Origin: a virus
Length of the DNA stretch: 64,000 nucleotides
Strand: one strand, 5' to 3'
Virus record (IMG/VR): IMGVR_UViG_3300034110_001237
Location: 32,001 to 96,000 of that record
Shown here: piece after piece, positions 1 to 64,000 of the stretch
How positions within the stretch are numbered: the stretch's first letter is position 1
Layout of the letters: the number at the start of each line of letters is the position of its first letter
The notes under the pieces: model-generated
Database searches by the model: none
What the model saw: only the letters and a program-made list of their open reading frames with translations
What the model was told of the DNA's origin: nothing
Translations under genes and position numbers: made by a program

Positions 1-35
1 TGGTATAATAACCTATCAATTCAGGAGTTATCCCT

Positions 36-794
36 ATGCCTAATTACACGTCTATTTCCAAACAAGAAGCCATCGCTAAATTTGGACACTATTTTGTACT
101 GGAAAGCTCTAATAATCGTTGGGGGTATGATATTGTTGAAAAACTTGGTCAGAATCATTCTATTTTTGGTGATGATGATGACACAATGGATTTTGACGAG
201 GCGTGTGGTTCATTAGCTGGAAAAGTACGGATTACATCTCATAAAACTATCGCTAACAATGACTGCAGACTGAATTCGCTGTCTCATAAGTGGGATCTTT
301 TCTTGTATCGTAAAGGATGGCTCAATGCACAAACGAGTGAGAAAATTTACAATTTCCTTGTAAAAGATGAGATTGCTCGTAAAAATTTAGTGGATGAAAT
401 TCCATTTCAAGAATTGCTTAAACCACTTCCTGAACAGTTTCATTTGCCGGAAACCTGTTTTGAGAAAGATAAAGTCTATTATCAGTTTAACCATGCTCAC
501 AGTGTTTATCAAAAAAGCGAAGTAACAGAAATCATTCCAGATGAAATTGACGTGTCTGTTGATGACAATAATGTTATTTCCATGAGCGTTTCATTTACCA
601 AAAAAGATGGTGAAAAAGTAAATGGTTCTGTTTCACGTCAAAACTTTAAAAAACATAATGAACAATCTTACTTTGAAACAGGCTACACTGGTATTTATGT
701 GTTCACTGACAAAGATGAATGCAAGAAATTTGCAATCAGTCAACTCAATAAAGACATTGAGCATTTTCAAAAATCAATTGAAGCATTGTCTTAA
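36..794 (+). CDS. hypothetical protein
   Basis: 252 aa ORF, AGGAG RBS, TGGTATAAT at 1-9, terminator hairpin after the stop. Confidence 0.85.
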   Translation: MPNYTSISKQEAIAKFGHYFVLESSNNRWGYDIVEKLGQNHSIFGDDDDTMDFDEACGSLAGKVRITSHKTIANNDCRLNSLSHKWDLFLYRKGWLNAQTSEKIYNFLVKDEIARKNLVDEIPFQELLKPLPEQFHLPETCFEKDKVYYQFNHAHSVYQKSEVTEIIPDEIDVSVDDNNVISMSVSFTKKDGEKVNGSVSRQNFKKHNEQSYFETGYTGIYVFTDKDECKKFAISQLNKDIEHFQKSIEALS

Positions 795-846
795 TTATTT
801 TTCTTTGTGTTAACAAAAAGCCTGATTGATTTCAGGCTTTATTGTT

Positions 847-1713
847 TTAGATTTTCAGCATGTCTAAACATTCAATGTCTCTACTGGTGAAATAATCACT
901 ATCTCTAAAATTATCTTGCAATATATTGGGCTTCAATTCAAATAATACGTCTTTATTAATTAGTTCATTTTCGTAGTAACAGAACACTTCAAGTGCATTG
1001 CCTTTCATATCTTCTACAATAACAGCCGGAATGACCTTATTTTTGTCCGGGTTTATTGTTGTATAGACTTGAACACCTAGTTGGATGTAATGATGAATTT
1101 TAAGATAAGTCCCCTTATTTTCTTCAAAAACAAAATGTTGATGACCCGAAATAACATTATATTCTGATATTTCAAAGATACTTGCTGTTTTTTCATCATA
1201 GTAAGGAACTAACCTGTCATCTATTTTTCTTTTAATCGTTTTCTTAACTAGGCTCATTACCCCTTTACTTGATATAAATTCCATATCAAACACCATATCA
1301 TTTTTTAAATTCATTTGATCAAAATATTGTTGAATGATGGCGTCTTCTTGTATATCGAATGAAACAGAATTGTTTTTCAGTATAAGATCTTCAAATTTTT
1401 CTAAATTAAGTGTCCCTTTATATTCAGGAGCACATTTATTTTTATCATAGTTACTGAATTCAATGAGTTCTACTTTTCTTGTATTCGCCCTGTTGTTTTT
1501 TATATTTTGATAATAGAGTGTTTTCATTCCCATGTTAGGCATAAAACCCACCACCAAATTTTGCAGCATTTGAGGCGACCCATGAGCGAATGGGTTAATG
1601 GTATTAGACATTTTGCTATGTTTGTCATTGATTGCAATTAATCCATCATAAACATCATTACTTATTTCATAATCTGGATATATATTTACCTTGTGTTTTG
1701 GTTTTGTTGACAT
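847..1713 (-). CDS. C-terminal DMxxI-tag family protein (paralog of 1728-2564)
   Basis: Ends CLDMLKI; shares LEVxCYY and ExKPN motifs with its neighbour; start placed at the ATG after GGAG. Confidence 0.85.
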   Translation of the reverse strand: MSTKPKHKVNIYPDYEISNDVYDGLIAINDKHSKMSNTINPFAHGSPQMLQNLVVGFMPNMGMKTLYYQNIKNNRANTRKVELIEFSNYDKNKCAPEYKGTLNLEKFEDLILKNNSVSFDIQEDAIIQQYFDQMNLKNDMVFDMEFISSKGVMSLVKKTIKRKIDDRLVPYYDEKTASIFEISEYNVISGHQHFVFEENKGTYLKIHHYIQLGVQVYTTINPDKNKVIPAVIVEDMKGNALEVFCYYENELINKDVLFELKPNILQDNFRDSDYFTSRDIECLDMLKI

Positions 1714-1727
1714 ATTTTTCTCCATTT

Positions 1728-2564
1728 TTAAATCATTGCCATGTCAATAAACTCAAGATCACGTTTATCAAAATAGCCATTCACAAGAAAATCTTCTATT
1801 AATAAGTTTGGTTTTATTTCTTTTATCAAATCATTTGGAATATACTTATTTTTATAATAACAGTGAACTTCAAGTGGACGATTGTCAAGGTCAGACACTA
1901 CAATAGCAGGTACCAGTTTTTCAGTGTCTGGGTTTTTTATTATATCTACGAATAGACTCAGTTCATTGTAGTAATGACGTTCCATGTAACTCTGTTTTGT
2001 TTGGTGATTAAACACATTGTTACTATCGAGAGTATCTGAACTTTTTAGCTCAATTACACTGGGTTTTGACGTATCGTAGTAATAAACTAATTGGTCACCT
2101 ACGGTTTTAAAGAATTTTTTTCTGTTTGAAAAAAGCTTTTCGGAAACTTTTAAAAATTGGAGATGAATTATCATATCTTCATGAGCAGCGGAATTTTTCA
2201 ACAGAGCAAGAAGTGTGCCTTTATCTTCGCTTACGGTTATAAAATCATTGCTATACAAAAATTGTTTAAACTGATCAATGTTAACATCCATGATATATTC
2301 ACATTTCTTTTTATTCTTTGGATAGCTATTAAACCTAGGAAAAGAATCAATCCACGAATCAAATAGAGACATATTCATTGTTTGAAGAGGTGGCATATTT
2401 AAGATAGGTAATGAGAATGTCGATTTACTTCGAGGTTGCACCACATTTTGATTTAAGCTGGGTTTTGGATTATTCCAAAATTGTGAAGGTGCCGGTGCAT
2501 TTAATAAAAGATCGTCCACATCCCAATAAAACCCTTCATGTATTATGATTTCGTGTTTTGACAT
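1728..2564 (-). CDS. C-terminal DMxxI-tag family protein
   Basis: Ends FIDMAMI; tandem paralog; GGAG RBS before ATG 2564. Confidence 0.85.
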   Translation of the reverse strand: MSKHEIIIHEGFYWDVDDLLLNAPAPSQFWNNPKPSLNQNVVQPRSKSTFSLPILNMPPLQTMNMSLFDSWIDSFPRFNSYPKNKKKCEYIMDVNIDQFKQFLYSNDFITVSEDKGTLLALLKNSAAHEDMIIHLQFLKVSEKLFSNRKKFFKTVGDQLVYYYDTSKPSVIELKSSDTLDSNNVFNHQTKQSYMERHYYNELSLFVDIIKNPDTEKLVPAIVVSDLDNRPLEVHCYYKNKYIPNDLIKEIKPNLLIEDFLVNGYFDKRDLEFIDMAMI

Positions 2565-2658
2565 AATTTTCTCCAAAGACCTTATACCTTATCATATTTT
2601 TTACTAAAAATCCATGATTTTATTGTATTTTTTATTTATTAAATAACTAAAAAAAATG

Positions 2659-2687
2659 TTGCCATTTTCAAAAAACATTGATAAAAT
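2659..2687 (+). promoter_or_regulatory. sigma70-type promoter
   Basis: TTGCCA-17nt-TAAAAT with TG extension and an upstream A tract. Confidence 0.6.
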
Positions 2688-2860
2688 ACAAACACTTAAA
2701 CAAAAGCAGCAAATATAGGGTTGAAAACACCAAAGGTCATAAACGCTAGTCGCCACAAACCATCTTGTAGGCAAGCGATTCAGTAGAATACTTTATGACA
2801 TCTTAACTATTTATTAACGTGATATTGGAGTATTTTGAGATGTAAATTTTAAAAATAATA

Positions 2861-2889
2861 TTGACAAAAAGACAAAATAGAGATAAAAT
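2861..2889 (+). promoter_or_regulatory. sigma70-type promoter
   Basis: TTGACA-17nt-TAAAAT. Confidence 0.75.
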
Positions 2890-2934
2890 TAACCCGCAAC
2901 AAAATAAACTTTAACAGAATTGGAGATCTACAAC

Positions 2935-3054
2935 ATGGCACAAAGCGAAAAAGTAAAACGTGAAATTGAACTGGCTTACCGTAAACGTGAGTCTGAAATC
3001 GAAGCTCAAATCGAACGTGAGTGGACACGTCATGAGAAAAAAAATCGCAAGTAA
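2935..3054 (+). CDS. 39-aa charged helical peptide (paralog of 32694-32819), not in ORF track
   Basis: MAQSEKVKREIELAYRKRESEIEAQIEREWTRHEKKNRK; GGAG RBS, own promoter and terminator, paralog in window. Confidence 0.85.
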   Translation: MAQSEKVKREIELAYRKRESEIEAQIEREWTRHEKKNRK

Positions 3055-3071
3055 GTCTTGATTGAGACATC

Positions 3072-3097
3072 AAAAAAAGCCCCTTCTGGGGCTTTTT
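3072..3097. terminator. bidirectional intrinsic terminator
   Basis: A7-GCCCC-TTCT-GGGGC-T5 between convergent genes. Confidence 0.8.
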
Positions 3098-3118
3098 CTT
3101 TATTTCTATTTTTTTCTA

Positions 3119-3541
3119 TTACCCTTTGCTACTTAAGTCTGTTATCAACTCATAACGTCCTTCATTTAATGCTTTTTTGTATGTTTCTAAAATTTCTTTT
3201 TCTAATTCTTGTCTTTTCATTTTGCCTATTTTAAGAACGCTTAACAACTCTTTGACATGAATGGTGTAGAAGTCTTGTTTTTTTAGTCCATTTACCACAT
3301 AATTTTTAATTTCATTATCTCTTAACATTTTTATTTCTTTTTTCTTTTCTTCCACTATCTTCTTATATTTTCTCATAGCTATCTTACGACTTACAGCACT
3401 GCTAAATATTGCTAAAATAAACAGCACCACAAATAAAGCAATAGCTTCTGGCATCTTTTCTGGTGCTGCATGATAAACAGTGGTAAAAGCCATACAAACC
3501 ACCATTACAATCATCGTGATTGCCACTACTAAATGAAACAT
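3119..3541 (-). CDS. membrane protein, 2 N-terminal TM helices
   Basis: Two hydrophobic segments, AGGAG RBS. Confidence 0.8.
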   Translation of the reverse strand: MFHLVVAITMIVMVVCMAFTTVYHAAPEKMPEAIALFVVLFILAIFSSAVSRKIAMRKYKKIVEEKKKEIKMLRDNEIKNYVVNGLKKQDFYTIHVKELLSVLKIGKMKRQELEKEILETYKKALNEGRYELITDLSSKG

Positions 3542-3713
3542 ATAAATCTCCTTTAAAATTGTCTATTTAAAAGACTATCACTCAAAATTTATATTTCAAA
3601 TTTTATTTATTATATTATAGTAATTTTTATACAATCATCATTTAAAAACCATTTAATATATTCAACTATTTTAAAATTATGATATACTGTTAAAAACAAT
3701 AACAGATTTTATA

Positions 3714-5189
3714 ATGAATCGCTTTCATAAACTTCAAAATATAAAAGAAACGTTCGATGATAAACTATACCAGACAGATGACTTTAAAATCACAAAGGGG
3801 TTACTGTATAATTTTGGAGCTTACATTGAAGCAAATAAAGGTATTTTGTATGATTTGTTAGGTGCTTCTCTATTCAATATGGCTACTAATTCCATGCCGG
3901 TAAATAACGCTGTTACAACACCCGCTTTTAATAATCCTGTTGTCATTTCACAAATGAAAAACAAGCTTGACTCTAATTTGATTAATAGCCGTGGCATGGA
4001 TGTTTATTCTAAGATAGAAGAATTCAAAAAAAATTCACAATTAGGCAATACCATTCAAAATCATCGCTATGCTGGTCAAGTAATACACAAGTTAAATGCT
4101 GATTCAATTAAAGATTTGAAAAATGGAGCAGAAGGTTCTGTTAAAATTTTCGAGAACCCTTTCTGGAAAGGTAACGTGGTTGAGATAGAATCATCTAATT
4201 ATTACATGAATAAATTTGTATTTTCCAATTACTATCTGATTAATGACATCAAAGTTAATACTGACAACTCACTCTTGTTAACCGATAATAGTGAGCAAAA
4301 ATTATATTACAACCATCAAGATGTTAATGAATTTGCACGTTACAGTGACACAAAAAACATAGAATTGATGACTAAATATATCGTTTATCATGAAGCAGCA
4401 CATGGAGCTTTTAGACAAGCCTATACATTAGGACGTGATTCTAATGTGTTAAAAAATGAAGTTCATTCTGATATATCTTCATTGACCATGATAGGTGTTG
4501 AATCTAAAAGTTTAGCCGAATTCAATGAAGCCGTTGATATGATCATGCAAATGCGAGTTAAATCTTTGAAAGACGGTGATTATGGTCACAACGACTCTTA
4601 TGCCATCAGCGAACTGAAGAAAGTTATTAATGACAATCCTGATTTGTTAAAAATGAAAGTAGAAGACATTTCAGAGTTTTCTTATATTTTAACAGATACA
4701 TTGTTTAAAGAAAACGTTAAAAAAAATAATGCTGACTTACTTGAAAAAATGGGTATAAATCTTGATCAAAAAAGTATTTTCAATGATTTAAAAGCGTACA
4801 GAAATTTAGATCTGTATGATTCTGTTGGTGTTAAAATCACAAGTCAGTATATGTTTAAAACGTCAGAAATGATCAAAGAAGGAATGGACTCTAGAATAGA
4901 TAAATTTGCCGAAAGAATTGCAAAAACTCTTGACAATCAAATGCAATTTGATACAACAAGCACCTTAATGTTCAGAGAAAATGGTGGTAATGTGGCTAAA
5001 ACTACTCAGGCTATCCATGATAGGGTTGAAAAGAATCCAATCATCTCTAAAAGCGTTATTGATCCTATTAAACAAAAAGTTCATATAGATGGTTTAGAAT
5101 ATGACTTATCAAAGGTCAATGACATTCGATTGAATCAGATTGCAAAAGAGTCTCAAGCGTATGTCAATAAACACAACTACAAAATTTAA
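3714..5189 (+). CDS. putative zincin-type metallopeptidase-domain protein
   Basis: 491 aa; YHEAAHG (HEXXH) followed by NEVHSD (candidate third ligand). Confidence 0.6.
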   Translation: MNRFHKLQNIKETFDDKLYQTDDFKITKGLLYNFGAYIEANKGILYDLLGASLFNMATNSMPVNNAVTTPAFNNPVVISQMKNKLDSNLINSRGMDVYSKIEEFKKNSQLGNTIQNHRYAGQVIHKLNADSIKDLKNGAEGSVKIFENPFWKGNVVEIESSNYYMNKFVFSNYYLINDIKVNTDNSLLLTDNSEQKLYYNHQDVNEFARYSDTKNIELMTKYIVYHEAAHGAFRQAYTLGRDSNVLKNEVHSDISSLTMIGVESKSLAEFNEAVDMIMQMRVKSLKDGDYGHNDSYAISELKKVINDNPDLLKMKVEDISEFSYILTDTLFKENVKKNNADLLEKMGINLDQKSIFNDLKAYRNLDLYDSVGVKITSQYMFKTSEMIKEGMDSRIDKFAERIAKTLDNQMQFDTTSTLMFRENGGNVAKTTQAIHDRVEKNPIISKSVIDPIKQKVHIDGLEYDLSKVNDIRLNQIAKESQAYVNKHNYKI

Positions 5190-5289
5190 TAAGACACTTC
5201 GGTGTTTTTTCTCGTAATCGAATTATTCTTCTTGTTTGAATACTCTATCAATGCTATAATTTAGTCTCTTAAACAGTGGAGTTAGTGAC

Positions 5290-5520
5290 ATGACAATTAA
5301 ATTGAAAGACGAAGTAGTTATGAAAGCGGCTGTCATTAAACGCACCAACCATTCAGCATTCGCTAAAAACTTTAAAGGTATTGTTGTTAATATTGTTGGA
5401 AAGACTGCTGATGTTCAAACCAGTGCAGGTGTTCGTTCTATTCCCACTGCAAACCTTACAGCCATTCGCAGTGTGTATGACGCCAGAACTGAACAGACAG
5501 CTTGCATTATTATTGATTAA
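5290..5520 (+). CDS. hypothetical protein
   Basis: 76 aa, GGAG RBS, TGCTATAAT upstream. Confidence 0.75.
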   Translation: MTIKLKDEVVMKAAVIKRTNHSAFAKNFKGIVVNIVGKTADVQTSAGVRSIPTANLTAIRSVYDARTEQTACIIID

Positions 5521-6083
5521 TGTTCTTGAATATACAACATAGGCTTGCCAGACCATACATCTTTGTTTGATAGCATACGAACAATCATATAGGCTTCTGG
5601 TTGGTCGTAGTTTTCAAATTTTCTGGTCGTGTATTCCGTTTTTGTTTTGCCATCTAGATTGAATTCGAACGATGCCAACTTGAACCCTTTCTTAACAGCA
5701 AGCCTTTCAATAGCTTTTGATATTTCAATCTTAGTGAAAGTTTTTGAATCTAGATTGTAGTTATTGTCATCTGCTGGTTTTTCTACAAGACATGTCATTA
5801 ACTTAGGTTTTTGATTAATAACTCTTGAAATACATATGGTTTCATAGTTGTCAGTGCTTTGTCTATCCCGCATACTAAATGATGACCCAGAAACGCTGGT
5901 CATAAATCCAATACTTTCCGATTTTTTATTGGCCGGTATTATAATCATTTCAGCACCACTGTCCAATGTCGTTATTTTGTATTCAGGATTAGAAGATTTT
6001 TCAACAGCTTTTTCTTGTTGATGAGAACACGCTGACGTTAGCAATATTAAAAACATCACCCCAAGCATTTTTTTTATGTTCAT
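5517..6083 (-). CDS. putative lipoprotein
   Basis: Signal peptide with LTSAC lipobox. Confidence 0.75.
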   Translation of the reverse strand: MNIKKMLGVMFLILLTSACSHQQEKAVEKSSNPEYKITTLDSGAEMIIIPANKKSESIGFMTSVSGSSFSMRDRQSTDNYETICISRVINQKPKLMTCLVEKPADDNNYNLDSKTFTKIEISKAIERLAVKKGFKLASFEFNLDGKTKTEYTTRKFENYDQPEAYMIVRMLSNKDVWSGKPMLYIQEH

Positions 6084-6216
6084 TAATTTAACCCTCTTAT
6101 ACTATATTTTGCCATATATCCTATCACTTATTACTGTTAAGTCAATGAAAATCTATTGATGTGGCATAGAAAATATGCTATAATTTTCAATCGAAACTTT
6201 AATTTGAGTATTGTGA

Positions 6217-6714
6217 ATGACAATGGATATAATGAACGGAAAAAATACAAAATTTAATCGCTTGCTGTTTGGTGAATGCAATGTATTGATATTGAGTAAC
6301 AAACACATGCAAGTTCATAAGGATGTGTATCCATTGCTTCATGAAGCATTTACCATGTTCACGCCAACAAAAGAAATCATTCAAAAAACAGTGATTAAAT
6401 TTGATAGAATTATAGGCTCCACTATTTGTGTTGAAACAACTCCAGAAGATGAAATCGTGTATGCAAAGAGGAAGGGACGTAAATGGGCGTCTAGAATGGT
6501 CAAAAATAGAACTCCTATGCCATCAGATAAACTAACCATTGTTGTGAAACGATGCAAAAATAACATTTATCGCTTGCTGACAGCTTATGTTGGTGGTCAA
6601 TCTGAAAGAGAACCCGATGATATTAATATTCGTTCTGATGAAGAATATGATCGTTGTGTTTATTTCTGGTCAAATCATGCTTTGGTGTACATCGAACAAG
6701 ACATTGCTCATTAA
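6217..6714 (+). CDS. hypothetical protein
   Basis: 165 aa ORF after TGCTATAAT; start uncertain. Confidence 0.8.
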   Translation: MTMDIMNGKNTKFNRLLFGECNVLILSNKHMQVHKDVYPLLHEAFTMFTPTKEIIQKTVIKFDRIIGSTICVETTPEDEIVYAKRKGRKWASRMVKNRTPMPSDKLTIVVKRCKNNIYRLLTAYVGGQSEREPDDINIRSDEEYDRCVYFWSNHALVYIEQDIAH

Positions 6715-6757
6715 ATTTTTTTTCAATAATGGAAAAATATTTTAATATCCTTTTTTC

Positions 6758-6946
6758 TGTTACTTTGTGTTACGGCACGATTTTATCTTGCTAATGTGTT
6801 ACCTTGCCATAAAAAACACCAAAATAGTGTTACATGTCTGAATTGTGTAACTATATGACACATTACAGTAGTTGATTTCCCTAAAATACTTGATATAATA
6901 GGGTTACAAATTAAACATTTTCCATTCTTACACAAAAAATGTAACT
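6758..6946. repeat. cluster of (GT)GTTAC motifs around a promoter
   Basis: GTGTTAC at 6767, 6796, 6827; TGTTAC 6758; GTTACA 6903; inverted TGTAAC at 6846 and 6940. Confidence 0.5.
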
Positions 6947-7026
6947 ATTTAATATAATTTATTGAGCTGTTGGTATAACCATAGCTCTGCTTGATTAACT
7001 AAACTAAAAAATAAAGGTGATATAAA

Positions 7027-7278
7027 ATGTTCTTAAATACTATCAGTATAACTAAACAACTTTTGAAGACTGGCCGTCTTGAAATGAACTACAATGAAAA
7101 AAATTTCCGCAAGAAATATGAGCTTGGCTTCTGGGAAGTTTATCAAGATGTTCATACTGTCTCAAAAAACATTGTCAGTGGGCCATACAGAGTATTCCGT
7201 CCTATCTACAAAACTGGTAATCTTGATAAGTTGAATTCAAAACTGGCTAAATTGACTGCACAGTCATCACTCTATTAA
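7027..7278 (+). CDS. hypothetical basic protein
   Basis: 83 aa, AAGGTG RBS. Confidence 0.75.
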   Translation: MFLNTISITKQLLKTGRLEMNYNEKNFRKKYELGFWEVYQDVHTVSKNIVSGPYRVFRPIYKTGNLDKLNSKLAKLTAQSSLY

Positions 7279-7341
7279 TTATCAGTTGAAATAGTAGTTG
7301 TATTTCATAATTTAAAAGCACCTTCTTTTAGGTGTTTTTTG

Positions 7342-7370
7342 TTGACTAAATATTGTTAAAATGATATAAT
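7342..7370 (+). promoter_or_regulatory. sigma70-type promoter
   Basis: TTGACT-17nt-TATAAT with TG extension. Confidence 0.8.
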
Positions 7371-7400
7371 TAAAATCCAATAATTATTAAGGGTCTAACA

Positions 7401-7607
7401 ATGTTAATCAAAGAAACTTACAAAGTGCTTGGAAATAATTGGTGGAAAGTTCCTAACGGTGAATTCGTTGTAACTACAGATACGCTTGTTGTCACCGATG
7501 TCACAGAAGAAAAAGCTATATTTAATGTTTTTCGTGATGGTGTTGTTATTGGTGAAATTCGTGTTCAACATGCTTTTGTAAATGAAGATTTTGAAAAAAT
7601 TAACTGA
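7401..7607 (+). CDS. hypothetical protein
   Basis: 68 aa ORF behind a consensus promoter. Confidence 0.75.
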   Translation: MLIKETYKVLGNNWWKVPNGEFVVTTDTLVVTDVTEEKAIFNVFRDGVVIGEIRVQHAFVNEDFEKIN

Positions 7608-7697
7608 ATGTGCTTATTATGATGTTAGTATCTACATTGATCACTAAAAACAGCATTTACACTAATTTTAATATATAATCAACTAAATGGAGAAAAT

Positions 7698-7982
7698 ATG
7701 GACTTTATAAGCAGATCTAAAGGTTTTATTCGTTTTGCTTTTTGGGGATTTTTTTCAATGTGTTTCCTTTTTATTCAAAACTTCTTTTATCACATTTACT
7801 ACAAGGGTAAATACAAACTGCAAGAAAGCAAAATTCAGTTATTTATTTTTATTGTGTTTACGGTGGTGACATTGAATCTAGCTTGTTTGATTCATTTTTG
7901 GCGACAAGCTAAAGAAATGCTACCAAAAATCTATCGTATCAGTCAGTATCCAGCGGATAACTCAGTCGAGATTAAATTATGA
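7698..7982 (+). CDS. small membrane protein
   Basis: Two hydrophobic segments, GGAG RBS. Confidence 0.7.
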   Translation: MDFISRSKGFIRFAFWGFFSMCFLFIQNFFYHIYYKGKYKLQESKIQLFIFIVFTVVTLNLACLIHFWRQAKEMLPKIYRISQYPADNSVEIKL

Positions 7983-8317
7983 AAATTAAATTCTTGTGGT
8001 TGAAATTTGTTTTGACATTTATGGGCTTTAATGTGGTCGCTGTTCGGTGTGTTGATTCGTCTCGGAAAGTATTGAGTTATACCTTGAACAACGATTACAA
8101 CACTCAATCTGGATCGTGTATCAATTACCCATTTCTCAGTATTTCTATTGATCAAAATGGTTTATACTCTACTCAAATTTATCAAGATACACCGATTTTT
8201 GATAACAAGGTTTACACCAATAAATCGCCATATCCATTAATTAAATTGTGGTTAAAGTCTCAACATCACTACCGTTCAACACGAAATAATAAATTTAAAT
8301 GGAGTATATTTAATTGA
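7979..8317 (+). CDS. hypothetical protein
   Basis: ATGA overlap with the upstream gene. Confidence 0.7.
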   Translation: MKIKFLWLKFVLTFMGFNVVAVRCVDSSRKVLSYTLNNDYNTQSGSCINYPFLSISIDQNGLYSTQIYQDTPIFDNKVYTNKSPYPLIKLWLKSQHHYRSTRNNKFKWSIFN

Positions 8318-8718
8318 ACTATTCTCATGCAACAATTATGAATTCTAAAATCTTAGAACCTTATCATCATCATAATGAACGACTTTTTAATAAGTTGCGG
8401 GAAGCACACGACTATGCTCCACAAGTCGCACAACAGATGGCTTATCAGGCATTGCTGGTTGATGATGGGGCTTTTGCTTCGTTGTTTAAAAAAATCACCG
8501 CCTTTGTATTGCAAAATCCTTATGAACCTTTGACATTAATCGAATATTCTGTCTTGGATAGAGCCGTTGATTTTTATAAAAAAGGAATTGAAGAAACCAA
8601 AACAGATTTGGCCGCTCATATGGTCACATCTGATGTGATTAATGCCTATGTTGAAAGTCAGCAATCAACAGTGATACTTGCCAACAAAATATTGAATAGA
8701 ATGCTTAAAATTGTGTAA
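8314..8718 (+). CDS. hypothetical protein
   Basis: TTG start after GGAG, overlapping the upstream stop. Confidence 0.75.
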   Translation: MNYSHATIMNSKILEPYHHHNERLFNKLREAHDYAPQVAQQMAYQALLVDDGAFASLFKKITAFVLQNPYEPLTLIEYSVLDRAVDFYKKGIEETKTDLAAHMVTSDVINAYVESQQSTVILANKILNRMLKIV

Positions 8719-9148
8719 TTTCAAGCGTTATTTTTTCTTTTTCAACGTCTTTGAATAGTTGGTTAAAATCAAATAATATTTTGGTAATGTCCAATACCTT
8801 GTATGTCTTTTTAATTTCCATTTTCTCGTAACATGATAAGTTCATACGAGGATTTGGATGTGTCTTGTTGCTATCAATAATAAATACATCGCCATAGTGT
8901 TTTTTACCTTTATAAATTTCATTAATGTGTGAACGTCCAGTAATAACATGGTAGGTATCGTTTTCTTTGTAAATGTATATTCCAAAATAATGAATCAATT
9001 CTAAATCTGAATGCATTTCTATTCTGGATAAGTCTAGTATCTTTTCATAATAGTTTAATTTAAGTTGTATATATAGTTCATGGACACTTTTGTCATTCTC
9101 TGTATCTATGTTCGTTGTTAACTTTGAAACTCTTGGTGTTACTTTCAT
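8705..9148 (-). CDS. hypothetical protein
   Basis: 147 aa ORF, AGG RBS. Confidence 0.7.
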   Translation of the reverse strand: MKVTPRVSKLTTNIDTENDKSVHELYIQLKLNYYEKILDLSRIEMHSDLELIHYFGIYIYKENDTYHVITGRSHINEIYKGKKHYGDVFIIDSNKTHPNPRMNLSCYEKMEIKKTYKVLDITKILFDFNQLFKDVEKEKITLEITQF

Positions 9149-9302
9149 GTTTAACCTATTTATTTATTAATCTTTTAACGGTACCACTATTTTCTACTAT
9201 GTAAACAGTCTAGTGGATAATGATTGATAATAATCTCTTTTTGATGTATAATAAACTAAATGTTTTATCAAGATTATTCTCATAAAAATTGTGGAGATTA
9301 AA

Positions 9303-9788
9303 ATGACTTTGAGTAAAAAAGAAATAGCAATTCAAGTAATCAATGAATCCTTTGAAGCCAGTTTAACCAATAAAGAAGCTGATTTTGCATGGGAACTTTT
9401 TTGGAAATTTGGGGTATTCAGTAAACTATCTGATTACAATTTAAACCTGATGAGAAATGCCCTTGCCGAAAAACGTAAGGACTTTGATAAGATTGAACTG
9501 TTGGATGAAAAAGATCCTGCGATTGTTGAAGCCATCAAAGAACGCAAAAAAGCTTTGAACAAACAGCATGGCATTAAACGTATTAAGTTTGCCGTTTATC
9601 GTGAACAAGTGGTCGAATTCTTCAAAGAAAAACGTAACATCGATTTTAATTCGTTGGACGAAACTGCAGCACAAAAACTGTTGCAATATGAAGACATCAT
9701 GAGCAATGATTCGCCTATTTATGATTTCTTGAACGTAACCCATATGCAGTTTAAATACCTCTATCAACACGGTTCTGTTTATAAGTAA
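9303..9788 (+). CDS. hypothetical protein
   Basis: ATG after GGAG. Confidence 0.8.
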   Translation: MTLSKKEIAIQVINESFEASLTNKEADFAWELFWKFGVFSKLSDYNLNLMRNALAEKRKDFDKIELLDEKDPAIVEAIKERKKALNKQHGIKRIKFAVYREQVVEFFKEKRNIDFNSLDETAAQKLLQYEDIMSNDSPIYDFLNVTHMQFKYLYQHGSVYK

Positions 9789-9890
9789 GCAGATATCTCT
9801 GTTGTCTTTTGTTGATAACTTATTGACTTCATGCTTTAATGCCTTAGACTTTATTTATTAACAATAGACGGCGGTTTGATGTTGGAATTA

Positions 9891-10400
9891 ATGATAAAGC
9901 TTATTTTGGTCAGTTTTTATGCCATAGTTACAGGTTGTAGTCCTGATGGACACCTAACTGATAATTTAGAACCACAAGGCAAGGCGTTTTTCAATCCTGA
10001 AAATAGAACCCTACTTGATTACAAGCTCTATGACAAAATGGACAACATCTCAAAAGATCCCCATTATACTTTTTTGAAAAAAGAAGATGATGTCACTTAT
10101 TATACCGTCAACAATCAAAAGAATGATCCACGACAATTATTGCTTACGGTCAGTGTGCGAAACGGTAAAATCTATTCGATAGAAACTCGTTACCAATATC
10201 CACATTTCAGTAATTGTAATGCGGCGACTCAACAAATCTATGATGAAACTAAAGATGTCTTCCCACTTTCAAAAAGACCTGATGTTAATGATAAAGGATA
10301 TCATTTCGATGGTGTTCATAATAATTTTATCTTTGTCACTGCGTGTACTGACCTCCTTGAATCAGATAAAATTATCCATAGTACTATTTATACACGATAA
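9891..10400 (+). CDS. putative lipoprotein
   Basis: MIKLILVSFYAIVTGC signal with lipobox; start uncertain. Confidence 0.7.
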   Translation: MIKLILVSFYAIVTGCSPDGHLTDNLEPQGKAFFNPENRTLLDYKLYDKMDNISKDPHYTFLKKEDDVTYYTVNNQKNDPRQLLLTVSVRNGKIYSIETRYQYPHFSNCNAATQQIYDETKDVFPLSKRPDVNDKGYHFDGVHNNFIFVTACTDLLESDKIIHSTIYTR

Positions 10401-10458
10401 GTGGTTGTTGACTGATGATGTAATTCGTTGATACTAGTGTTGGATACTTTCTAAAAAT

Positions 10459-10535
10459 CTCTGCGTAGCTCAGTTGGATAGAGTGCCCGCTTCCGAAGCG
10501 GTCGGTCGTTGGTTCGAATCCAACCGTAGAGGCCA
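10459..10535 (+). tRNA. tRNA-Arg(CCG)
   Basis: Cloverleaf: acceptor CTCTGCG/CGTAGAG, D loop with GGA20, anticodon loop TTCCGAA, T loop TTCGAAT, encoded CCA. Confidence 0.95.
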
Positions 10536-10556
10536 TATCATTATAGGAGACTACTT

Positions 10557-10901
10557 ATGAGCATTCAAAAATATCTATACCTTGCTGTTCTTATTGATAC
10601 TTCGCATGATTCTGTTTGTGTAGCCGCTGTAACCAAAGATACATGGGACAACCACAAGATGTATGACAATACTGATGATATTGAAGATGTAGTTGCTCGT
10701 ATTCAAGTCTCTGGTTATTTCTTAGAGTCCAGCGGATTAGATTTTTCCTTTCTAGATATCATTGAAAAAAACGAGATCCCTTTAACTCCAAAAGATGCCC
10801 CTGCCTTAATGAATGAAATTAAAAAAAGTGGTTTTGTTATCAATCATGATTTTGCTCATAAAATATACGAAGATTCTAATGGTCAATACACCGTCCCTTA
10901 G
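10557..10901 (+). CDS. hypothetical acidic protein
   Basis: AGGAG RBS; one of only two TAG-ending genes found. Confidence 0.8.
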   Translation: MSIQKYLYLAVLIDTSHDSVCVAAVTKDTWDNHKMYDNTDDIEDVVARIQVSGYFLESSGLDFSFLDIIEKNEIPLTPKDAPALMNEIKKSGFVINHDFAHKIYEDSNGQYTVP

Positions 10902-11008
10902 ACTAAATTCAACAAATAACCTCTAAAAAGAAACACTTTATAGTGTTTCACCCTTTGACAATTAATTATAAAGTGATTAAATGAAAATATAAATAATTGT
11001 ATAAAATT

Positions 11009-11449
11009 ATGTTTGCACTTATTATTACCATCGTCTCAATCGCAATGGTCACTGCATTGTCAGCCGCCACTCTCTATTACATGAGCACTGTTACATTCTC
11101 CCAAACTGTTAAAGTTGATGCTTCCGTTTTTATTTCGGGGGCTGAGCAAATCGCGGCAGCTTTTGTCCTTCACAATCTCAACGGAGTTGATAACACGCCT
11201 ACGCTGGATAGTTTACTGCCTGACTATTTAACCATCGTTCCTAACTACAAAGGAGCTGAATATTTATTTCATGCGACTTATAAAAACTACTTAACAACAC
11301 ATGTTTCGAGAGATGTGTGCTTGGAATTGAATAGTCGAAATGGAATAACTGTTGAAACTCCAGATGTAACCCAATATACTTATTCTTGTTTAGTAGGGGA
11401 TGATGTTGAACCACCACTGGCTTTTTACAAAGTTCTGGAGAACCATTGA
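11009..11449 (+). CDS. type IV pilin-like protein
   Basis: N-terminal MFALIITIVSIAMVTALSAATLYY hydrophobic helix, amphipathic continuation, C-terminal Cys pair (VCLELN...YSC). Confidence 0.55.
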   Translation: MFALIITIVSIAMVTALSAATLYYMSTVTFSQTVKVDASVFISGAEQIAAAFVLHNLNGVDNTPTLDSLLPDYLTIVPNYKGAEYLFHATYKNYLTTHVSRDVCLELNSRNGITVETPDVTQYTYSCLVGDDVEPPLAFYKVLENH

Positions 11450-11456
11450 TTGTATT

Positions 11457-12236
11457 TTAGATTCCTGCCATTTCTAATACCGTCATGTTTTCATTGAGTC
11501 CATTATCAAAAATTCCTTTTAAATATAAATCTTTTAGTTCCATGTAAAAAATTTCACAGTTTTCTGATGTTCTTATATCACTTATCGAAAAGTGAGGATA
11601 CATTTCTAAAAATGTTTGATTATATAAGAAAGCTTTCCAACTAATTTTATTAAAAAATTGATCAAATTTGTCAATTTCTCCATGAGATATTATATTTAAT
11701 GGATCAAATGATCTACTAAAATCAATATTTATTTTTTTTTCTATATTGCCTAGCTCATTAAATTTATATTTAATAATGACTACATCAATATCATCATTAT
11801 TTATATCTAAAATTCGACTGATTGAATGCTTAATTTTATTAAATTTCGTATCAATAGTGATATTAAAATCAAACATATTGTGTGTTTCTTTAAAATTCTC
11901 TTTATTATCAAAAATGTCTCTTTGACCAATTAATCTATAACCTTCGATTTGTTGATTTTTATCATATTCAAAATGAAGAGTTCCAGCAGAATCTTTGACA
12001 CCAAATGTAGAGGAAGCATGATTTTTATCACCCACCATATAACGATTAATTCGAATATTTTCAAAGTTAATCGAATCGTCATAATGTTCATTTATTTCAT
12101 TTAACCAGTGGATGATTCTATGTTTAAAATAAAAAATGTATTCAGGTTGCATCGCAACCATACAAATCCTTCTACCTTTCAGGATAGAAAAGTCTGGTTT
12201 CATATAGTCAAATTCAACAGTTTCATCAGTTTTCAT
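11457..12236 (-). CDS. C-terminal DMxxI-tag family protein
   Basis: 259 aa, ends VLEMAGI. Confidence 0.8.
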   Translation of the reverse strand: MKTDETVEFDYMKPDFSILKGRRICMVAMQPEYIFYFKHRIIHWLNEINEHYDDSINFENIRINRYMVGDKNHASSTFGVKDSAGTLHFEYDKNQQIEGYRLIGQRDIFDNKENFKETHNMFDFNITIDTKFNKIKHSISRILDINNDDIDVVIIKYKFNELGNIEKKINIDFSRSFDPLNIISHGEIDKFDQFFNKISWKAFLYNQTFLEMYPHFSISDIRTSENCEIFYMELKDLYLKGIFDNGLNENMTVLEMAGI

Positions 12237-12314
12237 TTTCGCATAATCCTATTTAATTACATTGCTGCTATTCGAATGACTTCAAAAATATCATATAAGT
12301 CATTGAGAAAACTC

Positions 12315-12785
12315 TTACAATCCTTTCTGTTGAAGATCTTCACGTTTAACGCTTTCTTCGAGCGACTTTCGAAATTTTTCAACCATGATATCAACACCAT
12401 TAGGATTTTTACGGAAGAAAGCTTCCATACGTTCCACGTTGATGTCATCATCTCCCTTACGATTATAGAATAGCAATTCGGACACTGCTTGATCAGCCAG
12501 TCCAGTCAGATCTTCATCAGAAAGGTCGTAACCTTGTAAAAGATCATGAAGCTTGTGAGCGTAAGCGTATTCAGTGATTGCTTTCACAATCAATTCGCTG
12601 CCATTTTCCATGTAATAATCATAGAGCATAGAAATATCTTTGTAAGCAACTTCATCCTTTACGAGTTCTAAAACACTCCAAATGTAGCCACCATTCGATT
12701 TTTTAAGATTTTGTTTAACCACAGAAGGTTCATACAAGCCATCAATGAACTCTTTCATTTCTTCAAAACTTTTCATTTCTGCCAT
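12315..12785 (-). CDS. hypothetical acidic protein
   Basis: AGGAG RBS, TGGTATAAT upstream on the minus strand. Confidence 0.85.
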   Translation of the reverse strand: MAEMKSFEEMKEFIDGLYEPSVVKQNLKKSNGGYIWSVLELVKDEVAYKDISMLYDYYMENGSELIVKAITEYAYAHKLHDLLQGYDLSDEDLTGLADQAVSELLFYNRKGDDDINVERMEAFFRKNPNGVDIMVEKFRKSLEESVKREDLQQKGL

Positions 12786-12913
12786 GATCCATCTCCTAAA
12801 TAATTTCGAGAATTATACCATATTGCTTCAATTCTCGCAACGAAAATATAGGCTTGTCATTTGTTGGATATTTTGTTAGAATACACACCACACTTTAAGA
12901 GGATACGCTTACC

Positions 12914-13237
12914 ATGTCTACACTTATTGATCTTGCTTTGAAAGACGCTTCTGATAGTATCGGCACATCTTCATCTGCCCAATATCAGATTAAACATTAT
13001 TTGGAAAGTACTCTTAGACAGTTACAAGAAGAGTGTCTCACACTCCAAAATGTCATTTCAATGCTAAATATCGAAACTGATGTCAAAGCATTGGAAAAAC
13101 TTAATAAAGCAGTCGAACTGAACCGTTCTCGTTATACTGATACGATTAAAGCCTCTGACCAGTTAGATAAAGCTATTGATGCACTTAGTCGTGGAAGTCG
13201 CTGGTTGACAGCAGTTTCTGATGAAGTTAAAGCCTGA
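12914..13237 (+). CDS. hypothetical coiled-coil protein
   Basis: 107 aa, GAGG RBS, heptad-like pattern. Confidence 0.8.
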   Translation: MSTLIDLALKDASDSIGTSSSAQYQIKHYLESTLRQLQEECLTLQNVISMLNIETDVKALEKLNKAVELNRSRYTDTIKASDQLDKAIDALSRGSRWLTAVSDEVKA

Positions 13238-13269
13238 ATACACCTTTTAATGAACGATAAAAAACCATC

Positions 13270-13830
13270 TTAGGATGGTTTTTTTATTGTCATCATTAAA
13301 TTTTTTTGATGTTTAATGTAGTTGATTAATTGATCTTCATTCAAATCAATTTTGTCTTGTTGTAATTGAGTAATTAGTTGTTCTTTATTGTTTTCATGTT
13401 GATATTTGGTGTTAACTATTTTTAATAGCTCTTTGTAACCTTTATCAATTTCAGCTTGATGATTACTGTTAAAAAATACAAGTTGATAGCTCGACAAAAC
13501 TATTAAGTAAAAAACTATAACACACTTTATAATTTTTATCCCATTTTTACTTGTAATATTAGATGATAAAAATGAAATAGTGTAGAAAAGTGTTAATGAT
13601 ACGGATAACACACTGCATAATATCAATATTCTTAATGTTTTATTGGTGTTTATCTGGTAGCTGTATGCAAATCCATTGATGTGTAAAAATATATCGCCTA
13701 TCAATGAAGCCGATATGTAAAAACCAAACATAAAAATTAATCCAGCGATTATAATGTTTTTTCTTTTGATTTTAAATATTGAAGTATTTCTATCATCTTG
13801 TGTGATGTTGGGTTCCATTTTAATGCTCAT
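13270..13830 (-). CDS. membrane protein, about 3 TM helices
   Basis: Hydrophobic segments. Confidence 0.75.
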   Translation of the reverse strand: MSIKMEPNITQDDRNTSIFKIKRKNIIIAGLIFMFGFYISASLIGDIFLHINGFAYSYQINTNKTLRILILCSVLSVSLTLFYTISFLSSNITSKNGIKIIKCVIVFYLIVLSSYQLVFFNSNHQAEIDKGYKELLKIVNTKYQHENNKEQLITQLQQDKIDLNEDQLINYIKHQKNLMMTIKKPS

Positions 13831-13949
13831 TTATTCTTATTATTATACGAAGTATTTCATGCAACCATTAAAAGTCAAATCATTAATTTACATTATTTTA
13901 TAGAAATTATTAAAAGACAGACGAAAAAAAAGGAACTCTTTCAAGTTCC

Positions 13950-14342
13950 TTATTCTTGTCTTACTGATACCGACACTGATTCAGAGTAATAACCGTTTGA
14001 TGACCCGAAGAATCGTAACACCACCAATCCTCGCTCAGTCGCCATTCGATAATAAGTCCAAGTAAATGATTCACCCTGATAGCAAGATACTCCAACAACC
14101 TCATCATTGCTACAAGTTTCCTCAGCCATAACAACAGTGTGTCCGATTAAATCATCAATGTCGCCAATGATCTCTTCCAAATACACGTCTTCACAGCAAT
14201 CTTGGGAGTGATAGAACGTAAACACTAAACCACTTGTTGTACGTACTACAAACTCTTCATCGTGACGGTTACCGCTCACAGATACGATAGTTTCACCCAC
14301 CATTCTGTTCAATGTTTCGTTTACTTCGTTTTGCATATTCAT
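13950..14342 (-). CDS. phage hypothetical protein with YHxQDCCE motif
   Basis: YHSQDCCEDV and GSSNGYYSE motifs, recalled from other phage hypothetical proteins; AGGAG RBS. Confidence 0.85.
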   Translation of the reverse strand: MNMQNEVNETLNRMVGETIVSVSGNRHDEEFVVRTTSGLVFTFYHSQDCCEDVYLEEIIGDIDDLIGHTVVMAEETCSNDEVVGVSCYQGESFTWTYYRMATERGLVVLRFFGSSNGYYSESVSVSVRQE

Positions 14343-14654
14343 AATAATTCTCCTATTCGTTAATCTACGAATGCATAAGAGTTTTATTTATTATTGATGA
14401 ATATGTCGCTACTATACCACGATGTAATTTTGAACGCAAGCCATTATTTTAGAATTTTAGTTATGCTTTCGTGTTGTTCATCGGTATTGTATGGATTTAA
14501 GGACTAAAACACCTTTAAAACATTGCAATGATGGATGATTTCTTGTACAATACAGACAGAGTTAAGCCAATGAGTATGGCTATAAAACAGGCTTAGTTCT
14601 TGTATTGGAGCTGATTTCAGACTTTAAATCATAAACCTATTTGGAGATAAAACC

Positions 14655-15059
14655 ATGTATCAATCTTATCAAGACTTTTTAAAAGCTACCGAAGACTCCC
14701 ATAAGGCTATGGTGACTTCTGGTGAAAAAATGAGTTTGGATGCCTATCGTGAAACAGTTGCCAAACTGTTTGGCTACGAGACAGTTGAAGCGTTCAAGGA
14801 CGTATTGGACAGCAATTATCAGCCCGGTTATGTGTTGGTGTATATGTGGCAAGGTGTGACGGACACTGTTCGAGCTTACAAAGACACCGAATCAGGAAAA
14901 GCTCAAATGCTGGAAGATTTTGTGGATAAGGTCAAAGATCGTCTGGATGTTTTGCCCGATGGTTCACTGTCGAGTGAAGACCAATGCATTCTGGATGATT
15001 CCGTAGATTCCCTGTTCTACGAAGATTCAAAAGTTACTGTGACATGCTACAAGGTGTAA
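14655..15059 (+). CDS. hypothetical acidic protein
   Basis: GGAG RBS, terminator after. Confidence 0.85.
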   Translation: MYQSYQDFLKATEDSHKAMVTSGEKMSLDAYRETVAKLFGYETVEAFKDVLDSNYQPGYVLVYMWQGVTDTVRAYKDTESGKAQMLEDFVDKVKDRLDVLPDGSLSSEDQCILDDSVDSLFYEDSKVTVTCYKV

Positions 15060-15077
15060 CATCAACCAGTTAAAAAT

Positions 15078-15100
15078 AAACCATCTTCGGATGGTTTTTT
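15078..15100 (+). terminator. intrinsic terminator
   Basis: CCATC-TTCG-GATGG-T6. Confidence 0.85.
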
Positions 15101-15180
15101 CATGATAAAATGTTCCATTTTAATGAATATTATGATATAATTTCGATATTAACCAATTGTTTTTTATTGAGGATTTATCA

Positions 15181-16116
15181 ATGAAAGTTATCCAGCATAA
15201 TACACATTTTAATCGCTCTCTGCCAAAAGATGGCATTTCCGATAACTTGGTTTCATTTTTAGAGATGATTAATCAACAATTTTCATTTGATCACGCCCAT
15301 CTCTATCATCTGACAAATGCAAATATCAGTGATTACAAAAGTGTTATCATTGAGGCTATTGGTAATCGTATTAAATTGCTTCGTGGTGTTGGGCCAAGAG
15401 ATAACCAAGATTCATTGGTTAAGGAAATTAATTCTGATTTTGATGAGATTATGGATGCAAATATTTTTCCAGTATCTTTGATTATTTTTGATTATGTCTA
15501 TGGTTCAACAGTAGAATCTTCAATGGTATTTTTTCATGAACATAATAACATGTTAATGATTAATACTAAATTTTCTACATTAGTTTTTGAAAATAAATAC
15601 TTTCATGCTCCAAATATTTCTTCATCTGATGGTCTTTATTATTCCCCTGCTGTAGAATCGCTTGCTTATGAAAGTTCTACCACAAAGGGAACTTTTCCTT
15701 TTGCATCATTTTTAATCCCTGTTAATATAGAAAAAAATCATTTTGAATCGCCATACAGAGAAATTCATCAGAAAAAAGCAGAATTTCAAGTAAGAGAGCT
15801 TGATGGTGGTCAAGATAAATTTCAACAAGTAACAATTCCACCTAATTTTGATATGAATAAATTTATGTTTCGATCTAATGGTCAGCCAAAGATTCTTAAT
15901 ACGAGACTTATCTATAACAATGAAGTTATTTTTAATGATTATGATATTATTGTTTGTGATCCACAAAAAATAGTTATGCAAAAGTTACTACCCTTTTTGA
16001 CTGACTTTAAATCACAATATGAGATTATTGATAGCATGCCTGTACAGGTTTCTTCCGAATATTATGAACATTTCAAAGCCAATATCTTGCCTGTTATTGA
16101 TATGGCTAAATGTTAA
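15181..16116 (+). CDS. C-terminal DMxxI-tag family protein
   Basis: ATG after GAGG; ends VIDMAKC. Confidence 0.85.
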   Translation: MKVIQHNTHFNRSLPKDGISDNLVSFLEMINQQFSFDHAHLYHLTNANISDYKSVIIEAIGNRIKLLRGVGPRDNQDSLVKEINSDFDEIMDANIFPVSLIIFDYVYGSTVESSMVFFHEHNNMLMINTKFSTLVFENKYFHAPNISSSDGLYYSPAVESLAYESSTTKGTFPFASFLIPVNIEKNHFESPYREIHQKKAEFQVRELDGGQDKFQQVTIPPNFDMNKFMFRSNGQPKILNTRLIYNNEVIFNDYDIIVCDPQKIVMQKLLPFLTDFKSQYEIIDSMPVQVSSEYYEHFKANILPVIDMAKC

Positions 16117-16135
16117 TATTTTTTCAAAAAAAGTA

Positions 16136-16164
16136 TTGCCAAAGTGATCGAAATGTCGTATAAT
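16136..16164 (+). promoter_or_regulatory. sigma70-type promoter for the ncRNA-tRNA unit
   Basis: TTGCCA-17nt-TATAAT with upstream A tract; no RBS or ORF downstream. Confidence 0.8.
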
Positions 16165-16170
16165 AGTCCC

Positions 16171-16525
16171 GTTGTTAAGCAATAAGGTAATCTTGGGAAG
16201 TTGGCTTAGAAGCAGCCATCTTATAATGAGTAGAGCGGTTGCCATAGGTGTTTGGGATTAAGTGATGGTAAGCATCGGGTTTAAATGATTTAGCGGTCAT
16301 TTAAAGGTATCGGTGACAAGTGAGCCACGGTTTGTCGAAATCGAATCCACATTAAAGTAGATTTTGCAGATCAAAACGCCTCAGCCAAAAGCTCCCAGTT
16401 CTTGCAATAATGTAAGAATTCGCCGTGGTTGTGGTCTTGGTCAAGTAAGGAGGCACCCCAGAAATGGTAAGGCTGAATTCTCTTTTGGCGTAATAGCACA
16501 CCATGATTATGATTGTTTTTGCAAC
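16171..16525 (+). ncRNA. structured RNA containing a split mimic of the 23S rRNA H43-H44 (uL11-binding / GTPase-associated centre)
   Basis: GTTGGCTTAGAAGCAGCCATC (16200-16220) and GCGTAATAGC (16488-16497) match the conserved 23S rRNA 1059-1079 and 1091-1100 sequences as recalled; 5' and 3' ends pair; nested helices; higher GC than flanks. Confidence 0.85.
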
Positions 16526-16530
16526 AAAAC

Positions 16531-16599
16531 CTGCCACTAAGGCTGACCTTGGCCCTCTAAAAGCTAAAGGGAACGGTTCGACTCCGTTGTGGTGGACCA
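16531..16599 (+). tRNA. atypical amber-suppressor-type tRNA (anticodon CUA), short D arm
   Basis: Acceptor CTGCCAC/GTGGTGG, A73, CCA; T arm AACGG-TTCGACT-CCGTT; anticodon loop CTCTAAA; D arm AGG-CTGA-CCT. Confidence 0.75.
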
Positions 16600-16609
16600 A
16601 CTTCTAAAT

Positions 16610-16644
16610 AATGCCAGCTCATAGTGATATGATGTTGGCATTTT
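16610..16644 (+). terminator. intrinsic terminator closing the ncRNA-tRNA unit
   Basis: AATGCCAGC...GTTGGCATT plus T tract. Confidence 0.65.
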
Positions 16645-16700
16645 ATTGTCTTTATTTTATTTTTATGATATACTTATCCAAATTTTTGGAGATCTGTTAA

Positions 16701-17357
16701 ATGCCTAATCCCGATAGAATTGCTCAGTTAACTGCAGTGGCTAATATGAGCCAGCTTGACAAAATTGAGCGGTTGACCACTACCATTAAAAAAGTCTACG
16801 GCATTGATGTGTCAGACGTAAAACTGGTTAAGAATCAAACCGCCCAGTACAAAGCGAAAACATCACTTGGTCCTGCTCGTATCTATGTTTATTCGCAGTG
16901 CATTGATATTAAATTCACATCGACTGTAGCATTTGATGGTCAACAACTCACTTTGAAAAAATCCACGGACGTGATTCAAACTATTTTTGATGACATCAAT
17001 AAACGAACGGTTATTTTTAATGTCGTCAAATTACGTCAACAAAATAATAAAGATGTCCATTTTTATGGTAATACCAAATTCAGTATTAAGATTGTGGTGC
17101 GATTTTCTGCGACTAATCCACAACTGTATTTTAAAGCGACACCTTATTCAACGTATTCTTTCTTTAACTACATGAATGAATGTGCCATGTCGGGTTATAA
17201 AAAGACGCTTGAAGTGTATTATTTGAAAGCTGAATTTGATTCCATAACAGGCGTTGAGCAAGCATTCTCTTTTATTAAAGATTACTTTAAAGGTCGGAAT
17301 CTCACGCTTGATGATGCGAAACGTTTAGCTGACTTGCAGGATATGGTAAAAATATGA
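16701..17357 (+). CDS. C-terminal DMxxI-tag family protein
   Basis: 218 aa, ends LQDMVKI, GGAG RBS. Confidence 0.85.
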   Translation: MPNPDRIAQLTAVANMSQLDKIERLTTTIKKVYGIDVSDVKLVKNQTAQYKAKTSLGPARIYVYSQCIDIKFTSTVAFDGQQLTLKKSTDVIQTIFDDINKRTVIFNVVKLRQQNNKDVHFYGNTKFSIKIVVRFSATNPQLYFKATPYSTYSFFNYMNECAMSGYKKTLEVYYLKAEFDSITGVEQAFSFIKDYFKGRNLTLDDAKRLADLQDMVKI

Positions 17358-18007
17358 GCATCTTAGATGAAACAAATTCTTCATTTTACAGTGACGGCAT
17401 TTATGCCTCTAGATCTCTATTAAATGAACACTTTAATCTTACATTTTCTAATGTAACTAAATACACTGACCATGACTATAAAGCAGATGGAGATTATGCT
17501 GTTGATATTTACATTTCAAACAGTGATGTTATCTATCTAACTTTTAAAGAAATGATTTCATTAAATGATGGTATCTTGGTATCTGTATTTGATCATCCAT
17601 TGATTAATAAATATCTAGCAGATATGAACGGTTTGTTTTGTATTTTTGATGCTGTTCGATTTACAACTGACGAAAAGAAATTTTTTTATCCTGTTATTGA
17701 AAACCTGAAACCATCCATTGTTTTTAAATATAGTATTCTTAATAGAGAAATGACAATTTCTGTTCAGTTACTTAACACCATTCAAAAAGATGGTGAATCT
17801 ATTTGCACAATAACAAAAAATACTATTATTCAAAATACTTATGAACCAGCAAAGTTTGATCATGTGTATGGATTAAAAAGCCCATTTTATCACAGTGATC
17901 TTTTAATTTATAAAGAAAGAATTTTAAAGGTTTGGGGGATCTCTCCTGACTCTCCAACCATTGACTATAAACAAATGGGACAATTAACCGATATGATTCA
18001 TATTTAA
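17354..18007 (+). CDS. C-terminal DMxxI-tag family protein
   Basis: Ends LTDMIHI; paralog of the next gene (IQNxYEP, WGI, IDY). Confidence 0.85.
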   Translation: MSILDETNSSFYSDGIYASRSLLNEHFNLTFSNVTKYTDHDYKADGDYAVDIYISNSDVIYLTFKEMISLNDGILVSVFDHPLINKYLADMNGLFCIFDAVRFTTDEKKFFYPVIENLKPSIVFKYSILNREMTISVQLLNTIQKDGESICTITKNTIIQNTYEPAKFDHVYGLKSPFYHSDLLIYKERILKVWGISPDSPTIDYKQMGQLTDMIHI

Positions 18008-18017
18008 GGCCATTGTG

Positions 18018-18674
18018 ATGACTGATGAGATAACCTATATTGATAAACTGCCTGTTGAATATAATATCTTACAGAATATTGTAAGTAATCAATTTGGACT
18101 TGTTGTTTCTAAATTTAAACAAGCTCATTATGATGGTTATATTGGACAATCTCAGTATAATGAAACAGTTAATATTTTCACAGCACGTTCAGTCTATTAT
18201 ACTTTTTCATTTGAAAACATTATTACTATTGAGAATAATCAAGTTGTTACTCGATTAAATTCACCCGTTATTCAGCTTATTCTGGATGACGTTAATAAGA
18301 CACTTCACATAACAGAAGCTTTGCGTTTTAGCCATGATGGAATCATCCATATTCCTGTTCTACCTAATGTTAAATCTTGGCTTGTTTTTAAATATAATAA
18401 TAAACTTGAATTCATGACCATTGAAATACACTTTGCAGTAATTCGTGAAGAAGGCTGCGATGCCCCTTATGAATTAACCACAAAAAATGTATTCATCCAA
18501 AATGCCTATGAACCATCAGGTTTTAAGAAAATCTATTCCATGACAGGTGAACTAATTAAAGATGATTTAGCCGGGTATCATAGTAAATTATTAGCCATAT
18601 GGGGTATTCCAGAAGATTCTACTGATATTGATTATCACCGATTAGGCGTATTAAGCGATATGATCACTATTTGA
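18018..18674 (+). CDS. C-terminal DMxxI-tag family protein
   Basis: Ends LSDMITI. Confidence 0.85.
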   Translation: MTDEITYIDKLPVEYNILQNIVSNQFGLVVSKFKQAHYDGYIGQSQYNETVNIFTARSVYYTFSFENIITIENNQVVTRLNSPVIQLILDDVNKTLHITEALRFSHDGIIHIPVLPNVKSWLVFKYNNKLEFMTIEIHFAVIREEGCDAPYELTTKNVFIQNAYEPSGFKKIYSMTGELIKDDLAGYHSKLLAIWGIPEDSTDIDYHRLGVLSDMITI

Positions 18675-18729
18675 TTGCTTGATTTTTAATATTCTGCTAT
18701 AATTGTGTACCTTATTGGAGATATCAATC

Positions 18730-18879
18730 ATGAAAAAATCCCTGTTGGCTATTTGTCTTATGTTTACTGTAAATCAAGCTCATTCTGCTGATCGTGTGGT
18801 CATTGATATTTTTATGCCACTGACAGTTTGCATTCCTAAACTGACTCCTGTTTTGTCGTTGAAAAAATGTGAGATTTAA
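18730..18879 (+). CDS. 49-aa putative secreted peptide, not in ORF track
   Basis: MKKSLLAICLMFTVNQAHSADRVV...; GGAG RBS; TGCTATAAT promoter. Confidence 0.7.
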   Translation: MKKSLLAICLMFTVNQAHSADRVVIDIFMPLTVCIPKLTPVLSLKKCEI

Positions 18880-19371
18880 GTGACTCATTATATCATTTTT
18901 AAAGAATTGCTTGACTATCCTGTTCAATCAGTTGTAGATGAGACTTATGCAGTAAAAGATTATTTAGGTGTTCATCTTTGTAATTTGGTTGAATTTCCTA
19001 TTGATTTTAAAGTCAATCAAACAATTAAGGTACATATCATTCAAGATTTTTGTTATGATGGTCGGCGTGTCTGGCAACTTTTCTATGTTACTTTCAAAGA
19101 CGAACTGGTGATGTTTTGCTATTCAGCAGGACGAGAAGGTCGTGATAGTTATTCTAGTAGAATTTTTAATATAAAGGCTTTTACTGATATGTTGCTTTTC
19201 ATTGCGGAACAAGATGATTATTATGACGAATCATTTAAATTATCTGAATTGAATACTATTTGTAATCTCGTCCATCGACAAAATATTACAATCACGTCTC
19301 TTGATGAAAAAGCAGATGATTTCATTAATTTTTACAGCAATAAACTCAATGATGTCTTTAGTAGTTGGTAA
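18880..19371 (+). CDS. hypothetical protein
   Basis: 163 aa, GTG start next to the upstream stop; AGREGRD motif. Confidence 0.75.
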   Translation: MTHYIIFKELLDYPVQSVVDETYAVKDYLGVHLCNLVEFPIDFKVNQTIKVHIIQDFCYDGRRVWQLFYVTFKDELVMFCYSAGREGRDSYSSRIFNIKAFTDMLLFIAEQDDYYDESFKLSELNTICNLVHRQNITITSLDEKADDFINFYSNKLNDVFSSW

Positions 19372-19415
19372 CTTTGTGGTATAATGCAAGCCACAGATGA
19401 GAGTAGAGGCATATC

Positions 19416-19940
19416 ATGACACTATCTATCCGCAAAGAATACGAAACATTAGGGGTTGATACCTATTACAGCGACCATGCTGAAACGTATCACAATCCTC
19501 ATGCTGCCTTTGCTTTGACCTGTCTTGACCAGCTTTGGAAACCAAGCTTTAAAAACATTCTGGATTTTGCTTGTGGGGACGGTCTTGTTTCTAAACATCT
19601 CTCCAAAACAAAACAGGTTAATTCGGTTGTAGGTTGTGATAAATTTCTATTTTCCCGTTATCAGAGAGAAACCCATAATCAATGCTTTGACTATTCGTTT
19701 GAAGACGTTGCTAATGGTGAGTTTGAAATGCCTAAAGTTGATGTGATTGTATTAAGTTATGCCATTGACCTTGTTGAAGCGTCGTATTTGAGTACCATGC
19801 TTTATGGCTTGTCTACGATTGCTGATAATTTGATTGTTATTCGTCCGAATAATCATGTTGTTGAACATTTTGCTTGGCAGTTGGAACAATCGGTAAAAGT
19901 AGAAAAATCTCGTGGAATGTTGTACACAAAAACTATTTAA
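19416..19940 (+). CDS. class I SAM-dependent methyltransferase
   Basis: ILDFACGDG motif I, VVGCD motif II. Confidence 0.8.
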   Translation: MTLSIRKEYETLGVDTYYSDHAETYHNPHAAFALTCLDQLWKPSFKNILDFACGDGLVSKHLSKTKQVNSVVGCDKFLFSRYQRETHNQCFDYSFEDVANGEFEMPKVDVIVLSYAIDLVEASYLSTMLYGLSTIADNLIVIRPNNHVVEHFAWQLEQSVKVEKSRGMLYTKTI

Positions 19941-19954
19941 CTAGGAGTTATAAA

Positions 19955-20389
19955 ATGATGAAGAAAATTGTTGGCGTTATGTTCATGACTTTGGGTTTGA
20001 TGAGTATGAGTGCTCATGCAAATATGGCAGTTATGACGGCTACTAATACAGCTATCATTAATACAGTGGCCGCTTCTAGTGTGATTGATGAACCCGAAGC
20101 AGAACAAGCATCTGAACCCGTTGTGGAAGCTGTTAAGGTTGAAGCCAAGGAAAAAACGTATAATGTTGAACCAGCCGGAAGCTATATGTTAACTATTTGT
20201 AATTCTTCACAAGTGCAAACTGCTCTTGCTTGGCAAACCGTTTGTACCGCTGACAAAAATCGTTCTTTTAGAAGCAATATGTGTCCGGTCATGTCTTTTT
20301 TACGGTTTTGCCAACCAGCGACAGCACAAGAAGTTAAAGGTCTGAATCCTGTAAAAGCCAACTACAACAACATATTCTTAAAAGATTAA
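19955..20389 (+). CDS. putative secreted protein
   Basis: Signal peptide ending SAHA, four Cys, AGGAG RBS. Confidence 0.8.
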   Translation: MMKKIVGVMFMTLGLMSMSAHANMAVMTATNTAIINTVAASSVIDEPEAEQASEPVVEAVKVEAKEKTYNVEPAGSYMLTICNSSQVQTALAWQTVCTADKNRSFRSNMCPVMSFLRFCQPATAQEVKGLNPVKANYNNIFLKD

Positions 20390-20399
20390 AGGTGCCATT

Positions 20400-20882
20400 A
20401 TGAACACGACACCACTCATGTATTCGATTACTTTTAAGAAAACTAATGAGGCTTCCGTGGCTCATGACGATTTGAAACGAGTCACCAATACAATCATTGA
20501 TAATTGGGCGAGTGAAAGCGACTTAACGCTTACCAATGCAAAGCCAGAAGTCTATGAAAATGCTTGGAATTATGTAGATCTTAATCGTCACTTGATTTCT
20601 AGTAAGCTTTTGCAGTATAATAGCCGTGTTGATGGCGATGACCTTGTGATTGAATTCAATCTGAATGCGATTCTGGATAGTTCAGCCGAAATTAAGGCTG
20701 ATTACTGGGAAGACAAGTATCTTCAAGATTACAATGATGTGGAAAAATTGTTTCATCCATTGATTGATGGATTTTTCAATAATTTTGATGGAGCCTTTGC
20801 TTTCCTGATGTTTAAAGAAATGTCTGCCAATAAAGATTTTAAAGAATATCCACAAATGCAACACAAATTGTTTAACAAATAA
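20400..20882 (+). CDS. hypothetical protein
   Basis: 160 aa, AAGGTG RBS. Confidence 0.8.
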   Translation: MNTTPLMYSITFKKTNEASVAHDDLKRVTNTIIDNWASESDLTLTNAKPEVYENAWNYVDLNRHLISSKLLQYNSRVDGDDLVIEFNLNAILDSSAEIKADYWEDKYLQDYNDVEKLFHPLIDGFFNNFDGAFAFLMFKEMSANKDFKEYPQMQHKLFNK

Positions 20883-20913
20883 ATTTAACTATCTTAATAA
20901 AGGAAAAACTAAA

Positions 20914-21240
20914 ATGCGTAAAATGATTAGTCTCATGTTTTCGGTTGTTGCTCTGGTTCTGTGTGGTTTTCAAACTGCTGCTCTTGCAGGCCCGATTATT
21001 GTCATGCCACGAGTATATATTCCACCTGTCCGTGTCGCCACACCTGCACCGGCTGTTAAAGTTACTCCACCACCGGCCCGCGTTGCGACTCCTAAAACCA
21101 ATCAGTCTGAATCAACGACCAATAGTCTTGTTCCTATTATGACAGGTATTGCTGTTATGAACGCTACATCGTCAGCAAATGCGGCATCTAATCAAGATGA
21201 AGATGATAATAACAATACTGCAGAAGATTCTGACGAATAA
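20914..21240 (+). CDS. putative secreted Pro-rich low-complexity protein
   Basis: Signal peptide ending AALA; repeated (R/K)V(A)TP; acidic tail. Confidence 0.75.
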   Translation: MRKMISLMFSVVALVLCGFQTAALAGPIIVMPRVYIPPVRVATPAPAVKVTPPPARVATPKTNQSESTTNSLVPIMTGIAVMNATSSANAASNQDEDDNNNTAEDSDE

Positions 21241-21363
21241 CCTTTTTGTCTAAAGTGACTAGATTTCTTTAGTGAATGATAGTCACCAAGGCATGATTGT
21301 GGTATAATACGGCCAATGAAGTAAATAACCCTTTTTACACTTGTGCCTATGAAGGTGAATGAC

Positions 21364-21984
21364 ATGACTAACCAAAAAGAATATCCGTTGATTGAAAACC
21401 TTGAAGCGGTGAAACGTAAAAAATTCGCCACTGTCGAAGATCGGTTAACCTCTATTATCGCTGTATTGGATGAAGAAGTGTTGTCGCGTGGTATTGAACA
21501 CAATCCAGACAGAACTGTTCCAGAAGATATGGTTCGACAATCTAAATTTCGTTGGGATGTTGCGGGTTGTGTTTTTACTGGTAAAAAAATGCTCAATGCT
21601 ATGCAAAAGCAAGAAGTCACCAATATTGTTACTAAAAATTATCTGCTTTGTGTTCATCAGCCAGAAGTTTTCTATGATATGGCTGCAATGATGTTTTATA
21701 ATTTCTATAATAAAGACAGCGGTAGTGGTTTGACTGCTGACGAAAATAACGAAATCATTAGAAATATTTTTGGTAATGACTTTGATAAATTGCAAGAAGC
21801 ATTTGATGAGTGGTTGGTGGAACATATTGAAAAGATGTTGATTCCACACCCAACTTGGACAAGTATTGACCCTGTTAAGCATTTAGCAAGCCAATCCAAA
21901 TATTATCAAGAATCGTATAAAGGTGCTTTTTTTATGTCTTCTATTGAAAAAGCCATTCAAAATGTAACTAATGCAATAGTTTGA
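21364..21984 (+). CDS. hypothetical protein
   Basis: ATG after AAGGTG; TGGTATAAT upstream. Confidence 0.8.
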   Translation: MTNQKEYPLIENLEAVKRKKFATVEDRLTSIIAVLDEEVLSRGIEHNPDRTVPEDMVRQSKFRWDVAGCVFTGKKMLNAMQKQEVTNIVTKNYLLCVHQPEVFYDMAAMMFYNFYNKDSGSGLTADENNEIIRNIFGNDFDKLQEAFDEWLVEHIEKMLIPHPTWTSIDPVKHLASQSKYYQESYKGAFFMSSIEKAIQNVTNAIV

Positions 21985-22005
21985 TCGTTATTTTGTTTGA
22001 AAACA

Positions 22006-22028
22006 GAGCCTCTTCGGAGGCTTTTTTT
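22006..22028 (+). terminator. intrinsic terminator
   Basis: GAGCCTC-TTCG-GAGGCTT plus T tract. Confidence 0.85.
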
Positions 22029-22096
22029 ATAAATTTTTATTTACTTGATTTTTTATCGTTTAGTGCTACTCTTTTAGATACACTAATGGAGCCACT

Positions 22097-22681
22097 ATGT
22101 TCAGTAAATTTATTAATTACATTAAATTAGACAAAACAACGATTCTTATTCTTATTGCAATCTTGTCCTTTAAATCGTTTGCTTATAATCCATCTTATGT
22201 CCCAACTGGCTCAATGATCCCGACGATTGATGAGAAGTCATTCATTTTGGTGGATGTTCATAGCTATGGTATTAAGATCCCTTTCACTAAAATTGAACTG
22301 TTGAAAACAGGTCATCCAGAACGTGGTGATATTGCTGTTTTTAGAATGCCTTTAGACGAAAGAACCAATTATGTGAAACGTATTGTGGCTGTTGCTGGTG
22401 ATACTGTTTATTTCAATGACAACTCTTTCAAGATCAATGAAGTCCCAACGGATATGCCTAACATGAAGAAAGCTGTTGTGCCTGTTGGTTATTATTTTGC
22501 AATCGGTGATAACATCAAACATTCTTATGATAGCCGTTTCTGGGGTTACGTTCCAGAAGCTAATCTTGTGGGTAAATATGTCACTACCCTACTCAGCTTG
22601 AACAAAATATTACCACAATCAGATAAGCCTGCAGAACATGAAAAACATGGCGAAGACAAGCTGAAGTTGCAAAAACAATAA
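22097..22681 (+). CDS. lepB: signal peptidase I (S26 family)
   Basis: TM anchor; TGSMIPT (catalytic Ser), RGDIAVF, YVKRIV (catalytic Lys), GDN...SYDSRFWG. Confidence 0.93.
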   Translation: MFSKFINYIKLDKTTILILIAILSFKSFAYNPSYVPTGSMIPTIDEKSFILVDVHSYGIKIPFTKIELLKTGHPERGDIAVFRMPLDERTNYVKRIVAVAGDTVYFNDNSFKINEVPTDMPNMKKAVVPVGYYFAIGDNIKHSYDSRFWGYVPEANLVGKYVTTLLSLNKILPQSDKPAEHEKHGEDKLKLQKQ

Positions 22682-22719
22682 ATTATGTTATACTTGGCTC
22701 CAACAAAGGAGCCTTTTTT

Positions 22720-22995
22720 ATGTCCAACAAAATTTTTATTGCATTCGTCAACTTGGTTGATAAATATGAAAAAACGTTGAATGAACTCGATGACCCAGAA
22801 CTGATGAAGTCTGATAAGTTGTTTGCTGGTATGATGGCAGACTTTAAGAAAGAATTTGTGAGCTATTGGTTGCTGATCGAGCAATATGGCCGACTTAAAG
22901 TATTTGGTAATCAAGAAGAAATGTTGGCAACTGTCACTGAAATGCAGAAAATCATCACGGCCAAGAATGCTCCTTCTGATGAAATCTTCTCTTGA
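22720..22995 (+). CDS. hypothetical protein
   Basis: AAGGAG RBS. Confidence 0.8.
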   Translation: MSNKIFIAFVNLVDKYEKTLNELDDPELMKSDKLFAGMMADFKKEFVSYWLLIEQYGRLKVFGNQEEMLATVTEMQKIITAKNAPSDEIFS

Positions 22996-23020
22996 TGTAA
23001 ATTAATAATAGGAACCCATT

Positions 23021-23143
23021 ATGGATAAAAAGCCAGAAAAACCAACAAGATCTACTGAGCCTCCTGTCAGACGTGTTGTTAATGAGAAAGTTATCAACAA
23101 AAAAGAAATTGATGATTGGTGTAAAAACCGAAAACAGAAATAA
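23021..23143 (+). CDS. 40-aa basic peptide, not in ORF track
   Basis: MDKKPEKPTRSTEPPVRRVVNEKVINKKEIDDWCKNRKQK; AGGA RBS; fills the gap. Confidence 0.6.
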   Translation: MDKKPEKPTRSTEPPVRRVVNEKVINKKEIDDWCKNRKQK

Positions 23144-23208
23144 ACACTGTAGACGCCAGTTCGCATTCGTGGTATAATACGCCCATATTTCGAATAGAGT
23201 GAATTACT

Positions 23209-24102
23209 ATGAAAGCTTCCGATTTCAATAAAAACTTCATTAAAGACTTGAAACTGCCTATAGCCGTGGACAAGTCTCCCTATTTTGAACATTATCTCGC
23301 ATTGACGAGTCCTTACTATGGTTCTGTTGAGAAATACGAAACCTTCAAACGTGACTTTGATGCATTTGGCAGTCAGTTCTTTTTTGAACACAACCGCAAA
23401 ACAGTCAACGCTACGCTGGATGCGATTTCGGCTTCTACTGAGTATGCTCGTTTCAATGCAATGGACATGAGCGTATTCAACAAAGAAATTAAAATCAGTG
23501 CAAAAGAACTTTACAAATCGGATAAAGCGGATAAAAAGTTTTACAGCATTGATTTGGTTAAAGCCAACTTCCAGTCGCTGTTGCTGGTAGAGCCGACTAT
23601 TTTTGGTGGTCATACCGATTACACTGAATTTGCGGTTAGCCGGGGTTTCAACGATTATATGCTAATCAGTAAGCTGACTCGCCAAATCTTGTTTGGTAAC
23701 TTGAACCCAAAACGTCAACAAAAGGTTCAATACTTCATGATGAACCAAATTGCTGACCGGTTGATCAAGTCTGGAATTGATGTATCGTCTGTTTACAGCC
23801 TGTCTTCTGATGAACTTGTTTTTGAACAAGGCGACTACAAGAAAGAGGCTATTTGGGATGCTATTGCACCACTTGGTTACAATGTTCGTGTTGAAGCGTT
23901 TACGCTTCGCAAACCATTCGACAAGCCCTTTTATGTAAAGGAACGTGATGATGGTAGTGTAGAGTTTAAGATGGTTCCAACGGCTGTTATGGCTGAGTTC
24001 ATCAAACGCTTTGAAGGTCGGGCTGTTGAAGATATTGACCTTTACTTCTACGATGAAAGCAAAAGGTTGTCTAAATTTATCGAACCCGCCATCGAGAGTT
24101 AA
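23209..24102 (+). CDS. hypothetical protein, possible polymerase palm-like domain
   Basis: 297 aa; FYSIDLVKANF and SLSSDELVF resemble palm motifs A and C. Confidence 0.6.
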   Translation: MKASDFNKNFIKDLKLPIAVDKSPYFEHYLALTSPYYGSVEKYETFKRDFDAFGSQFFFEHNRKTVNATLDAISASTEYARFNAMDMSVFNKEIKISAKELYKSDKADKKFYSIDLVKANFQSLLLVEPTIFGGHTDYTEFAVSRGFNDYMLISKLTRQILFGNLNPKRQQKVQYFMMNQIADRLIKSGIDVSSVYSLSSDELVFEQGDYKKEAIWDAIAPLGYNVRVEAFTLRKPFDKPFYVKERDDGSVEFKMVPTAVMAEFIKRFEGRAVEDIDLYFYDESKRLSKFIEPAIES

Positions 24103-24118
24103 TATCAGATGGTTAATT

Positions 24119-24143
24119 AAAGCAGTCTTCGGGCTGCTTTTTT
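24119..24143 (+). terminator. intrinsic terminator
   Basis: AGCAGTC-TTCG-GGCTGCT plus T tract. Confidence 0.85.
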
Positions 24144-24204
24144 CTTTCCATACTTCTTAAACTATGGTATAATCACCACCTTAATCAAACAAACAGGTGA
24201 CAAC

Positions 24205-24903
24205 ATGATCGGTAGAAAAGTTTATTTCCGCTATGCTGATAAAGTGATGGCTGTTGAAGTCTATGCAGAAACCCCAGAAGCATTTAAAGACCGTACAGGC
24301 ATTGATGTCATTGATCATACAGTAGCCGAAGTCGCCAGCTTGGTGGATTACACTGGTGTTGTTTCCGAAGCTCGTGTTGGTAAGTCTGTTGAAAAACTTC
24401 GTTATGCAGAAGGGATTGCAGAAGTCATTACACGTCCAAGATTGATGATGGCTCAACAAGATATTGATGATGCAATTTCTCGCTCGACTATTTCTTTGGA
24501 GTTGAAGCAAGTTTCAGACATTCCTGATATGCCTGAAAATTTCAAAAATTATTTAACTTCTTCATTCTATTTTAATACAAATGATAAAAAAAGTTTTGTG
24601 GGTTTTGTTGAAATCCCTAACAAAAATCATTTTATTTTGAATAATTTAGTTACATTACATTCTGCATCTTTTATTATGCCTGATCAAAGGGAGTTTGTTT
24701 CTGTGCATGTTTTTAAAAGTGGAACTTTTGAATTTGATACAGAAAAGGACATTATTGAAAAAGGTGAGTGGATTGTCTTAATTTATGGTGTTGATAACTA
24801 TTCGTTAGGTAAACGCTTTCATACCGAACAGGAAGCAAATGATTTTGTGCGTCTTGGTTGGAAGATGGAATTCGAAAATGATTTGCTCTACTACAATTCA
24901 TAA
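24205..24903 (+). CDS. hypothetical protein
   Basis: 232 aa, AGGTG RBS, TGGTATAAT upstream. Confidence 0.85.
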   Translation: MIGRKVYFRYADKVMAVEVYAETPEAFKDRTGIDVIDHTVAEVASLVDYTGVVSEARVGKSVEKLRYAEGIAEVITRPRLMMAQQDIDDAISRSTISLELKQVSDIPDMPENFKNYLTSSFYFNTNDKKSFVGFVEIPNKNHFILNNLVTLHSASFIMPDQREFVSVHVFKSGTFEFDTEKDIIEKGEWIVLIYGVDNYSLGKRFHTEQEANDFVRLGWKMEFENDLLYYNS

Positions 24904-24946
24904 GTATTAAAATACGACAAAAGGACTATCGCTAGTCCTTTTTTTA

Positions 24947-24975
24947 TTGACGAATTTTGCTAAAAGTGATATAAT
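24947..24975 (+). promoter_or_regulatory. sigma70-type promoter
   Basis: TTGACG-17nt-TATAAT with TG extension. Confidence 0.8.
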
Positions 24976-25016
24976 TCTCCCCATTAACTACCATATAAGG
25001 TAGATGGAGGCGTGAA

Positions 25017-25196
25017 ATGCGTATGTTTCTTTTGAAAGTTCTCATTGTTGTCAGTGTTTTGTCCCTTATTGTGACGGGTAGTGTTTGGGCTGCAATTCTT
25101 TCAGTTGCTTTCGCATCTCTATTGGCATTGGAAAAAAATGAAGTAACTCACTTGTGCCACAAACAATGCACTTATAAATTCAGCCAAAATTACTAA
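25017..25196 (+). CDS. 59-aa membrane peptide, not in ORF track
   Basis: GGAGG RBS; MRMFLLKVLIVVSVLSLIVTGSVWAAILSVAFASLLAL... Confidence 0.7.
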   Translation: MRMFLLKVLIVVSVLSLIVTGSVWAAILSVAFASLLALEKNEVTHLCHKQCTYKFSQNY

Positions 25197-25207
25197 GGAT
25201 TAACATA

Positions 25208-25525
25208 ATGACTATTCAATATGTGATGACCCACAATGAATGGATTGCTCACACAGTCAGTTTGATTCCAGATGCTTGTGCAAAACATGACACAAAGGAC
25301 AGTATTGCTTTTGATTTAGCACTGGAATTTGGTATTTTGAGTGGTCTTGTGCCTAGTGGTTGGTATCCTGATGAAGCAGTTGGTCATCTGGTTGAGCGTG
25401 AAGAAGAAAAAGGAAATCTTGACGACAGTGACCTTGATGAATATGAAGCAAAGGTTGCTGTTTATCATGAAAAAATGAAAGCCAAATATGAAGCCGAAGC
25501 TGCGGCACAAAAAGGATCTGTATAA
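25208..25525 (+). CDS. hypothetical acidic protein
   Basis: AAGGA RBS. Confidence 0.8.
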   Translation: MTIQYVMTHNEWIAHTVSLIPDACAKHDTKDSIAFDLALEFGILSGLVPSGWYPDEAVGHLVEREEEKGNLDDSDLDEYEAKVAVYHEKMKAKYEAEAAAQKGSV

Positions 25526-26679
25526 TGTCCCATCAAGCTAACAAACACGTTGTCGATATTGTTAATACATTGACTGCCTATCTTTTTTCAGATCGTTTTG
25601 ATCAAAGTTTGATTGAGAGTAAAGAACATCATATGCGTGCTCCGCGTGTTGAAATGACAATGGAGCTGATGAGGGCTATTATTGATAAGACTGCTACACC
25701 AGAGCAGTTTGAATTGATGGACCAGATCGCACGCCAAAGTTTGAATAAAATTAATAATGTTCATAACTCTCTTGTTTTTCATCTTGATGGTATTCGTTAT
25801 CAGGTTAAACAAGAATATGATCAATATACAGTCTACTCTAAATACAAAGCTCCTAACTTCTCCGGCTTACCCGATGAATTTAAAGAATCTGTAGTCGATG
25901 ATGTTGACGTTATTCATGAAAAATTTATTAAATTGACAAGCCTTTATCCTGCACAAGATTTCATGAAGTTTAAAAATAAAGACCGATACAGTAGCAATGA
26001 ATTTTCAGAATATTGCATTGTGCGTTTGAGCAGTGCATACCCTGTTGCTTATGCGTCGAAAGATTTATTTGAACTATGTGATCATTTTCCAGAAGCGTTC
26101 ACGGCTGAACAGCTCGCCTTCATTGAAATGAACCGAGTTGAAAGCTTTCAAACTATCGATAAATCTCAAAAATCGCTTGAAGTTATGTTTGCAGAATGGA
26201 AAAAACTGCTCAAGCGGAAAAAAGCTACACCTAATAAACAGTTTTCTTTCAATGACATGGACAACTATGCGTTCTTGAATGAGAATGAAACCCATCTGTT
26301 GATGTCTCAACGTAGTCAAAATACACTTTATGCATATGTTCTTGAAAAAGCTACGGGTCATTATAAAGTGTGGACAGCGGCCCATGAAGTGAATGCAGCT
26401 CCTGATGATTTCTATTATTCAGAAATGGTCGAAGACTGTGCTAATTACTTAGAAATGGTTCAATATTACATTGGGCGTGACTACGGCCCTAAAAGCTATC
26501 CAGTAATGATTTCCCATGATGGTTATATCAAATCGGCTCAATATCATTTGGAGAACTTCAATGATGATGATGGCTTGGTGTATGACTCGGTGCGTGGTTT
26601 TAATCTTCATTCACCTGATTGTGGTAACTTGTTAGGTGATTTTGACCTCTTATTGAGTGTTATTGACCATTATCGTTAA
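25525..26679 (+). CDS. hypothetical protein
   Basis: 384 aa, TAATG coupling with the upstream gene. Confidence 0.85.
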   Translation: MSHQANKHVVDIVNTLTAYLFSDRFDQSLIESKEHHMRAPRVEMTMELMRAIIDKTATPEQFELMDQIARQSLNKINNVHNSLVFHLDGIRYQVKQEYDQYTVYSKYKAPNFSGLPDEFKESVVDDVDVIHEKFIKLTSLYPAQDFMKFKNKDRYSSNEFSEYCIVRLSSAYPVAYASKDLFELCDHFPEAFTAEQLAFIEMNRVESFQTIDKSQKSLEVMFAEWKKLLKRKKATPNKQFSFNDMDNYAFLNENETHLLMSQRSQNTLYAYVLEKATGHYKVWTAAHEVNAAPDDFYYSEMVEDCANYLEMVQYYIGRDYGPKSYPVMISHDGYIKSAQYHLENFNDDDGLVYDSVRGFNLHSPDCGNLLGDFDLLLSVIDHYR

Positions 26680-26770
26680 TGCTTATTTTCTTACTGAAAA
26701 AAGCCCTTAATGACTTTTTTTGTTATTCAAAACGTGTTATTATAGTATCTCTTAATTTAGGATATAAATC

Positions 26771-27202
26771 ATGTCTAGAACATATAATGGTGGTCAGTAT
26801 ACATTTTCATTTGAAGTCAGTGGAGCTGTTAATCCAGAGAATCTTTCAAGAGACTTCTTCAAAAAATTGAGAAATCCAGAATCATTGAAACCGCTTTTGA
26901 CTGATGAGCAATATATTGTCTATGACACGCTTATCTTATTCAAAGAGTATGTTGAAGATGATTATGTCTATCGCACGCTGGATGGCATTGAACGACTTGA
27001 TGACTTTGATGAGAGTGGGTTCTCCGTTGGTTTTGCATCTCCACGGTTTTTCACCACTGAACAAGTGAAAGATCTCTATCTCAATGTGGTCATTCCAATC
27101 TTCACTTCATGTGACATTGCCAGCAAACCTACTGGTGAATTTACTGAACATCACACCTATACAGAAACGACAGCGAAGTCTCATAAAATTGCTTTCTGTT
27201 AA
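26771..27202 (+). CDS. hypothetical protein
   Basis: AGGA RBS. Confidence 0.8.
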   Translation: MSRTYNGGQYTFSFEVSGAVNPENLSRDFFKKLRNPESLKPLLTDEQYIVYDTLILFKEYVEDDYVYRTLDGIERLDDFDESGFSVGFASPRFFTTEQVKDLYLNVVIPIFTSCDIASKPTGEFTEHHTYTETTAKSHKIAFC

Positions 27203-27288
27203 TATAAAAACAAGCCGAAAACATAGCTCTCATGCTTGATTTGGCTTGTTTAAAATGGTAGAATTACTCCATCTTTGGAGCTTCTTAT

Positions 27289-27483
27289 ATGGTTCGTATT
27301 TTGAAATCATTTCGATCTATTTACAGCAAAAAAACATTGATCTTGGGCACCTTTCAACTGCATAATAATCAAGTGATCTATACCGTCATTGAAAAAGATG
27401 TGGTTCATAAGCTGTTTGGTTTTCCTGTTTTAAAACATGCTGGTATGATTACCCCAGACGATTGGAAGCGTATTATCTCTTAA
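27289..27483 (+). CDS. hypothetical protein
   Basis: GGAG RBS, promoter upstream. Confidence 0.7.
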   Translation: MVRILKSFRSIYSKKTLILGTFQLHNNQVIYTVIEKDVVHKLFGFPVLKHAGMITPDDWKRIIS

Positions 27484-27500
27484 CATTTTAGGTATCGACA

Positions 27501-27710
27501 GTGAATCATTTTCTCAAAAATTATGCAATGCTTATTGAATCCCATGCCGGGATTTTTTTTATTGTCTTTTTCATGTGCTTTTCAGTGTTCTGGAACCTGC
27601 AAGACAAAAGCTGTGTCAATTTCATCCTCACTTTCATTTTTCCGTTCGTCGGCCTTTCAGCTTTTATTAAAATTTTGATGTTTTTCTTTGAAAAAGACGA
27701 GTTTAATTAA
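27501..27710 (+). CDS. small membrane protein
   Basis: Two hydrophobic segments. Confidence 0.65.
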   Translation: MNHFLKNYAMLIESHAGIFFIVFFMCFSVFWNLQDKSCVNFILTFIFPFVGLSAFIKILMFFFEKDEFN

Positions 27711-27874
27711 TTGATTTTTGGCGGTTTTTTTATGCTCTAAAAATAGATGAAAAATTTTAAAATATTTTGTAAGTATTTGATTTTAAAAGGTTTTAAACAT
27801 CTAAAAATATGAGAAAAATTTGCTTTTTTATGATTTTCTTGGTATAATACTTACACATAAACAGGAGAGCAAAT

Positions 27875-28084
27875 ATGACTATTACTATGAACACCGTTGA
27901 ATCCAGCTCAATCTTCAAAGTTGGCTATCGTCGTCGCGTCATGCAAGTGCAGTTTAATTCCGGTCGTGTTTATGAGTTTCGTAAGGTGCCTCGTGCCACT
28001 TATGATCAGTTGATGCGTTCTCATTCAAAAGGTGAGTTCTTCAACCGCGAAATCAAAGATTCTTTTGTTTCGACTGAAATCTAA
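27875..28084 (+). CDS. KTSC domain protein
   Basis: VESSSIFKVGY...VQFNSGRVYEF..VP...Y..L....SKGEFFN..IK pattern. Confidence 0.9.
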   Translation: MTITMNTVESSSIFKVGYRRRVMQVQFNSGRVYEFRKVPRATYDQLMRSHSKGEFFNREIKDSFVSTEI

Positions 28085-28096
28085 CGCTTTGTAGAC

Positions 28097-28117
28097 AAAG
28101 GCACTTCGGTGCCTTTT
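28097..28117 (+). terminator. intrinsic terminator
   Basis: AAAGGCAC-TTCG-GTGCCTTTT. Confidence 0.85.
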
Positions 28118-28174
28118 GTTATTGTTACCTTTAAAATCTGTGCTATAATATCTCAAAATTCGTAGGAGAATACC

Positions 28175-28498
28175 ATGTCGAATGCAAGCCCTTGTAATGA
28201 GTGTCCTTTCAAACAATCAATTCCCGGTGATTGTCACTCAGCGTGCGGCCATCCAGTAGCTGTTGAAAAACAGATGTTGCTGATGTCTCTCGTATTCACT
28301 GGTCGTCTTGGCGTGATTGAGCAAGCCTTGGGACTTCGAATTGAACCTCATGCAGTAAGCCAAGGTTGGGCGAACTTCCCTGTTAATTTTGACCCTATTT
28401 GGGTAACAGGGACTTGTTCGATGTTGGACAGTTATAAACAATCAGTAGCGAAGTTTACAGCACAACGAGAATCAGAACTTATTCATAAAGAATCCTGA
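28175..28498 (+). CDS. Cys/His-rich putative Zn-binding protein
   Basis: CxxC, HxxC, GWANFPVNFDPIW, distal Cys. Confidence 0.75.
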   Translation: MSNASPCNECPFKQSIPGDCHSACGHPVAVEKQMLLMSLVFTGRLGVIEQALGLRIEPHAVSQGWANFPVNFDPIWVTGTCSMLDSYKQSVAKFTAQRESELIHKES

Positions 28499-28591
28499 CT
28501 CTTTTTCAATGAGTTAATATTAAAGGCTTGAGCGATCAAGCCTTTTTTGTTATAATACTTCCTACTATTCACATATAACGGTTTATTCACG

Positions 28592-29050
28592 ATGATTGAT
28601 ACTATTACTGACAAAGAACGCCTTCATATTGATAAGGTTGTAAACTTTGCCAAACACATTGATGATAACGGCTTTCAGCATAAAGTCGCTGCAGCTATTG
28701 TGTACAAAAATAAAATCATCAGTCTTGAACACAATCTCGATAAAAGCCATACCTTTCAAAAACGTTTTGCGAAAAACGAACATGCCATTTTTTTTCATGC
28801 TGAAACCAGTGCTATTCATACCGCTCTCAAAATCTTGGGTGAAGACAAGCTTAGTAAAGCCACTCTGGTGGTTGTTCGCCTTTCTGCTGTTAAGAGTAAG
28901 TATCGTCAACGCTTGTTGCACCACACACTAGCCACCAGTAAGCCTTGTGAGGGGTGTGCATCGTGCATTAACTACTATGGCATCAAGAAAGTTATTCACA
29001 GTGTGATTGATGGATTTGAAGTGTATGACACCTTGAAGATGATCAATTAA
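28592..29050 (+). CDS. zinc-dependent deaminase (cytidine/dCMP deaminase superfamily)
   Basis: HAE and SKPCEGC motifs. Confidence 0.85.
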   Translation: MIDTITDKERLHIDKVVNFAKHIDDNGFQHKVAAAIVYKNKIISLEHNLDKSHTFQKRFAKNEHAIFFHAETSAIHTALKILGEDKLSKATLVVVRLSAVKSKYRQRLLHHTLATSKPCEGCASCINYYGIKKVIHSVIDGFEVYDTLKMIN

Positions 29051-29114
29051 GTAGCTTGATGATTTTTCATTTTCATGTTATAATTGCCTTCAATTTACAA
29101 TTATGGTGATTACA

Positions 29115-29309
29115 ATGTCATACAACTTTGATGAAGCCTCCGGCACTTATGTGATTGCAGACAATCTGACTGAAAATGAACTTTATGACGCTCTGTTGGC
29201 CGTAGCAAAAGATAACGACCTTATTGAAGCCAATCATGCTTCGGATAGTTCTCATATCATGGCTATCTTGCGAAATAATTCAGTTGAAGTTGAGTTTGAT
29301 ACGGTATAA
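29115..29309 (+). CDS. hypothetical acidic protein
   Basis: ATG after GGTG; TGTTATAAT upstream. Confidence 0.7.
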   Translation: MSYNFDEASGTYVIADNLTENELYDALLAVAKDNDLIEANHASDSSHIMAILRNNSVEVEFDTV

Positions 29310-29336
29310 GCAATCCATTTAACAAAGGTATACACA

Positions 29337-29654
29337 ATGACTTTCACGCCTAGAATTCCTACTGATACTGTTGCGATTGTTGGAGCATTTAACAAGAAAT
29401 GGCTTATTCAGTTTCAGAATCGTCGTAAACATCATCGAGAGTTCTTGTGTGACGTATTCAACATGTTTACGCCTGTTTCGTTTGAAACCTTGGATGAAGC
29501 TTTCGAGATTGCTGACTATTATCAGTTAAAGGTGGTCGATGTTCGTATTCATCATGCATATCAGCAACATGACCAAGTGGATGCCAACATGCAAGAAAAA
29601 ATTAAAAAAATGAGAGCCGAATTTGATGGCACTTATGTTAAAAAAATAGCTTGA
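29337..29654 (+). CDS. hypothetical protein
   Basis: AAGG RBS. Confidence 0.8.
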   Translation: MTFTPRIPTDTVAIVGAFNKKWLIQFQNRRKHHREFLCDVFNMFTPVSFETLDEAFEIADYYQLKVVDVRIHHAYQQHDQVDANMQEKIKKMRAEFDGTYVKKIA

Positions 29655-29688
29655 TTATTACCTTTAACTATTATATAAGGATTGGTTT

Positions 29689-30267
29689 ATGAAGAAGATT
29701 GCATTAATTATATTCTCTTGGTTAATTGCCTTTTCGACCGCATTTGGTGATGAATTCAAAAGTATCAGAGACTTTTCCTATAAGGGGATTAGCTTTTCAT
29801 CCACTGTGGATGATTTGAAGGCTCATGGCTTTAACTGTCAAGATAATACTTGCATTGTTGGTGATGATTTTTTCAAATATAAATCACCGGGATTATTTTC
29901 TGTTCAGCAATTGGCTCGTAATGGTAAAACAGTGACTTTTCATGAAAACCATGTCATTAAAATTACGATTGATCAACTATATCCTTATATGGGTGAAGGG
30001 TGTCAGAATATTATGACTGATCTTCAAACTAGATTTAATGCTAAGTACAAGGCAGACATTAAATTTCATACTTATGCCAGTCGGGCTGGGCCAGTCACTG
30101 ATTATGATAACCTTATTGGATCGGTAAAGTTAGGTGAAGATCTTTTAAGAGTTCATTTTTCTTGTGATGAAGTCAAAAAACCAGACACAACAGAAAATTT
30201 AACCTTTATTCATGCTTTATTTCATTATGAAAACTTAGCATCAAGATTGCTTATTGATGATATTTAA
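29689..30267 (+). CDS. putative secreted protein
   Basis: Signal peptide ending TAFG, four Cys. Confidence 0.8.
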   Translation: MKKIALIIFSWLIAFSTAFGDEFKSIRDFSYKGISFSSTVDDLKAHGFNCQDNTCIVGDDFFKYKSPGLFSVQQLARNGKTVTFHENHVIKITIDQLYPYMGEGCQNIMTDLQTRFNAKYKADIKFHTYASRAGPVTDYDNLIGSVKLGEDLLRVHFSCDEVKKPDTTENLTFIHALFHYENLASRLLIDDI

Positions 30268-30311
30268 AAAGCCTTTAGAACGATTTCAACCATTTAGTAA
30301 GGAGAAAGATC

Positions 30312-30887
30312 TTGAATACATTTGAAAGATTTAAACAGGATTGTAAGAAATTACTTACCGATGAGAAGTTTTATACAGAACCAAAAGATGATGGTAAACG
30401 CATTATCGTCAAAGCACATCTAAAACGAGCACGTAATGGATTGGCAGTCGGAACTATCATCTATATTGATCGAAATGACTGGCTTAATCCTAATGATGAC
30501 CGAGTTTGGGGCTATACGAAGCTTGAACACTTTGGACAAGGAAATCATGCGTATAGTGGAATGGAAAAAGCTGATCTTGAATATTCACCCACCAATGAGC
30601 CGTCTTATTCTGTTGTTATTGAACATGTTAAGAAAAGCATGGCTGGATTTACTCCAGATCCCGATTATCCTGAAGATAATATTGCCAATGTTAAGGAATC
30701 AGTCGTTTCTTCTATTGTCATTGAAAGCTGTCTATCGGAGAATGAAGCCGTTTCAAGAGCATCAGTGGTTGCAACAGCCTTTAAAATTCCAAGAATTGAG
30801 TCTCCTAAGCATGTAGGTAATCTATATATTTGGAATACTCTTGATGATATTGGAACAGGTATTAAAATCTATGTTAGGCCGGATTAA
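30312..30887 (+). CDS. hypothetical protein
   Basis: TTG start after AAGGAG. Confidence 0.8.
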   Translation: MNTFERFKQDCKKLLTDEKFYTEPKDDGKRIIVKAHLKRARNGLAVGTIIYIDRNDWLNPNDDRVWGYTKLEHFGQGNHAYSGMEKADLEYSPTNEPSYSVVIEHVKKSMAGFTPDPDYPEDNIANVKESVVSSIVIESCLSENEAVSRASVVATAFKIPRIESPKHVGNLYIWNTLDDIGTGIKIYVRPD

Positions 30888-30959
30888 AGTTTAAATTAAT
30901 AGTATCATTGACTTTTTTTATAAAATTGAGTAACCTACCTTATTTTAAGGAGTGTAGCT

Positions 30960-31259
30960 ATGACTGGTGATGAATTACGGACCCTTTTTCAAGAATATGG
31001 TGAAACAGATGAGTCTCACAAATTTGATAGAGTTGCGGTAAAATTTAGTAAACGTGATGATTTACATGCTTTTATTTTACTTGATAAAATAATGCCTGAT
31101 GGTCATACAATGGTTTCTGCTGCTGCACATGATGAAATCTTTTTGGGCTTTGATATGGAAGAGCTGGCCGCTGTCATTACGCAAGAACAGGTCTTGGAGC
31201 TTGTACGCTGTGGTGTTTCTTATGACAGTCATCATGACTGTTTGTATATGTTCGTTTAA
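30960..31259 (+). CDS. hypothetical protein
   Basis: AAGGAG RBS; DLHAFILLD, AAHDEI, LVRCGV. Confidence 0.85.
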   Translation: MTGDELRTLFQEYGETDESHKFDRVAVKFSKRDDLHAFILLDKIMPDGHTMVSAAAHDEIFLGFDMEELAAVITQEQVLELVRCGVSYDSHHDCLYMFV

Positions 31260-31327
31260 CGATGATTTGCTTTTTGACGGCTCATTTGATATAATGGGCC
31301 TTCTTAATTCAACAAGGTAAATTTATC

Positions 31328-31753
31328 ATGACGTTTAAATTGATCACTTCTAATGAGACTTCGCACCTTCATGGTCATTCTTATGAGACAACTGTTATGG
31401 TTGAGTGCTTGGATAAACTCTTTCCAGAGGAAAAAGGTAACTACCAATATCTGTCAAAAGCAAAAGTAGACAAGCTTAAAGAGCTTGTGGCTGCACAGTA
31501 TATTGTGCTTTATTTTGTTGACTCTTACACTTATCCAGTTGAAAATTACCATGACAAAGATGGTGATTACATTAATTCAGATTCGGAAACTAACTCATAC
31601 AAGTCTCCAACCGAAGAAATGATTGTAGCTTTGAATGAAATGGGGTATAATGACACCACTGAAATGATGAAGAATGCTGTTCGTGTTAATCACGACATTA
31701 ACCTTTATTATGGTGAGCGTATCTCGCTTGAATCCTACTGCATTAAAATTTAA
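31328..31753 (+). CDS. hypothetical protein (probable paralog of the next gene)
   Basis: Shares lFPE, D.dG and YYG motifs with 31764-32276. Confidence 0.8.
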   Translation: MTFKLITSNETSHLHGHSYETTVMVECLDKLFPEEKGNYQYLSKAKVDKLKELVAAQYIVLYFVDSYTYPVENYHDKDGDYINSDSETNSYKSPTEEMIVALNEMGYNDTTEMMKNAVRVNHDINLYYGERISLESYCIKI

Positions 31754-31763
31754 GGATATTATC

Positions 31764-32276
31764 ATGGCTATTCATTTCGCAGCAGACATCAATGCAGAAC
31801 AAGGCACTGACCTTGGGTGGAAATTTGAAAATGGTGTTTTGTATGAGTCCGTCAGCTACATGCTAAAAGAGATCTTTCCTGAATTTCTTTCCATGCTTAA
31901 AGTGGACGATGAACATCGTTATATTCCAGAAGTTCATATTCAAAAGAAAATCGAATTCCATGACAAGATTGATGCCGAATTCTTCTTGTTCTACTATCCT
32001 GAAAAAGAAACATCTGGTCAAGATCCTTATGTGGACGAAAATGGTGCCCAATGCCATGCTTCCAGTAAAGATGTTGATCTTGAAGTTCCAATGTATGAAC
32101 TTCGTGAAGCGGTTCGAGCAGAATTTCCACAAGTCGTAGATGTAGAAAAGTTTGTCGATAATGTTTTGAAACTGCACAGTGATGATACTTACTATATGAA
32201 CCATTATTATGGCGATAGTGTCACTTATGCTTACATTAAAATCAAAAAAGATGCTGACCTTAGTCGCTATCTCTAA
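31764..32276 (+). CDS. hypothetical acidic protein
   Basis: ATG after AAGGA. Confidence 0.8.
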   Translation: MAIHFAADINAEQGTDLGWKFENGVLYESVSYMLKEIFPEFLSMLKVDDEHRYIPEVHIQKKIEFHDKIDAEFFLFYYPEKETSGQDPYVDENGAQCHASSKDVDLEVPMYELREAVRAEFPQVVDVEKFVDNVLKLHSDDTYYMNHYYGDSVTYAYIKIKKDADLSRYL

Positions 32277-32291
32277 TTAAAAGGAAACTTT

Positions 32292-32597
32292 ATGAGCCGC
32301 ATGAATGTTCGATTTGACCGCGTATTTAACAAGAAAGGTAACTTTGATCTTAAAGAGTTTGATCTTCGTTATTTTGACCCTTATCGTCGTGACGATGATA
32401 ATAAAAACCATGTTGAGTTATATGAACTCTTGTTTGATAGCAATGGTAATGTGCTAGATGAAGTTCGTCATGAACTTGAAGCTTATATCAAGCTGAAGGA
32501 ATTTCCTGCCTTGTCAGATGCTGTAAAACTGTTTTATGCTGGTATCCACGGTAGTCGTACTGATGGTTCTTATCCCGCAGTTTACATGTTCAAATAA
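32292..32597 (+). CDS. hypothetical protein
   Basis: AAGGA RBS. Confidence 0.8.
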   Translation: MSRMNVRFDRVFNKKGNFDLKEFDLRYFDPYRRDDDNKNHVELYELLFDSNGNVLDEVRHELEAYIKLKEFPALSDAVKLFYAGIHGSRTDGSYPAVYMFK

Positions 32598-32693
32598 TTC
32601 AAAAATAAATTTGAAATTGTTTAAATAATAGTTGTTTTAAGTTAAAAACGTTGATATAATAACCCCACACTAACTAAAAAAGGAAATACAATC

Positions 32694-32819
32694 ATGGCAA
32701 CAGTAAATTCAGCAAAAAAAGCACAAGAAATCGAACAAGCCTACGCACAGGTTGCTGAAACCAAGCGTCGTCAGGAAGAAAAAATGTGGTCGCAACACGA
32801 AAAAGCAAACAAGCGTTAA
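32694..32819 (+). CDS. 41-aa charged helical peptide (paralog of 2935-3054), not in ORF track
   Basis: MATVNSAKKAQEIEQAYAQVAETKRRQEEKMWSQHEKANKR; AAGGA RBS; TTGTTT-17-TATAAT promoter. Confidence 0.85.
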   Translation: MATVNSAKKAQEIEQAYAQVAETKRRQEEKMWSQHEKANKR

Positions 32820-32846
32820 TACCCCTCATTCAAAAAAGGATTTACA

Positions 32847-33182
32847 ATGTCACAAGCAACTGCAGTCATTGAGTTTGACAACTTGAATAACCCACCAGAA
32901 GGGTTTCATGCTTCGGCAATGGGATGGTATTTTCATGGTGAACTTGAAGACATGGTAGGATTTGATATTCCATCCGCTTCCGTTGACCTACGTGAAGTTC
33001 CAGATGGTATCTATGCCGGTTCTTACAAAGGGCTGGACTGCACCTTTTTTAACTGGTCTGTTATTGAAGAGTATGGTTCTATCAAAAAACGTCGTCATCG
33101 TGGATTCATTGTCCTTAATACGGATAAGGAAGCTTACGAATTTGCCGAGTTGGCTTACCGAACTAAACGTCAAAATCTTTAA
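32847..33182 (+). CDS. hypothetical protein
   Basis: AAGGA RBS, terminator after. Confidence 0.8.
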   Translation: MSQATAVIEFDNLNNPPEGFHASAMGWYFHGELEDMVGFDIPSASVDLREVPDGIYAGSYKGLDCTFFNWSVIEEYGSIKKRRHRGFIVLNTDKEAYEFAELAYRTKRQNL

Positions 33183-33282
33183 AAATGTAATCTGTAAAAA
33201 AGATCAAGTTTTCTTGATCTTTTTTTTTGCCTTTATTTTCTGTTCATGGTATACTTAATCATTACTTAATTTGGAGTCTTCT

Positions 33283-33714
33283 ATGTATGATATCGTTGCG
33301 TCAAGCATCATTAATGACCTAATTCTTAATCGTGATCCTACCAGTCATCTTATTTTGGATGAACTTAAAAAGGCTCAAAGTCTTGTTGGTCAAACTGAAC
33401 TGCTGATTCAAATTGATTCAGATGACGATTTTGCGGTTGATGGGAAATCAGTTTTTTCCAAATCTTTTGTAATTGGCAATCGTGATTTGGTAGAAGTCTA
33501 TAAAGACGCTATTAAAAGTATCACTTTCGGTCATCACAATCAAAAAAACTACAAGCTTGAACGTTTCTTGGAAGATATTATGACAGAAGATTTTTTAGAG
33601 GAAGTTGCTAGCGGCCATGCATCCACAGGTGGTAATCAAACCATTGATGTATACGTTATTCCATCCCCTACTGTGTTGACTATCGGGTCAATTAAGATTG
33701 ATTTGACAAAATAA
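33283..33714 (+). CDS. hypothetical acidic protein
   Basis: ATG after GGAG. Confidence 0.8.
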   Translation: MYDIVASSIINDLILNRDPTSHLILDELKKAQSLVGQTELLIQIDSDDDFAVDGKSVFSKSFVIGNRDLVEVYKDAIKSITFGHHNQKNYKLERFLEDIMTEDFLEEVASGHASTGGNQTIDVYVIPSPTVLTIGSIKIDLTK

Positions 33715-33771
33715 TACTTTCAATTATTGCTCAATTATGTTAAAATAGGCCCACTTGAGGGCTTATTTTTT

Positions 33772-34419
33772 ATGAGAAAACCAATTACTGTCAACACCAT
33801 TGCAGAACTGAAATCAGTTGCATTTGATTATAATGCTCCTGTTTTCGTTGGCCCTGACATTCTGATTAGTGATTTTATTTCGACGGATGATGAATGTGAT
33901 AAACTCATTGAAAAATTAAAACCTTATCACAAAAGTGTGATTGCTTTCTGTTTTTCTCATGATGGTTTTCGTGTTCATTTTTTGATGATTGATAATTTCG
34001 TCGTCTTAAAAAAATATGCCATTGAAAATGTGACGATTATGAATTTGAAAAAATTTGTTGTCCACTCTATTCGTTTTGACACTGGCACTCATGATTGGAG
34101 CGAAAAGGAATTCTATTCCTATAAGCGTGGTAATAAACCTGTCAGTGTTAGTCGTAACTATGCTTCGTTTATTGCAAAATATGCTCATGTTTATGATAAA
34201 ACCTACGTCAGTGAAATTAGAGTAACTGATAACTCTCAATACTTGATTGATATGACATTTAATCGTAACGGTCGTAAGATTACATTAATGGAGTTGGGAG
34301 CGGAGTATCCAGAGATTGTGTCTGCATTGCGTGGAAAGGTTCGCTCAGTTGAAAACTTGACCAATAAAAGTAAGCTGATTAAATCGTTTTTACCTATTAT
34401 TGATATGATACTTATTTAA
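33772..34419 (+). CDS. C-terminal DMxxI-tag family protein
   Basis: ATG after GAGG; ends IIDMILI. Confidence 0.8.
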   Translation: MRKPITVNTIAELKSVAFDYNAPVFVGPDILISDFISTDDECDKLIEKLKPYHKSVIAFCFSHDGFRVHFLMIDNFVVLKKYAIENVTIMNLKKFVVHSIRFDTGTHDWSEKEFYSYKRGNKPVSVSRNYASFIAKYAHVYDKTYVSEIRVTDNSQYLIDMTFNRNGRKITLMELGAEYPEIVSALRGKVRSVENLTNKSKLIKSFLPIIDMILI

Positions 34420-34428
34420 GGATTGATT

Positions 34429-35058
34429 ATGCTCCATATAGAAACTATTGACCAGTTAAAAGCATGCTTGCTCTCGGATACATCTACTGGGTTATTTATT
34501 ACTCCAGTCCAAACATTTGTAAAATCAGGTGAGCTTATTAAATATGAAAATCGAGCTGAATATTTATATCCGCTTGATGAAGTGACTTTCATTAAATTCC
34601 AAATTAGTCAAAATGTTATTGTTTTCAAAGGCTATTGCATTAAATTTGAAAAACATTACATTTATCATCGCTTAAATAACCTGCCAGCCACTTTGTTTTA
34701 TTTAAGAAATGGAGAACTCAATACAACAAGTTGGTTTGTGGATGGAGCATTGGTTCGAGATCACCCAATGCAACCTGTCATGGTTGAGCATTGTGATGGT
34801 GATTATTGGAAGTTTCAGTATGCAAAAACAGATGACAGTTTCTTTGAGATATCTTATATCCTTTTTGACAAGAAAAAGACCGGGACATTACAAATAGTGG
34901 ACATGTTAGTTCGATATCGTGGAGAAAACCTTAATCTCAAAAGTATCAAAAAACGTTATCCATTTATTGAAGATCTCACGTTTGAAGACTGTTATGACCT
35001 AAGTGTCAACATTTTTACAGATGATCAAATCACTTTAATGAGAATGATTGATATTTGA
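34429..35058 (+). CDS. C-terminal DMxxI-tag family protein
   Basis: ATG after AAGGA; ends LMRMIDI. Confidence 0.8.
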   Translation: MLHIETIDQLKACLLSDTSTGLFITPVQTFVKSGELIKYENRAEYLYPLDEVTFIKFQISQNVIVFKGYCIKFEKHYIYHRLNNLPATLFYLRNGELNTTSWFVDGALVRDHPMQPVMVEHCDGDYWKFQYAKTDDSFFEISYILFDKKKTGTLQIVDMLVRYRGENLNLKSIKKRYPFIEDLTFEDCYDLSVNIFTDDQITLMRMIDI

Positions 35059-35162
35059 AATCGGCAATATAATGCGGATTATTTATTAATTTTGGCACCT
35101 AATCGGCAATGTAATGCAGATTAAGGTGCTTTTTAGTATCGAAAACTGCATTATATTGCAGT
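35059..35162. repeat. three copies of GCAATRTAATGC between convergent genes
   Basis: AATCGGCAATATAATGCGGATT (35059), AATCGGCAATGTAATGCAGATT (35101), inverted ACTGCATTATATTGCAGT (35145). Confidence 0.7.
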
Positions 35163-35163
35163 C

Positions 35164-35997
35164 TTAACACTCAATCATCTCAATCAACTTTAAATAATCC
35201 ATAAAGGCTACTTTGTTTGGCCCAGTTAAATTGTCATAGAAAATTTTGTTTACAATTTTAAACCAATTTGTATTTTCAAAATCAATACTGGCATAATCCA
35301 AGAAACTTGTGTCCACATCTTCTTTGATCGAGTTCACATGATTAACAAAGCTTACCAGCAATAGTTCGCTTTGCGGTGTTCCAAAATCGTCAACATAATA
35401 ATTACTACTACGACCTTCTAAAACTTTTTTTGTCTCAAAACTCTTTTTACATAGTTTATGTTCTTTATCAAAAAAGTAACACATAGAGTTTGAATAATAG
35501 GTTTTAGCTTTAATTTTATCAATCAGGTCTGGTGTTTTAAAACAGTTCTTTTTGACTAATACATAAATCGAACCACCAAATTCCATGTCTAGATAGAAGT
35601 TTAATGTCATAGATGGGTCATTAAAATGATCGATGTTTAAATGTTTGATAAGTCCTGTTTCAGAAGTTCCACCTTCATAATTAGAACTGTAATGTGTTTG
35701 TCTGCCATTTTCGTCATAATGAACATAAATTGGCATCTCAAATCGACAATCAAATAGTTCATACAAGTTGAAGGTAAATGTGATGGTAATACAATCTTTT
35801 GTTTTTTCATTAGCGTAAAATGAGGTTTCATTTTCTTCCAAGTGAAGATGCTCTTGAATCAATTCCATTGTTATATCTGGATTATTATTGATTGCATTTA
35901 ATTTCTCACACATTAACGCATGCATAATTTGGAAGTGCCTAGGTTTCAGCATTTCCTTCGTAGATAATTCTTTATAATGTGGAAAAAATAACTTCAT
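35164..35997 (-). CDS. C-terminal DMxxI-tag family protein (triplet paralog)
   Basis: Ends LIEMIEC; FPxYxEL, CEKLN, HFND shared with the next two genes. Confidence 0.88.
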   Translation of the reverse strand: MKLFFPHYKELSTKEMLKPRHFQIMHALMCEKLNAINNNPDITMELIQEHLHLEENETSFYANEKTKDCITITFTFNLYELFDCRFEMPIYVHYDENGRQTHYSSNYEGGTSETGLIKHLNIDHFNDPSMTLNFYLDMEFGGSIYVLVKKNCFKTPDLIDKIKAKTYYSNSMCYFFDKEHKLCKKSFETKKVLEGRSSNYYVDDFGTPQSELLLVSFVNHVNSIKEDVDTSFLDYASIDFENTNWFKIVNKIFYDNLTGPNKVAFMDYLKLIEMIEC

Positions 35998-36016
35998 TTT
36001 AGTGTCCTTTTATTTC

Positions 36017-36811
36017 TTAAATTGTCATCATATCGATCACTTTCATATAATCTAAGAAAGCATTGCGTTTATCACCTGTTAAGGCATTTAAAAACATGTT
36101 ATGGACTTTTTTAAACCATTCTGGTTTATTGAAGTCTATTCTCGCATAATTAACAAACGTTGTGTCAACAGTTTCTTTTTGATTGATTATATGATTTAAA
36201 AACATTAAAAACAAATGTTCTGTTTCCAATTTTTCAAAACCTTCAAATGAATAGCTTGTTTCAGATTCTGTATCCGCATCAATAGTTTTAAATTTTCTAT
36301 ATTTTATTTTATGATGTTTATCAAAAAAATATCTTAATGTTACTGTTTTTGAATGAGACATCGGTGTTTTTATGTAATCATGTTTTACAATTTCATAACC
36401 TTCTTCTAATTCTCTTTTATTTAAATGAAACTCAAGATAAGAATGTCCATCATTAAAATGATCAAGATTTAACATCTGCATTATTTCTGAACGTTTTATT
36501 GAGCCAACATAACGTGACTCCCATGTTGTATACTTGCCGCTTTCATCGAATGAAATAGTTATTGGTATTCTAAATTTAAAATCAAAAAAAACAACATCGA
36601 AATTAATGATTACAAAATCTTTTATTGGATAAAAATGAATTTTATGGCCTACTATTTCTAAGTTCTCGACAATCAAACTTTCGTTAAATTCTAAGTTATT
36701 ATTAATTTCATTTAATTTTTCACATATTAATGTATGCACAATTTTAGAATACCTAGGGTTCAGCGACTCTTCACTGGTTAATTCTTTGTAGTCTGGAAAA
36801 ATTAAATTCAT
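36017..36811 (-). CDS. C-terminal DMxxI-tag family protein (triplet paralog)
   Basis: Ends AFLDYMKVIDMMTI. Confidence 0.88.
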   Translation of the reverse strand: MNLIFPDYKELTSEESLNPRYSKIVHTLICEKLNEINNNLEFNESLIVENLEIVGHKIHFYPIKDFVIINFDVVFFDFKFRIPITISFDESGKYTTWESRYVGSIKRSEIMQMLNLDHFNDGHSYLEFHLNKRELEEGYEIVKHDYIKTPMSHSKTVTLRYFFDKHHKIKYRKFKTIDADTESETSYSFEGFEKLETEHLFLMFLNHIINQKETVDTTFVNYARIDFNKPEWFKKVHNMFLNALTGDKRNAFLDYMKVIDMMTI

Positions 36812-36827
36812 TTTATTTAGTATCCTT

Positions 36828-37631
36828 TTAAATAGTTAACATATCAATCATTTTCATGTAATCTAAGAAAGCAACACGTTTATCACCTGTTAATAATCTA
36901 AAAAATGTTGAATGTGCTTTTTTTGCCCAATCAGCGTCATCAAAATTGAATGTATTATAATTAATCAAATCAATATCAGTATGTTCTTGTTCATTTGTGA
37001 TATGTCGTAAAAATTTAAGGAATAAAATCTCTGATGCTACTTTCTCGAAGCCATCAATCGAATAACTTGATGTTCCAGCACCGTTAACGCTATAGTTCAC
37101 TGTTTCAAAACTTTTGCAGTGAACAGTGTGATTTCTATTGAAGTAATATTTCAATTTTAATCTTTTCTTCGGATAGTCTGGTAACTTAACATCGTTTAAT
37201 TTGATAATTGTATACACTTCATTGAGGTCATCATCTTTTAATGAAAATTCAAGATGTGAATGGGTATCATTGAAATGATTTATATTCAATATATTCATTA
37301 TCTCTGGATATCTTGAATCCCCTTCATAATAGGAGAGCCATTGAGTATATTGACCTATATTGTTAAAATAGGCATTCACTGCCAAACAAAAGGTAAAATC
37401 GAAAAATTTAACATATAAATTGAAGGTTACATATTCTTTTGATTTATAGAAATTTGTTACTGTGTTAATAATTTTAACATTGTCCTTGATGGTTTCTTTG
37501 TTTAATTCATGATTATTATTCATGATAGTAAACTTATCACATAACATTGATTGTAAAATGTCTTTTTGTATGTCCGTTAAATTAGGAGATTTCTCTAATT
37601 CATAGTAGTTTGGAAATTTTAATGACATCAT
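36828..37631 (-). CDS. C-terminal DMxxI-tag family protein (triplet paralog)
   Basis: Ends AFLDYMKMIDMLTI. Confidence 0.88.
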   Translation of the reverse strand: MMSLKFPNYYELEKSPNLTDIQKDILQSMLCDKFTIMNNNHELNKETIKDNVKIINTVTNFYKSKEYVTFNLYVKFFDFTFCLAVNAYFNNIGQYTQWLSYYEGDSRYPEIMNILNINHFNDTHSHLEFSLKDDDLNEVYTIIKLNDVKLPDYPKKRLKLKYYFNRNHTVHCKSFETVNYSVNGAGTSSYSIDGFEKVASEILFLKFLRHITNEQEHTDIDLINYNTFNFDDADWAKKAHSTFFRLLTGDKRVAFLDYMKMIDMLTI

Positions 37632-37770
37632 CAGTCCTCAGTTTTCGCATCTTTAAATTATACATCATTTTCCTATTATAGTCTAGCTTTTCGTTTGGAA
37701 AAAGCTAAAAAAAACAGTTGCTTTCATCTGTTTATTTATGTTAAAATGATCGTCTCAAAGAGGTAATTTT

Positions 37771-38205
37771 ATGGAACTGGATATAAAAGTTATAAAAGAA
37801 TTAGGATCACATGTTGGGACAAAAGTTTGGATTTGTGATTATCGTCAACCTGATTTGGATAAGAAAGCTATCCGTCATGTCCCTCCAACAGAAGTATTCA
37901 TTGTTTCAAATGAAGAAAATAAAACCAACAAGAAAATTTATTATTCTGACACCCATTTTAGACCAGTTGGTAAAAATGGCGAAGCCAGCAGTAAAATGAT
38001 TGCTATTTTTGACAACACTGGCTACCGTGCTTATCCGGGTGTTCCGCTTCATGTTTTTGATAACAAAGAAGAGTGTGTTGACTTTTACAATGACCAAGCT
38101 GATAAAATTATTTCAGCAATTGATGACAAGATCAGTTGGGTTGTGGTAGGATTGAACAATTACAAAAACGAAATTCTCGACAATAAACTTAAATCAAGGA
38201 AATAA
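37771..38205 (+). CDS. hypothetical protein
   Basis: GAGG RBS; C-terminal part resembles that of 36-794. Confidence 0.85.
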   Translation: MELDIKVIKELGSHVGTKVWICDYRQPDLDKKAIRHVPPTEVFIVSNEENKTNKKIYYSDTHFRPVGKNGEASSKMIAIFDNTGYRAYPGVPLHVFDNKEECVDFYNDQADKIISAIDDKISWVVVGLNNYKNEILDNKLKSRK

Positions 38206-38208
38206 TCA

Positions 38209-38646
38209 ATGACTACTCCAGTAGAAATAGGTGTTAAAGATCGGTATGGTGTTGAAATCGTTCAGGGTGATTATGTAAAGTTTGATTTTTCTGACTTGAT
38301 GGACACTCCATTCAGTAACAGTCACTTTGGACAACTGATTCGCAAGCATAGCCTTGAAAAGTGTGTCATTCACTTTATGGCTGCAAAGACCTTTCAACCT
38401 GACTACGGTTGGCACAATACCTTATGCTATGTCATCTACTTTTTGAAAAATGATGATGTATTTCTTCGTCGTGAAGATCGTGAAGCAGATGAACCCCCTT
38501 ATGTTCGGACGGGTGATGAACCGCCTTACTTTACTTACGATTTTGATGCTCGTTTCTTGGTCTACATTAAACAGAAAGACCGTTTCAGTATTTCTGGTCA
38601 TTCAGATAATACACTTTTGACACTGGATGAGATCAAATCCGCTTAA
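38209..38646 (+). CDS. YopX-like phage protein
   Basis: GVKDRYGVEIVQGDYV matches the YopX G.kD.nG.eIyeGD.v motif. Confidence 0.6.
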   Translation: MTTPVEIGVKDRYGVEIVQGDYVKFDFSDLMDTPFSNSHFGQLIRKHSLEKCVIHFMAAKTFQPDYGWHNTLCYVIYFLKNDDVFLRREDREADEPPYVRTGDEPPYFTYDFDARFLVYIKQKDRFSISGHSDNTLLTLDEIKSA

Positions 38647-38694
38647 CTATTTATAACGATGGCTTAGGTCATCTTTTCATTTGGAGTTTTAACC

Positions 38695-39024
38695 ATGCTT
38701 AATTTTCTTTTTAAAAAAGTGATTGTTGTTGAATATGATGACCGTATTAGTATCTATGATACCTTTAAAAAAGTAAAACGTAATGATGCTCTATTGGAAT
38801 ATGTCAACAGCAATTTGACACTTAAAAGTGGTTCTAAGTCGATGCCAGCAGAATTGCACACAGGTGCTGAATTTTATTATCCAGTGACATTGTACGCCGC
38901 CCACCGTTTTAATTTCTTGCACCTTAGTGATGCAGCTTCGTGTGCTTATCATCAATTTAAATCTGTTTTGATACGTTCTTCATGTGACTGGGATGGATTT
39001 TCAGCATACTCTTTTAAAAAATAA
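38695..39024 (+). CDS. hypothetical protein
   Basis: GGAG RBS. Confidence 0.75.
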   Translation: MLNFLFKKVIVVEYDDRISIYDTFKKVKRNDALLEYVNSNLTLKSGSKSMPAELHTGAEFYYPVTLYAAHRFNFLHLSDAASCAYHQFKSVLIRSSCDWDGFSAYSFKK

Positions 39025-39045
39025 ACATATTTCTTTGGAGATTTT

Positions 39046-39483
39046 ATGAATAAAGATAACTTTCATACTGATAACTGTAAAGCAGATAAAAGGAAATCTA
39101 TTGTTATACTTTCAATTATTTCTTCAATCTACATACTTATTTTATTTGTTGTTTTTGGATGTATGTATATTTATCAATCTCTTTATTTTAAAAGTCAACA
39201 ATCTTCATTAGAAGTTTCAAAATTCACAATTTTTCATGATCAATTTGATAAGTCTACGCAAACATGGCTGATAGGTGTAATTTCAGACGATTCCGATATT
39301 GCTGGGTCTTTCTCCTGTGCAAAAAAACCACTCAACCACAATCCAGAGCTGTATTACGTTATTGATTACTTAACCACATTTTCCGGCAAAAACAAAAAAT
39401 CATATGATTTTGAAAATCTTATGAATTGCTATAAGATTGTTAAACTTCCAGAACTTGGTTCTGGCCGTCAGGTGAAGCTTTAG
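39046..39483 (+). CDS. single-pass membrane protein
   Basis: N-terminal TM, GGAG RBS; ends in TAG. Confidence 0.75.
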   Translation: MNKDNFHTDNCKADKRKSIVILSIISSIYILILFVVFGCMYIYQSLYFKSQQSSLEVSKFTIFHDQFDKSTQTWLIGVISDDSDIAGSFSCAKKPLNHNPELYYVIDYLTTFSGKNKKSYDFENLMNCYKIVKLPELGSGRQVKL

Positions 39484-39543
39484 TGGTTGATTTTTTCTCA
39501 ATTCATGATATAATGTCATTCTAAATTATTAGAGGTCTTTATC

Positions 39544-40023
39544 ATGGGTGTTACCTTTCAGGCTCAAATCAATCACAACGACTACCCAGAAGTTAAAGTC
39601 TTCATGGCTGATCGTTATCCTGATCTTGATGAAGAATACTTCAAGCTTGAAGGCTACTGCCCATTTGATGAAGAAACTCAACGCCATTACCAAATGGAGC
39701 GTGTCATTGACTTTAAACAAAGTCGTGATTTTAGTTATGCTAATTTCTATTTGATTTTGGATTTGGTTGATCGCAATATCCGTATTGCTACCCAAGCCGA
39801 TGGTGGATACTATGCTATTGATCATGCTGATATTCAGATTTTCCGCAAAAAAGTCTTTATGGCTTTGAATAAAGTCAATGAGATCAATGCTGTTGAACCC
39901 ACGCAAAACGGTAACTTCTATGATGGTGGTGCATCAACTGATTACATTCGTGATGCCATGACCGACATGCTTGAAATTATTGATCAGGCATACAAGAAAA
40001 ACTTAAACGTATTTTGGGCCTAA
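39544..40023 (+). CDS. hypothetical protein
   Basis: GAGG RBS, promoter upstream. Confidence 0.85.
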   Translation: MGVTFQAQINHNDYPEVKVFMADRYPDLDEEYFKLEGYCPFDEETQRHYQMERVIDFKQSRDFSYANFYLILDLVDRNIRIATQADGGYYAIDHADIQIFRKKVFMALNKVNEINAVEPTQNGNFYDGGASTDYIRDAMTDMLEIIDQAYKKNLNVFWA

Positions 40024-40373
40024 TGATGATAAAATCAAACCAGATATTTAAAGCCGGATTATGCACCATCTTTGGTGCTGTAGCTTTTTCATTATTTTTT
40101 TGGAATGGTTATATGAACGATACTGGTCGCTACATGATTTGGAAAGCCTTCGAAGGCGACTCCCAGCTTCTTATGTTTGCTGTCTTTATGATGCCTTTAC
40201 TGATGGGATTGCCGACTGGTTTTGGTCTTATCTTTTATTCTTTTCGTAGAGAACGCATTGAACTAGAAGATGAAATTAACGAACGGATTGCTATCAGGGA
40301 TCAAAAATTAGAAAATCCTGCATTAACAGCTACTGAACGTTTAGATATTATTCTAGACACTCACAAACACTAA
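40023..40373 (+). CDS. membrane protein, 2 TM helices
   Basis: TAATG coupling; hydrophobic segments. Confidence 0.75.
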   Translation: MMIKSNQIFKAGLCTIFGAVAFSLFFWNGYMNDTGRYMIWKAFEGDSQLLMFAVFMMPLLMGLPTGFGLIFYSFRRERIELEDEINERIAIRDQKLENPALTATERLDIILDTHKH

Positions 40374-40388
40374 CTACGGAGGTTTCAT

Positions 40389-40769
40389 ATGACAATTGCT
40401 CAGAAAGACAATGAAAGTTTTGTTAACGCTATACGTTCAATGACTGAAAAGTTTATTGTTCTCTATGAAAGTAAATCTGTATCCCAAGATTTTTCTTGGT
40501 TTAAGTTTCGTGATGATACACTTTTAACCGCAATCCAACATTCTTTTGGTGAGCTTACTAAAGAAGAACGTGAGCAATATGATCATGTGTTTAATAATGT
40601 CATGAATCTGCATGGTTATGTTCAAAAAAAGGTCAGTATGTTTGATGATGAAGTCGAAGTGTGGCACACAACCCCCAGTTTGAATATTCAGCTTCATGAA
40701 TACCTTGGCATTGCTTGGGGTGATTATCACCATTTTATGTTTGGGCGTAATGTTTATTCAAAACAATAA
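40389..40769 (+). CDS. hypothetical protein
   Basis: GGAGG RBS; EVWH...LHEYLG motif. Confidence 0.85.
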   Translation: MTIAQKDNESFVNAIRSMTEKFIVLYESKSVSQDFSWFKFRDDTLLTAIQHSFGELTKEEREQYDHVFNNVMNLHGYVQKKVSMFDDEVEVWHTTPSLNIQLHEYLGIAWGDYHHFMFGRNVYSKQ

Positions 40770-40783
40770 AATTAGTTAATATA

Positions 40784-41419
40784 ATGAGGTGCTGCTTGTT
40801 AAGTCCAACAGAAAGAAATACATTCATTACAACAGCCATTCAATTCGCTTCGAAACATAAGATACCAACGAATAATTATCTTGATAAGTTTCGACTTTCA
40901 TTTCATGATCATAAAAATGAAGAATTCGTGCCTAATCATTATTTTGATTATTCAAGATATGCTTCAATTATCTTGAAAGATTTCGATCTACAACACTCTA
41001 ATTTAAAACTAACAAGCCTATTAAAACCTTATATTAAACACTTGAATATTAACATTGATTTTGATCGACTGCGATTGCATCAATATTATAAAATTGGCTT
41101 AAAACCAGATTACTCATCAATTGAAGATGTGTTATATTTGAGCATTCAACTTGTTAGTATTAATCCTACCAAAGAAGTTCAAGATAGAATAACGATTCGA
41201 TATTATTTTACACCTATCAAAACTTATTTTAAACAATCTATTTTTCCTCGCAGTTTTAATGCTGATGGTTTTGTATTGCATGTTTATTACAAAGATATTG
41301 AATCGTCAGTCATTGCTTTGTTGGAAAGCAATAGAAGAGTCATTGAAAACATCCTTGGATACAGCATTGATCACGTCAATCAAGACACTGTTGACCTTCT
41401 AGATATGTCAATGATTTGA
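40784..41419 (+). CDS. C-terminal DMxxI-tag family protein
   Basis: Ends LLDMSMI; paralog of the next gene (LKxDY, VYYKDxES); start uncertain. Confidence 0.8.
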   Translation: MRCCLLSPTERNTFITTAIQFASKHKIPTNNYLDKFRLSFHDHKNEEFVPNHYFDYSRYASIILKDFDLQHSNLKLTSLLKPYIKHLNINIDFDRLRLHQYYKIGLKPDYSSIEDVLYLSIQLVSINPTKEVQDRITIRYYFTPIKTYFKQSIFPRSFNADGFVLHVYYKDIESSVIALLESNRRVIENILGYSIDHVNQDTVDLLDMSMI

Positions 41420-41513
41420 TTTTATCATCTTTTCGTTGACTCTAACGTCTAAATATGCCATAATATAGCATCATTAACTGACAGTAGACACATATATTTA
41501 TTGGTATTTTTTC

Positions 41514-42143
41514 ATGAAAGCAAATGATAATGACATTGATTATTTCAAATCACTTTTAGCTGTGTTTTCTGCTGAACATAAACTCCACGTTGATAAATAT
41601 TGTTCAAGAAGACTCTTGAGTTTTTACACTCATGATTTCAAGCCGCTTATGTTGCATAAAATGGATATTGATATCGTCGCCCCACTGGTGTTAAAGCCCT
41701 TCAAAGCTTTTAATGTCGAACGACTGGTTAAAAAAGCAAAAATTATCTTTGATGAATTTGTTGATGAACGTCTTGAAGGCTTTATGCTGCCTGATTTTTA
41801 TGATACCTTTGAAACGCATACTATTCAATCTGTTGTATTGAAGAAGGATTATACCAGTCTTCTGGATGTGGCTTATTATCAGGTTGAATTGATTAGTGAT
41901 ACAAAACCTACTCGTATTTTTATCAACCTTCATACTGAGCCTGTTACGCCTTCTTATCGAAGAGACAGTAACAAGCGAGGTTCTATTAAATATATCATTG
42001 CTGATGTTTACTACAAAGATATGGAGTCTATTAAGGAACCTATGTTAGCCTATTATTTAACAGAAGTCAGTGCATTCCTTCAAATTCCAGTTACTGACAT
42101 GGATGAAAACGTCTTGACCTTGATTAAAATGGCTAAAATCTAA
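41514..42143 (+). CDS. C-terminal DMxxI-tag family protein
   Basis: Ends LIKMAKI. Confidence 0.8.
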   Translation: MKANDNDIDYFKSLLAVFSAEHKLHVDKYCSRRLLSFYTHDFKPLMLHKMDIDIVAPLVLKPFKAFNVERLVKKAKIIFDEFVDERLEGFMLPDFYDTFETHTIQSVVLKKDYTSLLDVAYYQVELISDTKPTRIFINLHTEPVTPSYRRDSNKRGSIKYIIADVYYKDMESIKEPMLAYYLTEVSAFLQIPVTDMDENVLTLIKMAKI

Positions 42144-42160
42144 AAACATATCCTTTTTTC

Positions 42161-42189
42161 TTGACGAATTTATATTTTTTTAGTATAAT
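42161..42189 (+). promoter_or_regulatory. sigma70-type promoter
   Basis: TTGACG-17nt-TATAAT. Confidence 0.8.
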
Positions 42190-42222
42190 CACGAGATTGA
42201 GAATAAAAGAGGATTTCATAAA

Positions 42223-43308
42223 ATGTCTACGTTTAAAGCAACCGTTCTTTCAGTCATTGTTGAGCCACACCCTAACGCTGATGCGATTGAACTGGCTCGC
42301 GTTGGTGATTTCTTTTCGATTATCCAAAAAGGATATTTGAAAACTGGCGATTTGGCTGTCTATATCCCAGAAGGTGCCCTTGTCCCTGAATTCATTCAGG
42401 AAGAAGTGGGGTGCCTCGGTAAATTGGCAGGTTCCAAGAAAAATCGTTTGAAACCGTCTATGCTTCGTGGCGTGCTTAGCCAAGGTCTTTGCTTTAAGGC
42501 CCGTGAAGGTTGGGAAATTGGTGATGATAAAGCCGAAGAATTGGGTATCGTGAAATATGAGGCTCCTATTCCAGCTTCTATGAATGGTGAAATTTCTAAC
42601 GTAGGCATTGAAAACACTTTCCACTTTGACATTGAAAACGTCAAACGCTACCCTGATGTGTTGGTTGAGGGTGAAGAAGTGTCGATGACTGAAAAACTGC
42701 ACGGTACTTTTACTATTGCAGGTAGTGTGTATGGTAAAGCTCCAATTCCACACACTGTTAATGGTCGTTCTTTTGTGAGTAGCAAAGGATTCTTTAACAA
42801 AGGTTTGGTGCTTCGTGATAACGAACAAAATGCTCATAACATTTACATTCGTGTAGCGAAGAAGTTTAATCTTTATGACATTACGGCTATCCTTTCAGAC
42901 CGTTACAAAACTAACGCTTACATTTCGGGTGAAACGTTTGGTGCTGTTCAAGATTTGACTTACGGTCTTGAAGCGGGTGTGTTCGATTTCCGTGTGTTCA
43001 ATGTGTTCCTTGGTAATCGTAGCGAAGCAAGTGGTGTGTTCCCAGTGAACGATGATGTATTAGAAGAAATTCTTGCTGAGTTCGACTTGAAGCGTGTTCC
43101 AGTGCTTTACAAAGGGCCATACAGTAAAGAAGTGATGTTGAAATATACGGATGGATTTGAAACCTATTCAGGCAAAGAAACACACATCCGTGAAGGTTTG
43201 GTTATTGAACCACTTGTTCAGCGTCGTGACCCAACCATTGGGCGTGTTGTCTTGAAAAGTGTTTCAACTGCTTACTTGTCGCGTAAAGGTGGCACTGAGC
43301 TTAACTAA
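42223..43308 (+). CDS. ATP-dependent RNA ligase, DRB0094-like family
   Basis: N-terminal HPNADAIE / LRGVLSQG module; motif I TEKLHGT, GETFG, FRVF, REGLVI, LKSVS. Confidence 0.9.
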   Translation: MSTFKATVLSVIVEPHPNADAIELARVGDFFSIIQKGYLKTGDLAVYIPEGALVPEFIQEEVGCLGKLAGSKKNRLKPSMLRGVLSQGLCFKAREGWEIGDDKAEELGIVKYEAPIPASMNGEISNVGIENTFHFDIENVKRYPDVLVEGEEVSMTEKLHGTFTIAGSVYGKAPIPHTVNGRSFVSSKGFFNKGLVLRDNEQNAHNIYIRVAKKFNLYDITAILSDRYKTNAYISGETFGAVQDLTYGLEAGVFDFRVFNVFLGNRSEASGVFPVNDDVLEEILAEFDLKRVPVLYKGPYSKEVMLKYTDGFETYSGKETHIREGLVIEPLVQRRDPTIGRVVLKSVSTAYLSRKGGTELN

Positions 43309-43355
43309 TCGCAATACTTATAGGAGCCAAAAGGTTCCTTTTTTTTGAGGTCTTA

Positions 43356-43697
43356 ATGATGATTACAATGACGTGCGAACAAATTAAAGCAGCCGTTGGA
43401 TTGGTAGCTTTAAAACACAATCTGGATATTCATTGGAGTTCCGAAGATTCATTTACATGGATTACCATGTGGCGAGATGGCTTTAAATTCAAAGCGTCCG
43501 AAGCTGAGCAGATTTCTCAAGAGATTGCAGACGCTAGTGGTTGTGATTTCTACTTGAACAAAATCATTGCTGATGGTTTTGAAGGTGCCCTAGATGCTTA
43601 TTTCCGTAAAGTGCTGCCGGATGAAGTGCCAAAACATTATATCGACTATGGTAATACACACATTGATGATTATGGTGAACGATTTATTGCTAAATAA
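43356..43697 (+). CDS. hypothetical protein
   Basis: GAGG RBS; flanked by near-identical terminators. Confidence 0.8.
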   Translation: MMITMTCEQIKAAVGLVALKHNLDIHWSSEDSFTWITMWRDGFKFKASEAEQISQEIADASGCDFYLNKIIADGFEGALDAYFRKVLPDEVPKHYIDYGNTHIDDYGERFIAK

Positions 43698-43703
43698 TCC
43701 ATT

Positions 43704-43729
43704 TAAAGGAGCCGAAAGGTTCCTTTTTT
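43704..43729 (+). terminator. intrinsic terminator
   Basis: AAAGGAGCC-GAAA-GGTTCCTTT plus T tract; near copy at 43322-43346. Confidence 0.8.
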
Positions 43730-43780
43730 GTTGCTATCATGGTATAATCAGTCATCAAATTATCTAGAGCCTTCTTAATC

Positions 43781-44380
43781 ATGAACGAAAAAATTAGCCG
43801 TTTACTCAACGCTTTTTATCACATCAGCTTTGATGGAACCGATTACTTCTCTGTTTCACCTACCGTACCACACGATGGTATTTCAGAGTTGGCGATTTGT
43901 ATTGCTCATGATTGTGATATTCATGTCATGCCTTGCATTAATCCAGACGTTACTTCTTTGCGTGATGCAGATGGAACCATGAATGATATTTATCAAGACA
44001 TGTTCTTTTCCTTTGAACAATACCCGACTCTGACAGGCTTCTTGAAGATTGCCGCTCGTGGGATTGGTATGGATAACATGCTTGGACGTATTACCAGTGG
44101 AGTGGATCTTAAAAATCCTGTTGAATTAATTAATGCCATTGTGGCAGAGCAAGACTACCCAGAAATTATTGAAGGCTTTGTCTACTCTCGCCTACAAGAT
44201 GATAATGATGGTGAAGATACCTCAACGCTGGATATCAGCTTTGACAGTGTAGGGGCGTATGTGAAGGTTCGTTCACTGGATAGCCTTCGTTATCGGACAA
44301 GCTATGGCGGTGGTAAAAGTGACCGTCTTCGTAATTCTTTGCTGTTGATTTGTTATATCATTCATCATAACCTTGTCTAA
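43781..44380 (+). CDS. hypothetical protein
   Basis: 199 aa, TGGTATAAT upstream. Confidence 0.85.
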   Translation: MNEKISRLLNAFYHISFDGTDYFSVSPTVPHDGISELAICIAHDCDIHVMPCINPDVTSLRDADGTMNDIYQDMFFSFEQYPTLTGFLKIAARGIGMDNMLGRITSGVDLKNPVELINAIVAEQDYPEIIEGFVYSRLQDDNDGEDTSTLDISFDSVGAYVKVRSLDSLRYRTSYGGGKSDRLRNSLLLICYIIHHNLV

Positions 44381-44430
44381 TCCATCGTAAACTGCTATAA
44401 TAAGCCATACTTTTTCATCGGAGATACATT

Positions 44431-44859
44431 ATGACTACTTTGCACAAAGGCTTTAACAAAATCATGGAAAGCGAATCCATCTTGAGTGGTAACGTTCACT
44501 CGACGGTTCAGCGTTCGATGTATGTTCGTGGTATTCATAATGTTGAATGTAATGGTTATGATTTTAAAACAGGTGAACTTCATCAACGTGACATGAATAT
44601 TTTTACTGATTGGATGCAGCGTAATGTATCGGCTGATTACCTTGTTCGTGATGATTTCTACAAACGAGTGTCTGACCTCGCTTTTAAAGGTGATGTCTGC
44701 TTGTATATCTTCCACAGTTCGCCTAAATCGGCTGCGATTGCTATTGCAGTTTCGGATAAAACAGGACTGCAGTATTTCTACGAATTGAAAGGCGATGTTA
44801 AAAATCGCAGTATCGTCAATTACATCAAAAGTGAATTGAACACCAAGGGATGGTTTTAA
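44431..44859 (+). CDS. hypothetical protein
   Basis: GGAG RBS, TGCTATAAT upstream. Confidence 0.85.
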   Translation: MTTLHKGFNKIMESESILSGNVHSTVQRSMYVRGIHNVECNGYDFKTGELHQRDMNIFTDWMQRNVSADYLVRDDFYKRVSDLAFKGDVCLYIFHSSPKSAAIAIAVSDKTGLQYFYELKGDVKNRSIVNYIKSELNTKGWF

Positions 44860-44952
44860 CTGCCATTTATCTAACTCCTAGTTGAAACTTTGACTTTCAC
44901 TCAGATTATAGTATACTGATTTGAAGTTAGAAGAAAACAACTAGGAGTATTT

Positions 44953-45453
44953 ATGTTTAAAAAAACCCTATTCGCGTGTCTTTTGATCAGTAGTTCCTTA
45001 GCTGTTCATGCCGAAGATTTTTCACCTTTTGGAATCAAAATCGGAGAGACGAGTTCTTTCTATCCAAAAAATCTCCAACCCACAGTTCTTGAACCAGTAA
45101 AAGTTCAGCCGCCTGCACCTGTTGATGACTTTTTCAATGAATACAACGTTTATTTTAATGACGATCAATTGGTTCGTAAAGTCGAAGCATCTGGTGATTT
45201 AACATCTGGTAAATACAGTTGTGTGGATATTGCTAATTCACTTAACGACACATTCATCAAAACCTATAAAAACGCTCAACCGGGTGTTCAAAATGGTGCA
45301 ATGTATGCTTATACCGTTGAAAGTGGAACAGACACCTATTCTGCTTATATCTCATGTGATGACACGTCTATTCATTATGTGATGTTCAATCCCGGTCTTG
45401 AAAAAATACGCGATAACATTGAAAACCCACCAAAAACAGATGTAAAATTGTAA
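44953..45453 (+). CDS. putative secreted protein
   Basis: Signal peptide ending AVHA; FGIKIG; Cys pair. Confidence 0.85.
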   Translation: MFKKTLFACLLISSSLAVHAEDFSPFGIKIGETSSFYPKNLQPTVLEPVKVQPPAPVDDFFNEYNVYFNDDQLVRKVEASGDLTSGKYSCVDIANSLNDTFIKTYKNAQPGVQNGAMYAYTVESGTDTYSAYISCDDTSIHYVMFNPGLEKIRDNIENPPKTDVKL

Positions 45454-45541
45454 CCTTTTTTGTTTTGAATAATTAGCCAGCACTTGTGTTGGCTTTTTTG
45501 TTTTTTCTGTTATATTAAATGTTTTAAGGAGAACAAAAAAA

Positions 45542-45931
45542 ATGGCAAACATCCCAAAATTAAGTATTCGTCTAACTGACAGTTTTAATTCAGCACTCGA
45601 TGAAATCAAAACCGCTATTAATGATTTTAAAGCAATGGATGAGTTACATGATCCCTACATGGTCGAAATGGTTATTAGAGACGCTTGTGCTAATAGCGAT
45701 GAAAATATTCCAGATGATTATGATTTTGAATTGGATCAAGAATCCTTGTATATCAATATCTCGCACCTTCCTAAGTTAAAACAATGCACCCCCGCTGAAC
45801 TTAGTTTGTTGGAATATTCGTTTAAAGATTCTGAATTGAAGTTGTGGTTTTATATCACTCATGATGATAAATATTTTGTCTTTATACAAGCTCCATTATC
45901 TCATATCCTTGAGAATGCTAGGAAATACTGA
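45542..45931 (+). CDS. hypothetical acidic protein
   Basis: AAGGAG RBS. Confidence 0.8.
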   Translation: MANIPKLSIRLTDSFNSALDEIKTAINDFKAMDELHDPYMVEMVIRDACANSDENIPDDYDFELDQESLYINISHLPKLKQCTPAELSLLEYSFKDSELKLWFYITHDDKYFVFIQAPLSHILENARKY

Positions 45932-46362
45932 TGACTGATATTGTTCCTTTACTACCACAACTTGTCCATACACCTGATATTGTTAAAGCCATTGATACCA
46001 TCACTGGCTTGATTTCTCAGGTTAAATCAGCCGATGATCTTTTTTCAAAAAAAGACATCATCGACAGAGCACCAGAACTTGATTATCGTATGCATTATGA
46101 GAAAAAACTGCCTAATGATATGTTATTTATTCCTATTCCTTTTGAAATACTCAACATCTCAAACGCTGAAATTGAAGTCGTTAAACGCTACTTTGAGATT
46201 AGATCTGGTATCGTTTTTTCAATCAAGCATATTAAAGTGAAGCATGTTTATAATCATTGTATTGGATTCTCAATGGATGTTTTGTATCCGTCATCAGAAA
46301 AAGCAGAGAAAATTGAACCGATTAAAGCAGTAGCTAAGATTCCAGTAAAAAAAGGTAAATAA
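45931..46362 (+). CDS. hypothetical protein
   Basis: TGATG coupling. Confidence 0.8.
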   Translation: MTDIVPLLPQLVHTPDIVKAIDTITGLISQVKSADDLFSKKDIIDRAPELDYRMHYEKKLPNDMLFIPIPFEILNISNAEIEVVKRYFEIRSGIVFSIKHIKVKHVYNHCIGFSMDVLYPSSEKAEKIEPIKAVAKIPVKKGK

Positions 46363-46670
46363 AAACCCCGCTCTTTCGAGCAGGGCTTTCGGAATGAGGT
46401 AAGATTGGCGATGAATTGCCGATAAAGATATCTTATGATCCCCGCAATAAGACGGCCCTTGGTGGCTATAATATTGCTGGTTACTTTTTACAACTCCCTT
46501 CCAGAATAACCACGACCAGTTAGGATGTTAGATTTTATATTAATACTGTCGATGAGGAAAAAACCTTCGAGACGCAAAAAACCTTTCGCACAGTGAATTT
46601 TTTTTAACAACTATTAAGTATACGGCCTGAAAAAAATTCAATAAAAAAATCCGATATACTCAACCAAGAT
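46361..46670 (-). ncRNA. candidate structured non-coding RNA
   Basis: ORF-free gap; minus-strand TTGACA-16-TATGAT promoter (46702-46675); several hairpins; ends in GCTC-GAAA-GAGC hairpin plus T5. Confidence 0.4.
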
Positions 46671-46703
46671 CTAAATCATATCACAAATAATACCCTTGTC
46701 AAT

Positions 46704-47339
46704 TCAACTATAACCAAGAATAACGTTGGTAGGTGCATAACTGGTTTTGTTCAAAGACGGTAGATATTTTACAATGTCTTCTGGCACGACTACATCAATC
46801 AAATAGCAGGATTCATTCTCGCTCATTATGAAACTTTGAAGCAAGTTGATAAACTCATTGCTGTCAAACAAGGCGTTAGGTACAAAAATATTTCTATCTT
46901 CCAGTTTCAAGAATGCTTCTTTATTGATTTCATCACCAACAATCAAGGTCAAATAGGTTTCATGTTGACGTGGCTCATGAAGACATACACCAATACTTTT
47001 GCAAGCTGCCCAGTAAGCATCCTGAATGACACTGACTTCTTCAACATGGTAAGGGAGCTTGAAGACAATGGTCTTTGCATTCACTCCTTTATCTACAGTG
47101 ATACTGTATACATCATCATACTCTTCGCTGATGAGTTCTTTGATTTCGCAGTAATGGATTGCGTTGTTAATCACATCATCTTGCGATGAGCCATGCAGCA
47201 CACGGTAATCTGATTCATGCCAAAAACGAATCCAAAACGCATCATCAGTGGATTGTTTGATCTTATTTTCATCAAAATCAATCTCGGGTTCGTTTGCAAG
47301 CACCCAAGCCAGTCGTTGTTCAGCGGTATAGTTTTTCAT
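46704..47339 (-). CDS. hypothetical acidic protein
   Basis: 211 aa, TGGTATAAT upstream on the minus strand. Confidence 0.85.
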   Translation of the reverse strand: MKNYTAEQRLAWVLANEPEIDFDENKIKQSTDDAFWIRFWHESDYRVLHGSSQDDVINNAIHYCEIKELISEEYDDVYSITVDKGVNAKTIVFKLPYHVEEVSVIQDAYWAACKSIGVCLHEPRQHETYLTLIVGDEINKEAFLKLEDRNIFVPNALFDSNEFINLLQSFIMSENESCYLIDVVVPEDIVKYLPSLNKTSYAPTNVILGYS

Positions 47340-47486
47340 GTGGATAAACCTTGTTGGAAGTAGACGGCAATTATACCAACATTTGAGTGAGTAATCAATC
47401 TTGATTTGTTGTTTTAAATAGGTGTATTTACTTTTATTTTGTTTGTGGCTATGGTATAATTAGACATCCTTTTAGAGAGCTTAACT

Positions 47487-48080
47487 ATGTTCGACATTAA
47501 GTATACTGAATTCCATGACATGCGTAAGATGGCTAATCTCATCAAGCGTCATAAGTTGTTTGAAAAAGAGCACCGTTCAAGCCGCTTTGAAAACAATGCC
47601 AATGATATTTTGGCAGGTGATGAAATTCGTCCTATGGGTGATGTTAATTTCATCAAAATCAGCCATTTCTCCACAGTGGTTTGTCGTGTTGATAAAAAGC
47701 CTGTTGGTTTACTTATTTTAGAACACTATATTGTTGCTGATACTATTGATTCATCTTTCATGTTGAGTCATAAAAAACGTCGTTATACCATGATTGGCTT
47801 GGTTGGCACCTATGTGAAACCAGCGTTTCGTAAAAGGGGTATTGGTCATGCCATGATGAATCTTTTAAATGAACACCTTCAAGATTTTCATGTCAGTGAT
47901 GACACTCATGTCCCTATGTTGGCAGCAACAGGAAAATCATTTGATTTGGTTCACTCTAAAATGCCTTCGTTTTGTCCCGTTGTCGCACCTTACAATGCAA
48001 ATAAATGGAAAGATACGGCTAAGAGTTGGTATACTTATAGTCGTCGCACAAACGAAGTAGATATGGTAGAATTTGTTTAA
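47487..48080 (+). CDS. GNAT family acetyltransferase
   Basis: YVKPAFRKRGIG acetyl-CoA-binding motif A. Confidence 0.8.
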   Translation: MFDIKYTEFHDMRKMANLIKRHKLFEKEHRSSRFENNANDILAGDEIRPMGDVNFIKISHFSTVVCRVDKKPVGLLILEHYIVADTIDSSFMLSHKKRRYTMIGLVGTYVKPAFRKRGIGHAMMNLLNEHLQDFHVSDDTHVPMLAATGKSFDLVHSKMPSFCPVVAPYNANKWKDTAKSWYTYSRRTNEVDMVEFV

Positions 48081-48121
48081 TTATGCTATAATACATCCAC
48101 ACATATTTGAGGATTAAGACA

Positions 48122-48406
48122 ATGTTCAGTAAAATTCTTTTTGGTCTTGGTGCTGCTTGGGCTTGGTTCTGGTATAACACCGTAACTCGTTTTCTGGTTG
48201 TCTTGATTCCCACTTACATGATTGCTGTAATCCCCTTTTTCGTTCATGTTGTTAAGGTGCCTCCTTCTGATATGGCGAACTCATTGTCTGCCGTCTATTT
48301 GCTTGTTTTCGGTTGGGCTGTTTACGATAATGATTTTTCTAAACGGCAAAAATACGGCATTCCAGAGAGGGTTTTCTTTAATAAGAAAGCGAAATCTGTA
48401 AAATAA
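48122..48406 (+). CDS. small membrane protein
   Basis: ATG after GAGG; hydrophobic segments. Confidence 0.75.
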   Translation: MFSKILFGLGAAWAWFWYNTVTRFLVVLIPTYMIAVIPFFVHVVKVPPSDMANSLSAVYLLVFGWAVYDNDFSKRQKYGIPERVFFNKKAKSVK

Positions 48407-48437
48407 GTTTTATTCATTTAAATTTTGGAGTTTTAAT

Positions 48438-48698
48438 ATGATTTCAGAACCACTTAACTATTATGATGAACAAGTCATTGCGTTGGATTTGACACGGCTC
48501 TATAAGCGAGAACAAGAATTGCTGGCAGAAATGATCCAGAAACAATCTGCTGCAACTTCGATGGTCGAACAAAAACAAATTATACAAGCCTATCGAGAAC
48601 AAGACGATGTGATTAAGTTTTCGGATCGAAAAGAAGAAATCATGCGGCGTCAACATGTGGCTAACGCTCGAAAAGAGGCCGCTAAAAACAAAAGTTAA
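48438..48698 (+). CDS. hypothetical coiled-coil protein
   Basis: GGAG RBS. Confidence 0.8.
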   Translation: MISEPLNYYDEQVIALDLTRLYKREQELLAEMIQKQSAATSMVEQKQIIQAYREQDDVIKFSDRKEEIMRRQHVANARKEAAKNKS

Positions 48699-48762
48699 TG
48701 ATTGCCTTTTTACATCATTTTTGTTATAATTGTCACATCTTAACCAAAACGAGAATTCCATC

Positions 48763-49137
48763 ATGAAAATTGCACACGTTGTTATTAAAGAAGCTGTCAC
48801 GCATTTTCTGGCTAATCAGCCCATCAATAATCTGATTAGTAAATTGTTTCGTGGTGGCCGACAAGTTCAAGATGATTTCGAAATTTTTAAACAAATTGGC
48901 TTCATGAAATTTGAAAATGGTGTGGGTACCATTCGTATGCATTGGAGCGATGTCATGCCACGTATTCTTGACCAGATTGAAAAACGTGAAGAGTTGGACA
49001 CTACCTTTATCATTGAAGTTAAAGGACTTGAAGCGGAAATCGTGGTAAGTTATGATACGCCTTCGATGTGGTTTAACATTACCTCGACAACATTTGATAA
49101 TCTTTTTGCACTGGCCGTGGAACGGTCAAAGGAGTAA
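48763..49137 (+). CDS. hypothetical protein
   Basis: ATG after GAG; TGTTATAAT upstream. Confidence 0.8.
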   Translation: MKIAHVVIKEAVTHFLANQPINNLISKLFRGGRQVQDDFEIFKQIGFMKFENGVGTIRMHWSDVMPRILDQIEKREELDTTFIIEVKGLEAEIVVSYDTPSMWFNITSTTFDNLFALAVERSKE

Positions 49138-49139
49138 CT

Positions 49140-49568
49140 ATGGAATTTAGAGAATTTTTAGAAAAAGCCTCAGAAGAAGTATCATTGTTGTCGAACAGCC
49201 AAGTTTTGTATGGCTATGTTTCTTCAGACAATCTATCTTCTATGAGTGATGATGACCTTGAATCGCTGATTTTTGAGCGTTCATGGGTTTCGGGTGGTTC
49301 AACTGGTAAAAGCTGCTGGGGTGGTGAAGCTTATAGCCGATCAGCAGATGCCCCAGAAGACATTACACCTGATGTAGCCAAAGTTTTAATGGCTGTTGGT
49401 AAAGAAAACATCAGTTTTGTTGTTTACATGGCAAAGATTCAACCTTTGGTTCAATCAACTGATTTGTCGGATAATAGTGACTATTATGGTAACTACACCA
49501 CTTATTCGCGTGTTTACATGAATTTGAAAGAGTTGTATGATGTGTTGTATGGCGAGCGTGATGATTAA
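49140..49568 (+). CDS. hypothetical protein (tandem paralog)
   Basis: WVSGG..G..C and DYY.NY..YS.VY shared with the next gene. Confidence 0.88.
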   Translation: MEFREFLEKASEEVSLLSNSQVLYGYVSSDNLSSMSDDDLESLIFERSWVSGGSTGKSCWGGEAYSRSADAPEDITPDVAKVLMAVGKENISFVVYMAKIQPLVQSTDLSDNSDYYGNYTTYSRVYMNLKELYDVLYGERDD

Positions 49569-49627
49569 TAGCTGACAATCTTAATTATATCCTATGAATC
49601 TAGTGAAGATTATATAAGGAGAAAATT

Positions 49628-50047
49628 ATGATTGAGTTTAAAGAGTTTGTAAAAAAAGCTATTGTGTTTGCGAATGTGTCTGTTGATGTATTGCATTCAC
49701 GCGATTATTCGTTAACCGAATCATGCGTTGAAGCGTTAGATGACAAAGTGCTGGAAACTGCAGTGATTGAAAAAGTATGGGTTTCTGGTGGTGTCTCAGG
49801 TAACGATTGCTATGAGTATTTGAATAGGGATGTAGAGAGTGAAGGTGAACAAGACATCGTTCCAGAGGTTTTGGGCTTGTTGAGAAGTTTAGGTCGTGAT
49901 GACGTTGACAGTTCAGCCATTAGTGCTTTGGTAGAGGCTTACAGCTTCGATGAAGAACCAGATTACTATTTCAACTACTACGAGTATTCAAAAGTGTATG
50001 TCAGCTTGAAAGCGTTGTATGATAAGTTTTTAGCGAAAGCTGTCTAA
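49628..50047 (+). CDS. hypothetical protein (tandem paralog)
   Basis: Same motifs; AAGGAG RBS. Confidence 0.88.
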   Translation: MIEFKEFVKKAIVFANVSVDVLHSRDYSLTESCVEALDDKVLETAVIEKVWVSGGVSGNDCYEYLNRDVESEGEQDIVPEVLGLLRSLGRDDVDSSAISALVEAYSFDEEPDYYFNYYEYSKVYVSLKALYDKFLAKAV

Positions 50048-50172
50048 TTTATCAATTCAATGTGTTAAAGAAAAACCTCATTTCGGTGAGGTTTTTTGTT
50101 GTCTACTGATTTCAATTCTGTTATACTGTTATTATTGACTTAATTTGCTTAGAGAGCAAAGGAGAAAAACAC

Positions 50173-50406
50173 ATGAGTCGTGGTGAATCCACTGAAATGA
50201 TTTCAACAACATTCTATATCGGATGGTTTTATATGAGGGCTGTTCGTGACTATTTGAATGATATCATTGAAAACAAAAAATGGCCGGTTCGCTATGAAGA
50301 ATCTATTAGTTTCTTTGAAAATAAGTTTGTGCTCTATGGCCCACAACGGGATATCATGTATATTCATTACAAAGTCGAAAATTATTTGAAAAATCTTCAA
50401 ATTTAA
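50173..50406 (+). CDS. hypothetical protein
   Basis: AAGGAG RBS. Confidence 0.75.
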   Translation: MSRGESTEMISTTFYIGWFYMRAVRDYLNDIIENKKWPVRYEESISFFENKFVLYGPQRDIMYIHYKVENYLKNLQI

Positions 50407-50425
50407 ATAAAAAAAGGAGTGTTAA

Positions 50426-51442
50426 TCACTCCTTTCTCTCTTCCATGTTATTATTTTCTTGAATCTCTCTTTGGTCAAATTCATTTTTCTTTTCAATAAG
50501 CATCCCTATCAATGATGATTTTGTTGTTTCTAATTCTTTCATAGCTGCATCAATCCCTTTCGTTTTATAGGTGTTAAGTAGATTTATATCTTCATCTCTT
50601 AATTTAGAAAATTTCTTAAAAATATGCAATCTTGTAAAATCAGCCTTATCACCAAGCTTTTCTTTTAAATACGTTTCATCTTTTATTCCAGAATTCTTAG
50701 AGAACTTATCCATTATTTCAAAAATTTCTTCATTTGTTGTTTTGTTAATGGTCGGATAATGTAGTATAGCCAAAAAGTCAGTATACTTTTTTGAAGATCT
50801 TTCTAAATTTGCAACGCCATCTGGTATTCTTTCAACGCTTAATAGATTAACTTTATTTTTATAGAGTTGTGTTCCATTTTTAGTAAATTGAAGATTTACA
50901 TCATTTACTCTATTTATTATTGAAGCTATTAACAAATTGACTTGTAGGCATAATATTAATGTTATTGAAATGCAAGCTAATGAACTAATGATTATTAGCT
51001 TTATGTTCTTTATTTGCTTTATGTTTATCAATATTGCACTAATTATGGGTATCAGTATAAAATATATATTTACACTTAGCATTTCTTCAATACCATTATT
51101 ATTGATTGTCGAACTTAATGTATAGACACCAATACTTAATAATAGACACAGTGATAGTTGAATTTTTAAAGCACCTGTTATATTTCTAACTATTTCTCCT
51201 TTACCACGATAAAGTGCAATAAATAGCAAATTAATACCAATTAAAATTGTATACATGATCCCATAATAGGTGTCTAAGTTAATTTTCCAGTATTCTTTTG
51301 GAGTGCCTTCAGCATAAATTAATGTGCCAGATATATGATTATAGATACCAGAAGGGTCAAGTAATCCAAAATAGGCAATGATAATGAAAATTATATTTAT
51401 ACACAAAAAAAATAAAGCAACTTTATTATTTATTAATTTCAT
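50426..51442 (-). CDS. multi-pass membrane protein
   Basis: About 5 TM segments followed by a soluble domain; very AT-rich. Confidence 0.8.
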   Translation of the reverse strand: MKLINNKVALFFLCINIIFIIIAYFGLLDPSGIYNHISGTLIYAEGTPKEYWKINLDTYYGIMYTILIGINLLFIALYRGKGEIVRNITGALKIQLSLCLLLSIGVYTLSSTINNNGIEEMLSVNIYFILIPIISAILINIKQIKNIKLIIISSLACISITLILCLQVNLLIASIINRVNDVNLQFTKNGTQLYKNKVNLLSVERIPDGVANLERSSKKYTDFLAILHYPTINKTTNEEIFEIMDKFSKNSGIKDETYLKEKLGDKADFTRLHIFKKFSKLRDEDINLLNTYKTKGIDAAMKELETTKSSLIGMLIEKKNEFDQREIQENNNMEERKE

Positions 51443-51938
51443 TTTGTTGTCCTAGTTTAAATTCTATGAAAGGTTGATCGCCTTTTATATACAATGGGTG
51501 CTTTGGCATACCAGCCTTGGTAGTTCCTAAACAATACATTTCAACGCCTAATTTATTGAGCATATCGTAAACTTCGACTACTCTCTCCATTTTAGCATTT
51601 CCACCCCACGCACAGATAATTCTTTTATGTTTGCTGAACAAATTCATAAGGTAGGCATCATTATCTATCCCTACTGGGTCATCTGTTAACCATAAGCTTT
51701 TTGGAGTAGGTGAACGAAAGGCATATAAGTTAACCACTTTCAATGAATCATGACCATTGTCTTTAGCAAATTGTATACATCTTCTAATAGTAGGATCATC
51801 AATCATTGAATCAGCGGTACTGGGATTTAGCATACAAAATATGGCTGGGTTGTTTGGGGCTTCTACGAAGCTACGACCTAATTCATAGCGAAATTTTAAA
51901 CATTGACTAATGACGGCTGTTTTCATATTTTCTTTCAT
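51426..51938 (-). CDS. DUF1643 family protein
   Basis: RYEL, MLNPSTAD, DDPTIRRC, VNLYAFR, AWG, PKHPLY. Confidence 0.9.
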   Translation of the reverse strand: MKENMKTAVISQCLKFRYELGRSFVEAPNNPAIFCMLNPSTADSMIDDPTIRRCIQFAKDNGHDSLKVVNLYAFRSPTPKSLWLTDDPVGIDNDAYLMNLFSKHKRIICAWGGNAKMERVVEVYDMLNKLGVEMYCLGTTKAGMPKHPLYIKGDQPFIEFKLGQQNEINK

Positions 51939-52151
51939 ATTTATTTTCTCCTTATGCTAAGATATATGACAAACTAAATACTGTCAAACAAAAGCATATT
52001 ATAAAGCAAATACACGATGTAATATTATAAAAACACATAGTTTTTTAATATAAAAATATAACTAATTAAAATCAAAGTATTATATATAAAGTATGATTGA
52101 AATTTTAACGAAAAAGATGTAAAGTTTAAGTCCTTAACAAAGGATTAAATC

Positions 52152-52661
52152 ATGAAATTCTTTCTGTTGGTCAGTGTTGGAATACTCAGTGTTTTGTTAG
52201 CTACTGCCAATGAGCCATTCAACAGAAAATTACCTTATACTTTGTCTATTACTGACAGTCAAAAACAATTGAATGTCTCTGTTCCCACATCGGTTGGCAC
52301 CATTTCATACTTTTCCACCAATGAAAGCAACGAAATATTGTTAACTCAATGCTTGGCTGGTATTGACGTTATGAATCAAGAACATATCAAACGATTAACC
52401 TATAAAAATAAACAGATCGATGCAGATATTACAGTTTTTGTCATGTCAAAGAATGATGATCGATTTAAAGCAATGGTGGTTTATTCAAAATTAGATGACA
52501 AACCAATTCAAAATAAATCAAAGGAGAATGTCTGTAATTCTTTAAATGGTATTTATTCAACAAAAAAATGGATTGTAGATCTTTCTTTCAACAAAATCAC
52601 ATCAATTACATTGAATGAGAACAATCAGCTATATTTGAAGATAGCAAAATATACTAACTAA
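52152..52661 (+). CDS. putative secreted protein (tandem family, most diverged member)
   Basis: Signal peptide; Cys pair and C-terminal W similar to the next three genes. Confidence 0.8.
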   Translation: MKFFLLVSVGILSVLLATANEPFNRKLPYTLSITDSQKQLNVSVPTSVGTISYFSTNESNEILLTQCLAGIDVMNQEHIKRLTYKNKQIDADITVFVMSKNDDRFKAMVVYSKLDDKPIQNKSKENVCNSLNGIYSTKKWIVDLSFNKITSITLNENNQLYLKIAKYTN

Positions 52662-52720
52662 CTATAATTGTAAACAGTATTTAACTTAGTATACTACTTA
52701 TACAATTAGGAGGATTTATT

Positions 52721-53224
52721 ATGTTTAAAACTTTTCTTGCTGCTACTCTTTTAATCTCATCAGGTTTTGTATATGCAGAAACTATTGCACATGAACCATA
52801 TCTTATTCAATTCAAAGACAAACAAAATAAAATCAATGACGTTATAAGACTTGATGTTGATGGATTCCCATCTTCTGGCGGTGGGATAATGAAAGAAAAG
52901 CATAAAACAACCGACTGTATTCTTGAACCCTATGATTTTGAAATGTATTCCGCCAGTGATTCATTTTCTGGGATAACTGTTCAAACTTTATCCCAAACTA
53001 GAGAGATTTTTCACATTGTTTTTACATTAACGTATACCGAAGATTTTTCTACTGAAAACGCTATTAAATTGAATGATACTTGTACAATTGCTAATAACGT
53101 ATCAAGTACGATTGATGTCCAATGGGCAGGTGATATTCAGTTTGGAGAGAAGAAAACTATTAAACTGCCTAACAATAATGAACTGTATATGGAAGTGTTG
53201 AAAGATTATCCAGAAATAGATTAA
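52721..53224 (+). CDS. putative secreted protein (tandem family)
   Basis: Signal ending VYA; DVQWAGDI. Confidence 0.85.
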   Translation: MFKTFLAATLLISSGFVYAETIAHEPYLIQFKDKQNKINDVIRLDVDGFPSSGGGIMKEKHKTTDCILEPYDFEMYSASDSFSGITVQTLSQTREIFHIVFTLTYTEDFSTENAIKLNDTCTIANNVSSTIDVQWAGDIQFGEKKTIKLPNNNELYMEVLKDYPEID

Positions 53225-53307
53225 TATTTAATGGTTTAAATATATTTTAATATGATTGTATTAATAATTTAATAGCTTATAATAAACATTTAATTAGGAG
53301 TTTTATT

Positions 53308-53838
53308 ATGCTAAAAACCATATTTATAACAAGTTCTTTACTTATATCATCTATGTCTGCATATGCGGATGTTTCGGCTTACAAAATTGACATCAAAGAG
53401 AAACTTGATGACAGTTCATTTTCAATTACAACACCAATGGGCAGCATTGTTCCGTTCCAAAAAGGTGGTAATCCATTAAAAAATGAAAAGTGTTCTATTG
53501 TCTTGAATGATGGCACCACAAAAACAGAATTTGAAACTAACCAAATAAAGTCAGATAAAAATAATACATTAACTGCATCTGTATATCCTGTTTCTATTGA
53601 TGGCGATAAAGTTAAATTTGTATTGGTGTATAGTAAGCAAGATATGATGACTTCACAAGAAGATCAAGACTTCATGCAGATCGGTGAAAACTGTAAATTC
53701 CATAACTCAGTTGTTCATGCAGTATCTACTGATGTCCATTGGGCAGGTGAAGTAACGTTAGGTAAACATACCACTATTCCAGTATCTTCAAATAATTCTA
53801 TTGATGTACTTATTACAGAAATTAAACCAACTAAATAA
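53308..53838 (+). CDS. putative secreted protein (tandem family)
   Basis: Signal ending AYA; VYPVSIDGD, YSKQ, DVHWAGEV. Confidence 0.85.
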   Translation: MLKTIFITSSLLISSMSAYADVSAYKIDIKEKLDDSSFSITTPMGSIVPFQKGGNPLKNEKCSIVLNDGTTKTEFETNQIKSDKNNTLTASVYPVSIDGDKVKFVLVYSKQDMMTSQEDQDFMQIGENCKFHNSVVHAVSTDVHWAGEVTLGKHTTIPVSSNNSIDVLITEIKPTK

Positions 53839-53865
53839 TAACTCAATCCTTTTTGGAGATTTACA

Positions 53866-54399
53866 ATGTTAAAAAAAATGCTGATTGCAAGCTCATTGAC
53901 ACTTATTTCATTATCAGCTCTTGCTGATGTCGTTTCACCACCAATGTATAATATTGAACTTAGAGAAACTGATGGTGTTGTTGATACCGCTGTCGCTTCA
54001 TTTATCACATTTATTGGCAAGGCAATGCCAATTGAAGTCACACAAGAAAACAAAGACAATTCTACCAATTGTTCACTGACTGTTAAAGATGATATAGGTT
54101 TAACTGTATTGAATATTGAACAGAAAAATAAACTAGGTATTACTGCTACTGTTTACCCGATGTCTATTGATGGTGACAATATCAAATTAATGTTAACGTA
54201 TAGCAAACAAGCTGATATTTCGTCTGATAAAGGAACACTCGTTAATGATAACTGTTATTTTTCTAATGCTGTTTCAACCACCACCAATGTTCAATGGTTA
54301 GGGAATGTTGAGATTAATGAAAAAACAAAAATCCCAGTAGCTGGTAAAACAAACTTAATTGTTCTTATCAAAAAAGTTAATACTAATGATAAAGACTAA
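53866..54399 (+). CDS. putative secreted protein (tandem family)
   Basis: Signal ending ALA; VYPMSIDGD, YSKQ, NVQWLGNV. Confidence 0.85.
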   Translation: MLKKMLIASSLTLISLSALADVVSPPMYNIELRETDGVVDTAVASFITFIGKAMPIEVTQENKDNSTNCSLTVKDDIGLTVLNIEQKNKLGITATVYPMSIDGDNIKLMLTYSKQADISSDKGTLVNDNCYFSNAVSTTTNVQWLGNVEINEKTKIPVAGKTNLIVLIKKVNTNDKD

Positions 54400-55039
54400 T
54401 ATCAATCAATCTGTTAAAAATACCTGTCAACAACTAGGCTTTCCACAAGAATTTGTGGACAGCTTAGATATTGAAGCTGTCTTGGCGGCAGAAAAACAAC
54501 AAAAGACTATTTTAGCCATCAATTCAAATTATTCTGGTTCAATTGACATTCACTCTAAATTGACTGATTCTGTTAACAAGCACAGTATTTGTGTAACATT
54601 TGATAATCCAGTTGATTTTTTAGAAAAACGATCATTATTTAATCAAATACACGAAGATTCATTTTGTTTCTTCAATCTTATTTTTGATAACAACTTCAAG
54701 TTTGTGTCTTTTTCATTACCTTATTGTTTCCATGCTGATCATGTGTATAACGAAATTGAGCATGATTTTGTCATATTTTTCAAATTTGATATTGATAATC
54801 AATTGATAGGCGTTGAGACTCGAGAGTTTAGAGAGAGTGAAGAAATTCCTATGATATCGAAATCAAGTCATCTGTTAATGCCTATTGCTGATGAACTTTT
54901 GTTGGTGGAATTCCTACGTTACAAATACAGTCCAGAAATGATAGAACTCATTCCTGAATTTACCATACCAGCGGCTTATGATTTTACATCTGCAGATCTT
55001 GACCGCCGTATTCAATTAGCTAGAATGATCAAGTTTTAA
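54386..55039 (+). CDS. C-terminal DMxxI-tag family protein (variant)
   Basis: Ends LARMIKF; start uncertain. Confidence 0.75.
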   Translation: MIKTNINQSVKNTCQQLGFPQEFVDSLDIEAVLAAEKQQKTILAINSNYSGSIDIHSKLTDSVNKHSICVTFDNPVDFLEKRSLFNQIHEDSFCFFNLIFDNNFKFVSFSLPYCFHADHVYNEIEHDFVIFFKFDIDNQLIGVETREFRESEEIPMISKSSHLLMPIADELLLVEFLRYKYSPEMIELIPEFTIPAAYDFTSADLDRRIQLARMIKF

Positions 55040-55725
55040 TAGTCAAACACTTTATCTTGCAATCTGTCAAGAATTGTTATGTCACCCTTGTAATGTTTAT
55101 CAATTACTTGTTTGAAGGCTTCTGTATCCCTGAAAAACAGATGATTTGATGGTTTACACACTTTGACATTCATAGCATCTTCATAACTGTTAGAATGGCT
55201 AAATAGCTTATCATATTCTTTACCACGTTTTGACCATTCTCGTTTAGTCATACCTTCTGGTAAATCTGAGTTATCATAATAGTCGTAACTGATTAAAGGG
55301 ACATTGGCTTTTACATTCTCTATGATTTCTTTGTAAGCAGAATTGTTGTAGATACGATAGAAGGTTTTCTTGCCTTGTGTTTTAAAATAGATATTGGTCG
55401 TTTTGTTTAAAGCACAACTAGATTGAACTTTTGAGGCCAGCTCAATGATGGCATAATAGAATTCATGCAATTCAACTTGCCTACCTTTATATTTTTGATT
55501 GATAATACTGAACAGTAATTGATTTTGATAGGTAGCATACTGCTTTTCAAACACCTCTTGAAGTGATGTTTCGTTTTCAAACAGTATAAAGTCATCAATG
55601 ATCGATTTATAAATAGCCTCTCTGGCGATTTTGTTGGCAATTTCTTCAATTAATTTATTATGGCTATCAATTTCTGCCATTTTATTGGTATTTAGTACAA
55701 AAAAATTATCAATCACTGTTGACAT
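55036..55725 (-). CDS. hypothetical protein
   Basis: 229 aa, GAGG RBS; YDYYDNSDLPE...EW..R motif. Confidence 0.85.
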   Translation of the reverse strand: MSTVIDNFFVLNTNKMAEIDSHNKLIEEIANKIAREAIYKSIIDDFILFENETSLQEVFEKQYATYQNQLLFSIINQKYKGRQVELHEFYYAIIELASKVQSSCALNKTTNIYFKTQGKKTFYRIYNNSAYKEIIENVKANVPLISYDYYDNSDLPEGMTKREWSKRGKEYDKLFSHSNSYEDAMNVKVCKPSNHLFFRDTEAFKQVIDKHYKGDITILDRLQDKVFDY

Positions 55726-55895
55726 AAATTAACCCTCAAATAATCGATTATTTTACTTTATGGATGATAAAAAGTCAATGTTTTATGTTATTTTCATTTT
55801 ATTTCTTTGTTTTTAACTTTTTCATGATTAAAACGTTGCTTTATAGGCTCTATTTTGGTACAATATCGGAAATGAAAACAACGGAGATACACCAC

Positions 55896-57050
55896 ATGTC
55901 AATTTTTCCAACTATTCGCCATATTGACGACATCTTGCCAGCTTTGGTTGGTAAAGATTACATCGGTATCAACAAGCAATCTAACGGTTCGACTGTTATT
56001 TGCTATAACATCAGCAATGCTGAAGGTTTTGCTACGTCTTTTGAAAAAGAGTGTCGTGGTATTACTTTCAACCGCGATGGTAAAATTGTCTCCCGTCCTT
56101 TGCATAAGTTCTTTAACTTGGCAGAGCGTGAAGAAGTCTTGCCACAAAACTTGAATTGGGATGATGTTGTTGCTGTCTTCGATAAAATGGATGGTTCTAT
56201 GATTACGGGTGGTGTATTCCACGGTGAAGTCTTCGTAAAATCTAAAAAATCCTTTGAATCGGATGTGGCTGTCTCTGCTTTGGCTTATGTGAAAGCAAAC
56301 CAGAAATATTACGATTTCATCAAGCATTGTGCTAATGTAGATTTGACACCAGTTTTTGAATATACGTCGCCAAATAACCGGATCGTATTGCGTTACGATG
56401 AAGAAAAAATGACTGTGTTGCATGTTCGTCATAACATCACTGGTTTATACCATACTCCAGATGAAGTGGCAGCATTGGCGAAGTCTTTTGACATTCCAGT
56501 GAACGCACCATTGTTTGGTAAAGGCTTTGATTTGAAAGCATTGTTGGAATCTTTGAATACTGTTGAAGGAATCGAAGGTTATGTCATTCAGTTTAAAAAC
56601 GGCGATATGGTGAAAGTCAAAACTCGCTGGTATGTAAACTTGCACCATGCTGTTACTTTCGTGCGTATCCGTGATATTGCTCGTTTGGTATTGTCGGAAA
56701 AAATTGACGACTACATTGCATTTGTTGCTTTGAATGCACCAGAAGCCGATTTGACTCAAATCCATCATATCAACGACACTATTAAAGGTGAAATTGAAGG
56801 AATCAAGAAAGAAGTTGATACAATTTTGGCTCAGCATCAAGGTGCAGATTTCAAAACGTTGGCAACTACTTACTTGGGGCATCCATACTTCTCTTTCATC
56901 ATGACCACTGCTCGTGGTAAAGAAGTGGATTATTTGGACTACTACGAACGTAACCGTTTGAAAGAAGTTTGGTCTTTGGAGCAAGTGGATTTGGGTGACT
57001 TCACTGGCACCGACGAATCAGACGAAGAAGTTCAAGTAGACGAAGAGTGA
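55896..57050 (+). CDS. T4 Rnl1 (RnlA)-like RNA ligase
   Basis: ECRGI, RPLHKFFN, motif I KMDGS, FEYTSPNNRIV, EGYV, KVKT.WY; ATG after GGAG. Confidence 0.92.
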   Translation: MSIFPTIRHIDDILPALVGKDYIGINKQSNGSTVICYNISNAEGFATSFEKECRGITFNRDGKIVSRPLHKFFNLAEREEVLPQNLNWDDVVAVFDKMDGSMITGGVFHGEVFVKSKKSFESDVAVSALAYVKANQKYYDFIKHCANVDLTPVFEYTSPNNRIVLRYDEEKMTVLHVRHNITGLYHTPDEVAALAKSFDIPVNAPLFGKGFDLKALLESLNTVEGIEGYVIQFKNGDMVKVKTRWYVNLHHAVTFVRIRDIARLVLSEKIDDYIAFVALNAPEADLTQIHHINDTIKGEIEGIKKEVDTILAQHQGADFKTLATTYLGHPYFSFIMTTARGKEVDYLDYYERNRLKEVWSLEQVDLGDFTGTDESDEEVQVDEE

Positions 57051-57066
57051 TACACTGTAACATCAT

Positions 57067-57092
57067 AAAAAGGCGGCTATGTCGCCTTTTTT
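57067..57092 (+). terminator. intrinsic terminator
   Basis: A5-GGCGGC-TAT-GTCGCC-T6. Confidence 0.8.
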
Positions 57093-57126
57093 GTTTAACC
57101 AGTTTTAACATTTAAGAATATTTTCA

Positions 57127-57155
57127 TTGACTTAATATATATAAAATAGTATAAT
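57127..57155 (+). promoter_or_regulatory. sigma70-type promoter
   Basis: TTGACT-17nt-TATAAT. Confidence 0.8.
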
Positions 57156-57177
57156 TAATCAAATCCTACGGAGTTAT

Positions 57178-57732
57178 GTGATGAATATTATTCCCCCAGA
57201 ACACAAAGAAAAAACCGTTAATTCTATTCTTTTTTCATGTACTTTAAACATAGCTCTCATCATTGGTGGAGTTTACTTAGCTTACCTATCGTTAGTATTT
57301 ACTTATCAACACTGGTCGATGATTTCTGGTTCTGTTGAATCGTTTTTCTTGATGTTTAAACCTGCTAAAGATTTTTTGGTTAGTCATCTTGGAAAACTCT
57401 TTATCGTCTGGTCGGTGATGACAGCTTGGTTTTTTTGCTTAACTTCTAAACTGGACAAAGAATATCTTGATTTCAACTCCGTAGCAATGAATATTACTGA
57501 TATTTTCATGTTCTTGGTTCCTTTTTTGGGCTTTATTGTTTTTGGAACGGTGCCCTTTAAACTCGACAGTTCATTGATTTTAATTAGTGTTATATCAAGT
57601 GTTATTTCTTTTGTTTGTTGTCTATTTTGGATTTGTATTGTCGGAATGCATCTTGATAATACTTTTTCAAAAAAAGAATATGGTACAGTAATGGAAGCTA
57701 GACCAGAACAGTTGAAATTAGACTTACTTTAA
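57178..57732 (+). CDS. 4-TM membrane protein with C-terminal QLKLDL motif (tandem paralog)
   Basis: SCTxN, HLGKxFIxWS and PEQL shared with the next gene. Confidence 0.85.
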   Translation: MMNIIPPEHKEKTVNSILFSCTLNIALIIGGVYLAYLSLVFTYQHWSMISGSVESFFLMFKPAKDFLVSHLGKLFIVWSVMTAWFFCLTSKLDKEYLDFNSVAMNITDIFMFLVPFLGFIVFGTVPFKLDSSLILISVISSVISFVCCLFWICIVGMHLDNTFSKKEYGTVMEARPEQLKLDLL

Positions 57733-57849
57733 ACATACATTCATCAAAAGTAAGAAAAGACGCATTGATAGCGTCTTTTTTTGTTTTTGTTAATTGACTT
57801 ATTGATAATAAATAATATTATATACTCAATTTATTGGAGTTATTATATT

Positions 57850-58383
57850 ATGGAAAAAGTTAAAAAAAGTTTAGGTTCCATTATGCTTTCTTGTACATGC
57901 AATGTAGTGCTTGCTTGTATAGGATTTTATTTGCTATATCTGTTATTCGGCTATCTCAATGATAACTGGGAAACGATTAGCACCAGTATCATGTCTTTTA
58001 TGACTACATTTATACCTCTTAAAAATTTCTTATTTGCACATCTTGGAAAAATATTTATTGCGTGGTCTATATTAGCTCTTTGGGTTTTATGTGTAGGTAT
58101 GAAAATGGAAGAAAATGAAATCGAAGAATCAAGTATACTTAATTTTATACTTTTCTTAATGCTTCCTGTTGGATCAATTATTTTCTTTATGATTCCTTTT
58201 CAACTCGGTTGGAAATGGTTCCCAGTCAATGTTTTGTCTATTTCAGCCAGCTTCGTTCTGCTTGTTTTCTTTATTGCTGTAATTTGTATTTTCTTTGATT
58301 TAGATACTGTTGATAACAAAGAAAATTCAGAAGGTACAGACATTGATGCTCCTGAGCAATTAGAGTTGTTTGATAAAAAATAA
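57850..58383 (+). CDS. 4-TM membrane protein with C-terminal QLELF motif (tandem paralog)
   Basis: ATG after GGAG; ends PEQLELFDKK. Confidence 0.85.
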   Translation: MEKVKKSLGSIMLSCTCNVVLACIGFYLLYLLFGYLNDNWETISTSIMSFMTTFIPLKNFLFAHLGKIFIAWSILALWVLCVGMKMEENEIEESSILNFILFLMLPVGSIIFFMIPFQLGWKWFPVNVLSISASFVLLVFFIAVICIFFDLDTVDNKENSEGTDIDAPEQLELFDKK

Positions 58384-58471
58384 AATAATAGGCCGACAAA
58401 GAGACGCTTTCATAGCGTCTTTTTTTTGCTTTATTGTTTTCATTATGGTATTATAACCAAATCAAAAAAAA

Positions 58472-59104
58472 ATGAGGTTATCATCAGTGATTAATGTAAT
58501 TACCAACAAAAAAATGATTGAAAATATTAAATCTGGCTTAAATTCTGAGTTGGTTGATCATCCTGCTATTCGTATTGATCATTGGGTATATAATGCCGAT
58601 ATCTTCCGAGAACTGTCATATGACGAGAATGGATTTAAACGCCCTGCTGATATTATTAACTACCTTTACTGTTCTTCTTACAACGATTTCTTGAAGGCTT
58701 ATAAAGTCACCAAAAGCAGCTTTGTTTTTGAAACTTTCAGACGTTATAAACATTATGCACTTGAATACACTTCACCGACTGAAACCTATTATTTCACAGT
58801 TAGCTATAACTCTGAACGTGGTATGGATATTAATTTCTATCCTCATATGATTTCATCTGGCTTTGATTCATCCGCCCGTGATGATTTTAATAGTGAAATG
58901 TATTTGGCTTATTCAAAGATTATGTATGACTTCTTGACGGAATTCTATGCGGATATTTTAAACCATCTTTTTGATACTTACGATTTGAAATCCATTATTG
59001 ACTATTTCAGCAAATCATACCGCCATTCAGTAGGTGCTGTTGAAATTTTAACAGATTATGAACAGTCTAGGGACATTACCTTGATTATGCCAAAACTACA
59101 ATGA
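58472..59104 (+). CDS. hypothetical protein
   Basis: 210 aa ORF; start uncertain. Confidence 0.8.
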   Translation: MRLSSVINVITNKKMIENIKSGLNSELVDHPAIRIDHWVYNADIFRELSYDENGFKRPADIINYLYCSSYNDFLKAYKVTKSSFVFETFRRYKHYALEYTSPTETYYFTVSYNSERGMDINFYPHMISSGFDSSARDDFNSEMYLAYSKIMYDFLTEFYADILNHLFDTYDLKSIIDYFSKSYRHSVGAVEILTDYEQSRDITLIMPKLQ

Positions 59105-59131
59105 TTGTGTAGACAAAGCGTTGGATTAATT

Positions 59132-59692
59132 ATGATTAAAAATATAGACTTGTCTTTGGATTTAAAGGAATTTTTAATATATGTTGAGTCATTGAATATT
59201 GGTATGGAGCCTATTCATTACTATTATTTAATTGACGTTGATTACAAAAAAAGACTATGTTCAGTCACTGAAAATGGTGAAACAAAATTTTTGATAGGTA
59301 TTGATAAAATACAGTATCTACGAGAAATTTTAAAACCACTAATGAATGATAAAAACGTCAATCAACTTATTTATATACTTTCAATAGCTCAATTTTACAG
59401 CTATTTATTTTATGATGATTATTTCAATGGTTTAGTTGATTTCTCTTATGTGGATAAATATGCATCTGATTATTTACAGTTTTCAGTCGGTGTTTTAAAT
59501 TTTAATATTTTTGACAATAATATACAAGTTTATAATTGTGGTGACGATTATATATTTGAGTCATTTACTATTGAAGATACATATAATTTTTTCTTAAATT
59601 ATATTCAACAAAAAATAATTGACAATTTACACGCTGATAGGGAACAGATAAGTAACAAAAATATTTTGCTTCTTGAAATGCTGAAAATTTAA
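59132..59692 (+). CDS. C-terminal DMxxI-tag family protein
   Basis: Ends LLEMLKI. Confidence 0.8.
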   Translation: MIKNIDLSLDLKEFLIYVESLNIGMEPIHYYYLIDVDYKKRLCSVTENGETKFLIGIDKIQYLREILKPLMNDKNVNQLIYILSIAQFYSYLFYDDYFNGLVDFSYVDKYASDYLQFSVGVLNFNIFDNNIQVYNCGDDYIFESFTIEDTYNFFLNYIQQKIIDNLHADREQISNKNILLLEMLKI

Positions 59693-59776
59693 ATCCCTAG
59701 CGTTCCTTCCATTTCTTCATTGCCTTGTTTTTACTCTTATGCTATAATAAGGCATCATTTTTTAGAGCATTCACTT

Positions 59777-60154
59777 ATGCAACCAAAGCCAGAATGGACA
59801 ACCTCACAAATCAATGCGAACATAGCCCTTCGCAACCGTCTTTATGTTTCCGGTTTTCTATTATCCGGTGTCCTGAAAGATATTCGTGCTGGTCATGCTA
59901 ATGGTGTTGTGAACCTTCATTACGAAGATGACATTCCAGTGGGTGTTATTGTTCATGTGACCGATGGCACACTAACTGATGATTTGTCTTGTTATTACGA
60001 CTTGATGGTTTTTGTCCGTAAGGCACATCGGAAGAAGGGTATTGGTAAAAAATTAGTGAATGAATTGAACGTGTCTACTCGTTTAAAAGTGGGCCGTGGA
60101 TCTCGATATAGTCAAAATTTTTGGAGTTCATTGGGGTTTAACACTTATGGCTAA
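59777..60154 (+). CDS. GNAT family acetyltransferase
   Basis: FVRKAHRKKGIG motif A and FW..LGF motif B. Confidence 0.75.
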   Translation: MQPKPEWTTSQINANIALRNRLYVSGFLLSGVLKDIRAGHANGVVNLHYEDDIPVGVIVHVTDGTLTDDLSCYYDLMVFVRKAHRKKGIGKKLVNELNVSTRLKVGRGSRYSQNFWSSLGFNTYG

Positions 60155-60689
60155 TCATCATACGAAAAAGAAAATTGTAACGCTGGTTGTTGACAGCTTT
60201 CATACTGTTTTTAAAAACAATCACCTAAATGGACTGGGTTTTCATGAAGATTTTGAGCCGATGAAAGAGGTTTGTGCATTTTTCAATGGCACCCCTGTTG
60301 GAGCATACGGTTGCTTTAAATTTGAGTTGGATGGACACACCGTTTTTGTTTATAACACATATGGTGATGAAGACAACGAAAGACATGACGCCGAAGACAT
60401 GGTGAACATTGCCAGTATGGGTTTTTGTTTTTACTTTGATAAATACTTTTATTGTTTTGATATGGACTCTGGTGGTTACATTATACTTTTCAACAAAACA
60501 GTAAAGCCTGCTAAAATCGATCCTGATTTTTTTAGTGGTAAGCGACCTTTCTATCATTATAATGATCAAGGATTCTTGTCGATGCAAGGTTTTTATGAAA
60601 GCCTTAAATTTCCAGAACATCTAGAAGCTCATAAATGGACAAGTGGTCCAAGAACTCGATTTGAGCTTGAAGAATATACCTTATTATGA
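60147..60689 (+). CDS. hypothetical protein
   Basis: ATG overlapping the upstream gene end. Confidence 0.75.
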   Translation: MANHHTKKKIVTLVVDSFHTVFKNNHLNGLGFHEDFEPMKEVCAFFNGTPVGAYGCFKFELDGHTVFVYNTYGDEDNERHDAEDMVNIASMGFCFYFDKYFYCFDMDSGGYIILFNKTVKPAKIDPDFFSGKRPFYHYNDQGFLSMQGFYESLKFPEHLEAHKWTSGPRTRFELEEYTLL

Positions 60690-60742
60690 TACTATTGTTT
60701 AAAATGTGAAACACCCACTCATGCATACAAATAGGTGAATTT

Positions 60743-61048
60743 ATGACTACTCATTATCTTTCCATCTACAATCGTGAAACCACTACGTTGAACTATTCCG
60801 GGTTCAAAGACCCTACTGCAAGCTTGCTTAAAGTACAAGGCGAACTTTCCCCTGCGGTCATTGCAGCAGCTAAATTTATTGTAACTGATGGTGTTCTTGT
60901 TAAAATTAACGAAGGTGGCCGTTACCCTAAATGTGGTGTTGGTGAAACACTGACTGATGAACAGATTCATCACCTGCAATCCAACTATGAAAAAACCACC
61001 ACTCAATATTTGAACACATCCGATAAGATTGAGGCTATCTTGGCATGA
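60743..61048 (+). CDS. hypothetical protein
   Basis: AGGTG RBS. Confidence 0.8.
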   Translation: MTTHYLSIYNRETTTLNYSGFKDPTASLLKVQGELSPAVIAAAKFIVTDGVLVKINEGGRYPKCGVGETLTDEQIHHLQSNYEKTTTQYLNTSDKIEAILA

Positions 61049-61476
61049 ATACAAAACTCATGAAAGAAGAAGTTCAACTCTATAAGCCGAAGTATCGAAA
61101 TAGAACTCATGCTCGCATGGACTTTTCTGATTGGCAAAAAGAACTCAATCGTAAAATCCGTCAACAAATGCCACCAGAACTTTGCTTTCGTGTGGCTGTT
61201 CGTGAACACTTCTTGGATCGCCTAATTGACCGAGAAGCTGATCCTCGACACATCAAGAAGTTGATTGAAGATACGATTCAGAAGAAAATGTGCGAAATTC
61301 TCTTTTTTGGTGCATTAAATAAAGATTTTCCACGCATGGTTTTTACGGATACCATTCACCATGTTATGTCAACTTGGTCAAATCATGACCGTTGCATTGT
61401 ATTACGTTCTTATTTCTTGAACAGTGATCGTCTGGTGGGTCAGAATCCTGAGTTTACATTAAATCCCCATCAATAA
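61045..61476 (+). CDS. hypothetical basic protein
   Basis: ATGA overlap; HFLDRLIDR motif. Confidence 0.8.
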   Translation: MNTKLMKEEVQLYKPKYRNRTHARMDFSDWQKELNRKIRQQMPPELCFRVAVREHFLDRLIDREADPRHIKKLIEDTIQKKMCEILFFGALNKDFPRMVFTDTIHHVMSTWSNHDRCIVLRSYFLNSDRLVGQNPEFTLNPHQ

Positions 61477-61542
61477 ATATTTTCGTTGCATAATTGTTTT
61501 TTTGCTGTTATAATCTCGAAATCATATTATTGGAGATCAACC

Positions 61543-61935
61543 ATGTTTAAAGAAATGTCTCAACAAACTCAAGAACTTATTGTGGAATCACTGAACAGTG
61601 TTGTTACTAAACTTACTTGTTTTAATGGTGAAATTGCTATTCTCATGCAAGACGCGGCTGAACCCTATCAGAGTATCAATGATGCGGTGACTGACAAACT
61701 TGAAAACGTTGCTGAACTGTTTACCGAAGACGGTCATGTGATTGATGAAGTAGATGCTTATGCAAAAATGGTTGTTCTTAAAGCCCTTAATGATCGTATT
61801 AAGGAACTTGAAACTTCGCTGACCTATTTTATTCAATTTGGCGAGGCATTGCCTATTGAAGATGTGGTTTTTGCTTATGAATCCAAAATCAAAGCCCTGT
61901 ATGGTGCTCAAATGGAATTCTTGACCGCTGTTTAA
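61543..61935 (+). CDS. hypothetical acidic helical protein
   Basis: ATG after GGAG; TGTTATAAT upstream. Confidence 0.85.
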   Translation: MFKEMSQQTQELIVESLNSVVTKLTCFNGEIAILMQDAAEPYQSINDAVTDKLENVAELFTEDGHVIDEVDAYAKMVVLKALNDRIKELETSLTYFIQFGEALPIEDVVFAYESKIKALYGAQMEFLTAV

Positions 61936-62041
61936 GCTGTATTAGTGATTTAATAAAGCCATCCTTGTGATGGTTTTTTTATTGAAATTTTTTGTTGTTT
62001 GTATTATAATATACATCTCAATTCTAACATGAGTAAATAAA

Positions 62042-62482
62042 ATGTCTAATTTTAATGTAGGTGATGTTGTCGTTGACTTAACCAATATGGACAAATGGCG
62101 AGATCCGAAAGAATTTAAGTCGGAATTCTTTCTCTATGAATTCAATAAAAAAGTTTTGATGACGGACGAAACAAGCTTCATTATCAAATCAAATCATGAA
62201 CGTTATAATAATCCTGTTTTCTTGCCTGATCATGAGCTATTTTCTCAATCTACCGGATTGAATGAAGATAAGTCCCGAGTTCTTTTCAACTTGACTCCAC
62301 ACATGGCTGGTCTTGGTGCAGTCCTTCGAAAACAAAAGACACCAGAAGAATACGCTCGCTTAAAATCACCTCTTGCAATGGATGATGATGAAGACTTTAA
62401 TCATTTTGTTAGGTCTTTAAAAGATGCCTTCTTGACTTATTTTGATAACATCCATGAAGAAATCAAGCCACAAATTGCTTGA
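62042..62482 (+). CDS. hypothetical protein
   Basis: 146 aa behind a TTGAAA...TATAAT promoter. Confidence 0.8.
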   Translation: MSNFNVGDVVVDLTNMDKWRDPKEFKSEFFLYEFNKKVLMTDETSFIIKSNHERYNNPVFLPDHELFSQSTGLNEDKSRVLFNLTPHMAGLGAVLRKQKTPEEYARLKSPLAMDDDEDFNHFVRSLKDAFLTYFDNIHEEIKPQIA

Positions 62483-62533
62483 TGTTTTTGGTGTTTTTTG
62501 ATAAAATAGTTTCATAAATTAATCACATATTAG

Positions 62534-62803
62534 GTGGCAGTCATGTCTGAACGTGTAATCACTATTAAAAAAGTAGGTACTGTCAATAATGTTATGTATC
62601 GAGATGTTCTTGTTGGATCATTTGAAGATGGAGATACAGAAACTCTTGCCATGATTATTGATCGAGCTATTGACGTTTCTATCGAACGAAGGGCACCCAG
62701 TTTAAAAGACGCTTTTGAGCGAACTATTGATCTGGCGTATGATATGGGGCGAAAAGGTCAAAATATCAATACGGCTAAACAACTTATTTTGTTGGCTTGC
62801 TAA
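62534..62803 (+). CDS. hypothetical protein (possible paralog of the next gene)
   Basis: V.Y....vG..EDGD motif shared with 62841-63104; start may be ATG 62543. Confidence 0.75.
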   Translation: MAVMSERVITIKKVGTVNNVMYRDVLVGSFEDGDTETLAMIIDRAIDVSIERRAPSLKDAFERTIDLAYDMGRKGQNINTAKQLILLAC

Positions 62804-62840
62804 ACAAAACTTCAGCTTTCTACTATTTTCGAGGCTTGTG

Positions 62841-63104
62841 ATGAACGATATCACCATTACACATTTGCCTATGCAACAAGTCAGCAGTGTCGCCTACAAA
62901 GGAAAATTCATTGGTCTGGCCGAGGATGGTGATTCCGCCAAAATGCAGCGGTTGGTTAATGAAGCGATGGAGCTTCATGATAAAGCTGAAAAAGAAAACT
63001 GGATTAAAGCAATGGTCAAAGTCTCTCGACTTGTATATAATCTTGACAATGATGAGGTTTCGGAATCTCGTATGATCGAAATTATTAAGGAGCAGTTCAA
63101 ATGA
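62841..63104 (+). CDS. hypothetical protein
   Basis: ATG after GAGG; VAYKGKFIGLAEDGD. Confidence 0.75.
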   Translation: MNDITITHLPMQQVSSVAYKGKFIGLAEDGDSAKMQRLVNEAMELHDKAEKENWIKAMVKVSRLVYNLDNDEVSESRMIEIIKEQFK

Positions 63105-63574
63105 AATATCTTTCTTTGTCCAAAGACATTGGAGCGGTAGCGGTTGCTCTTGGTGTTTCAAGTTATAAAATCAAAGATACCATTTTTGATGTATTCCAAT
63201 CTATGGAGATTAAATACTCAAATTTTTCTGATTGGTATGACAAGATTTTTGTCGAAGTATTGATGGATAATGTGCGTCGGGATATTGTTTTGGCTGTTGA
63301 TGGCACTACCATTGCGGCTATCTTGATTTTGAAAGATATGGATGGTGAGAAGAAAGTATGCAATATTGTGGTACTTCCAGCTTACCGTAAACAAGGTATT
63401 GCCAACGAATTGTTTGAAATTGCATTTGAATATCTTGGCACTCGTAAACCTATGCTTTCAATGTCACAAGACTTGGTACCTAGCTTTTCTGGCATTATTC
63501 GTAAATTTAAATTTAAGCTTACTAATATTGATCAAGCTTACAATACAGATAAAGCAGAATTTTATTATAATTGA
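63101..63574 (+). CDS. GNAT family acetyltransferase
   Basis: VVLPAYRKQGIA motif A. Confidence 0.8.
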   Translation: MKYLSLSKDIGAVAVALGVSSYKIKDTIFDVFQSMEIKYSNFSDWYDKIFVEVLMDNVRRDIVLAVDGTTIAAILILKDMDGEKKVCNIVVLPAYRKQGIANELFEIAFEYLGTRKPMLSMSQDLVPSFSGIIRKFKFKLTNIDQAYNTDKAEFYYN

Positions 63575-63583
63575 AAAAAAGTA

Positions 63584-63612
63584 TTGACTTATAGACTTAA
63601 TTCTCTTATAAT
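63584..63612 (+). promoter_or_regulatory. sigma70-type promoter for tRNA-Leu
   Basis: TTGACT-17nt-TATAAT with upstream A tract. Confidence 0.8.
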
Positions 63613-63622
63613 TGTCAGCATT

Positions 63623-63706
63623 GCGGAAGTGATGAAATGGTAGACGTTCTGGTCTTAGAAGCCAGTGCCGAGAGGCGTGTGGGTTCGAGTCCCACCTTCC
63701 GCACCA
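63623..63706 (+). tRNA. tRNA-Leu(TAG)
   Basis: Acceptor GCGGAAG/CTTCCGC, anticodon loop CTTAGAA, long variable arm, T loop TTCGAGT, A73, CCA. Confidence 0.95.
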
Positions 63707-63779
63707 TTTTAATACAGGCTCACATTTGTGGGTCTTTTTTTTAACTTTTTGTCAGTGTGATCGATGATGGGAGTGTTAT

Positions 63780-63989
63780 GTGAAAGAAAATCTTGATGTC
63801 TCCAAATCAAAAAGAAATTTATTCATTGTTGTGGGTCTTGTTTCTTTTTTGGCTCTCTTTCTTGGCATGGAGTTATCCCGATTTTTTCATAACTATTTTG
63901 ATCGTCAGTCTTCTATTCACAACACAACCTCTGATAAAACCCAAGGCATGGTTAAATCATTCTTTGCTCAACAAGGAAGCAGACAATGA
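63780..63989 (+). CDS. single-pass membrane protein
   Basis: GTG start after GGGAG; one TM segment. Confidence 0.6.
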   Translation: MKENLDVSKSKRNLFIVVGLVSFLALFLGMELSRFFHNYFDRQSSIHNTTSDKTQGMVKSFFAQQGSRQ

Positions 63990-64000
63990 CTCTTCCTGTC

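Follow-up and report, generated by a model that had tools for sequence, protein, structure and literature searches.

In the 64,000-nt stretch of phage DNA analysed here (the window), a sequence-predicted structured non-coding RNA is encoded at 16171-16525. The ends of this RNA are predicted to rebuild the 58-nt uL11/thiostrepton domain of 23S rRNA (GAC; E. coli 23S positions 1051-1108), comprising the top of H42, H43, the 1082:1086 pair, and H44. The RNA family was restricted to phages, and its core reproduced the minimal uL11/thiostrepton-binding domain faithfully and under selection. The phage RNA probably imitates the uL11 site away from the ribosome. rRNA is normally thought to act only inside the ribosome, and a viral, separately transcribed, exact copy of the GAC would represent a new phage route against translation factors, the stringent response, or rRNA-directed toxins. 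The mimic family spans many phage lineages and has been kept by compensatory evolution. Moreover, it would offer structural biology a naturally occurring version of the GAC that already contains an additional domain. Members are present in several cultured phages, so the question can be tested directly at the bench.

Locus and transcription unit

The record of this large, uncultured phage comprised 161,697 bp with a GC content of 33.8% and a CheckV completeness of approximately 50%. Catalogued phages searched with megablast and tblastn contained neither a match nor a close relative, and the record had no T4 gp23 domain. Two RNA ligases were encoded by the phage. The 355-nt RNA gene sits between two unannotatable genes, and the coordinates of its features are given in Table 1. 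The GC content over 16200-16600 was 0.43-0.46, whereas that of the flanks was approximately 0.30. The predicted transcription start was located at approximately 16171, which was the first base of P1, the long stem closing the RNA. The promoter was found in three related contigs (L056, L058, and L057), in which both hexamers and their spacing were kept and the spacer sequence differed. In P1, GTTG (16171-16174) paired with CAAC (16522-16525), AAGCAAT (16177-16183) paired with ATTGTTT (16512-16518), and TAATC-T-TGG paired with CCA-T-GATTA. The promoter, the GC-richer unit, and these three end pairings had all been described in the first-pass annotation, and each was recovered at the positions given there. 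Two of its terms were retained only in part. The unit had been called ORF-free; short ORFs of 41-82 aa overlapped the RNA region, but no conserved coding was detected. A protein-coding reading was rejected because no ORF was kept among the window, L056, and L058, the substitutions by codon phase (17/21/25) had no 3-base periodicity, and 1-nt indels occurred. The unit had also been called free-standing, which is not fully the case; a tRNA-shaped gene starts 5 nt after P1, and the terminator follows only then.

In the tRNA-shaped gene, the acceptor stem is 7 bp long and contains G3.U70, and the D arm consists of a 3-bp stem and a 4-nt loop. The anticodon loop is CUCUAAA (CUA), the T arm is canonical, A73 is present, and CCA is encoded. 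The gene was called neither by ARAGORN nor by the Rfam tRNA model. Across four related contigs, the acceptor pair A6-U67 changed to G-C in L057 and L058, and an anticodon-stem G.U changed to A-U in L056. This gene is likely the signal at which RNase P releases the mimic on its 3' side. L056 and L058 had the same order of promoter, mimic, tRNA-shaped gene, and terminator. L057 kept the promoter, the tRNA-shaped gene, and the terminator, and its GTTG was followed directly by CAA, with the whole mimic absent, indicating that the mimic is a discrete cassette gained or lost in the tRNA leader. Stop-codon recoding was explored as an explanation for the CUA tRNA and was not supported; reading TAG as sense barely lengthened the ORFs, only four candidate read-through ORFs were obtained, and the sole PHROG match began after the TAGs.

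Table 1. Positions in the window of the RNA, its promoter, and the downstream gene and terminator.
Feature	Position	Strand	Remarks
Sigma-70-type promoter, TTGCCA-17-TATAAT	16136..16164	+	11/12 consensus positions
P1 5' strand	16171..16196	+	pairs with 16501-16525; innermost pairs correspond to the top of H42 (E. coli 1053-1055)
H43 copy (E. coli 1057-1081)	16198..16222	+	U1060 = 16201, A1067 = 16208; identity to E. coli, 4/7 pairs covary
Junction A-UAA-U-GAGU	16223..16231	+	lone pair 1082:1086 = 16223:16227; A1088 = 16229
Pi 5' strand, AGAG	16232..16235	+	pairs with CUCU 16480-16483; 100% of cells paired, 4/4 pairs covary
Variable part of the insert	16236..16435	+	several hairpins, e.g. 16280-16305; family range ~30 to >400 nt
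Invariant 3' module, CUUGG-UCAAGUAAGGA	16436..16479	+	GCACCCC and GGUAAGGCUGAA never vary in 27 members
Pi 3' strand, CUCU, then conserved UUUG linker	16480..16487	+	family alignment, covariation
H44 copy (E. coli 1091-1102), GUAAUA loop	16488..16499	+	A1095 = 16492; 10/10 to E. coli
P1 3' strand	16501..16525	+	closes with 16171-16196; covariation in family
tRNA-shaped gene, 69 nt	16531..16599	+	starts 5 nt after P1; folds as acceptor, anticodon, and T arms
Intrinsic terminator, 14-bp hairpin then U-rich tail	16610..16650 (hairpin 16610-16642)	+	-16.8 kcal/mol, z -3.8; kept in relatives

The copied domain and its covariation

The two rRNA blocks were GTTGGCTTAGAAGCAGCCATC at 16200-16220 and GCGTAATAGC at 16488-16497. 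In BLAST searches against every complete E. coli genome, 16194-16229 matched the 23S gene. Compared with one annotated E. coli 23S, for which the numbering was corrected for the +4 offset of the strain used, the H43 block was identical at 26 of 27 positions (1053-1079) and GCGTAATAGC at all 10 (1091-1100). The 21-nt identity within 64 kb cannot be due to chance. The identity to 23S was confined to 36 nt plus 10 nt, and no contiguous rRNA sequence beyond H42-H44 flanked the RNA. Furthermore, Rfam LSU models had no match in the window at the gathering threshold, nor in 15950-16750 at E <= 10. Both blocks and the absence of other flanking rRNA were thus as the first-pass annotation had proposed. 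The copied part was limited to 1051-1108, and P1 beyond its first pairs had no conserved sequence; hence, the uL10 site in H42 is not reproduced. Unconstrained folding missed the GAC core (-102 kcal/mol, compared with -81 kcal/mol when the core was imposed), which is expected for a fold held by tertiary contacts.

The pair states in the window were A-U at 1058:1080, A-U at 1082:1086, U-A at 1090:1101, U-A at 1053:1106, and G-C at 1054:1105. In the junction, G1089-U1090 (16230-16231) paired with C1102-A1101 (16499-16498). The first-pass annotation had regarded the pair changes as compensatory. All of them were present, and 1058:1080, 1082:1086, and P1 covaried in the family, but 1090:1101, the register of which is set by alignment only, was conserved and did not covary.

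Covariation was evaluated via an alignment of 27 sequences over 29 core pairs, with 500 shuffles and slid controls. Paired cells accounted for 91.6% of the total, compared with 77.2% in the shuffles, and 16 of the 29 pairs changed on both sides. The covariation score was 0.422 against 0.165, a value reached by none of the 500 shuffles, and the slid controls gave 0.09-0.15. Six of the seven innermost P1 pairs covaried, as did all four pairs of Pi, which had zero unpaired cells. In H43, the covarying pairs were 1057:1081, 1058:1080, 1062:1076, and 1064:1074. The lone tertiary pair 1082:1086 was U-A in 17 members, A-U in 5 (the window included), and C-G in 2, and the H44 pair C1092:G1099 changed to U-A in 2 members. 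The columns that were invariant in the 27 members were U1060, U1066, A1067, G1071, A1077, U1083, A1085, and A1088, together with G1091, G1093, U1094, A1098, and C1100 on the H44 side; A1095 was changed in a single member. We take the invariant columns to be the bases that build the GAC tertiary core and the two exposed loops, an assignment that reportedly goes back to the GAC structures of Conn and Wimberly from 1999.

A covariance model (R1) was built from nine members, with this phage and its kin left out. R1 matched the window in two halves because of the long insert, with 62.7 bits (E 1.7e-17) for the 3' half and 39.9 bits (E 1.8e-11) for the 5' half. The relatives L056 and L058 were matched over the full length at approximately 90 bits each. 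R1 gave 50 bits for Serratia phage BF and 58 and 54 bits for the second, divergent copies in the contigs L034 and L014, respectively. The genuine GAC of E. coli 23S was recognised at 34 bits, and no match was obtained in the whole phage T4 genome. These data describe what is almost certainly a selected family of RNAs with the GAC fold. The earlier proposal of selection on the fold rather than decay was borne out by the family-wide covariation, in which pairs of both H43 and H44 took part, by the recovery of the RNA and of the real 23S site with R1, and by the absence of flanking rRNA.

Family members, insert, and tRNA surroundings

BLAST recovered the same two blocks from Aeromonas phage 4_4572 and from the Pseudomonas phages Astolliot and UNO-G1W1; in each of them, the DNA was unannotated and a tRNA followed immediately downstream. 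With a shorter query, Pseudomonas phage pf16 was also recovered, and a 21-nt match was obtained in jumbo phages (eight by the total of the analysis), listed as Serratia BF, six Erwinia pEa_SNUABM, Erwinia Kaldavass, and Xanthomonas XbC2. BF was the one that was opened, and R1 confirmed it as a divergent form; the pEa_SNUABM phages, Kaldavass, and XbC2 are known from the 21-nt match only. The cultured carriers were therefore Pseudomonas pf16, Astolliot, and UNO-G1W1, Aeromonas 4_4572, and Serratia BF. Viral contigs were scanned with two patterns from the invariant 3' region, one of which was further applied to metagenome contigs and to 185,579 prokaryote species (one genome each). After duplicates and coding false matches were removed, at least 32 distinct members from phages and metagenomes were recovered. 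The set of cellular genomes contributed one member only, on a MAG contig. Two divergent paralogues were carried by some phages or contigs (L034 and L014). In the present phage record, no second copy was found, and a pattern match with one mismatch at genome position 13719 was an unrelated sequence. With Rfam 15, only tRNAs were matched in the whole window (gathering thresholds), in 15950-16750 (E <= 10), and in ten further loci, and no description of a phage GAC, uL11, or rRNA mimic was found in the literature searched, in agreement with the first-pass annotation, in which the RNA was not recognised as a named family.

The members shared a common plan. On the 5' side, P1 was followed by H43 with the loop UUAGAAGC, the junction UUUAAAGAGU or AUAAUGAGU, Pi, and the insert. 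On the 3' side, the invariant module was followed by the Pi 3' strand, UUUG, H44 GCGUAAUAGC, ACACC, and the P1 3' strand. The insert of approximately 250 nt in the window left the GAC fold between U1090 and G1091 and was closed by the 4-bp stem Pi. The window had the features of subfamily A, namely a covarying Pi between 1090 and 1091 and the end GCACCCC-tetraloop-GGUAAGGCUGAA. The hairpin at 16280-16305 had two compensatory changes among the window, L056, and L058. The module consensus in the family was YUGG-NNAAGUA-NNRR-GGCA-CC-CCR-tetraloop-YGG-UAAG-GCU-GAA. In the window, the module consisted of helix B GGC/GCU (16452-16454 with 16472-16474), the internal loop ACC/UAAG, and the hairpin CCA-GAAA-UGG (16458-16467), followed by GAAUU. 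Helix B had a G-C to A-U double change in L058, and the hairpin loop varied in the family (GAAA, GAGA, UAAC, UAAA, and UAAU). The module may dock back on the core as a stabiliser or bind a second partner; no covariation was seen by eye for pairing between the H43 loop and UUAAG of the insert. The possibility that the module represented another part of 23S (sarcin-ricin loop, H42 kink-turn, or H59) was rejected because its local alignment to E. coli 23S was no better than that of shuffles. This shuffle-level alignment and a tetraloop varying between GNRA and UAAN types leave the sarcin-ricin hairpin reading unsupported for subfamily A.

tRNA genes were located within 3 kb at 26 of the 32 loci, and all 126 of these tRNAs shared the strand of the RNA. 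At 15 loci, the distance between the end of P1 and a tRNA was 2-30 nt, as between neighbouring tRNAs of an array. The tRNA-like spacing and shared strand imply release by tRNA-processing enzymes, with P1 protecting the ends. Six loci were without a tRNA within 3 kb, and in the window no canonical tRNA was found within 3 kb of the RNA. No protein family recurring beside the RNA was found across the loci. A host ligand fits this lack of a conserved neighbouring protein gene. The first-pass annotation had included neither the large family within phage tRNA arrays, nor the invariant 3' module of the insert, the CUA tRNA-shaped gene, or the absence of the cassette from one close relative.

Functional readings and comparison with known systems

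Since the mimic copies the minimal uL11 domain, is positioned for high, tRNA-like expression, and has no phage protein partner in view, the simplest inference is that it would bind uL11 and act as a sink. Sequestration of uL11, a decoy for GTPases or nucleases, and a scaffold had been put forward in the first-pass annotation as candidate functions. The reading tentatively preferred here, as possible rather than probable, is that the off-ribosome mimic captures uL11 and lowers its occupancy on ribosomes. The record, which covers approximately 50% of the complete phage in 161.7 kb, contained no Ribosomal_L11 domain. uL11 is favoured as the putative ligand only indirectly, by the exact copying of its minimal domain and by the invariance of U1060-A1088, a pair contacted by L11 residues Gly130-Thr131 (PMC2175356). 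A1067 and A1095 line the cleft that faces the L11 N-terminal domain. In the proposed mechanism, host RNA polymerase would transcribe the mimic and the tRNA-shaped gene from the near-consensus promoter. Cleavage by RNase P at the tRNA-shaped gene, or at real tRNAs in other phages, would free the mimic, and the long P1 would shield both ends, such that the mimic would accumulate like a tRNA. The GAC surface presented off the ribosome would capture free or exchanging uL11, and the uL11 occupancy of ribosomes would fall. RelA is not activated on ribosomes that lack uL11, and RF1 terminates inefficiently at UAG on them. With uL11-poor ribosomes, the stringent response would be blunted, whether set off by infection or by an excess of uncharged phage tRNAs, and the weaker RF1 termination at UAG would help the co-transcribed CUA tRNA in this phage. 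A phage whose tRNAs flood the cell could plausibly gain from muting the stringent response. L11C is presumably the overexpressed C-terminal domain of L11. An E. coli strain with L11C in its name has been used to produce UAG read-through (PMC4333366).

Several points weigh against capture. The insert exits 2-3 nt from A1088, in the H43/H44 packing interface, and could hinder uL11. The titration of an abundant ribosomal protein would need tRNA-like levels of the RNA. The two divergent paralogues in some phages are not predicted by a simple sponge model, and the near-invariant A1067 and A1095 fit recognition by a factor or a toxin equally well. Moreover, the RF1 link lacks a clear beneficiary because no in-frame UAG genes were seen in this phage, and most family members do not adjoin a suppressor tRNA. 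A broader form of the uL11 capture reading, in which mobile cassettes of tRNA arrays are free copies of a ribosomal centre that strip uL11 from ribosomes and so reprogram the translation control of the host, with RF1 weakening and amber suppression delivered together in this phage by one transcript that includes a minimal CUA tRNA, is decidedly improbable.

The conservation of A1067 and A1095 also bears on a decoy role, in which a surplus GAC copy would be offered to an ADP-ribosyltransferase or RNase of bacterial conflict or abortive infection and the ribosomes would be spared. Phage tRNA arrays are thought to offset tRNA-cleaving defences, and the decoy would act in a similar manner from its place in such arrays. 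The swappable cassette behaviour of the RNA and the two phage RNA ligases, a sign of investment in RNA repair, are consistent with this role. To our knowledge, however, no anti-phage system targets the GAC, and a catalytic toxin would be hard to titrate against tens of thousands of ribosomes. The toxin Tre23 ADP-ribosylates H44 bases 1095-1098, which is the same site, but its label was mapped on 23S rRNA (PMC8661411). The decoy role is considered unlikely. A trap for factors is likewise an improbable explanation; the RNA, alone or with uL11, would bind a translation GTPase, RelA, or a release factor and alter elongation, stringent signalling, or termination. The factor-facing loops are conserved as in rRNA, and the RNA would be co-transcribed with the CUA tRNA-shaped gene in this phage and two relatives. 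Munishkin and Wool reportedly found in 1997 that EF-G binds oligonucleotides of the thiostrepton domain. Nevertheless, when on the ribosome, such factors additionally depend on the sarcin-ricin loop and on the L7/L12 stalk, neither of which is copied, the loop of the insert hairpin varies, and the module has no significant likeness to other 23S regions.

The strict location on the tRNA strand, the tRNA-like spacing, and the position in the leader of the tRNA-shaped gene here would suit a cis element of tRNA operons, that is, a leader or spacer that guides tRNA processing or stability or couples output to free uL11. This explanation is very unlikely. The tRNA unit of L057 retains its promoter and terminator and works without the mimic, which argues against an obligatory cis role, and six loci have no tRNA nearby. 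No alternative terminator or antiterminator structure was found in the 5 nt that separate the mimic from the tRNA, and a spacer role would not require the exact GAC tertiary core. The high identity of H43 to 23S rRNA could also be left by a captured rRNA fragment drifting without function, but this reading is hardly credible. It is contradicted by the covariation, with compensatory changes across at least 27 members, and the module specific to the family is invariant. The promoter of the RNA is its own and is conserved, neither flanking rRNA nor an Rfam LSU match was found, and the junction is AAAGAGU or AUAAUGAGU, compared with AAAGAAAG in E. coli, the sole cellular 23S compared.

None of the published systems considered was a viral copy of a functional centre of the ribosome transcribed as a separate unit. 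The bacterial 23S GAC shares with the phage RNA the helices, the loops UUAGAAGC with A1067 and GUAAUA with A1095, the lone 1082:1086 pair, and the tertiary-core bases U1060, G1071, A1077, A1085, and A1088. The phage RNA differs in being a separate gene closed by its own P1 instead of a part of a 2.9-kb rRNA, in having a domain of 30 to >400 nt between 1090 and 1091, and in being without the sarcin-ricin loop and the remainder of H42 (the uL10 site). Pseudo-ToxI of phage phiTE is similar in that a phage RNA imitates a host RNA to bind its protein partner. It imitates an antitoxin repeat and its function has been shown (PMC3475682), whereas the model of the phage mimic is a ribosomal RNA, and its function is putative. 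The large RNAs GOLLD (RF01998) and ROOL (RF03087) are likewise ornate phage non-coding RNAs with unexplained function that are often found beside tRNAs, but they contain no copy of an rRNA domain, and no Rfam match to them was found in 11 loci of the phage RNA. T4 rnaC and rnaD (species 1 and 2) are also small stable RNAs of unexplained function that lie among phage tRNA genes on the tRNA strand; they were rejected as members because no sequence or structural relation was found and R1 detected nothing in T4. The ribosomal-protein leaders (L10 leader RF00557 and the L1-binding leader of the L11 operon), none of which was matched by the phage RNA in Rfam 15, resemble it as RNAs that copy the protein-binding site of an rRNA off the ribosome. 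In cellular genomes, these leaders are cis-acting elements that precede the genes whose protein they bind, whereas members of the phage family lie in phage tRNA arrays, and the phage RNA has no ribosomal-protein gene nearby and is a far more exact copy.

The tRNA-shaped neighbour, and gain or loss of the mimic

The promoter, the tRNA-shaped gene and the terminator were common to two close relatives of the window phage (L057 at approximately 4011-4079, compared with L058 at 177-605). The 350-nt mimic was cleanly missing from L057, in which the junction read GTTG|CAA. The mimic is a cassette that has been gained or lost, because L057 keeps the promoter, the tRNA-shaped gene and the terminator without it.

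The D arm of the tRNA-shaped gene was a miniature (3 bp with a 4-nt loop and without GG), and CCA was encoded. The gene contained G3.U70 together with A73, the identity set of AlaRS. No call was made for this gene by ARAGORN or Rfam, and supporting changes were found among relatives in two of its stems. TAG does not appear to be recoded in the window phage.

Features of the mimic family and of the window
Feature	Location	Description
tRNA-shaped gene	window 16531-16599	69 nt; CUA (amber) anticodon loop
Small methyltransferase gene	window 19416-19940	matches phrog_19153 (annotation: tRNA methyltransferase)
RNA ligase gene	window 42223-43308	PF09414 with PHA02142 OB domain
RNA ligase gene	window 55764-57050	T4 Rnl1-like, PF09511
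Second, divergent paralogue	L034 5615-5790, - strand	same contig as first copy
Second, divergent paralogue	L014 2703-2895	same contig as first copy
Divergent subfamily member	L055 981-1228	Serratia phage BF
Member with further large insertion	L017 2856-3271	between H43 and UUUAAAGAG junction
Member with further large insertion	L030 311-826	between H43 and UUUAAAGAG junction

Paralogues, a possible fragment and enlarged forms

The second copies in L034 and L014 retained the closing stem P1, the rRNA-like hairpins H43 and H44, and Pi, the 4-bp stem closing the insert, and the GGUAAGGCUGAA module was missing from both. The P1 sequence TGCAGG was common to both L034 copies. A lone H43-like hairpin (GGTGGGCTTAGGAGCAGCCATCC) at L014 3898-3922, with no H44 partner close by, could be a fragment or a chance occurrence. 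At L002 1060-1390 (Pseudomonas phage Astolliot), a second H43-like block (CGGGCTTAGAAGTAGCCAT) lay upstream of the Astolliot member; this block was not scored as a full member by R1, the covariance model built from nine members that do not include the window phage or its kin.

In the Serratia phage BF member, a CCGUAAUUGGUAAACG hairpin module was located on the 5' side of the insert, not the 3' side. The extra insertions in L017 and L030 are a second permissive site in the mimic fold. A 21-nt match found in Serratia phage BF was also obtained in other jumbo phages, namely the Erwinia pEa_SNUABM phages, Erwinia Kaldavass and Xanthomonas XbC2.

The phage record and its RNA-related genes

The whole record (162 kb) is labelled a provirus in IMG/VR, with a completeness of about 50%. 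It held just 12 ORFs of at least 350 aa, its longest stop-free frame was 634 codons, and a search of it for a T4-type capsid domain found none. The two RNA ligase genes suggest that damaged RNA is repaired by the window phage. The phrog_19153-type methyltransferase gene was situated 3 kb downstream of the mimic.

Follow-up and report, generated by a model that had tools for sequence, protein, structure and literature searches.

A phage-encoded copy of the 23S rRNA GTPase-associated centre carries a conserved, structured side arm in H44 that is probably retained in the RNA

The window analysed here is a stretch of 64,000 nucleotides from a virus (positions 32,001 to 96,000 of IMG/VR record IMGVR_UViG_3300034110_001237). 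An ORF-free gap between two of its ORFs (16117-16700) houses an RNA that copies the GTPase-associated centre (GAC) of bacterial 23S rRNA and is interrupted by an arm of 256 nt. The complete non-coding RNA would measure ~330 nt (roughly 16170-16515), with the arm as its body, and would be driven by its own promoter from a transcription start predicted at ~16170. The elements of the locus, all on the plus strand, are as follows.

16136-16164, +: sigma-70-type promoter (TTGCCA, 17 nt, TATAAT), with 11 of 12 consensus matches
16186-16196, +: 5' strand of an H42-like closing helix (partner 16501-16511); 9/9 H42 pairs covary in alignment A1
16197-16231, +: H43 copy, 1082-1086 mini-hairpin and GAGU (23S 1057-1090)
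16232-16487, +: the arm
16232-16235, +: Pa, 5' strand (AGAG, followed by an invariant C16236), paired with 16480-16483
16241-16249, +: P2, 5' strand (GCCAU-A-GGU), paired with 16422-16429 (GCC-GUGGU)
16252-16257, +: P3, 5' strand, paired with 16393-16398 (UUGGGA/UCCCAG)
16280-16305, +: hairpin UUUAAAUGAUU-UAGC-GGUCAUUUAAA, seen in the closest relatives only
16321-16383, +: UGAG/CUCA helix enclosing a long hairpin, whose loop holds a conserved GAAUCC (16343-16348)
16398-16419, +: P4, hairpin GUUCUUGCA-AUAA-UGUAAGAAU
16443-16451, +: purine-rich junction strand AAGUAAGGA (motif AGUR plus 3-5 nt)
16452-16474, +: hairpin module, with Pb (GGC/GCU), internal loop ACC/UAAG, Pc (CCA/UGG) and loop GAAA
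16480-16487, +: Pa, 3' strand (CUCU), and linker UUUG
16488-16511, +: H44 loop and 3' strand (GCGUAAUAGCAC, 23S 1091-1102), then the 3' strand of the H42-like helix, assigned by covariation and 23S alignment
16531-16599, +: tRNA-like element with 3' ACCA, read from the sequence, co-transcribed and outside the arm
16610-16647, +: probable terminator, an imperfect inverted repeat (AAUGCCAGC / GUUGGCAUU) followed by a U-rich tail, from a reading of the sequence

The two elements downstream of the GAC copy are both atypical. The tRNA-like element has an acceptor stem (CUGCCAC/GUGGUGG) and a T arm (GGUUCGACUCC), lacks a normal D arm, and is called neither by ARAGORN nor by the Rfam tRNA model; it is nevertheless 97% identical in the two closest relatives, L058 and L032, and has a recognisable counterpart in L065. 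The putative terminator is missed by the terminator scanner because its loop is too long. The window's record is flagged as a provirus, and an RNA almost the same as that of L032 sits on a 1.86-Mb metagenome contig (L078, Ga0308158_10000001); the phage may be integrated into, or co-assembled with, a bacterial chromosome.

The junctions of the arm can be placed to the nucleotide: 16231 is the last base of GAGU, the arm opens with AGAG at 16232 and closes with UUUG at 16487, and GCGUAAUAGC begins at 16488. Alignment with 23S rRNA bears out the placement given in an earlier note on this DNA, exactly at U1090/G1091, and also its statement that deletion of 16232-16487 leaves a contiguous H43-H44. 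Indeed, when 16186-16231 was joined in silico to 16488-16515, 50 nt aligned without gaps to genuine 23S rRNA, with 45/50 identities to a Paenibacillus-type fragment (L205) and 43/50 to that of Salmonella LT2 (L203), while with the arm kept in the alignment ends at the junction. The 5' half (16194-16244) is also matched by the Rfam model for bacterial LSU rRNA (LSU_rRNA_bacteria, E 0.0026, cmscan). The phage copy departs from the Paenibacillus rRNA at five positions: four of them make up two flipped base pairs, 1058-1080 and 1082-1086, both of which covary in the phage RNAs, and the fifth is U1101 to A. The H43 stem with its 1065-1073 loop, the U1082-A1086 mini-hairpin, the H44 stem with its 1093-1098 loop and the H42 closure are all present, and every helix is kept and covaries across 20 homologues. 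Position 1101 is A (43) or G (3) in the phage RNAs as opposed to U in 23S rRNA, and a U1090-R1101 pair likely closes the three-way junction, as judged from the sequences. In L068 and L069 the H44 segment reads GUGUAACAAC in place of GCGUAAUAGC, which converts C1092-G1099 to U-A and so shows selection on structure rather than mere copying of sequence. The structural papers examined offer no detail on positions 1088-1091. Two records, L205 (Paenibacillus phage Pd_22F, MZ092003.1 83276-84708) and L208 (IMGVR_UViG_2775507074_000001), contain genuine uninterrupted bacterial 23S rRNA; these stretches are probably host DNA or contamination, and neither belongs to the mimic family.

Homologues were gathered by BLAST and pattern scans from phage isolates, IMG/VR contigs and contigs of metagenome-assembled genomes (MAGs). 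The insert-length comparison that the earlier note had proposed gave a clear outcome: all 46 distinct RNAs that were parsed are interrupted at the same nucleotide, by arms of 66-332 nt (median about 140), and one further member is armless. Isolate members comprise the Pseudomonas phages pf16, Astolliot, Milchi and UNO-G1W1, Aeromonas phage 4_4572, Xanthomonas phage XacN1 and Cronobacter phage GAP32, while Xanthomonas phage XaC1 and Pectobacterium phage CBB match the GAC 5' half by BLAST only. About 70 IMG/VR contigs and 8 MAG contigs (Clostridia, Nitrospirota and others) match the family. Among 185,579 species genomes only those 8 do so, all of them MAG contigs in which the flanks are not rRNA, which argues for a phage element and against a cellular rRNA variant.

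The viral scan returned no uninterrupted GAGU-GCGUA form, and a looser scan returned one contaminating real rRNA and one genuine armless member (L207:1590-1680, IMGVR_UViG_3300045988_112927). In the latter, the only such member found, GAAC is joined directly to GCGUAAUAGC in a GAC copy of ~60 nt, which lies ~16 nt upstream of a tRNA gene on a 190-kb phage contig. A GAC copy can thus exist without the arm, which is a supplement and not an essential part.

The genomic setting is dominated by tRNA genes, which surround about 20 of the 46 RNAs, always on the same strand. In 11 cases a tRNA starts within 150 nt of the arm end, the closest at about 30 nt, and this proximity suggests that tRNA-processing enzymes release the RNA; it would probably be trimmed from a tRNA-type transcript. 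No neighbouring protein gene is common to more than 5 of the 46 loci, which argues for a self-contained RNA, and Pfam searches of nine neighbouring ORFs were uninformative. With Rfam 15, only tRNA passes the gathering threshold in the window and 11 homologous loci. Full-text literature searches returned no description of the mimic-RNA family, which is apparently undescribed.

The arm is closed by a four-base-pair stem, Pa, and this helix covaries strongly. The closing helix AGAG/CTCT proposed in the earlier note is paired in 45 of the 46 distinct homologues through 16 strand combinations, and all four of its pairs show changes on both sides in the 20-sequence alignment. The opening bases of Pa are purines in most members (in all of those from the 5'-anchored scan), the invariant C comes next, and the arm ends in the four Pa bases followed by a UUUR linker (UUUG in 40 of the 46, UUUA in the other 6). 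Across the same 20 sequences, the specified structure (H42, H43, 1082-1086, H44, Pa, Pb and Pc) is paired in 89.8% of cells compared with 72.3% in shuffles, and 118 cells are doubly changed compared with 38; when partners are slid by 1-3 columns, pairing falls to 35-58%. An alternative AGAGC-GGUCU pairing, suggested by RNAalifold from five sequences, was rejected because Pa has perfect Watson-Crick covariation family-wide.

The arm would exit H44 between U1090 and G1091 via Pa and return via the UUUR linker, forming a three-way junction. The continuous 3' strand (C1100-A1101-C1102), together with the likely U1090-A1101 pair, would keep the two halves of H44 stacked and so preserve the uL11/thiostrepton fold.

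Towards its 3' end the arm holds a hairpin module, which was found in 26 of the 36 RNAs recovered by a scan blind to it. Both of its helices covary: Pb is GUC/GAC, GCC/GGC or GAC/GUC elsewhere (GAC/GUC in L058), and the third of the three Pc pairs covaries. The loops closed by Pc (UAAC, GAAA, GAGA, UAAA, UAAU) are GNRA-like, and an AGUR motif precedes the module in 30 of the 46 homologues. In viral contigs and species genomes, the exact module pattern was confined to the family apart from chance matches in GC-rich DNA. Between Pa and Pb sits the variable part of the arm, which in L009 is a hairpin of 17 nt and elsewhere reaches about 280 nt.

Several readings of this region were considered and set aside. 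The stretch UAAGGAGG (16446-16453) resembles a perfect Shine-Dalgarno sequence and belongs to the purine-rich junction strand; as a conserved ribosome-binding site it was rejected, homologues reading AAUGAGG, GAAGAGG, UCAAAGC and others at this place. The AGUR...GAA sequences flanking Pb misfit the register of a bulged-G motif, by reading, with four intervening unpaired nucleotides. Pairing of the module's UAAG with CUUA (1064-1067) of the H43 loop is not borne out by covariation in the members whose loop reads CCUA or AUUA. An informal comparison with the k-turn, UAA/GAN motif and 11-nt receptor consensus sequences gave misfits. Finally, the tetraloop type follows no pattern against the variable GAC pairs beyond relatedness, and no covariation links it to any GAC position.

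The remainder of the window's arm was compared among the five distinct sequences of its type: the window together with L032 and L058, followed by L065, L023/L057 and L074, the last being the one additional relative obtained from a metagenome scan. A looser viral scan for arms of this type returned noise alone. The minimum-free-energy fold is unremarkable by itself (z = -1.13), and the case for structure is therefore a comparative one. P2 is paired at 8/8 positions in all five members, with U.G to C-G changes, and has the consensus GCCAY-N-GGY with RCC-GUGGU. P3 is less firm, keeping 6, 5, 5, 5 and 3 of 6 pairs; its terminal pair is broken in L058, and in L074 a GAGG/CCUC helix, noted by eye in a shifted register, would be compensatory. 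The four pairs of UGAG/CUCA are invariant in the five members, and the inner stem beneath differs in sequence while staying complementary in L065 and L074. Of the four lineages with a window-type arm, three keep the GAAUCC of the loop and L023 has UAAUCC. The motif may take part in a tertiary contact or pseudoknot; a helix with GGAUU (16255-16259) would be in competition with P3. Compared with L032 and L058, 13 of 14 substitutions within the assigned helices keep the pair, and three double changes occur.

The earlier note had listed complementary stretches within the insert, all of which are present in the window, and their fates in the homologues diverge. Its two hairpins were upheld: UUUAAAUGAUU/GGUCAUUUAAA keeps 11/11 pairs in L058 despite six substitutions, two double changes among them, and GUUCUUGCA/UGUAAGAAU has a counterpart of different sequence at the same place in 5/5 subfamily members. 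Three of the proposed nested helices fade across the five members, in which TTGCCAT/ATGGTAA is paired at 7, 6, 2, 3 and 5 of 7 positions, GGTGTTT/AGGCACC at 7, 7, 3, 4 and 5 of 7, and GATTAAG/CTTGGTC at 7, 4, 2, 2 and 0 of 7; they clash with the better-kept P2, Pb and Pc. The fourth, AGCCACGG/CCGTGGTT, is complete in the window and L058 (8 of 8 in each), is reduced to 5, 6 and 6 of 8 in the other three, and competes with P2.

Conservation of the arm matches that of the rRNA copy. The arm is 91.8% identical to that of L058, with no indels, and the GAC 5' half is 91.3% identical, whereas identity at third codon positions in the adjacent gene is only 64.4%. For L032, the corresponding values are 97.3% for the arm and 76-78% for third codon positions. 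Since third positions drifted while arm and GAC identities stayed equal, the arm is as constrained as the rRNA copy and, on these sequence comparisons, is under purifying selection.

These features bear on whether the arm is removed, a possibility raised in the earlier note as a non-canonical excised intron that an RNA ligase might rejoin; comparison across the family does not support it. Under self-splicing, by a group I-like intron or a new ribozyme class, the exons would join into a 70-nt GAC RNA. The arm is highly structured and conserved, as such an element might be, one armless homologue exists, as with intron-less alleles, and in the window U precedes the arm and G is its last base. L1090 is moreover a catalogued group I site, at the same H44 nucleotide, in fungal nuclear LSU rDNA (PMC1299323), which may indicate no more than that the backbone can be reached and tolerates insertions there. 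However, the terminal G to which the earlier note drew attention holds in the window and not family-wide, the last base being G in 40 of 46 RNAs and A in 6, so that the omega G of group I introns is not conserved. Arms of 66 (L009, L013), 88, 92 and 107 nt occupy the same site; a group I core needs about 200 nt or more, for which the window's 256 nt would be large enough, and 66 nt is, to our knowledge, far below any self-splicing intron. No Intron_gpI, group II or small-ribozyme model matches 16100-16700 at E up to 10, nor any of 11 loci, with the largest arms, at gathering score, in agreement with the earlier note's failure to find a P7/J8-7 core; the P3-P7-P8 core and guanosine site of RF00028 were among the features sought. 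In a P1 helix, a guide close to the start of the intron pairs with the end of the 5' exon and forms a U.G pair at the splice site. The window's strongest candidate for such a guide, GUUUGG at arm position 19, makes five pairs with the 5' exon, mostly G.U wobble, and among the 46 homologues such complements lie at inconsistent positions from 4 to 80, with 2-6 pairs. On each of these counts (core, guide, terminal base and size) the arm differs from the fungal L1090 introns. Furthermore, there is no endonuclease ORF, and the arm interior is swapped between lineages, which argues against a common catalytic core. Nor does the arm resemble a group II intron (5' GUGYG, 3' AY), as it starts with AGAGC and ends with UUUG and has no Rfam match to domain V (RF00029). 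Taken together, self-splicing is scarcely credible.

Enzyme-dependent removal, in which a nuclease would cut at both junctions and a phage RNA ligase would rejoin the exons, or the halves would stay base-paired as in the 23S rRNA intervening sequences excised by RNase III, is very unlikely. The two RNA ligases that the earlier note counted in the window are indeed encoded, one Rnl2-type (PF09414, 42184-43308) and one T4 Rnl1-type (PF09511, 55728-57050), both more than 25 kb from the RNA; a third PF09414 match lies outside the window at genome position 14009-14482. A PF09414 ligase is present in 5/5 complete isolate phages with the RNA, and in XacN1 the mimic RNA lies directly downstream of, and abuts, the gene for a 220-aa PF09414 ligase, annotated as a 2'-5' RNA ligase. 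The H42-like helix could, in addition, hold two fragments together. Against this, ligase genes occur within the fetched flanks of 2 of the 46 loci, and such genes are frequent in large phages that carry tRNAs, in which they are established to act in tRNA repair. The closing stem has 4 bp in every member, which is too short for RNase III, whose established substrate requirements exceed it, and in 46/46 this basal stem leads into a junction in place of the long near-perfect basal duplex of RNase III-type intervening sequences. An archaeal-type bulge-helix-bulge has two 3-nt bulges on opposite strands of a 4-bp helix; Pa has the 4 bp, but the unpaired AGU and UUUR (UUUG in the window) face each other at one end and are not staggered. 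Finally, one would not expect a spacer that is thrown away to retain a common module and to be conserved to the level of the GAC part. A retained arm acting as a switch is unlikely. Here CCGUGGU (16423-16429) would pair either with P2 (GCCAU-A-GG) or with AGCCACGG (16323-16330), and a ligand or protein would gate the GAC copy. Both pairings are complete (8/8) in the window and L058, but the second drops to 5-6 of 8 in L065, L023 and L074 while P2 stays at 8/8; no riboswitch family matches, and most members have entirely different arm interiors.

We consider it most likely, in light of the above, that the 256 nt are a modular, conserved, folded side arm that forms a three-way junction in H44 and is not an intron; the sequence comparisons lead us to infer that the arm is retained in the mature RNA. 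The other explanation of the earlier note, a second functional RNA domain on the uL11 site, fits the shared nucleotide in 46 homologues, the covarying closing stem, the common module and the rRNA-level conservation.

Among known systems, the flanks resemble the bacterial 23S GAC (the top of H42, with H43 and H44; E. coli 1051-1108; the uL11- and thiostrepton-binding region) nearly base for base, with compensatory departures at 1058-1080 and 1082-1086. Unlike its model, the phage RNA is free-standing, with its own promoter and with H42 reduced to a generic covarying stem; the compared rRNAs and the Rfam LSU consensus have no 1090/1091 insert, whereas all but one of the phage members carry the arm. 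The leader of the ribosomal protein L10 mRNA (RF00557) and other ribosomal protein leaders likewise imitate the same 23S region off the ribosome to capture a ribosome-binding protein. The phage RNA matches neither RF00557 nor any leader model, lies in phage tRNA-type operons and not upstream of a ribosomal protein gene, and is far closer to rRNA; the leaders have no such arm. GOLLD and ROOL are likewise large non-coding RNAs with elaborate folds that often lie next to tRNA genes of phages, but they are not rRNA copies, and the phage RNA has no Rfam match to either. The best analogy for the evolution of the arm is offered by rRNA expansion segments and the RNase III intervening sequences of 23S helices 25 and 45, which also place variable, lineage-specific structure at one fixed point of the core. 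These extend a hairpin tip, whereas the phage arm branches off anew from the 5' strand of H44, carries a conserved module and has a 4-bp base.

The retained arm would consist of two parts. One is a lineage-specific, swappable ornate domain, represented here by P2, P3, P4, two hairpins and the long hairpin with the GAAUCC loop, which would serve as scaffolding; the other is the family-wide module of Pb, the ACC/UAAG internal loop, Pc and the GNRA-like tetraloop. Our best guess is that the arm provides a second contact surface or a structural brace: the module may brace the isolated GAC fold through a tertiary contact, or offer a site to a partner protein. The whole RNA would act off the ribosome, imitating the factor/uL11 site. 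One function for "the arm" is not assured, as about 28% of arms are without the module and the jumbo-phage members XacN1 and GAP32 have another arm type. In XacN1 (L204, AP018399.1 about 150380-150600, minus strand), this different arm type, shared with Cronobacter phage GAP32, ends in GACCCUUAGAGCAUUUG.

As to a more specific role, we tentatively entertain, without favouring it, a two-part decoy, in which the module (or other modules in other lineages) would be presented at a set angle to the uL11/thiostrepton site, and the two together would trap a host factor that normally reads the factor-binding region of the ribosome. The target might be a translational GTPase, an enzyme of the stringent response or one that depends on uL11, or a toxin directed at the GAC, for instance Tre23, and the swappable ornate part would, if this is true, tune the decoy per host. 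Tre23 is an H44-specific ADP-ribosyltransferase that modifies H44 at 1095-1098 (PMC8661411), and the existence of a GAC-directed toxin makes a decoy role conceivable for the whole RNA. The arms themselves do not appear to copy other regions of 23S rRNA: matches to Salmonella 23S were scattered chance matches of 9-16 nt with nothing consistent, and no copy of the sarcin-ricin loop was found in the 46 arms with a 14-nt core at up to 3 mismatches or as a compact AGUA-GNRA-GAA hairpin.

Phages carry tRNAs, tmRNAs and a few ribosomal proteins. We found no report of a free-standing phage copy of a functional centre of ribosomal RNA. The arm sets this RNA apart from a plain rRNA fragment, being nearly universal in the family, fixed at one nucleotide, under purifying selection and equipped with a shared module. 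If the arm stays in the RNA as a domain and is not an intron, the question shifts from splicing chemistry to the binding partner of the RNA in the infected cell, where possible roles would include sequestration of uL11, interference with translation factors and absorption of a ribosome-directed defence enzyme.

What the first reader, a model, noticed from the sequence alone, without database searches (positions are those of the whole stretch)
16531..16599. Minimal amber (CUA) tRNA with a G3:U70 pair, co-transcribed with the rRNA mimic
Seen: 5 nt after the mimic lies a 69-nt cloverleaf. It has acceptor C1-G72, U2:G71, G3:U70, then A73 and encoded CCA, a perfect T arm, anticodon loop CUCUAAA (CUA at 16557-16559), a C31-A39 mismatch, and a 3-bp D stem with a 4-nt loop lacking G18G19. 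A terminator follows. Established: CUA reads UAG; G3:U70 with A73 is the AlaRS identity set; small D loops with CUA recall tRNA-Pyl, but no pyl genes are in this window. Inference: an Ala-inserting amber suppressor, or an uncharged tRNA-like decoy, working with the GAC mimic as a two-RNA translation-interference module. It could also be only an RNase P processing tag that matures the upstream RNA's 3' end.
Basis: partly seen in the sequence, partly recalled or inferred. Interest (0 to 1): 0.8.

Follow-up and report, generated by a model that had tools for sequence, protein, structure and literature searches.

The report
Phage tRNA look-alike lacking D stem
A group of related large phages carries a strongly conserved 69-base RNA with the top half of a tRNA but no D stem and one long lower arm ending in a CUA-centred loop; it is a real functional RNA gene, but nothing in four genomes shows that it reads amber stop codons.

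Summary
The 69-nt element at 16531-16599 is real. A 7-bp acceptor stem, canonical T arm and encoded NCCA occur four times in the 161.7-kb record (three true tRNAs plus this); chance predicts 0.03. It is not a cloverleaf. Eight distinct copies are 100% paired in three helices: acceptor, T arm and one long arm (7 bp, bulged A). Nearly all unpaired bases are invariant, including the loop CCUCUAAAA.

ARAGORN does not call it; Rfam tRNA gives 18.4 bits (threshold 29). In most lineages it shares a promoter-to-terminator unit with the 23S GTPase-centre mimic. In one relative (L066) the mimic is cleanly absent and the element stands alone behind the same promoter, so it is more than a processing tag. 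More distant mimic loci carry ordinary tRNAs (Met, Arg, Glu, Ser), tRNA relics or nothing.

Four collinear genomes (~690 kb) show no in-frame TAG; TAG is an ordinary stop.

My estimates: non-decoding tRNA look-alike matured by RNase P and acting in trans, 0.5; amber suppressor, 0.2.

Earlier first-stage notes flagged this element in two relatives (e1-5757449, e1-5757459, e1-5784933).

The parts
16136..16164 (+). Sigma-70-type promoter TTGCCA-17-TATAAT of the RNA unit
   Evidence: 11 of 12 consensus matches. Conserved in L009 and L010. The equivalent promoter TTGTCA-17-TATAAT drives the stand-alone copy in L066.
16171..16525 (+). Upstream 23S rRNA GTPase-associated-centre mimic RNA (context, not part of the tRNA-like element)
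   Evidence: 36 nt at 16194-16229 are 88.9% identical to E. coli 23S rRNA. Its ends pair in the fold of the whole transcript. Its 3' signature is found in 31 loci.
16526..16530 (+). 5-nt spacer; inferred RNase P cleavage between 16530 and 16531
   Evidence: Variable in relatives. The cleavage itself is inferred, not shown.
16531..16537 (+). Acceptor stem, 5' strand (columns 1-7), pairs with 16589-16595
   Evidence: 7 pairs, all 8 copies paired. Pair 6:60 switches A-U to G-C. U2.G71 and G3.U70 are invariant.
16538..16546 (+). 9-nt connector UAAGGCUGA replacing the D arm (columns 8-16)
   Evidence: Unpaired in the covariation-supported fold. Invariant except column 15 (G/A) in one copy. A role for its GG as a stand-in for G18G19 is inference only.
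16547..16570 (+). Long anticodon-like arm: 16547-16553 pairs with 16563-16566 and 16568-16570, bulged A at 16567, 9-nt loop CCUCUAAAA at 16554-16562 (CUA at 16557-16559)
   Evidence: 7 pairs, 100% paired in 8 copies. Four pairs change on both sides (18:39 in three types, 19:38, 22:34, 23:33) and one on one side (21:35). The loop and the bulge are invariant.
16571..16571 (+). Single-nucleotide variable region (G41)
   Evidence: Invariant.
16572..16588 (+). Canonical T arm: 5-bp stem, loop UUCGACU
   Evidence: Pair 44:56 switches C-G to G-C in two copies. The loop is invariant.
16589..16599 (+). Acceptor 3' strand, discriminator (16596, A or G among copies) and encoded CCA
   Evidence: The discriminator and column 15 are the only variable unpaired positions.
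16610..16650 (+). Intrinsic terminator hairpin (16610-16642) and U-rich tail
   Evidence: -16.8 kcal/mol, z -4.57, 0 of 200 shuffles fold as well. Conserved in relatives and in L066.

Best explanation
The element is a tRNA-derived RNA without a D stem. It has three helices: a 7-bp acceptor stem, a canonical T arm, and one long arm of 7 bp with a bulged A that takes the place of the stacked D and anticodon stems.

It is transcribed from a strong promoter, in most lineages behind the 23S GTPase-centre mimic. RNase P is inferred to cut at 16530/16531. That cut would finish the mimic's 3' end and release a 69-nt RNA that ends in RCCA.

The released RNA then acts in trans as a tRNA look-alike that is not used for decoding. 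It would be a ligand or decoy for a factor that binds tRNA. This fits the same theme of imitating the translation machinery as the mimic it usually travels with.

Shown: the fold, the purifying selection on every part, the shared transcription unit, and independence from the mimic in one lineage. Inferred: RNase P processing, the lack of decoding, and the decoy role. The partner is unknown.
For: Top half non-random: 4 hits in the record (3 true tRNAs plus this) against 0.03 expected.

Fold: 8 distinct copies, 152 of 152 cells paired, 6 pairs with changes on both sides, and no shuffled or slid control reaches this. The alternative folds are broken.

Selection: the element differs by 2 of 69 nt from each of L009 and L010. 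Third codon positions of the next gene differ by 23% and 36%, and the spacer after the element by 36-55%. True tRNAs of the same genomes show a few substitutions each between G0 and G2, judged by eye from the sequences printed, so the element is at least as conserved as they are.

Unpaired bases are invariant except the discriminator and column 15. The discriminator varies only A/G. That keeps the RCCA motif on which RNase P cleavage of a model substrate was shown to depend (abstract of PMC12710915, seen).

Independence: in L066/G003 the same promoter and terminator enclose the element alone. The ~342-nt mimic is deleted and is absent from the whole 192.8-kb record. The flanks are only 75-82% identical to G2, while the element is identical.

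Non-decoding: there are no in-frame TAG codons in four collinear genomes. TAG stops swap with TAA and TGA in orthologues.

Lineage habit: the same record holds two more tRNA-like matches. One is a 103-nt element with intact acceptor, T arm and CCA; the other is a weak Rfam tRNA match.

Context: two RNA ligase genes lie in the window. By analogy with T4 (my own knowledge, not tested here), such ligases repair tRNAs cut by host nucleases.
Against: The loop holds the heptamer CUCUAAA that efficient amber suppressors carry. The long arm roughly preserves tRNA length, as a decoder would need. G3.U70 is invariant, and AlaRS needs little else.

A mere mimic would not obviously need these features, although descent from a tRNA-Arg(UCU)-like gene could explain them.

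The age of the deletion in L066 is unknown, so selection on the element after loss of the mimic is not proven.
Confidence: 0.5

Rival explanations
1. It is a working amber suppressor tRNA without a D arm. A host synthetase charges it (AlaRS through G3.U70, or GlnRS as for many CUA tRNAs), EF-Tu delivers it, and it reads UAG. It would sit in a standard-code, low-GC phage, either as a state that precedes recoding or as a way to extend host or phage proteins.
For: The loop is invariant and centred on CUA, with U before it and AA after it, in all 8 aligned copies and in L066. G3.U70 and CCA are invariant.

The long arm of 7 bp plus a C.A opposition and a bulge is close to the roughly 10 stacked layers of the D and anticodon stems. 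That comparison is inference, guided by the extended anticodon stem of the D-armless mitochondrial tRNA-Ser in PMC9427863.

It evolves like the true tRNAs of the same genomes and exists as a stand-alone gene in L066.

A model in which low-GC phages with rare TAG acquire suppressor tRNAs before recoding has been published (10.1101/2021.08.26.457843). Here GC is 33.8% and TAG ends 12 of 184 plus-strand ORFs.
Against: There is no in-frame TAG in about 690 kb of four collinear genomes. TAG-terminated genes are conserved and swap with TAA and TGA, with no excess of back-up stops.

The pair that closes the 7-nt loop is an invariant C.A mismatch, so the loop is effectively 9 nt. In the thermodynamic model the 7-nt-loop stem has about 1% probability.

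To my knowledge, no decoder without a D stem is known on bacterial ribosomes.

The discriminator varies A/G. U2.G71 next to G3.U70 and C1-G72 depart from the tRNA-Ala acceptor. The Rfam tRNA score is 18.4 bits.
Confidence: 0.2
2. It is only a cis-acting processing and stability signal, like a plant mitochondrial t-element or mascRNA. RNase P recognises the acceptor/T-arm stack and RCCA, cuts, and so defines the 3' end of the upstream mimic. The released piece has no function of its own.
For: In the wider mimic family the mimic is followed within about 18-39 nt by true tRNAs of varied identity: Met, Arg, Glu plus Arg, Ser-CGA and Ser-UGA. In L022 and L029 it is followed by truncated tRNA relics.

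The top half and RCCA are intact. GOLLD and ROOL RNAs are likewise often near tRNAs, possibly co-transcribed (PMC5737381).
Against: L066/G003 keeps the element under the same promoter with the mimic deleted.

The lower half, which RNase P does not need, has 0-1 changes in 34 nt where neutral sites changed 23-36%. Its unpaired bases are invariant in 8 copies.

About half of the distinct mimic loci have no tRNA after them.
Confidence: 0.12
3. It is a decoder with an expanded anticodon loop, descended from a phage tRNA-Arg(UCU). It would still read AGA-type codons or promote frameshifting through its 9-nt loop.
For: The best non-self match of the element's covariance model is the tRNA-Arg(UCU) of L017/L025 (33.6 bits; the next tRNA scores 27.7). 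The two share C1-G72, U2.G71, A73 and the motif UAGC-UCUAA-GCUA in the lower arm.

tRNA-Arg(UCU) is the tRNA that follows the mimic in UNO-G1W1 and L005.
Against: Other Arg(UCU) tRNAs score much lower (23.5 bits or unlisted), so the ancestry signal is weak. No frameshift sites were sought or seen. The same structural objections apply as for the suppressor reading.
Confidence: 0.05
4. It is a decaying tRNA pseudogene without function.
For: Standard tools do not call it. Truncated tRNA relics do occur after the mimic in other lineages (L022, L029).
Against: Every helix substitution in 8 copies is compensatory or pairing-compatible, and the loops are invariant. Divergence is 2.9% against 23-36% at neutral sites.
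Confidence: 0.02

Closest known systems
D-armless animal mitochondrial tRNA-Ser(AGY/GCU)
   Same: Both are three-helix tRNAs with no D stem. In both, the D-replacement region adjoins an extended anticodon stem (PMC9427863; PMC4013460).
   Different: This element is in phages with bacterial-type promoters. It keeps a fully canonical T loop, an encoded CCA and a 9-nt connector containing GG. Its loop is 9 nt, or 7 nt closed by C.A. Decoding is not shown. The mitochondrial tRNA works with co-evolved factors.
Phage-encoded amber suppressor tRNAs of TAG-recoded phages (crAss-like, Lak and others)
   Same: Both are phage genes with a CUA triplet in the anticodon position, in low-GC genomes with rare TAG (10.1101/2021.08.26.457843).
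   Different: Those were predicted as tRNAs by the authors' tRNA search, and their use tracks stop-codon recoding. Here there is no D stem, standard tRNA finders make no call, and four genomes show no in-frame TAG.
tRNA-like processing elements: plant mitochondrial t-elements, and mascRNA downstream of MALAT1
   Same: Both are tRNA-shaped modules placed directly after another RNA. tRNA-processing enzymes cut at the module and so define the neighbour's end (t-elements: PMC1920247; mascRNA from my own knowledge).
   Different: This element is also kept as a stand-alone gene (L066), and its non-top-half nucleotides are invariant. That points to a job of its own.
Stable RNAs in phage tRNA clusters (T4 RNA C and D) and GOLLD/ROOL RNAs near tRNAs
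   Same: All are structured phage ncRNAs that are co-located, and probably co-transcribed, with tRNAs (PMC5737381; T4 RNAs from my own knowledge and note e1-5669324).
   Different: Those cases concern the large RNA partner. The object here is the tRNA-shaped partner itself, remodelled and conserved.
tRNA-Pyl
   Same: Both have a CUA anticodon and a reduced D region.
   Different: tRNA-Pyl keeps a D stem, has a 6-bp anticodon stem and a 3-nt variable loop, lacks the T-loop TPsiC consensus, has G73, and comes with pyl genes (my own knowledge). Here the T loop is canonical, there is no D stem, and no PylS is in the record.
tRNA-Ala and the AlaRS identity set
   Same: G3.U70 is invariant in 8 copies, and the discriminator is A73 in 6 of them.
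   Different: Positions 1:72 and 2:71 are C-G and U.G instead of G-C and G-C. The discriminator is G in 2 copies. Charging is untested.

Membership tests
Canonical bacterial/phage tRNA (Rfam RF00005, ARAGORN) | Score at or above the family threshold, or a call by a standard finder | tested here: not met
   Rfam tRNA scores 18.4 bits against a gathering score of 29, and only when 89 nt are searched. It is not listed in the 901-nt or whole-record searches. ARAGORN makes no call at default settings or down to 80% thresholds.
Canonical bacterial/phage tRNA (Rfam RF00005, ARAGORN) | D stem (10-13 with 22-25) and D loop with G18G19 | tested here: not met
   The proposed 3-bp D stem is broken in 2 of the 5 copies counted, and in 5 of 8 by the column letters printed. 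Its 3' strand covaries with columns 38-40 instead.
Canonical bacterial/phage tRNA (Rfam RF00005, ARAGORN) | 7-bp acceptor stem, 5-bp T stem, T loop UUCRANY, 3' NCCA | tested here: met
Canonical bacterial/phage tRNA (Rfam RF00005, ARAGORN) | 7-nt anticodon loop closed by a standard 31:39 pair | tested here: not met
   C24 opposite A32 is invariant in 8 copies. The helix supported by covariation closes a 9-nt loop.
Amber suppressor tRNA of a recoded phage | In-frame TAG codons in phage genes | tested here: not met
   None in G000-G003, about 690 kb. TAG swaps with TAA and TGA in orthologues.
Amber suppressor tRNA of a recoded phage | Aminoacylation and UAG readthrough | not testable with these tools
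   Needs acid-urea gels and a TAG reporter.
tRNA-Pyl system | pylS (and pylBCD) present | tested here: not met
   No PylS C-terminal domain (TIGR02367) in the 161.7-kb record. The record may be incomplete.
tRNA-Pyl system | tRNA-Pyl architecture: D stem kept, 6-bp anticodon stem, 3-nt variable loop, non-canonical T loop | tested here: not met
   No D stem, a 1-nt variable region and a canonical UUCGACU T loop. The feature list is from my own knowledge.
tRNA-Ala identity (AlaRS substrate) | G3.U70 wobble pair | tested here: met
   G.U at 3:63 of the alignment in 8 of 8 copies.
tRNA-Ala identity (AlaRS substrate) | A73, G1-C72 and G2-C71 as modulating elements | tested here: not met
   The discriminator is A in 6 copies and G in 2. 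Pair 1:72 is C-G and pair 2:71 is U.G.
D-armless tRNA (structural class known from animal mitochondria) | No D stem, with a replacement connector and an extended anticodon stem | tested here: met
   A 9-nt connector and a 7-bp arm with strong covariation. Comparison made with PMC9427863.
D-armless tRNA (structural class known from animal mitochondria) | Functions in decoding | not testable with these tools
RNase P substrate / tRNA-like processing element | Coaxial acceptor and T stack of 12 bp with a 3' RCCA | tested here: met
   7 plus 5 bp, all paired in 8 copies. The discriminator is only A or G and CCA is invariant.
RNase P substrate / tRNA-like processing element | Cleavage at the 5' end of the module | not testable with these tools
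   Inferred only.

The most novel reading that the evidence does not exclude
The element is the first decoding tRNA without a D arm found outside organelles. It would be a phage amber suppressor, charged through its invariant G3.U70 or by GlnRS, that works on a bacterial ribosome in a phage still using the standard code. That would capture the step before stop-codon recoding, or a device for reading through host or phage TAG stops.
Probability: 0.2. Interest if true: 0.85.

Novelty: new variant of a known kind. Interest (0 to 1): 0.6.

Why it matters
tRNA-shaped RNAs that do something other than decode are known, for example viral tRNA-like structures, mascRNA, t-elements and Y-RNA modules. 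I found no description of a conserved, CCA-ended tRNA look-alike without a D stem in phages, or of one carried with a copy of the ribosome's GTPase-docking site.

The covariation here gives a firm secondary structure from very little sequence, and with it a cheap set of experiments.

If the RNA is a decoy, it points to a host factor or defence that reads tRNA shape. If it decodes, it shows that a bacterial ribosome can use a tRNA without a D stem, and it would catch a phage just before recoding.

It also shows that standard tRNA finders miss functional tRNA-derived genes in phage genomes.

Tried and rejected
Detection
- ARAGORN at default settings and at relaxed thresholds down to 80% made no call, or a spurious 93-nt 'tRNA-Leu'.
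- The ARAGORN -mt 'mtRNA-Pyl' call was rejected as evidence: 40 calls per 161 kb, 37 of them false.
- Rfam gathering and E-value searches of the region gave no family.

Searches for relatives
- An exact 25-nt search in viral contigs found nothing.
- BLAST of the 69 nt against phage records gave only chance 18-28-nt matches.
- A covariance-model search of 530 kb found no paralogue.
- The upstream 319-aa protein gave no related loci.
- An alignment-based protein search added none in viral or prokaryote genome collections.
- The mimic signature is absent from 185,579 prokaryote species genomes.
- L028, a 1.86-Mb metagenome contig, is cut just before the element, and its record is not held.

Genes in the record
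- PylS and AlaRS are absent.
- Terminase PF03237 was not found in three records.
- Neighbouring proteins have no informative family.
- The 158-aa gene that replaces the cassette in L058-L061 has none either.

TAG recoding
- ORF density under alternative codes, extensions after TAG, internal TAGs with open flanks, and orthologous stop-codon comparison were all negative.
- No link was found between TAG and the shared C-terminal M-x-x-hydrophobic tail.

Other
- A literature search for a described phage GTPase-centre mimic found none.

Full report
**What is at the coordinates**

The window is bases 32001-96000 of a 161.7-kb IMG/VR record labelled provirus, 33.8% GC.
- A 7-bp acceptor stem with C1-G72, U2.G71 and G3.U70.
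- A 5-bp T stem with loop UUCGACU.
- Discriminator A and an encoded CCA.
- The heptamer CUCUAAA, with CUA at 16557-16559.

An 11-of-12 sigma-70 promoter lies at 16136-16164. The 355-nt 23S GTPase-centre mimic ends at 16525. A strong terminator hairpin follows at 16610-16642. In a fold of the whole transcript, the mimic closes on itself and the 69-mer folds as a separate domain.

**Is it more than chance?**

Standard finders say no:
- ARAGORN is silent even at 80% thresholds.
- Its mitochondrial mode calls the element, but that mode makes 40 calls in the record, 37 of them false.
- Rfam tRNA reaches only 18.4 bits against a threshold of 29.

The top half is nevertheless highly specific. A scan for a 7-bp acceptor, a 5-bp T stem, a TTCRANN loop and NCCA finds only the three true tRNAs and this element. 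Shuffled sequences give 0.03.

**Homologues and the true fold**

I collected homologues in three ways:
- Through the downstream gene.
- Through protein relatives and their contigs.
- Through a degenerate pattern of the element itself.

This gave eight distinct gap-free copies, plus a ninth in L066 that is identical to the L010 copy.

Covariation is decisive:
- The minimum-energy CCCU/AGGG stem is also broken.
- A three-helix fold is paired in 152 of 152 cells. No shuffled or slid control comes near it.

Six pairs change on both sides:

| Pair (alignment columns) | Change |
|---|---|
| 6:60 | A-U and G-C |
| 18:39 | three pair types |
| 19:38 | U-A and C-G |
| 22:34 | G-C and A-U |
| 23:33 | C-G and A-U |
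| 44:56 | C-G and G-C |

The fold is as follows (window coordinate = 16530 + column):
- Acceptor stem: 1-7 with 59-65.
- 9-nt connector UAAGGCUGA: 8-16.
- Long arm: 17-19 with 38-40, and 20-23 with 33-36, with A37 bulged.
- 9-nt loop CCUCUAAAA: 24-32.
- A single G: 41.
- T arm: 42-58.

All unpaired bases are invariant except column 15 and the discriminator, which varies only A/G.

[quoted passage not shown] Here, however, the T loop is canonical and the CCA is encoded.

**Selection**

Against L009 and L010 the element differs at 2 of 69 positions each. Third codon positions of the adjacent gene differ by 23% and 36%. The spacer just after the element differs by 36-55%. The lower half has 1 and 0 changes in 34 nt. 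The three true tRNAs of the same genomes show a few substitutions each between G0 and G2, by eye from the sequences. The element therefore evolves like a functional tRNA-class RNA. It is not a relic.

**Relation to the mimic**

A signature of the mimic's 3' end retrieves 31 loci. What follows the mimic varies:
- In several loci, a true tRNA of varied identity starts 18-39 nt downstream: Met in Aeromonas phage 4_4572 and Pseudomonas phage Astolliot, Arg-UCU in UNO-G1W1 and L005, Glu then Arg in L017/L025, Ser-CGA in L019, and Ser-UGA in L027.
- L022 and L029 carry truncated tRNA relics.
- About half of the distinct loci have another closed structure or nothing obvious.

The CUA element is thus specific to the window's clade and is not a feature of the mimic family.

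Within that clade, more distant relatives (L058-L061) lack the whole cassette.

Following up earlier notes e1-5757449 and e1-5757459, I found that L066/G003 keeps the same promoter (TTGTCA-17-TATAAT), the element and the terminator. The ~342-nt mimic there is cleanly missing and is absent from the whole 192.8-kb record. The flanks are only 75-82% identical to the nearest relative, while the element is identical. This argues against a role only as the mimic's 3' processing tag, and against an obligatory two-RNA module.

**Does it decode UAG?**

Four collinear genomes (G000-G003, about 690 kb) show dense standard-code ORFs. None has an in-frame TAG inside a conserved gene. The long open frames that follow some TAGs are a stop followed by the next gene, or antisense frames. 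TAG ends 12 of 184 plus-strand ORFs and swaps with TAA and TGA in orthologues. The record holds no PylS or AlaRS.

The 7-nt-loop reading needs an invariant C.A mismatch as the closing pair. The thermodynamic model gives that stem about 1% probability.

On the other side:
- The heptamer CUCUAAA is what good amber suppressors carry.
- G3.U70 is invariant.
- The long arm roughly keeps tRNA length.
- A published model has low-GC phages gaining suppressors before recoding.

I put decoding at 0.2.

**Origin**

The element's covariance model matches the tRNA-Arg(UCU) of L017/L025 best (33.6 bits). The two share C1-G72, U2.G71, A73 and the lower-arm motif around UCUAA. This is a weak lead that the element descends from the tRNA-Arg(UCU) that follows the mimic in other phages.

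**Verdict**

This is a real, selected tRNA look-alike without a D stem. It is most likely matured by RNase P and acts in trans without decoding (0.5). The record also holds two more tRNA-like matches and two RNA ligase genes. By analogy with T4, from my own knowledge, such ligases repair tRNAs cut by host nucleases, which fits a phage that deals in tRNA-shaped RNAs.

The partner and the mechanism remain inferred. No expression data could be obtained.

Noticed in passing
window 16171-16525: The upstream RNA copies the 23S GTPase-associated centre: 36 nt are 88.9% identical to E. coli 23S rRNA. It belongs to a family found in 31 phage or metagenome loci with inserts of very different size. Its 3' signature is absent from 185,579 prokaryote species genomes, and it matches no Rfam family.
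   Followed up: partly
G000:C1:113138-113240 and about 113785-113960 (L037 1443-1545 and about 2090-2265), beyond the window's end: Two more tRNA-like matches. The first is a 103-nt element with an intact acceptor stem, T arm and ACCA; it is conserved in G001 and, with an insertion, in G002. The second is a weak Rfam tRNA match (18.3 bits) at 113893-113957; by eye it has a T arm and an ACCA end with a large insert upstream, but my scan did not find its true acceptor. Rfam tRNA gives 19.3 bits for the first.
   Followed up: partly
window 42223-43308 and 55764-57050: Two RNA ligase genes: phrog_968, and phrog_562, the family annotated as RNA ligase and tail fiber attachment catalyst. By analogy with T4 Rnl1 (my own knowledge), they suggest a tRNA-repair capacity against host anticodon nucleases.
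   Followed up: no
window 10459-10535: The phage tRNA-Arg(CCG) starts with C1-G72, like the tRNA look-alike. That is unusual for bacterial-type tRNAs. All three true tRNAs encode CCA and lie on the plus strand.
   Followed up: no
L058-L061, 1372-1848 (minus strand): In relatives whose downstream gene is 55-57% identical, the whole promoter-mimic-element-terminator cassette is replaced by a reverse-oriented 158-aa gene with no Pfam or PHROG match. The site behaves like a variable accessory slot.
   Followed up: partly
L006/L007/L008/L021 and L026, directly after the mimic: Instead of a tRNA, the mimic is followed by another stem-closed, multi-branch RNA: a 17-bp closing stem in L006 and a 14-bp closing stem in L026.
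   Followed up: no
L022 and L029, directly after the mimic: Truncated tRNA relics follow the mimic: the 5' half of a tRNA-Ser in L022, and the 5' two-thirds of a tRNA with a CCA (Trp-like) anticodon loop in L029. ARAGORN does not call either.
   Followed up: no
window 16485-16513: A weak promoter-like site (TTGGCG-17-TATGAT, 9 of 12) lies inside the mimic's 3' end and would start transcription about 10 nt before the element. Matches of this strength are near chance level in the region, so separate transcription is possible but unsupported.
   Followed up: no
G000-G003, whole records: All four records are labelled provirus at 50-59% estimated completeness. They are collinear over their whole length, share the same three tRNAs, and three of them gave no Terminase_6N match (G003 was not searched). 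One relative lies on a 1.86-Mb metagenome contig (L028). What kind of element this is, large phage or something else, is unsettled.
   Followed up: partly
G000, 47 of 257 ORFs of at least 100 aa: Many unrelated proteins end in M-x-x-hydrophobic, as earlier notes reported. Their stop-codon usage does not differ from that of other genes.
   Followed up: partly
L064 2702-3057: An IS605 OrfB / Cas12f-like TnpB gene sits next to the paralogous 218-aa gene array in one relative.
   Followed up: no
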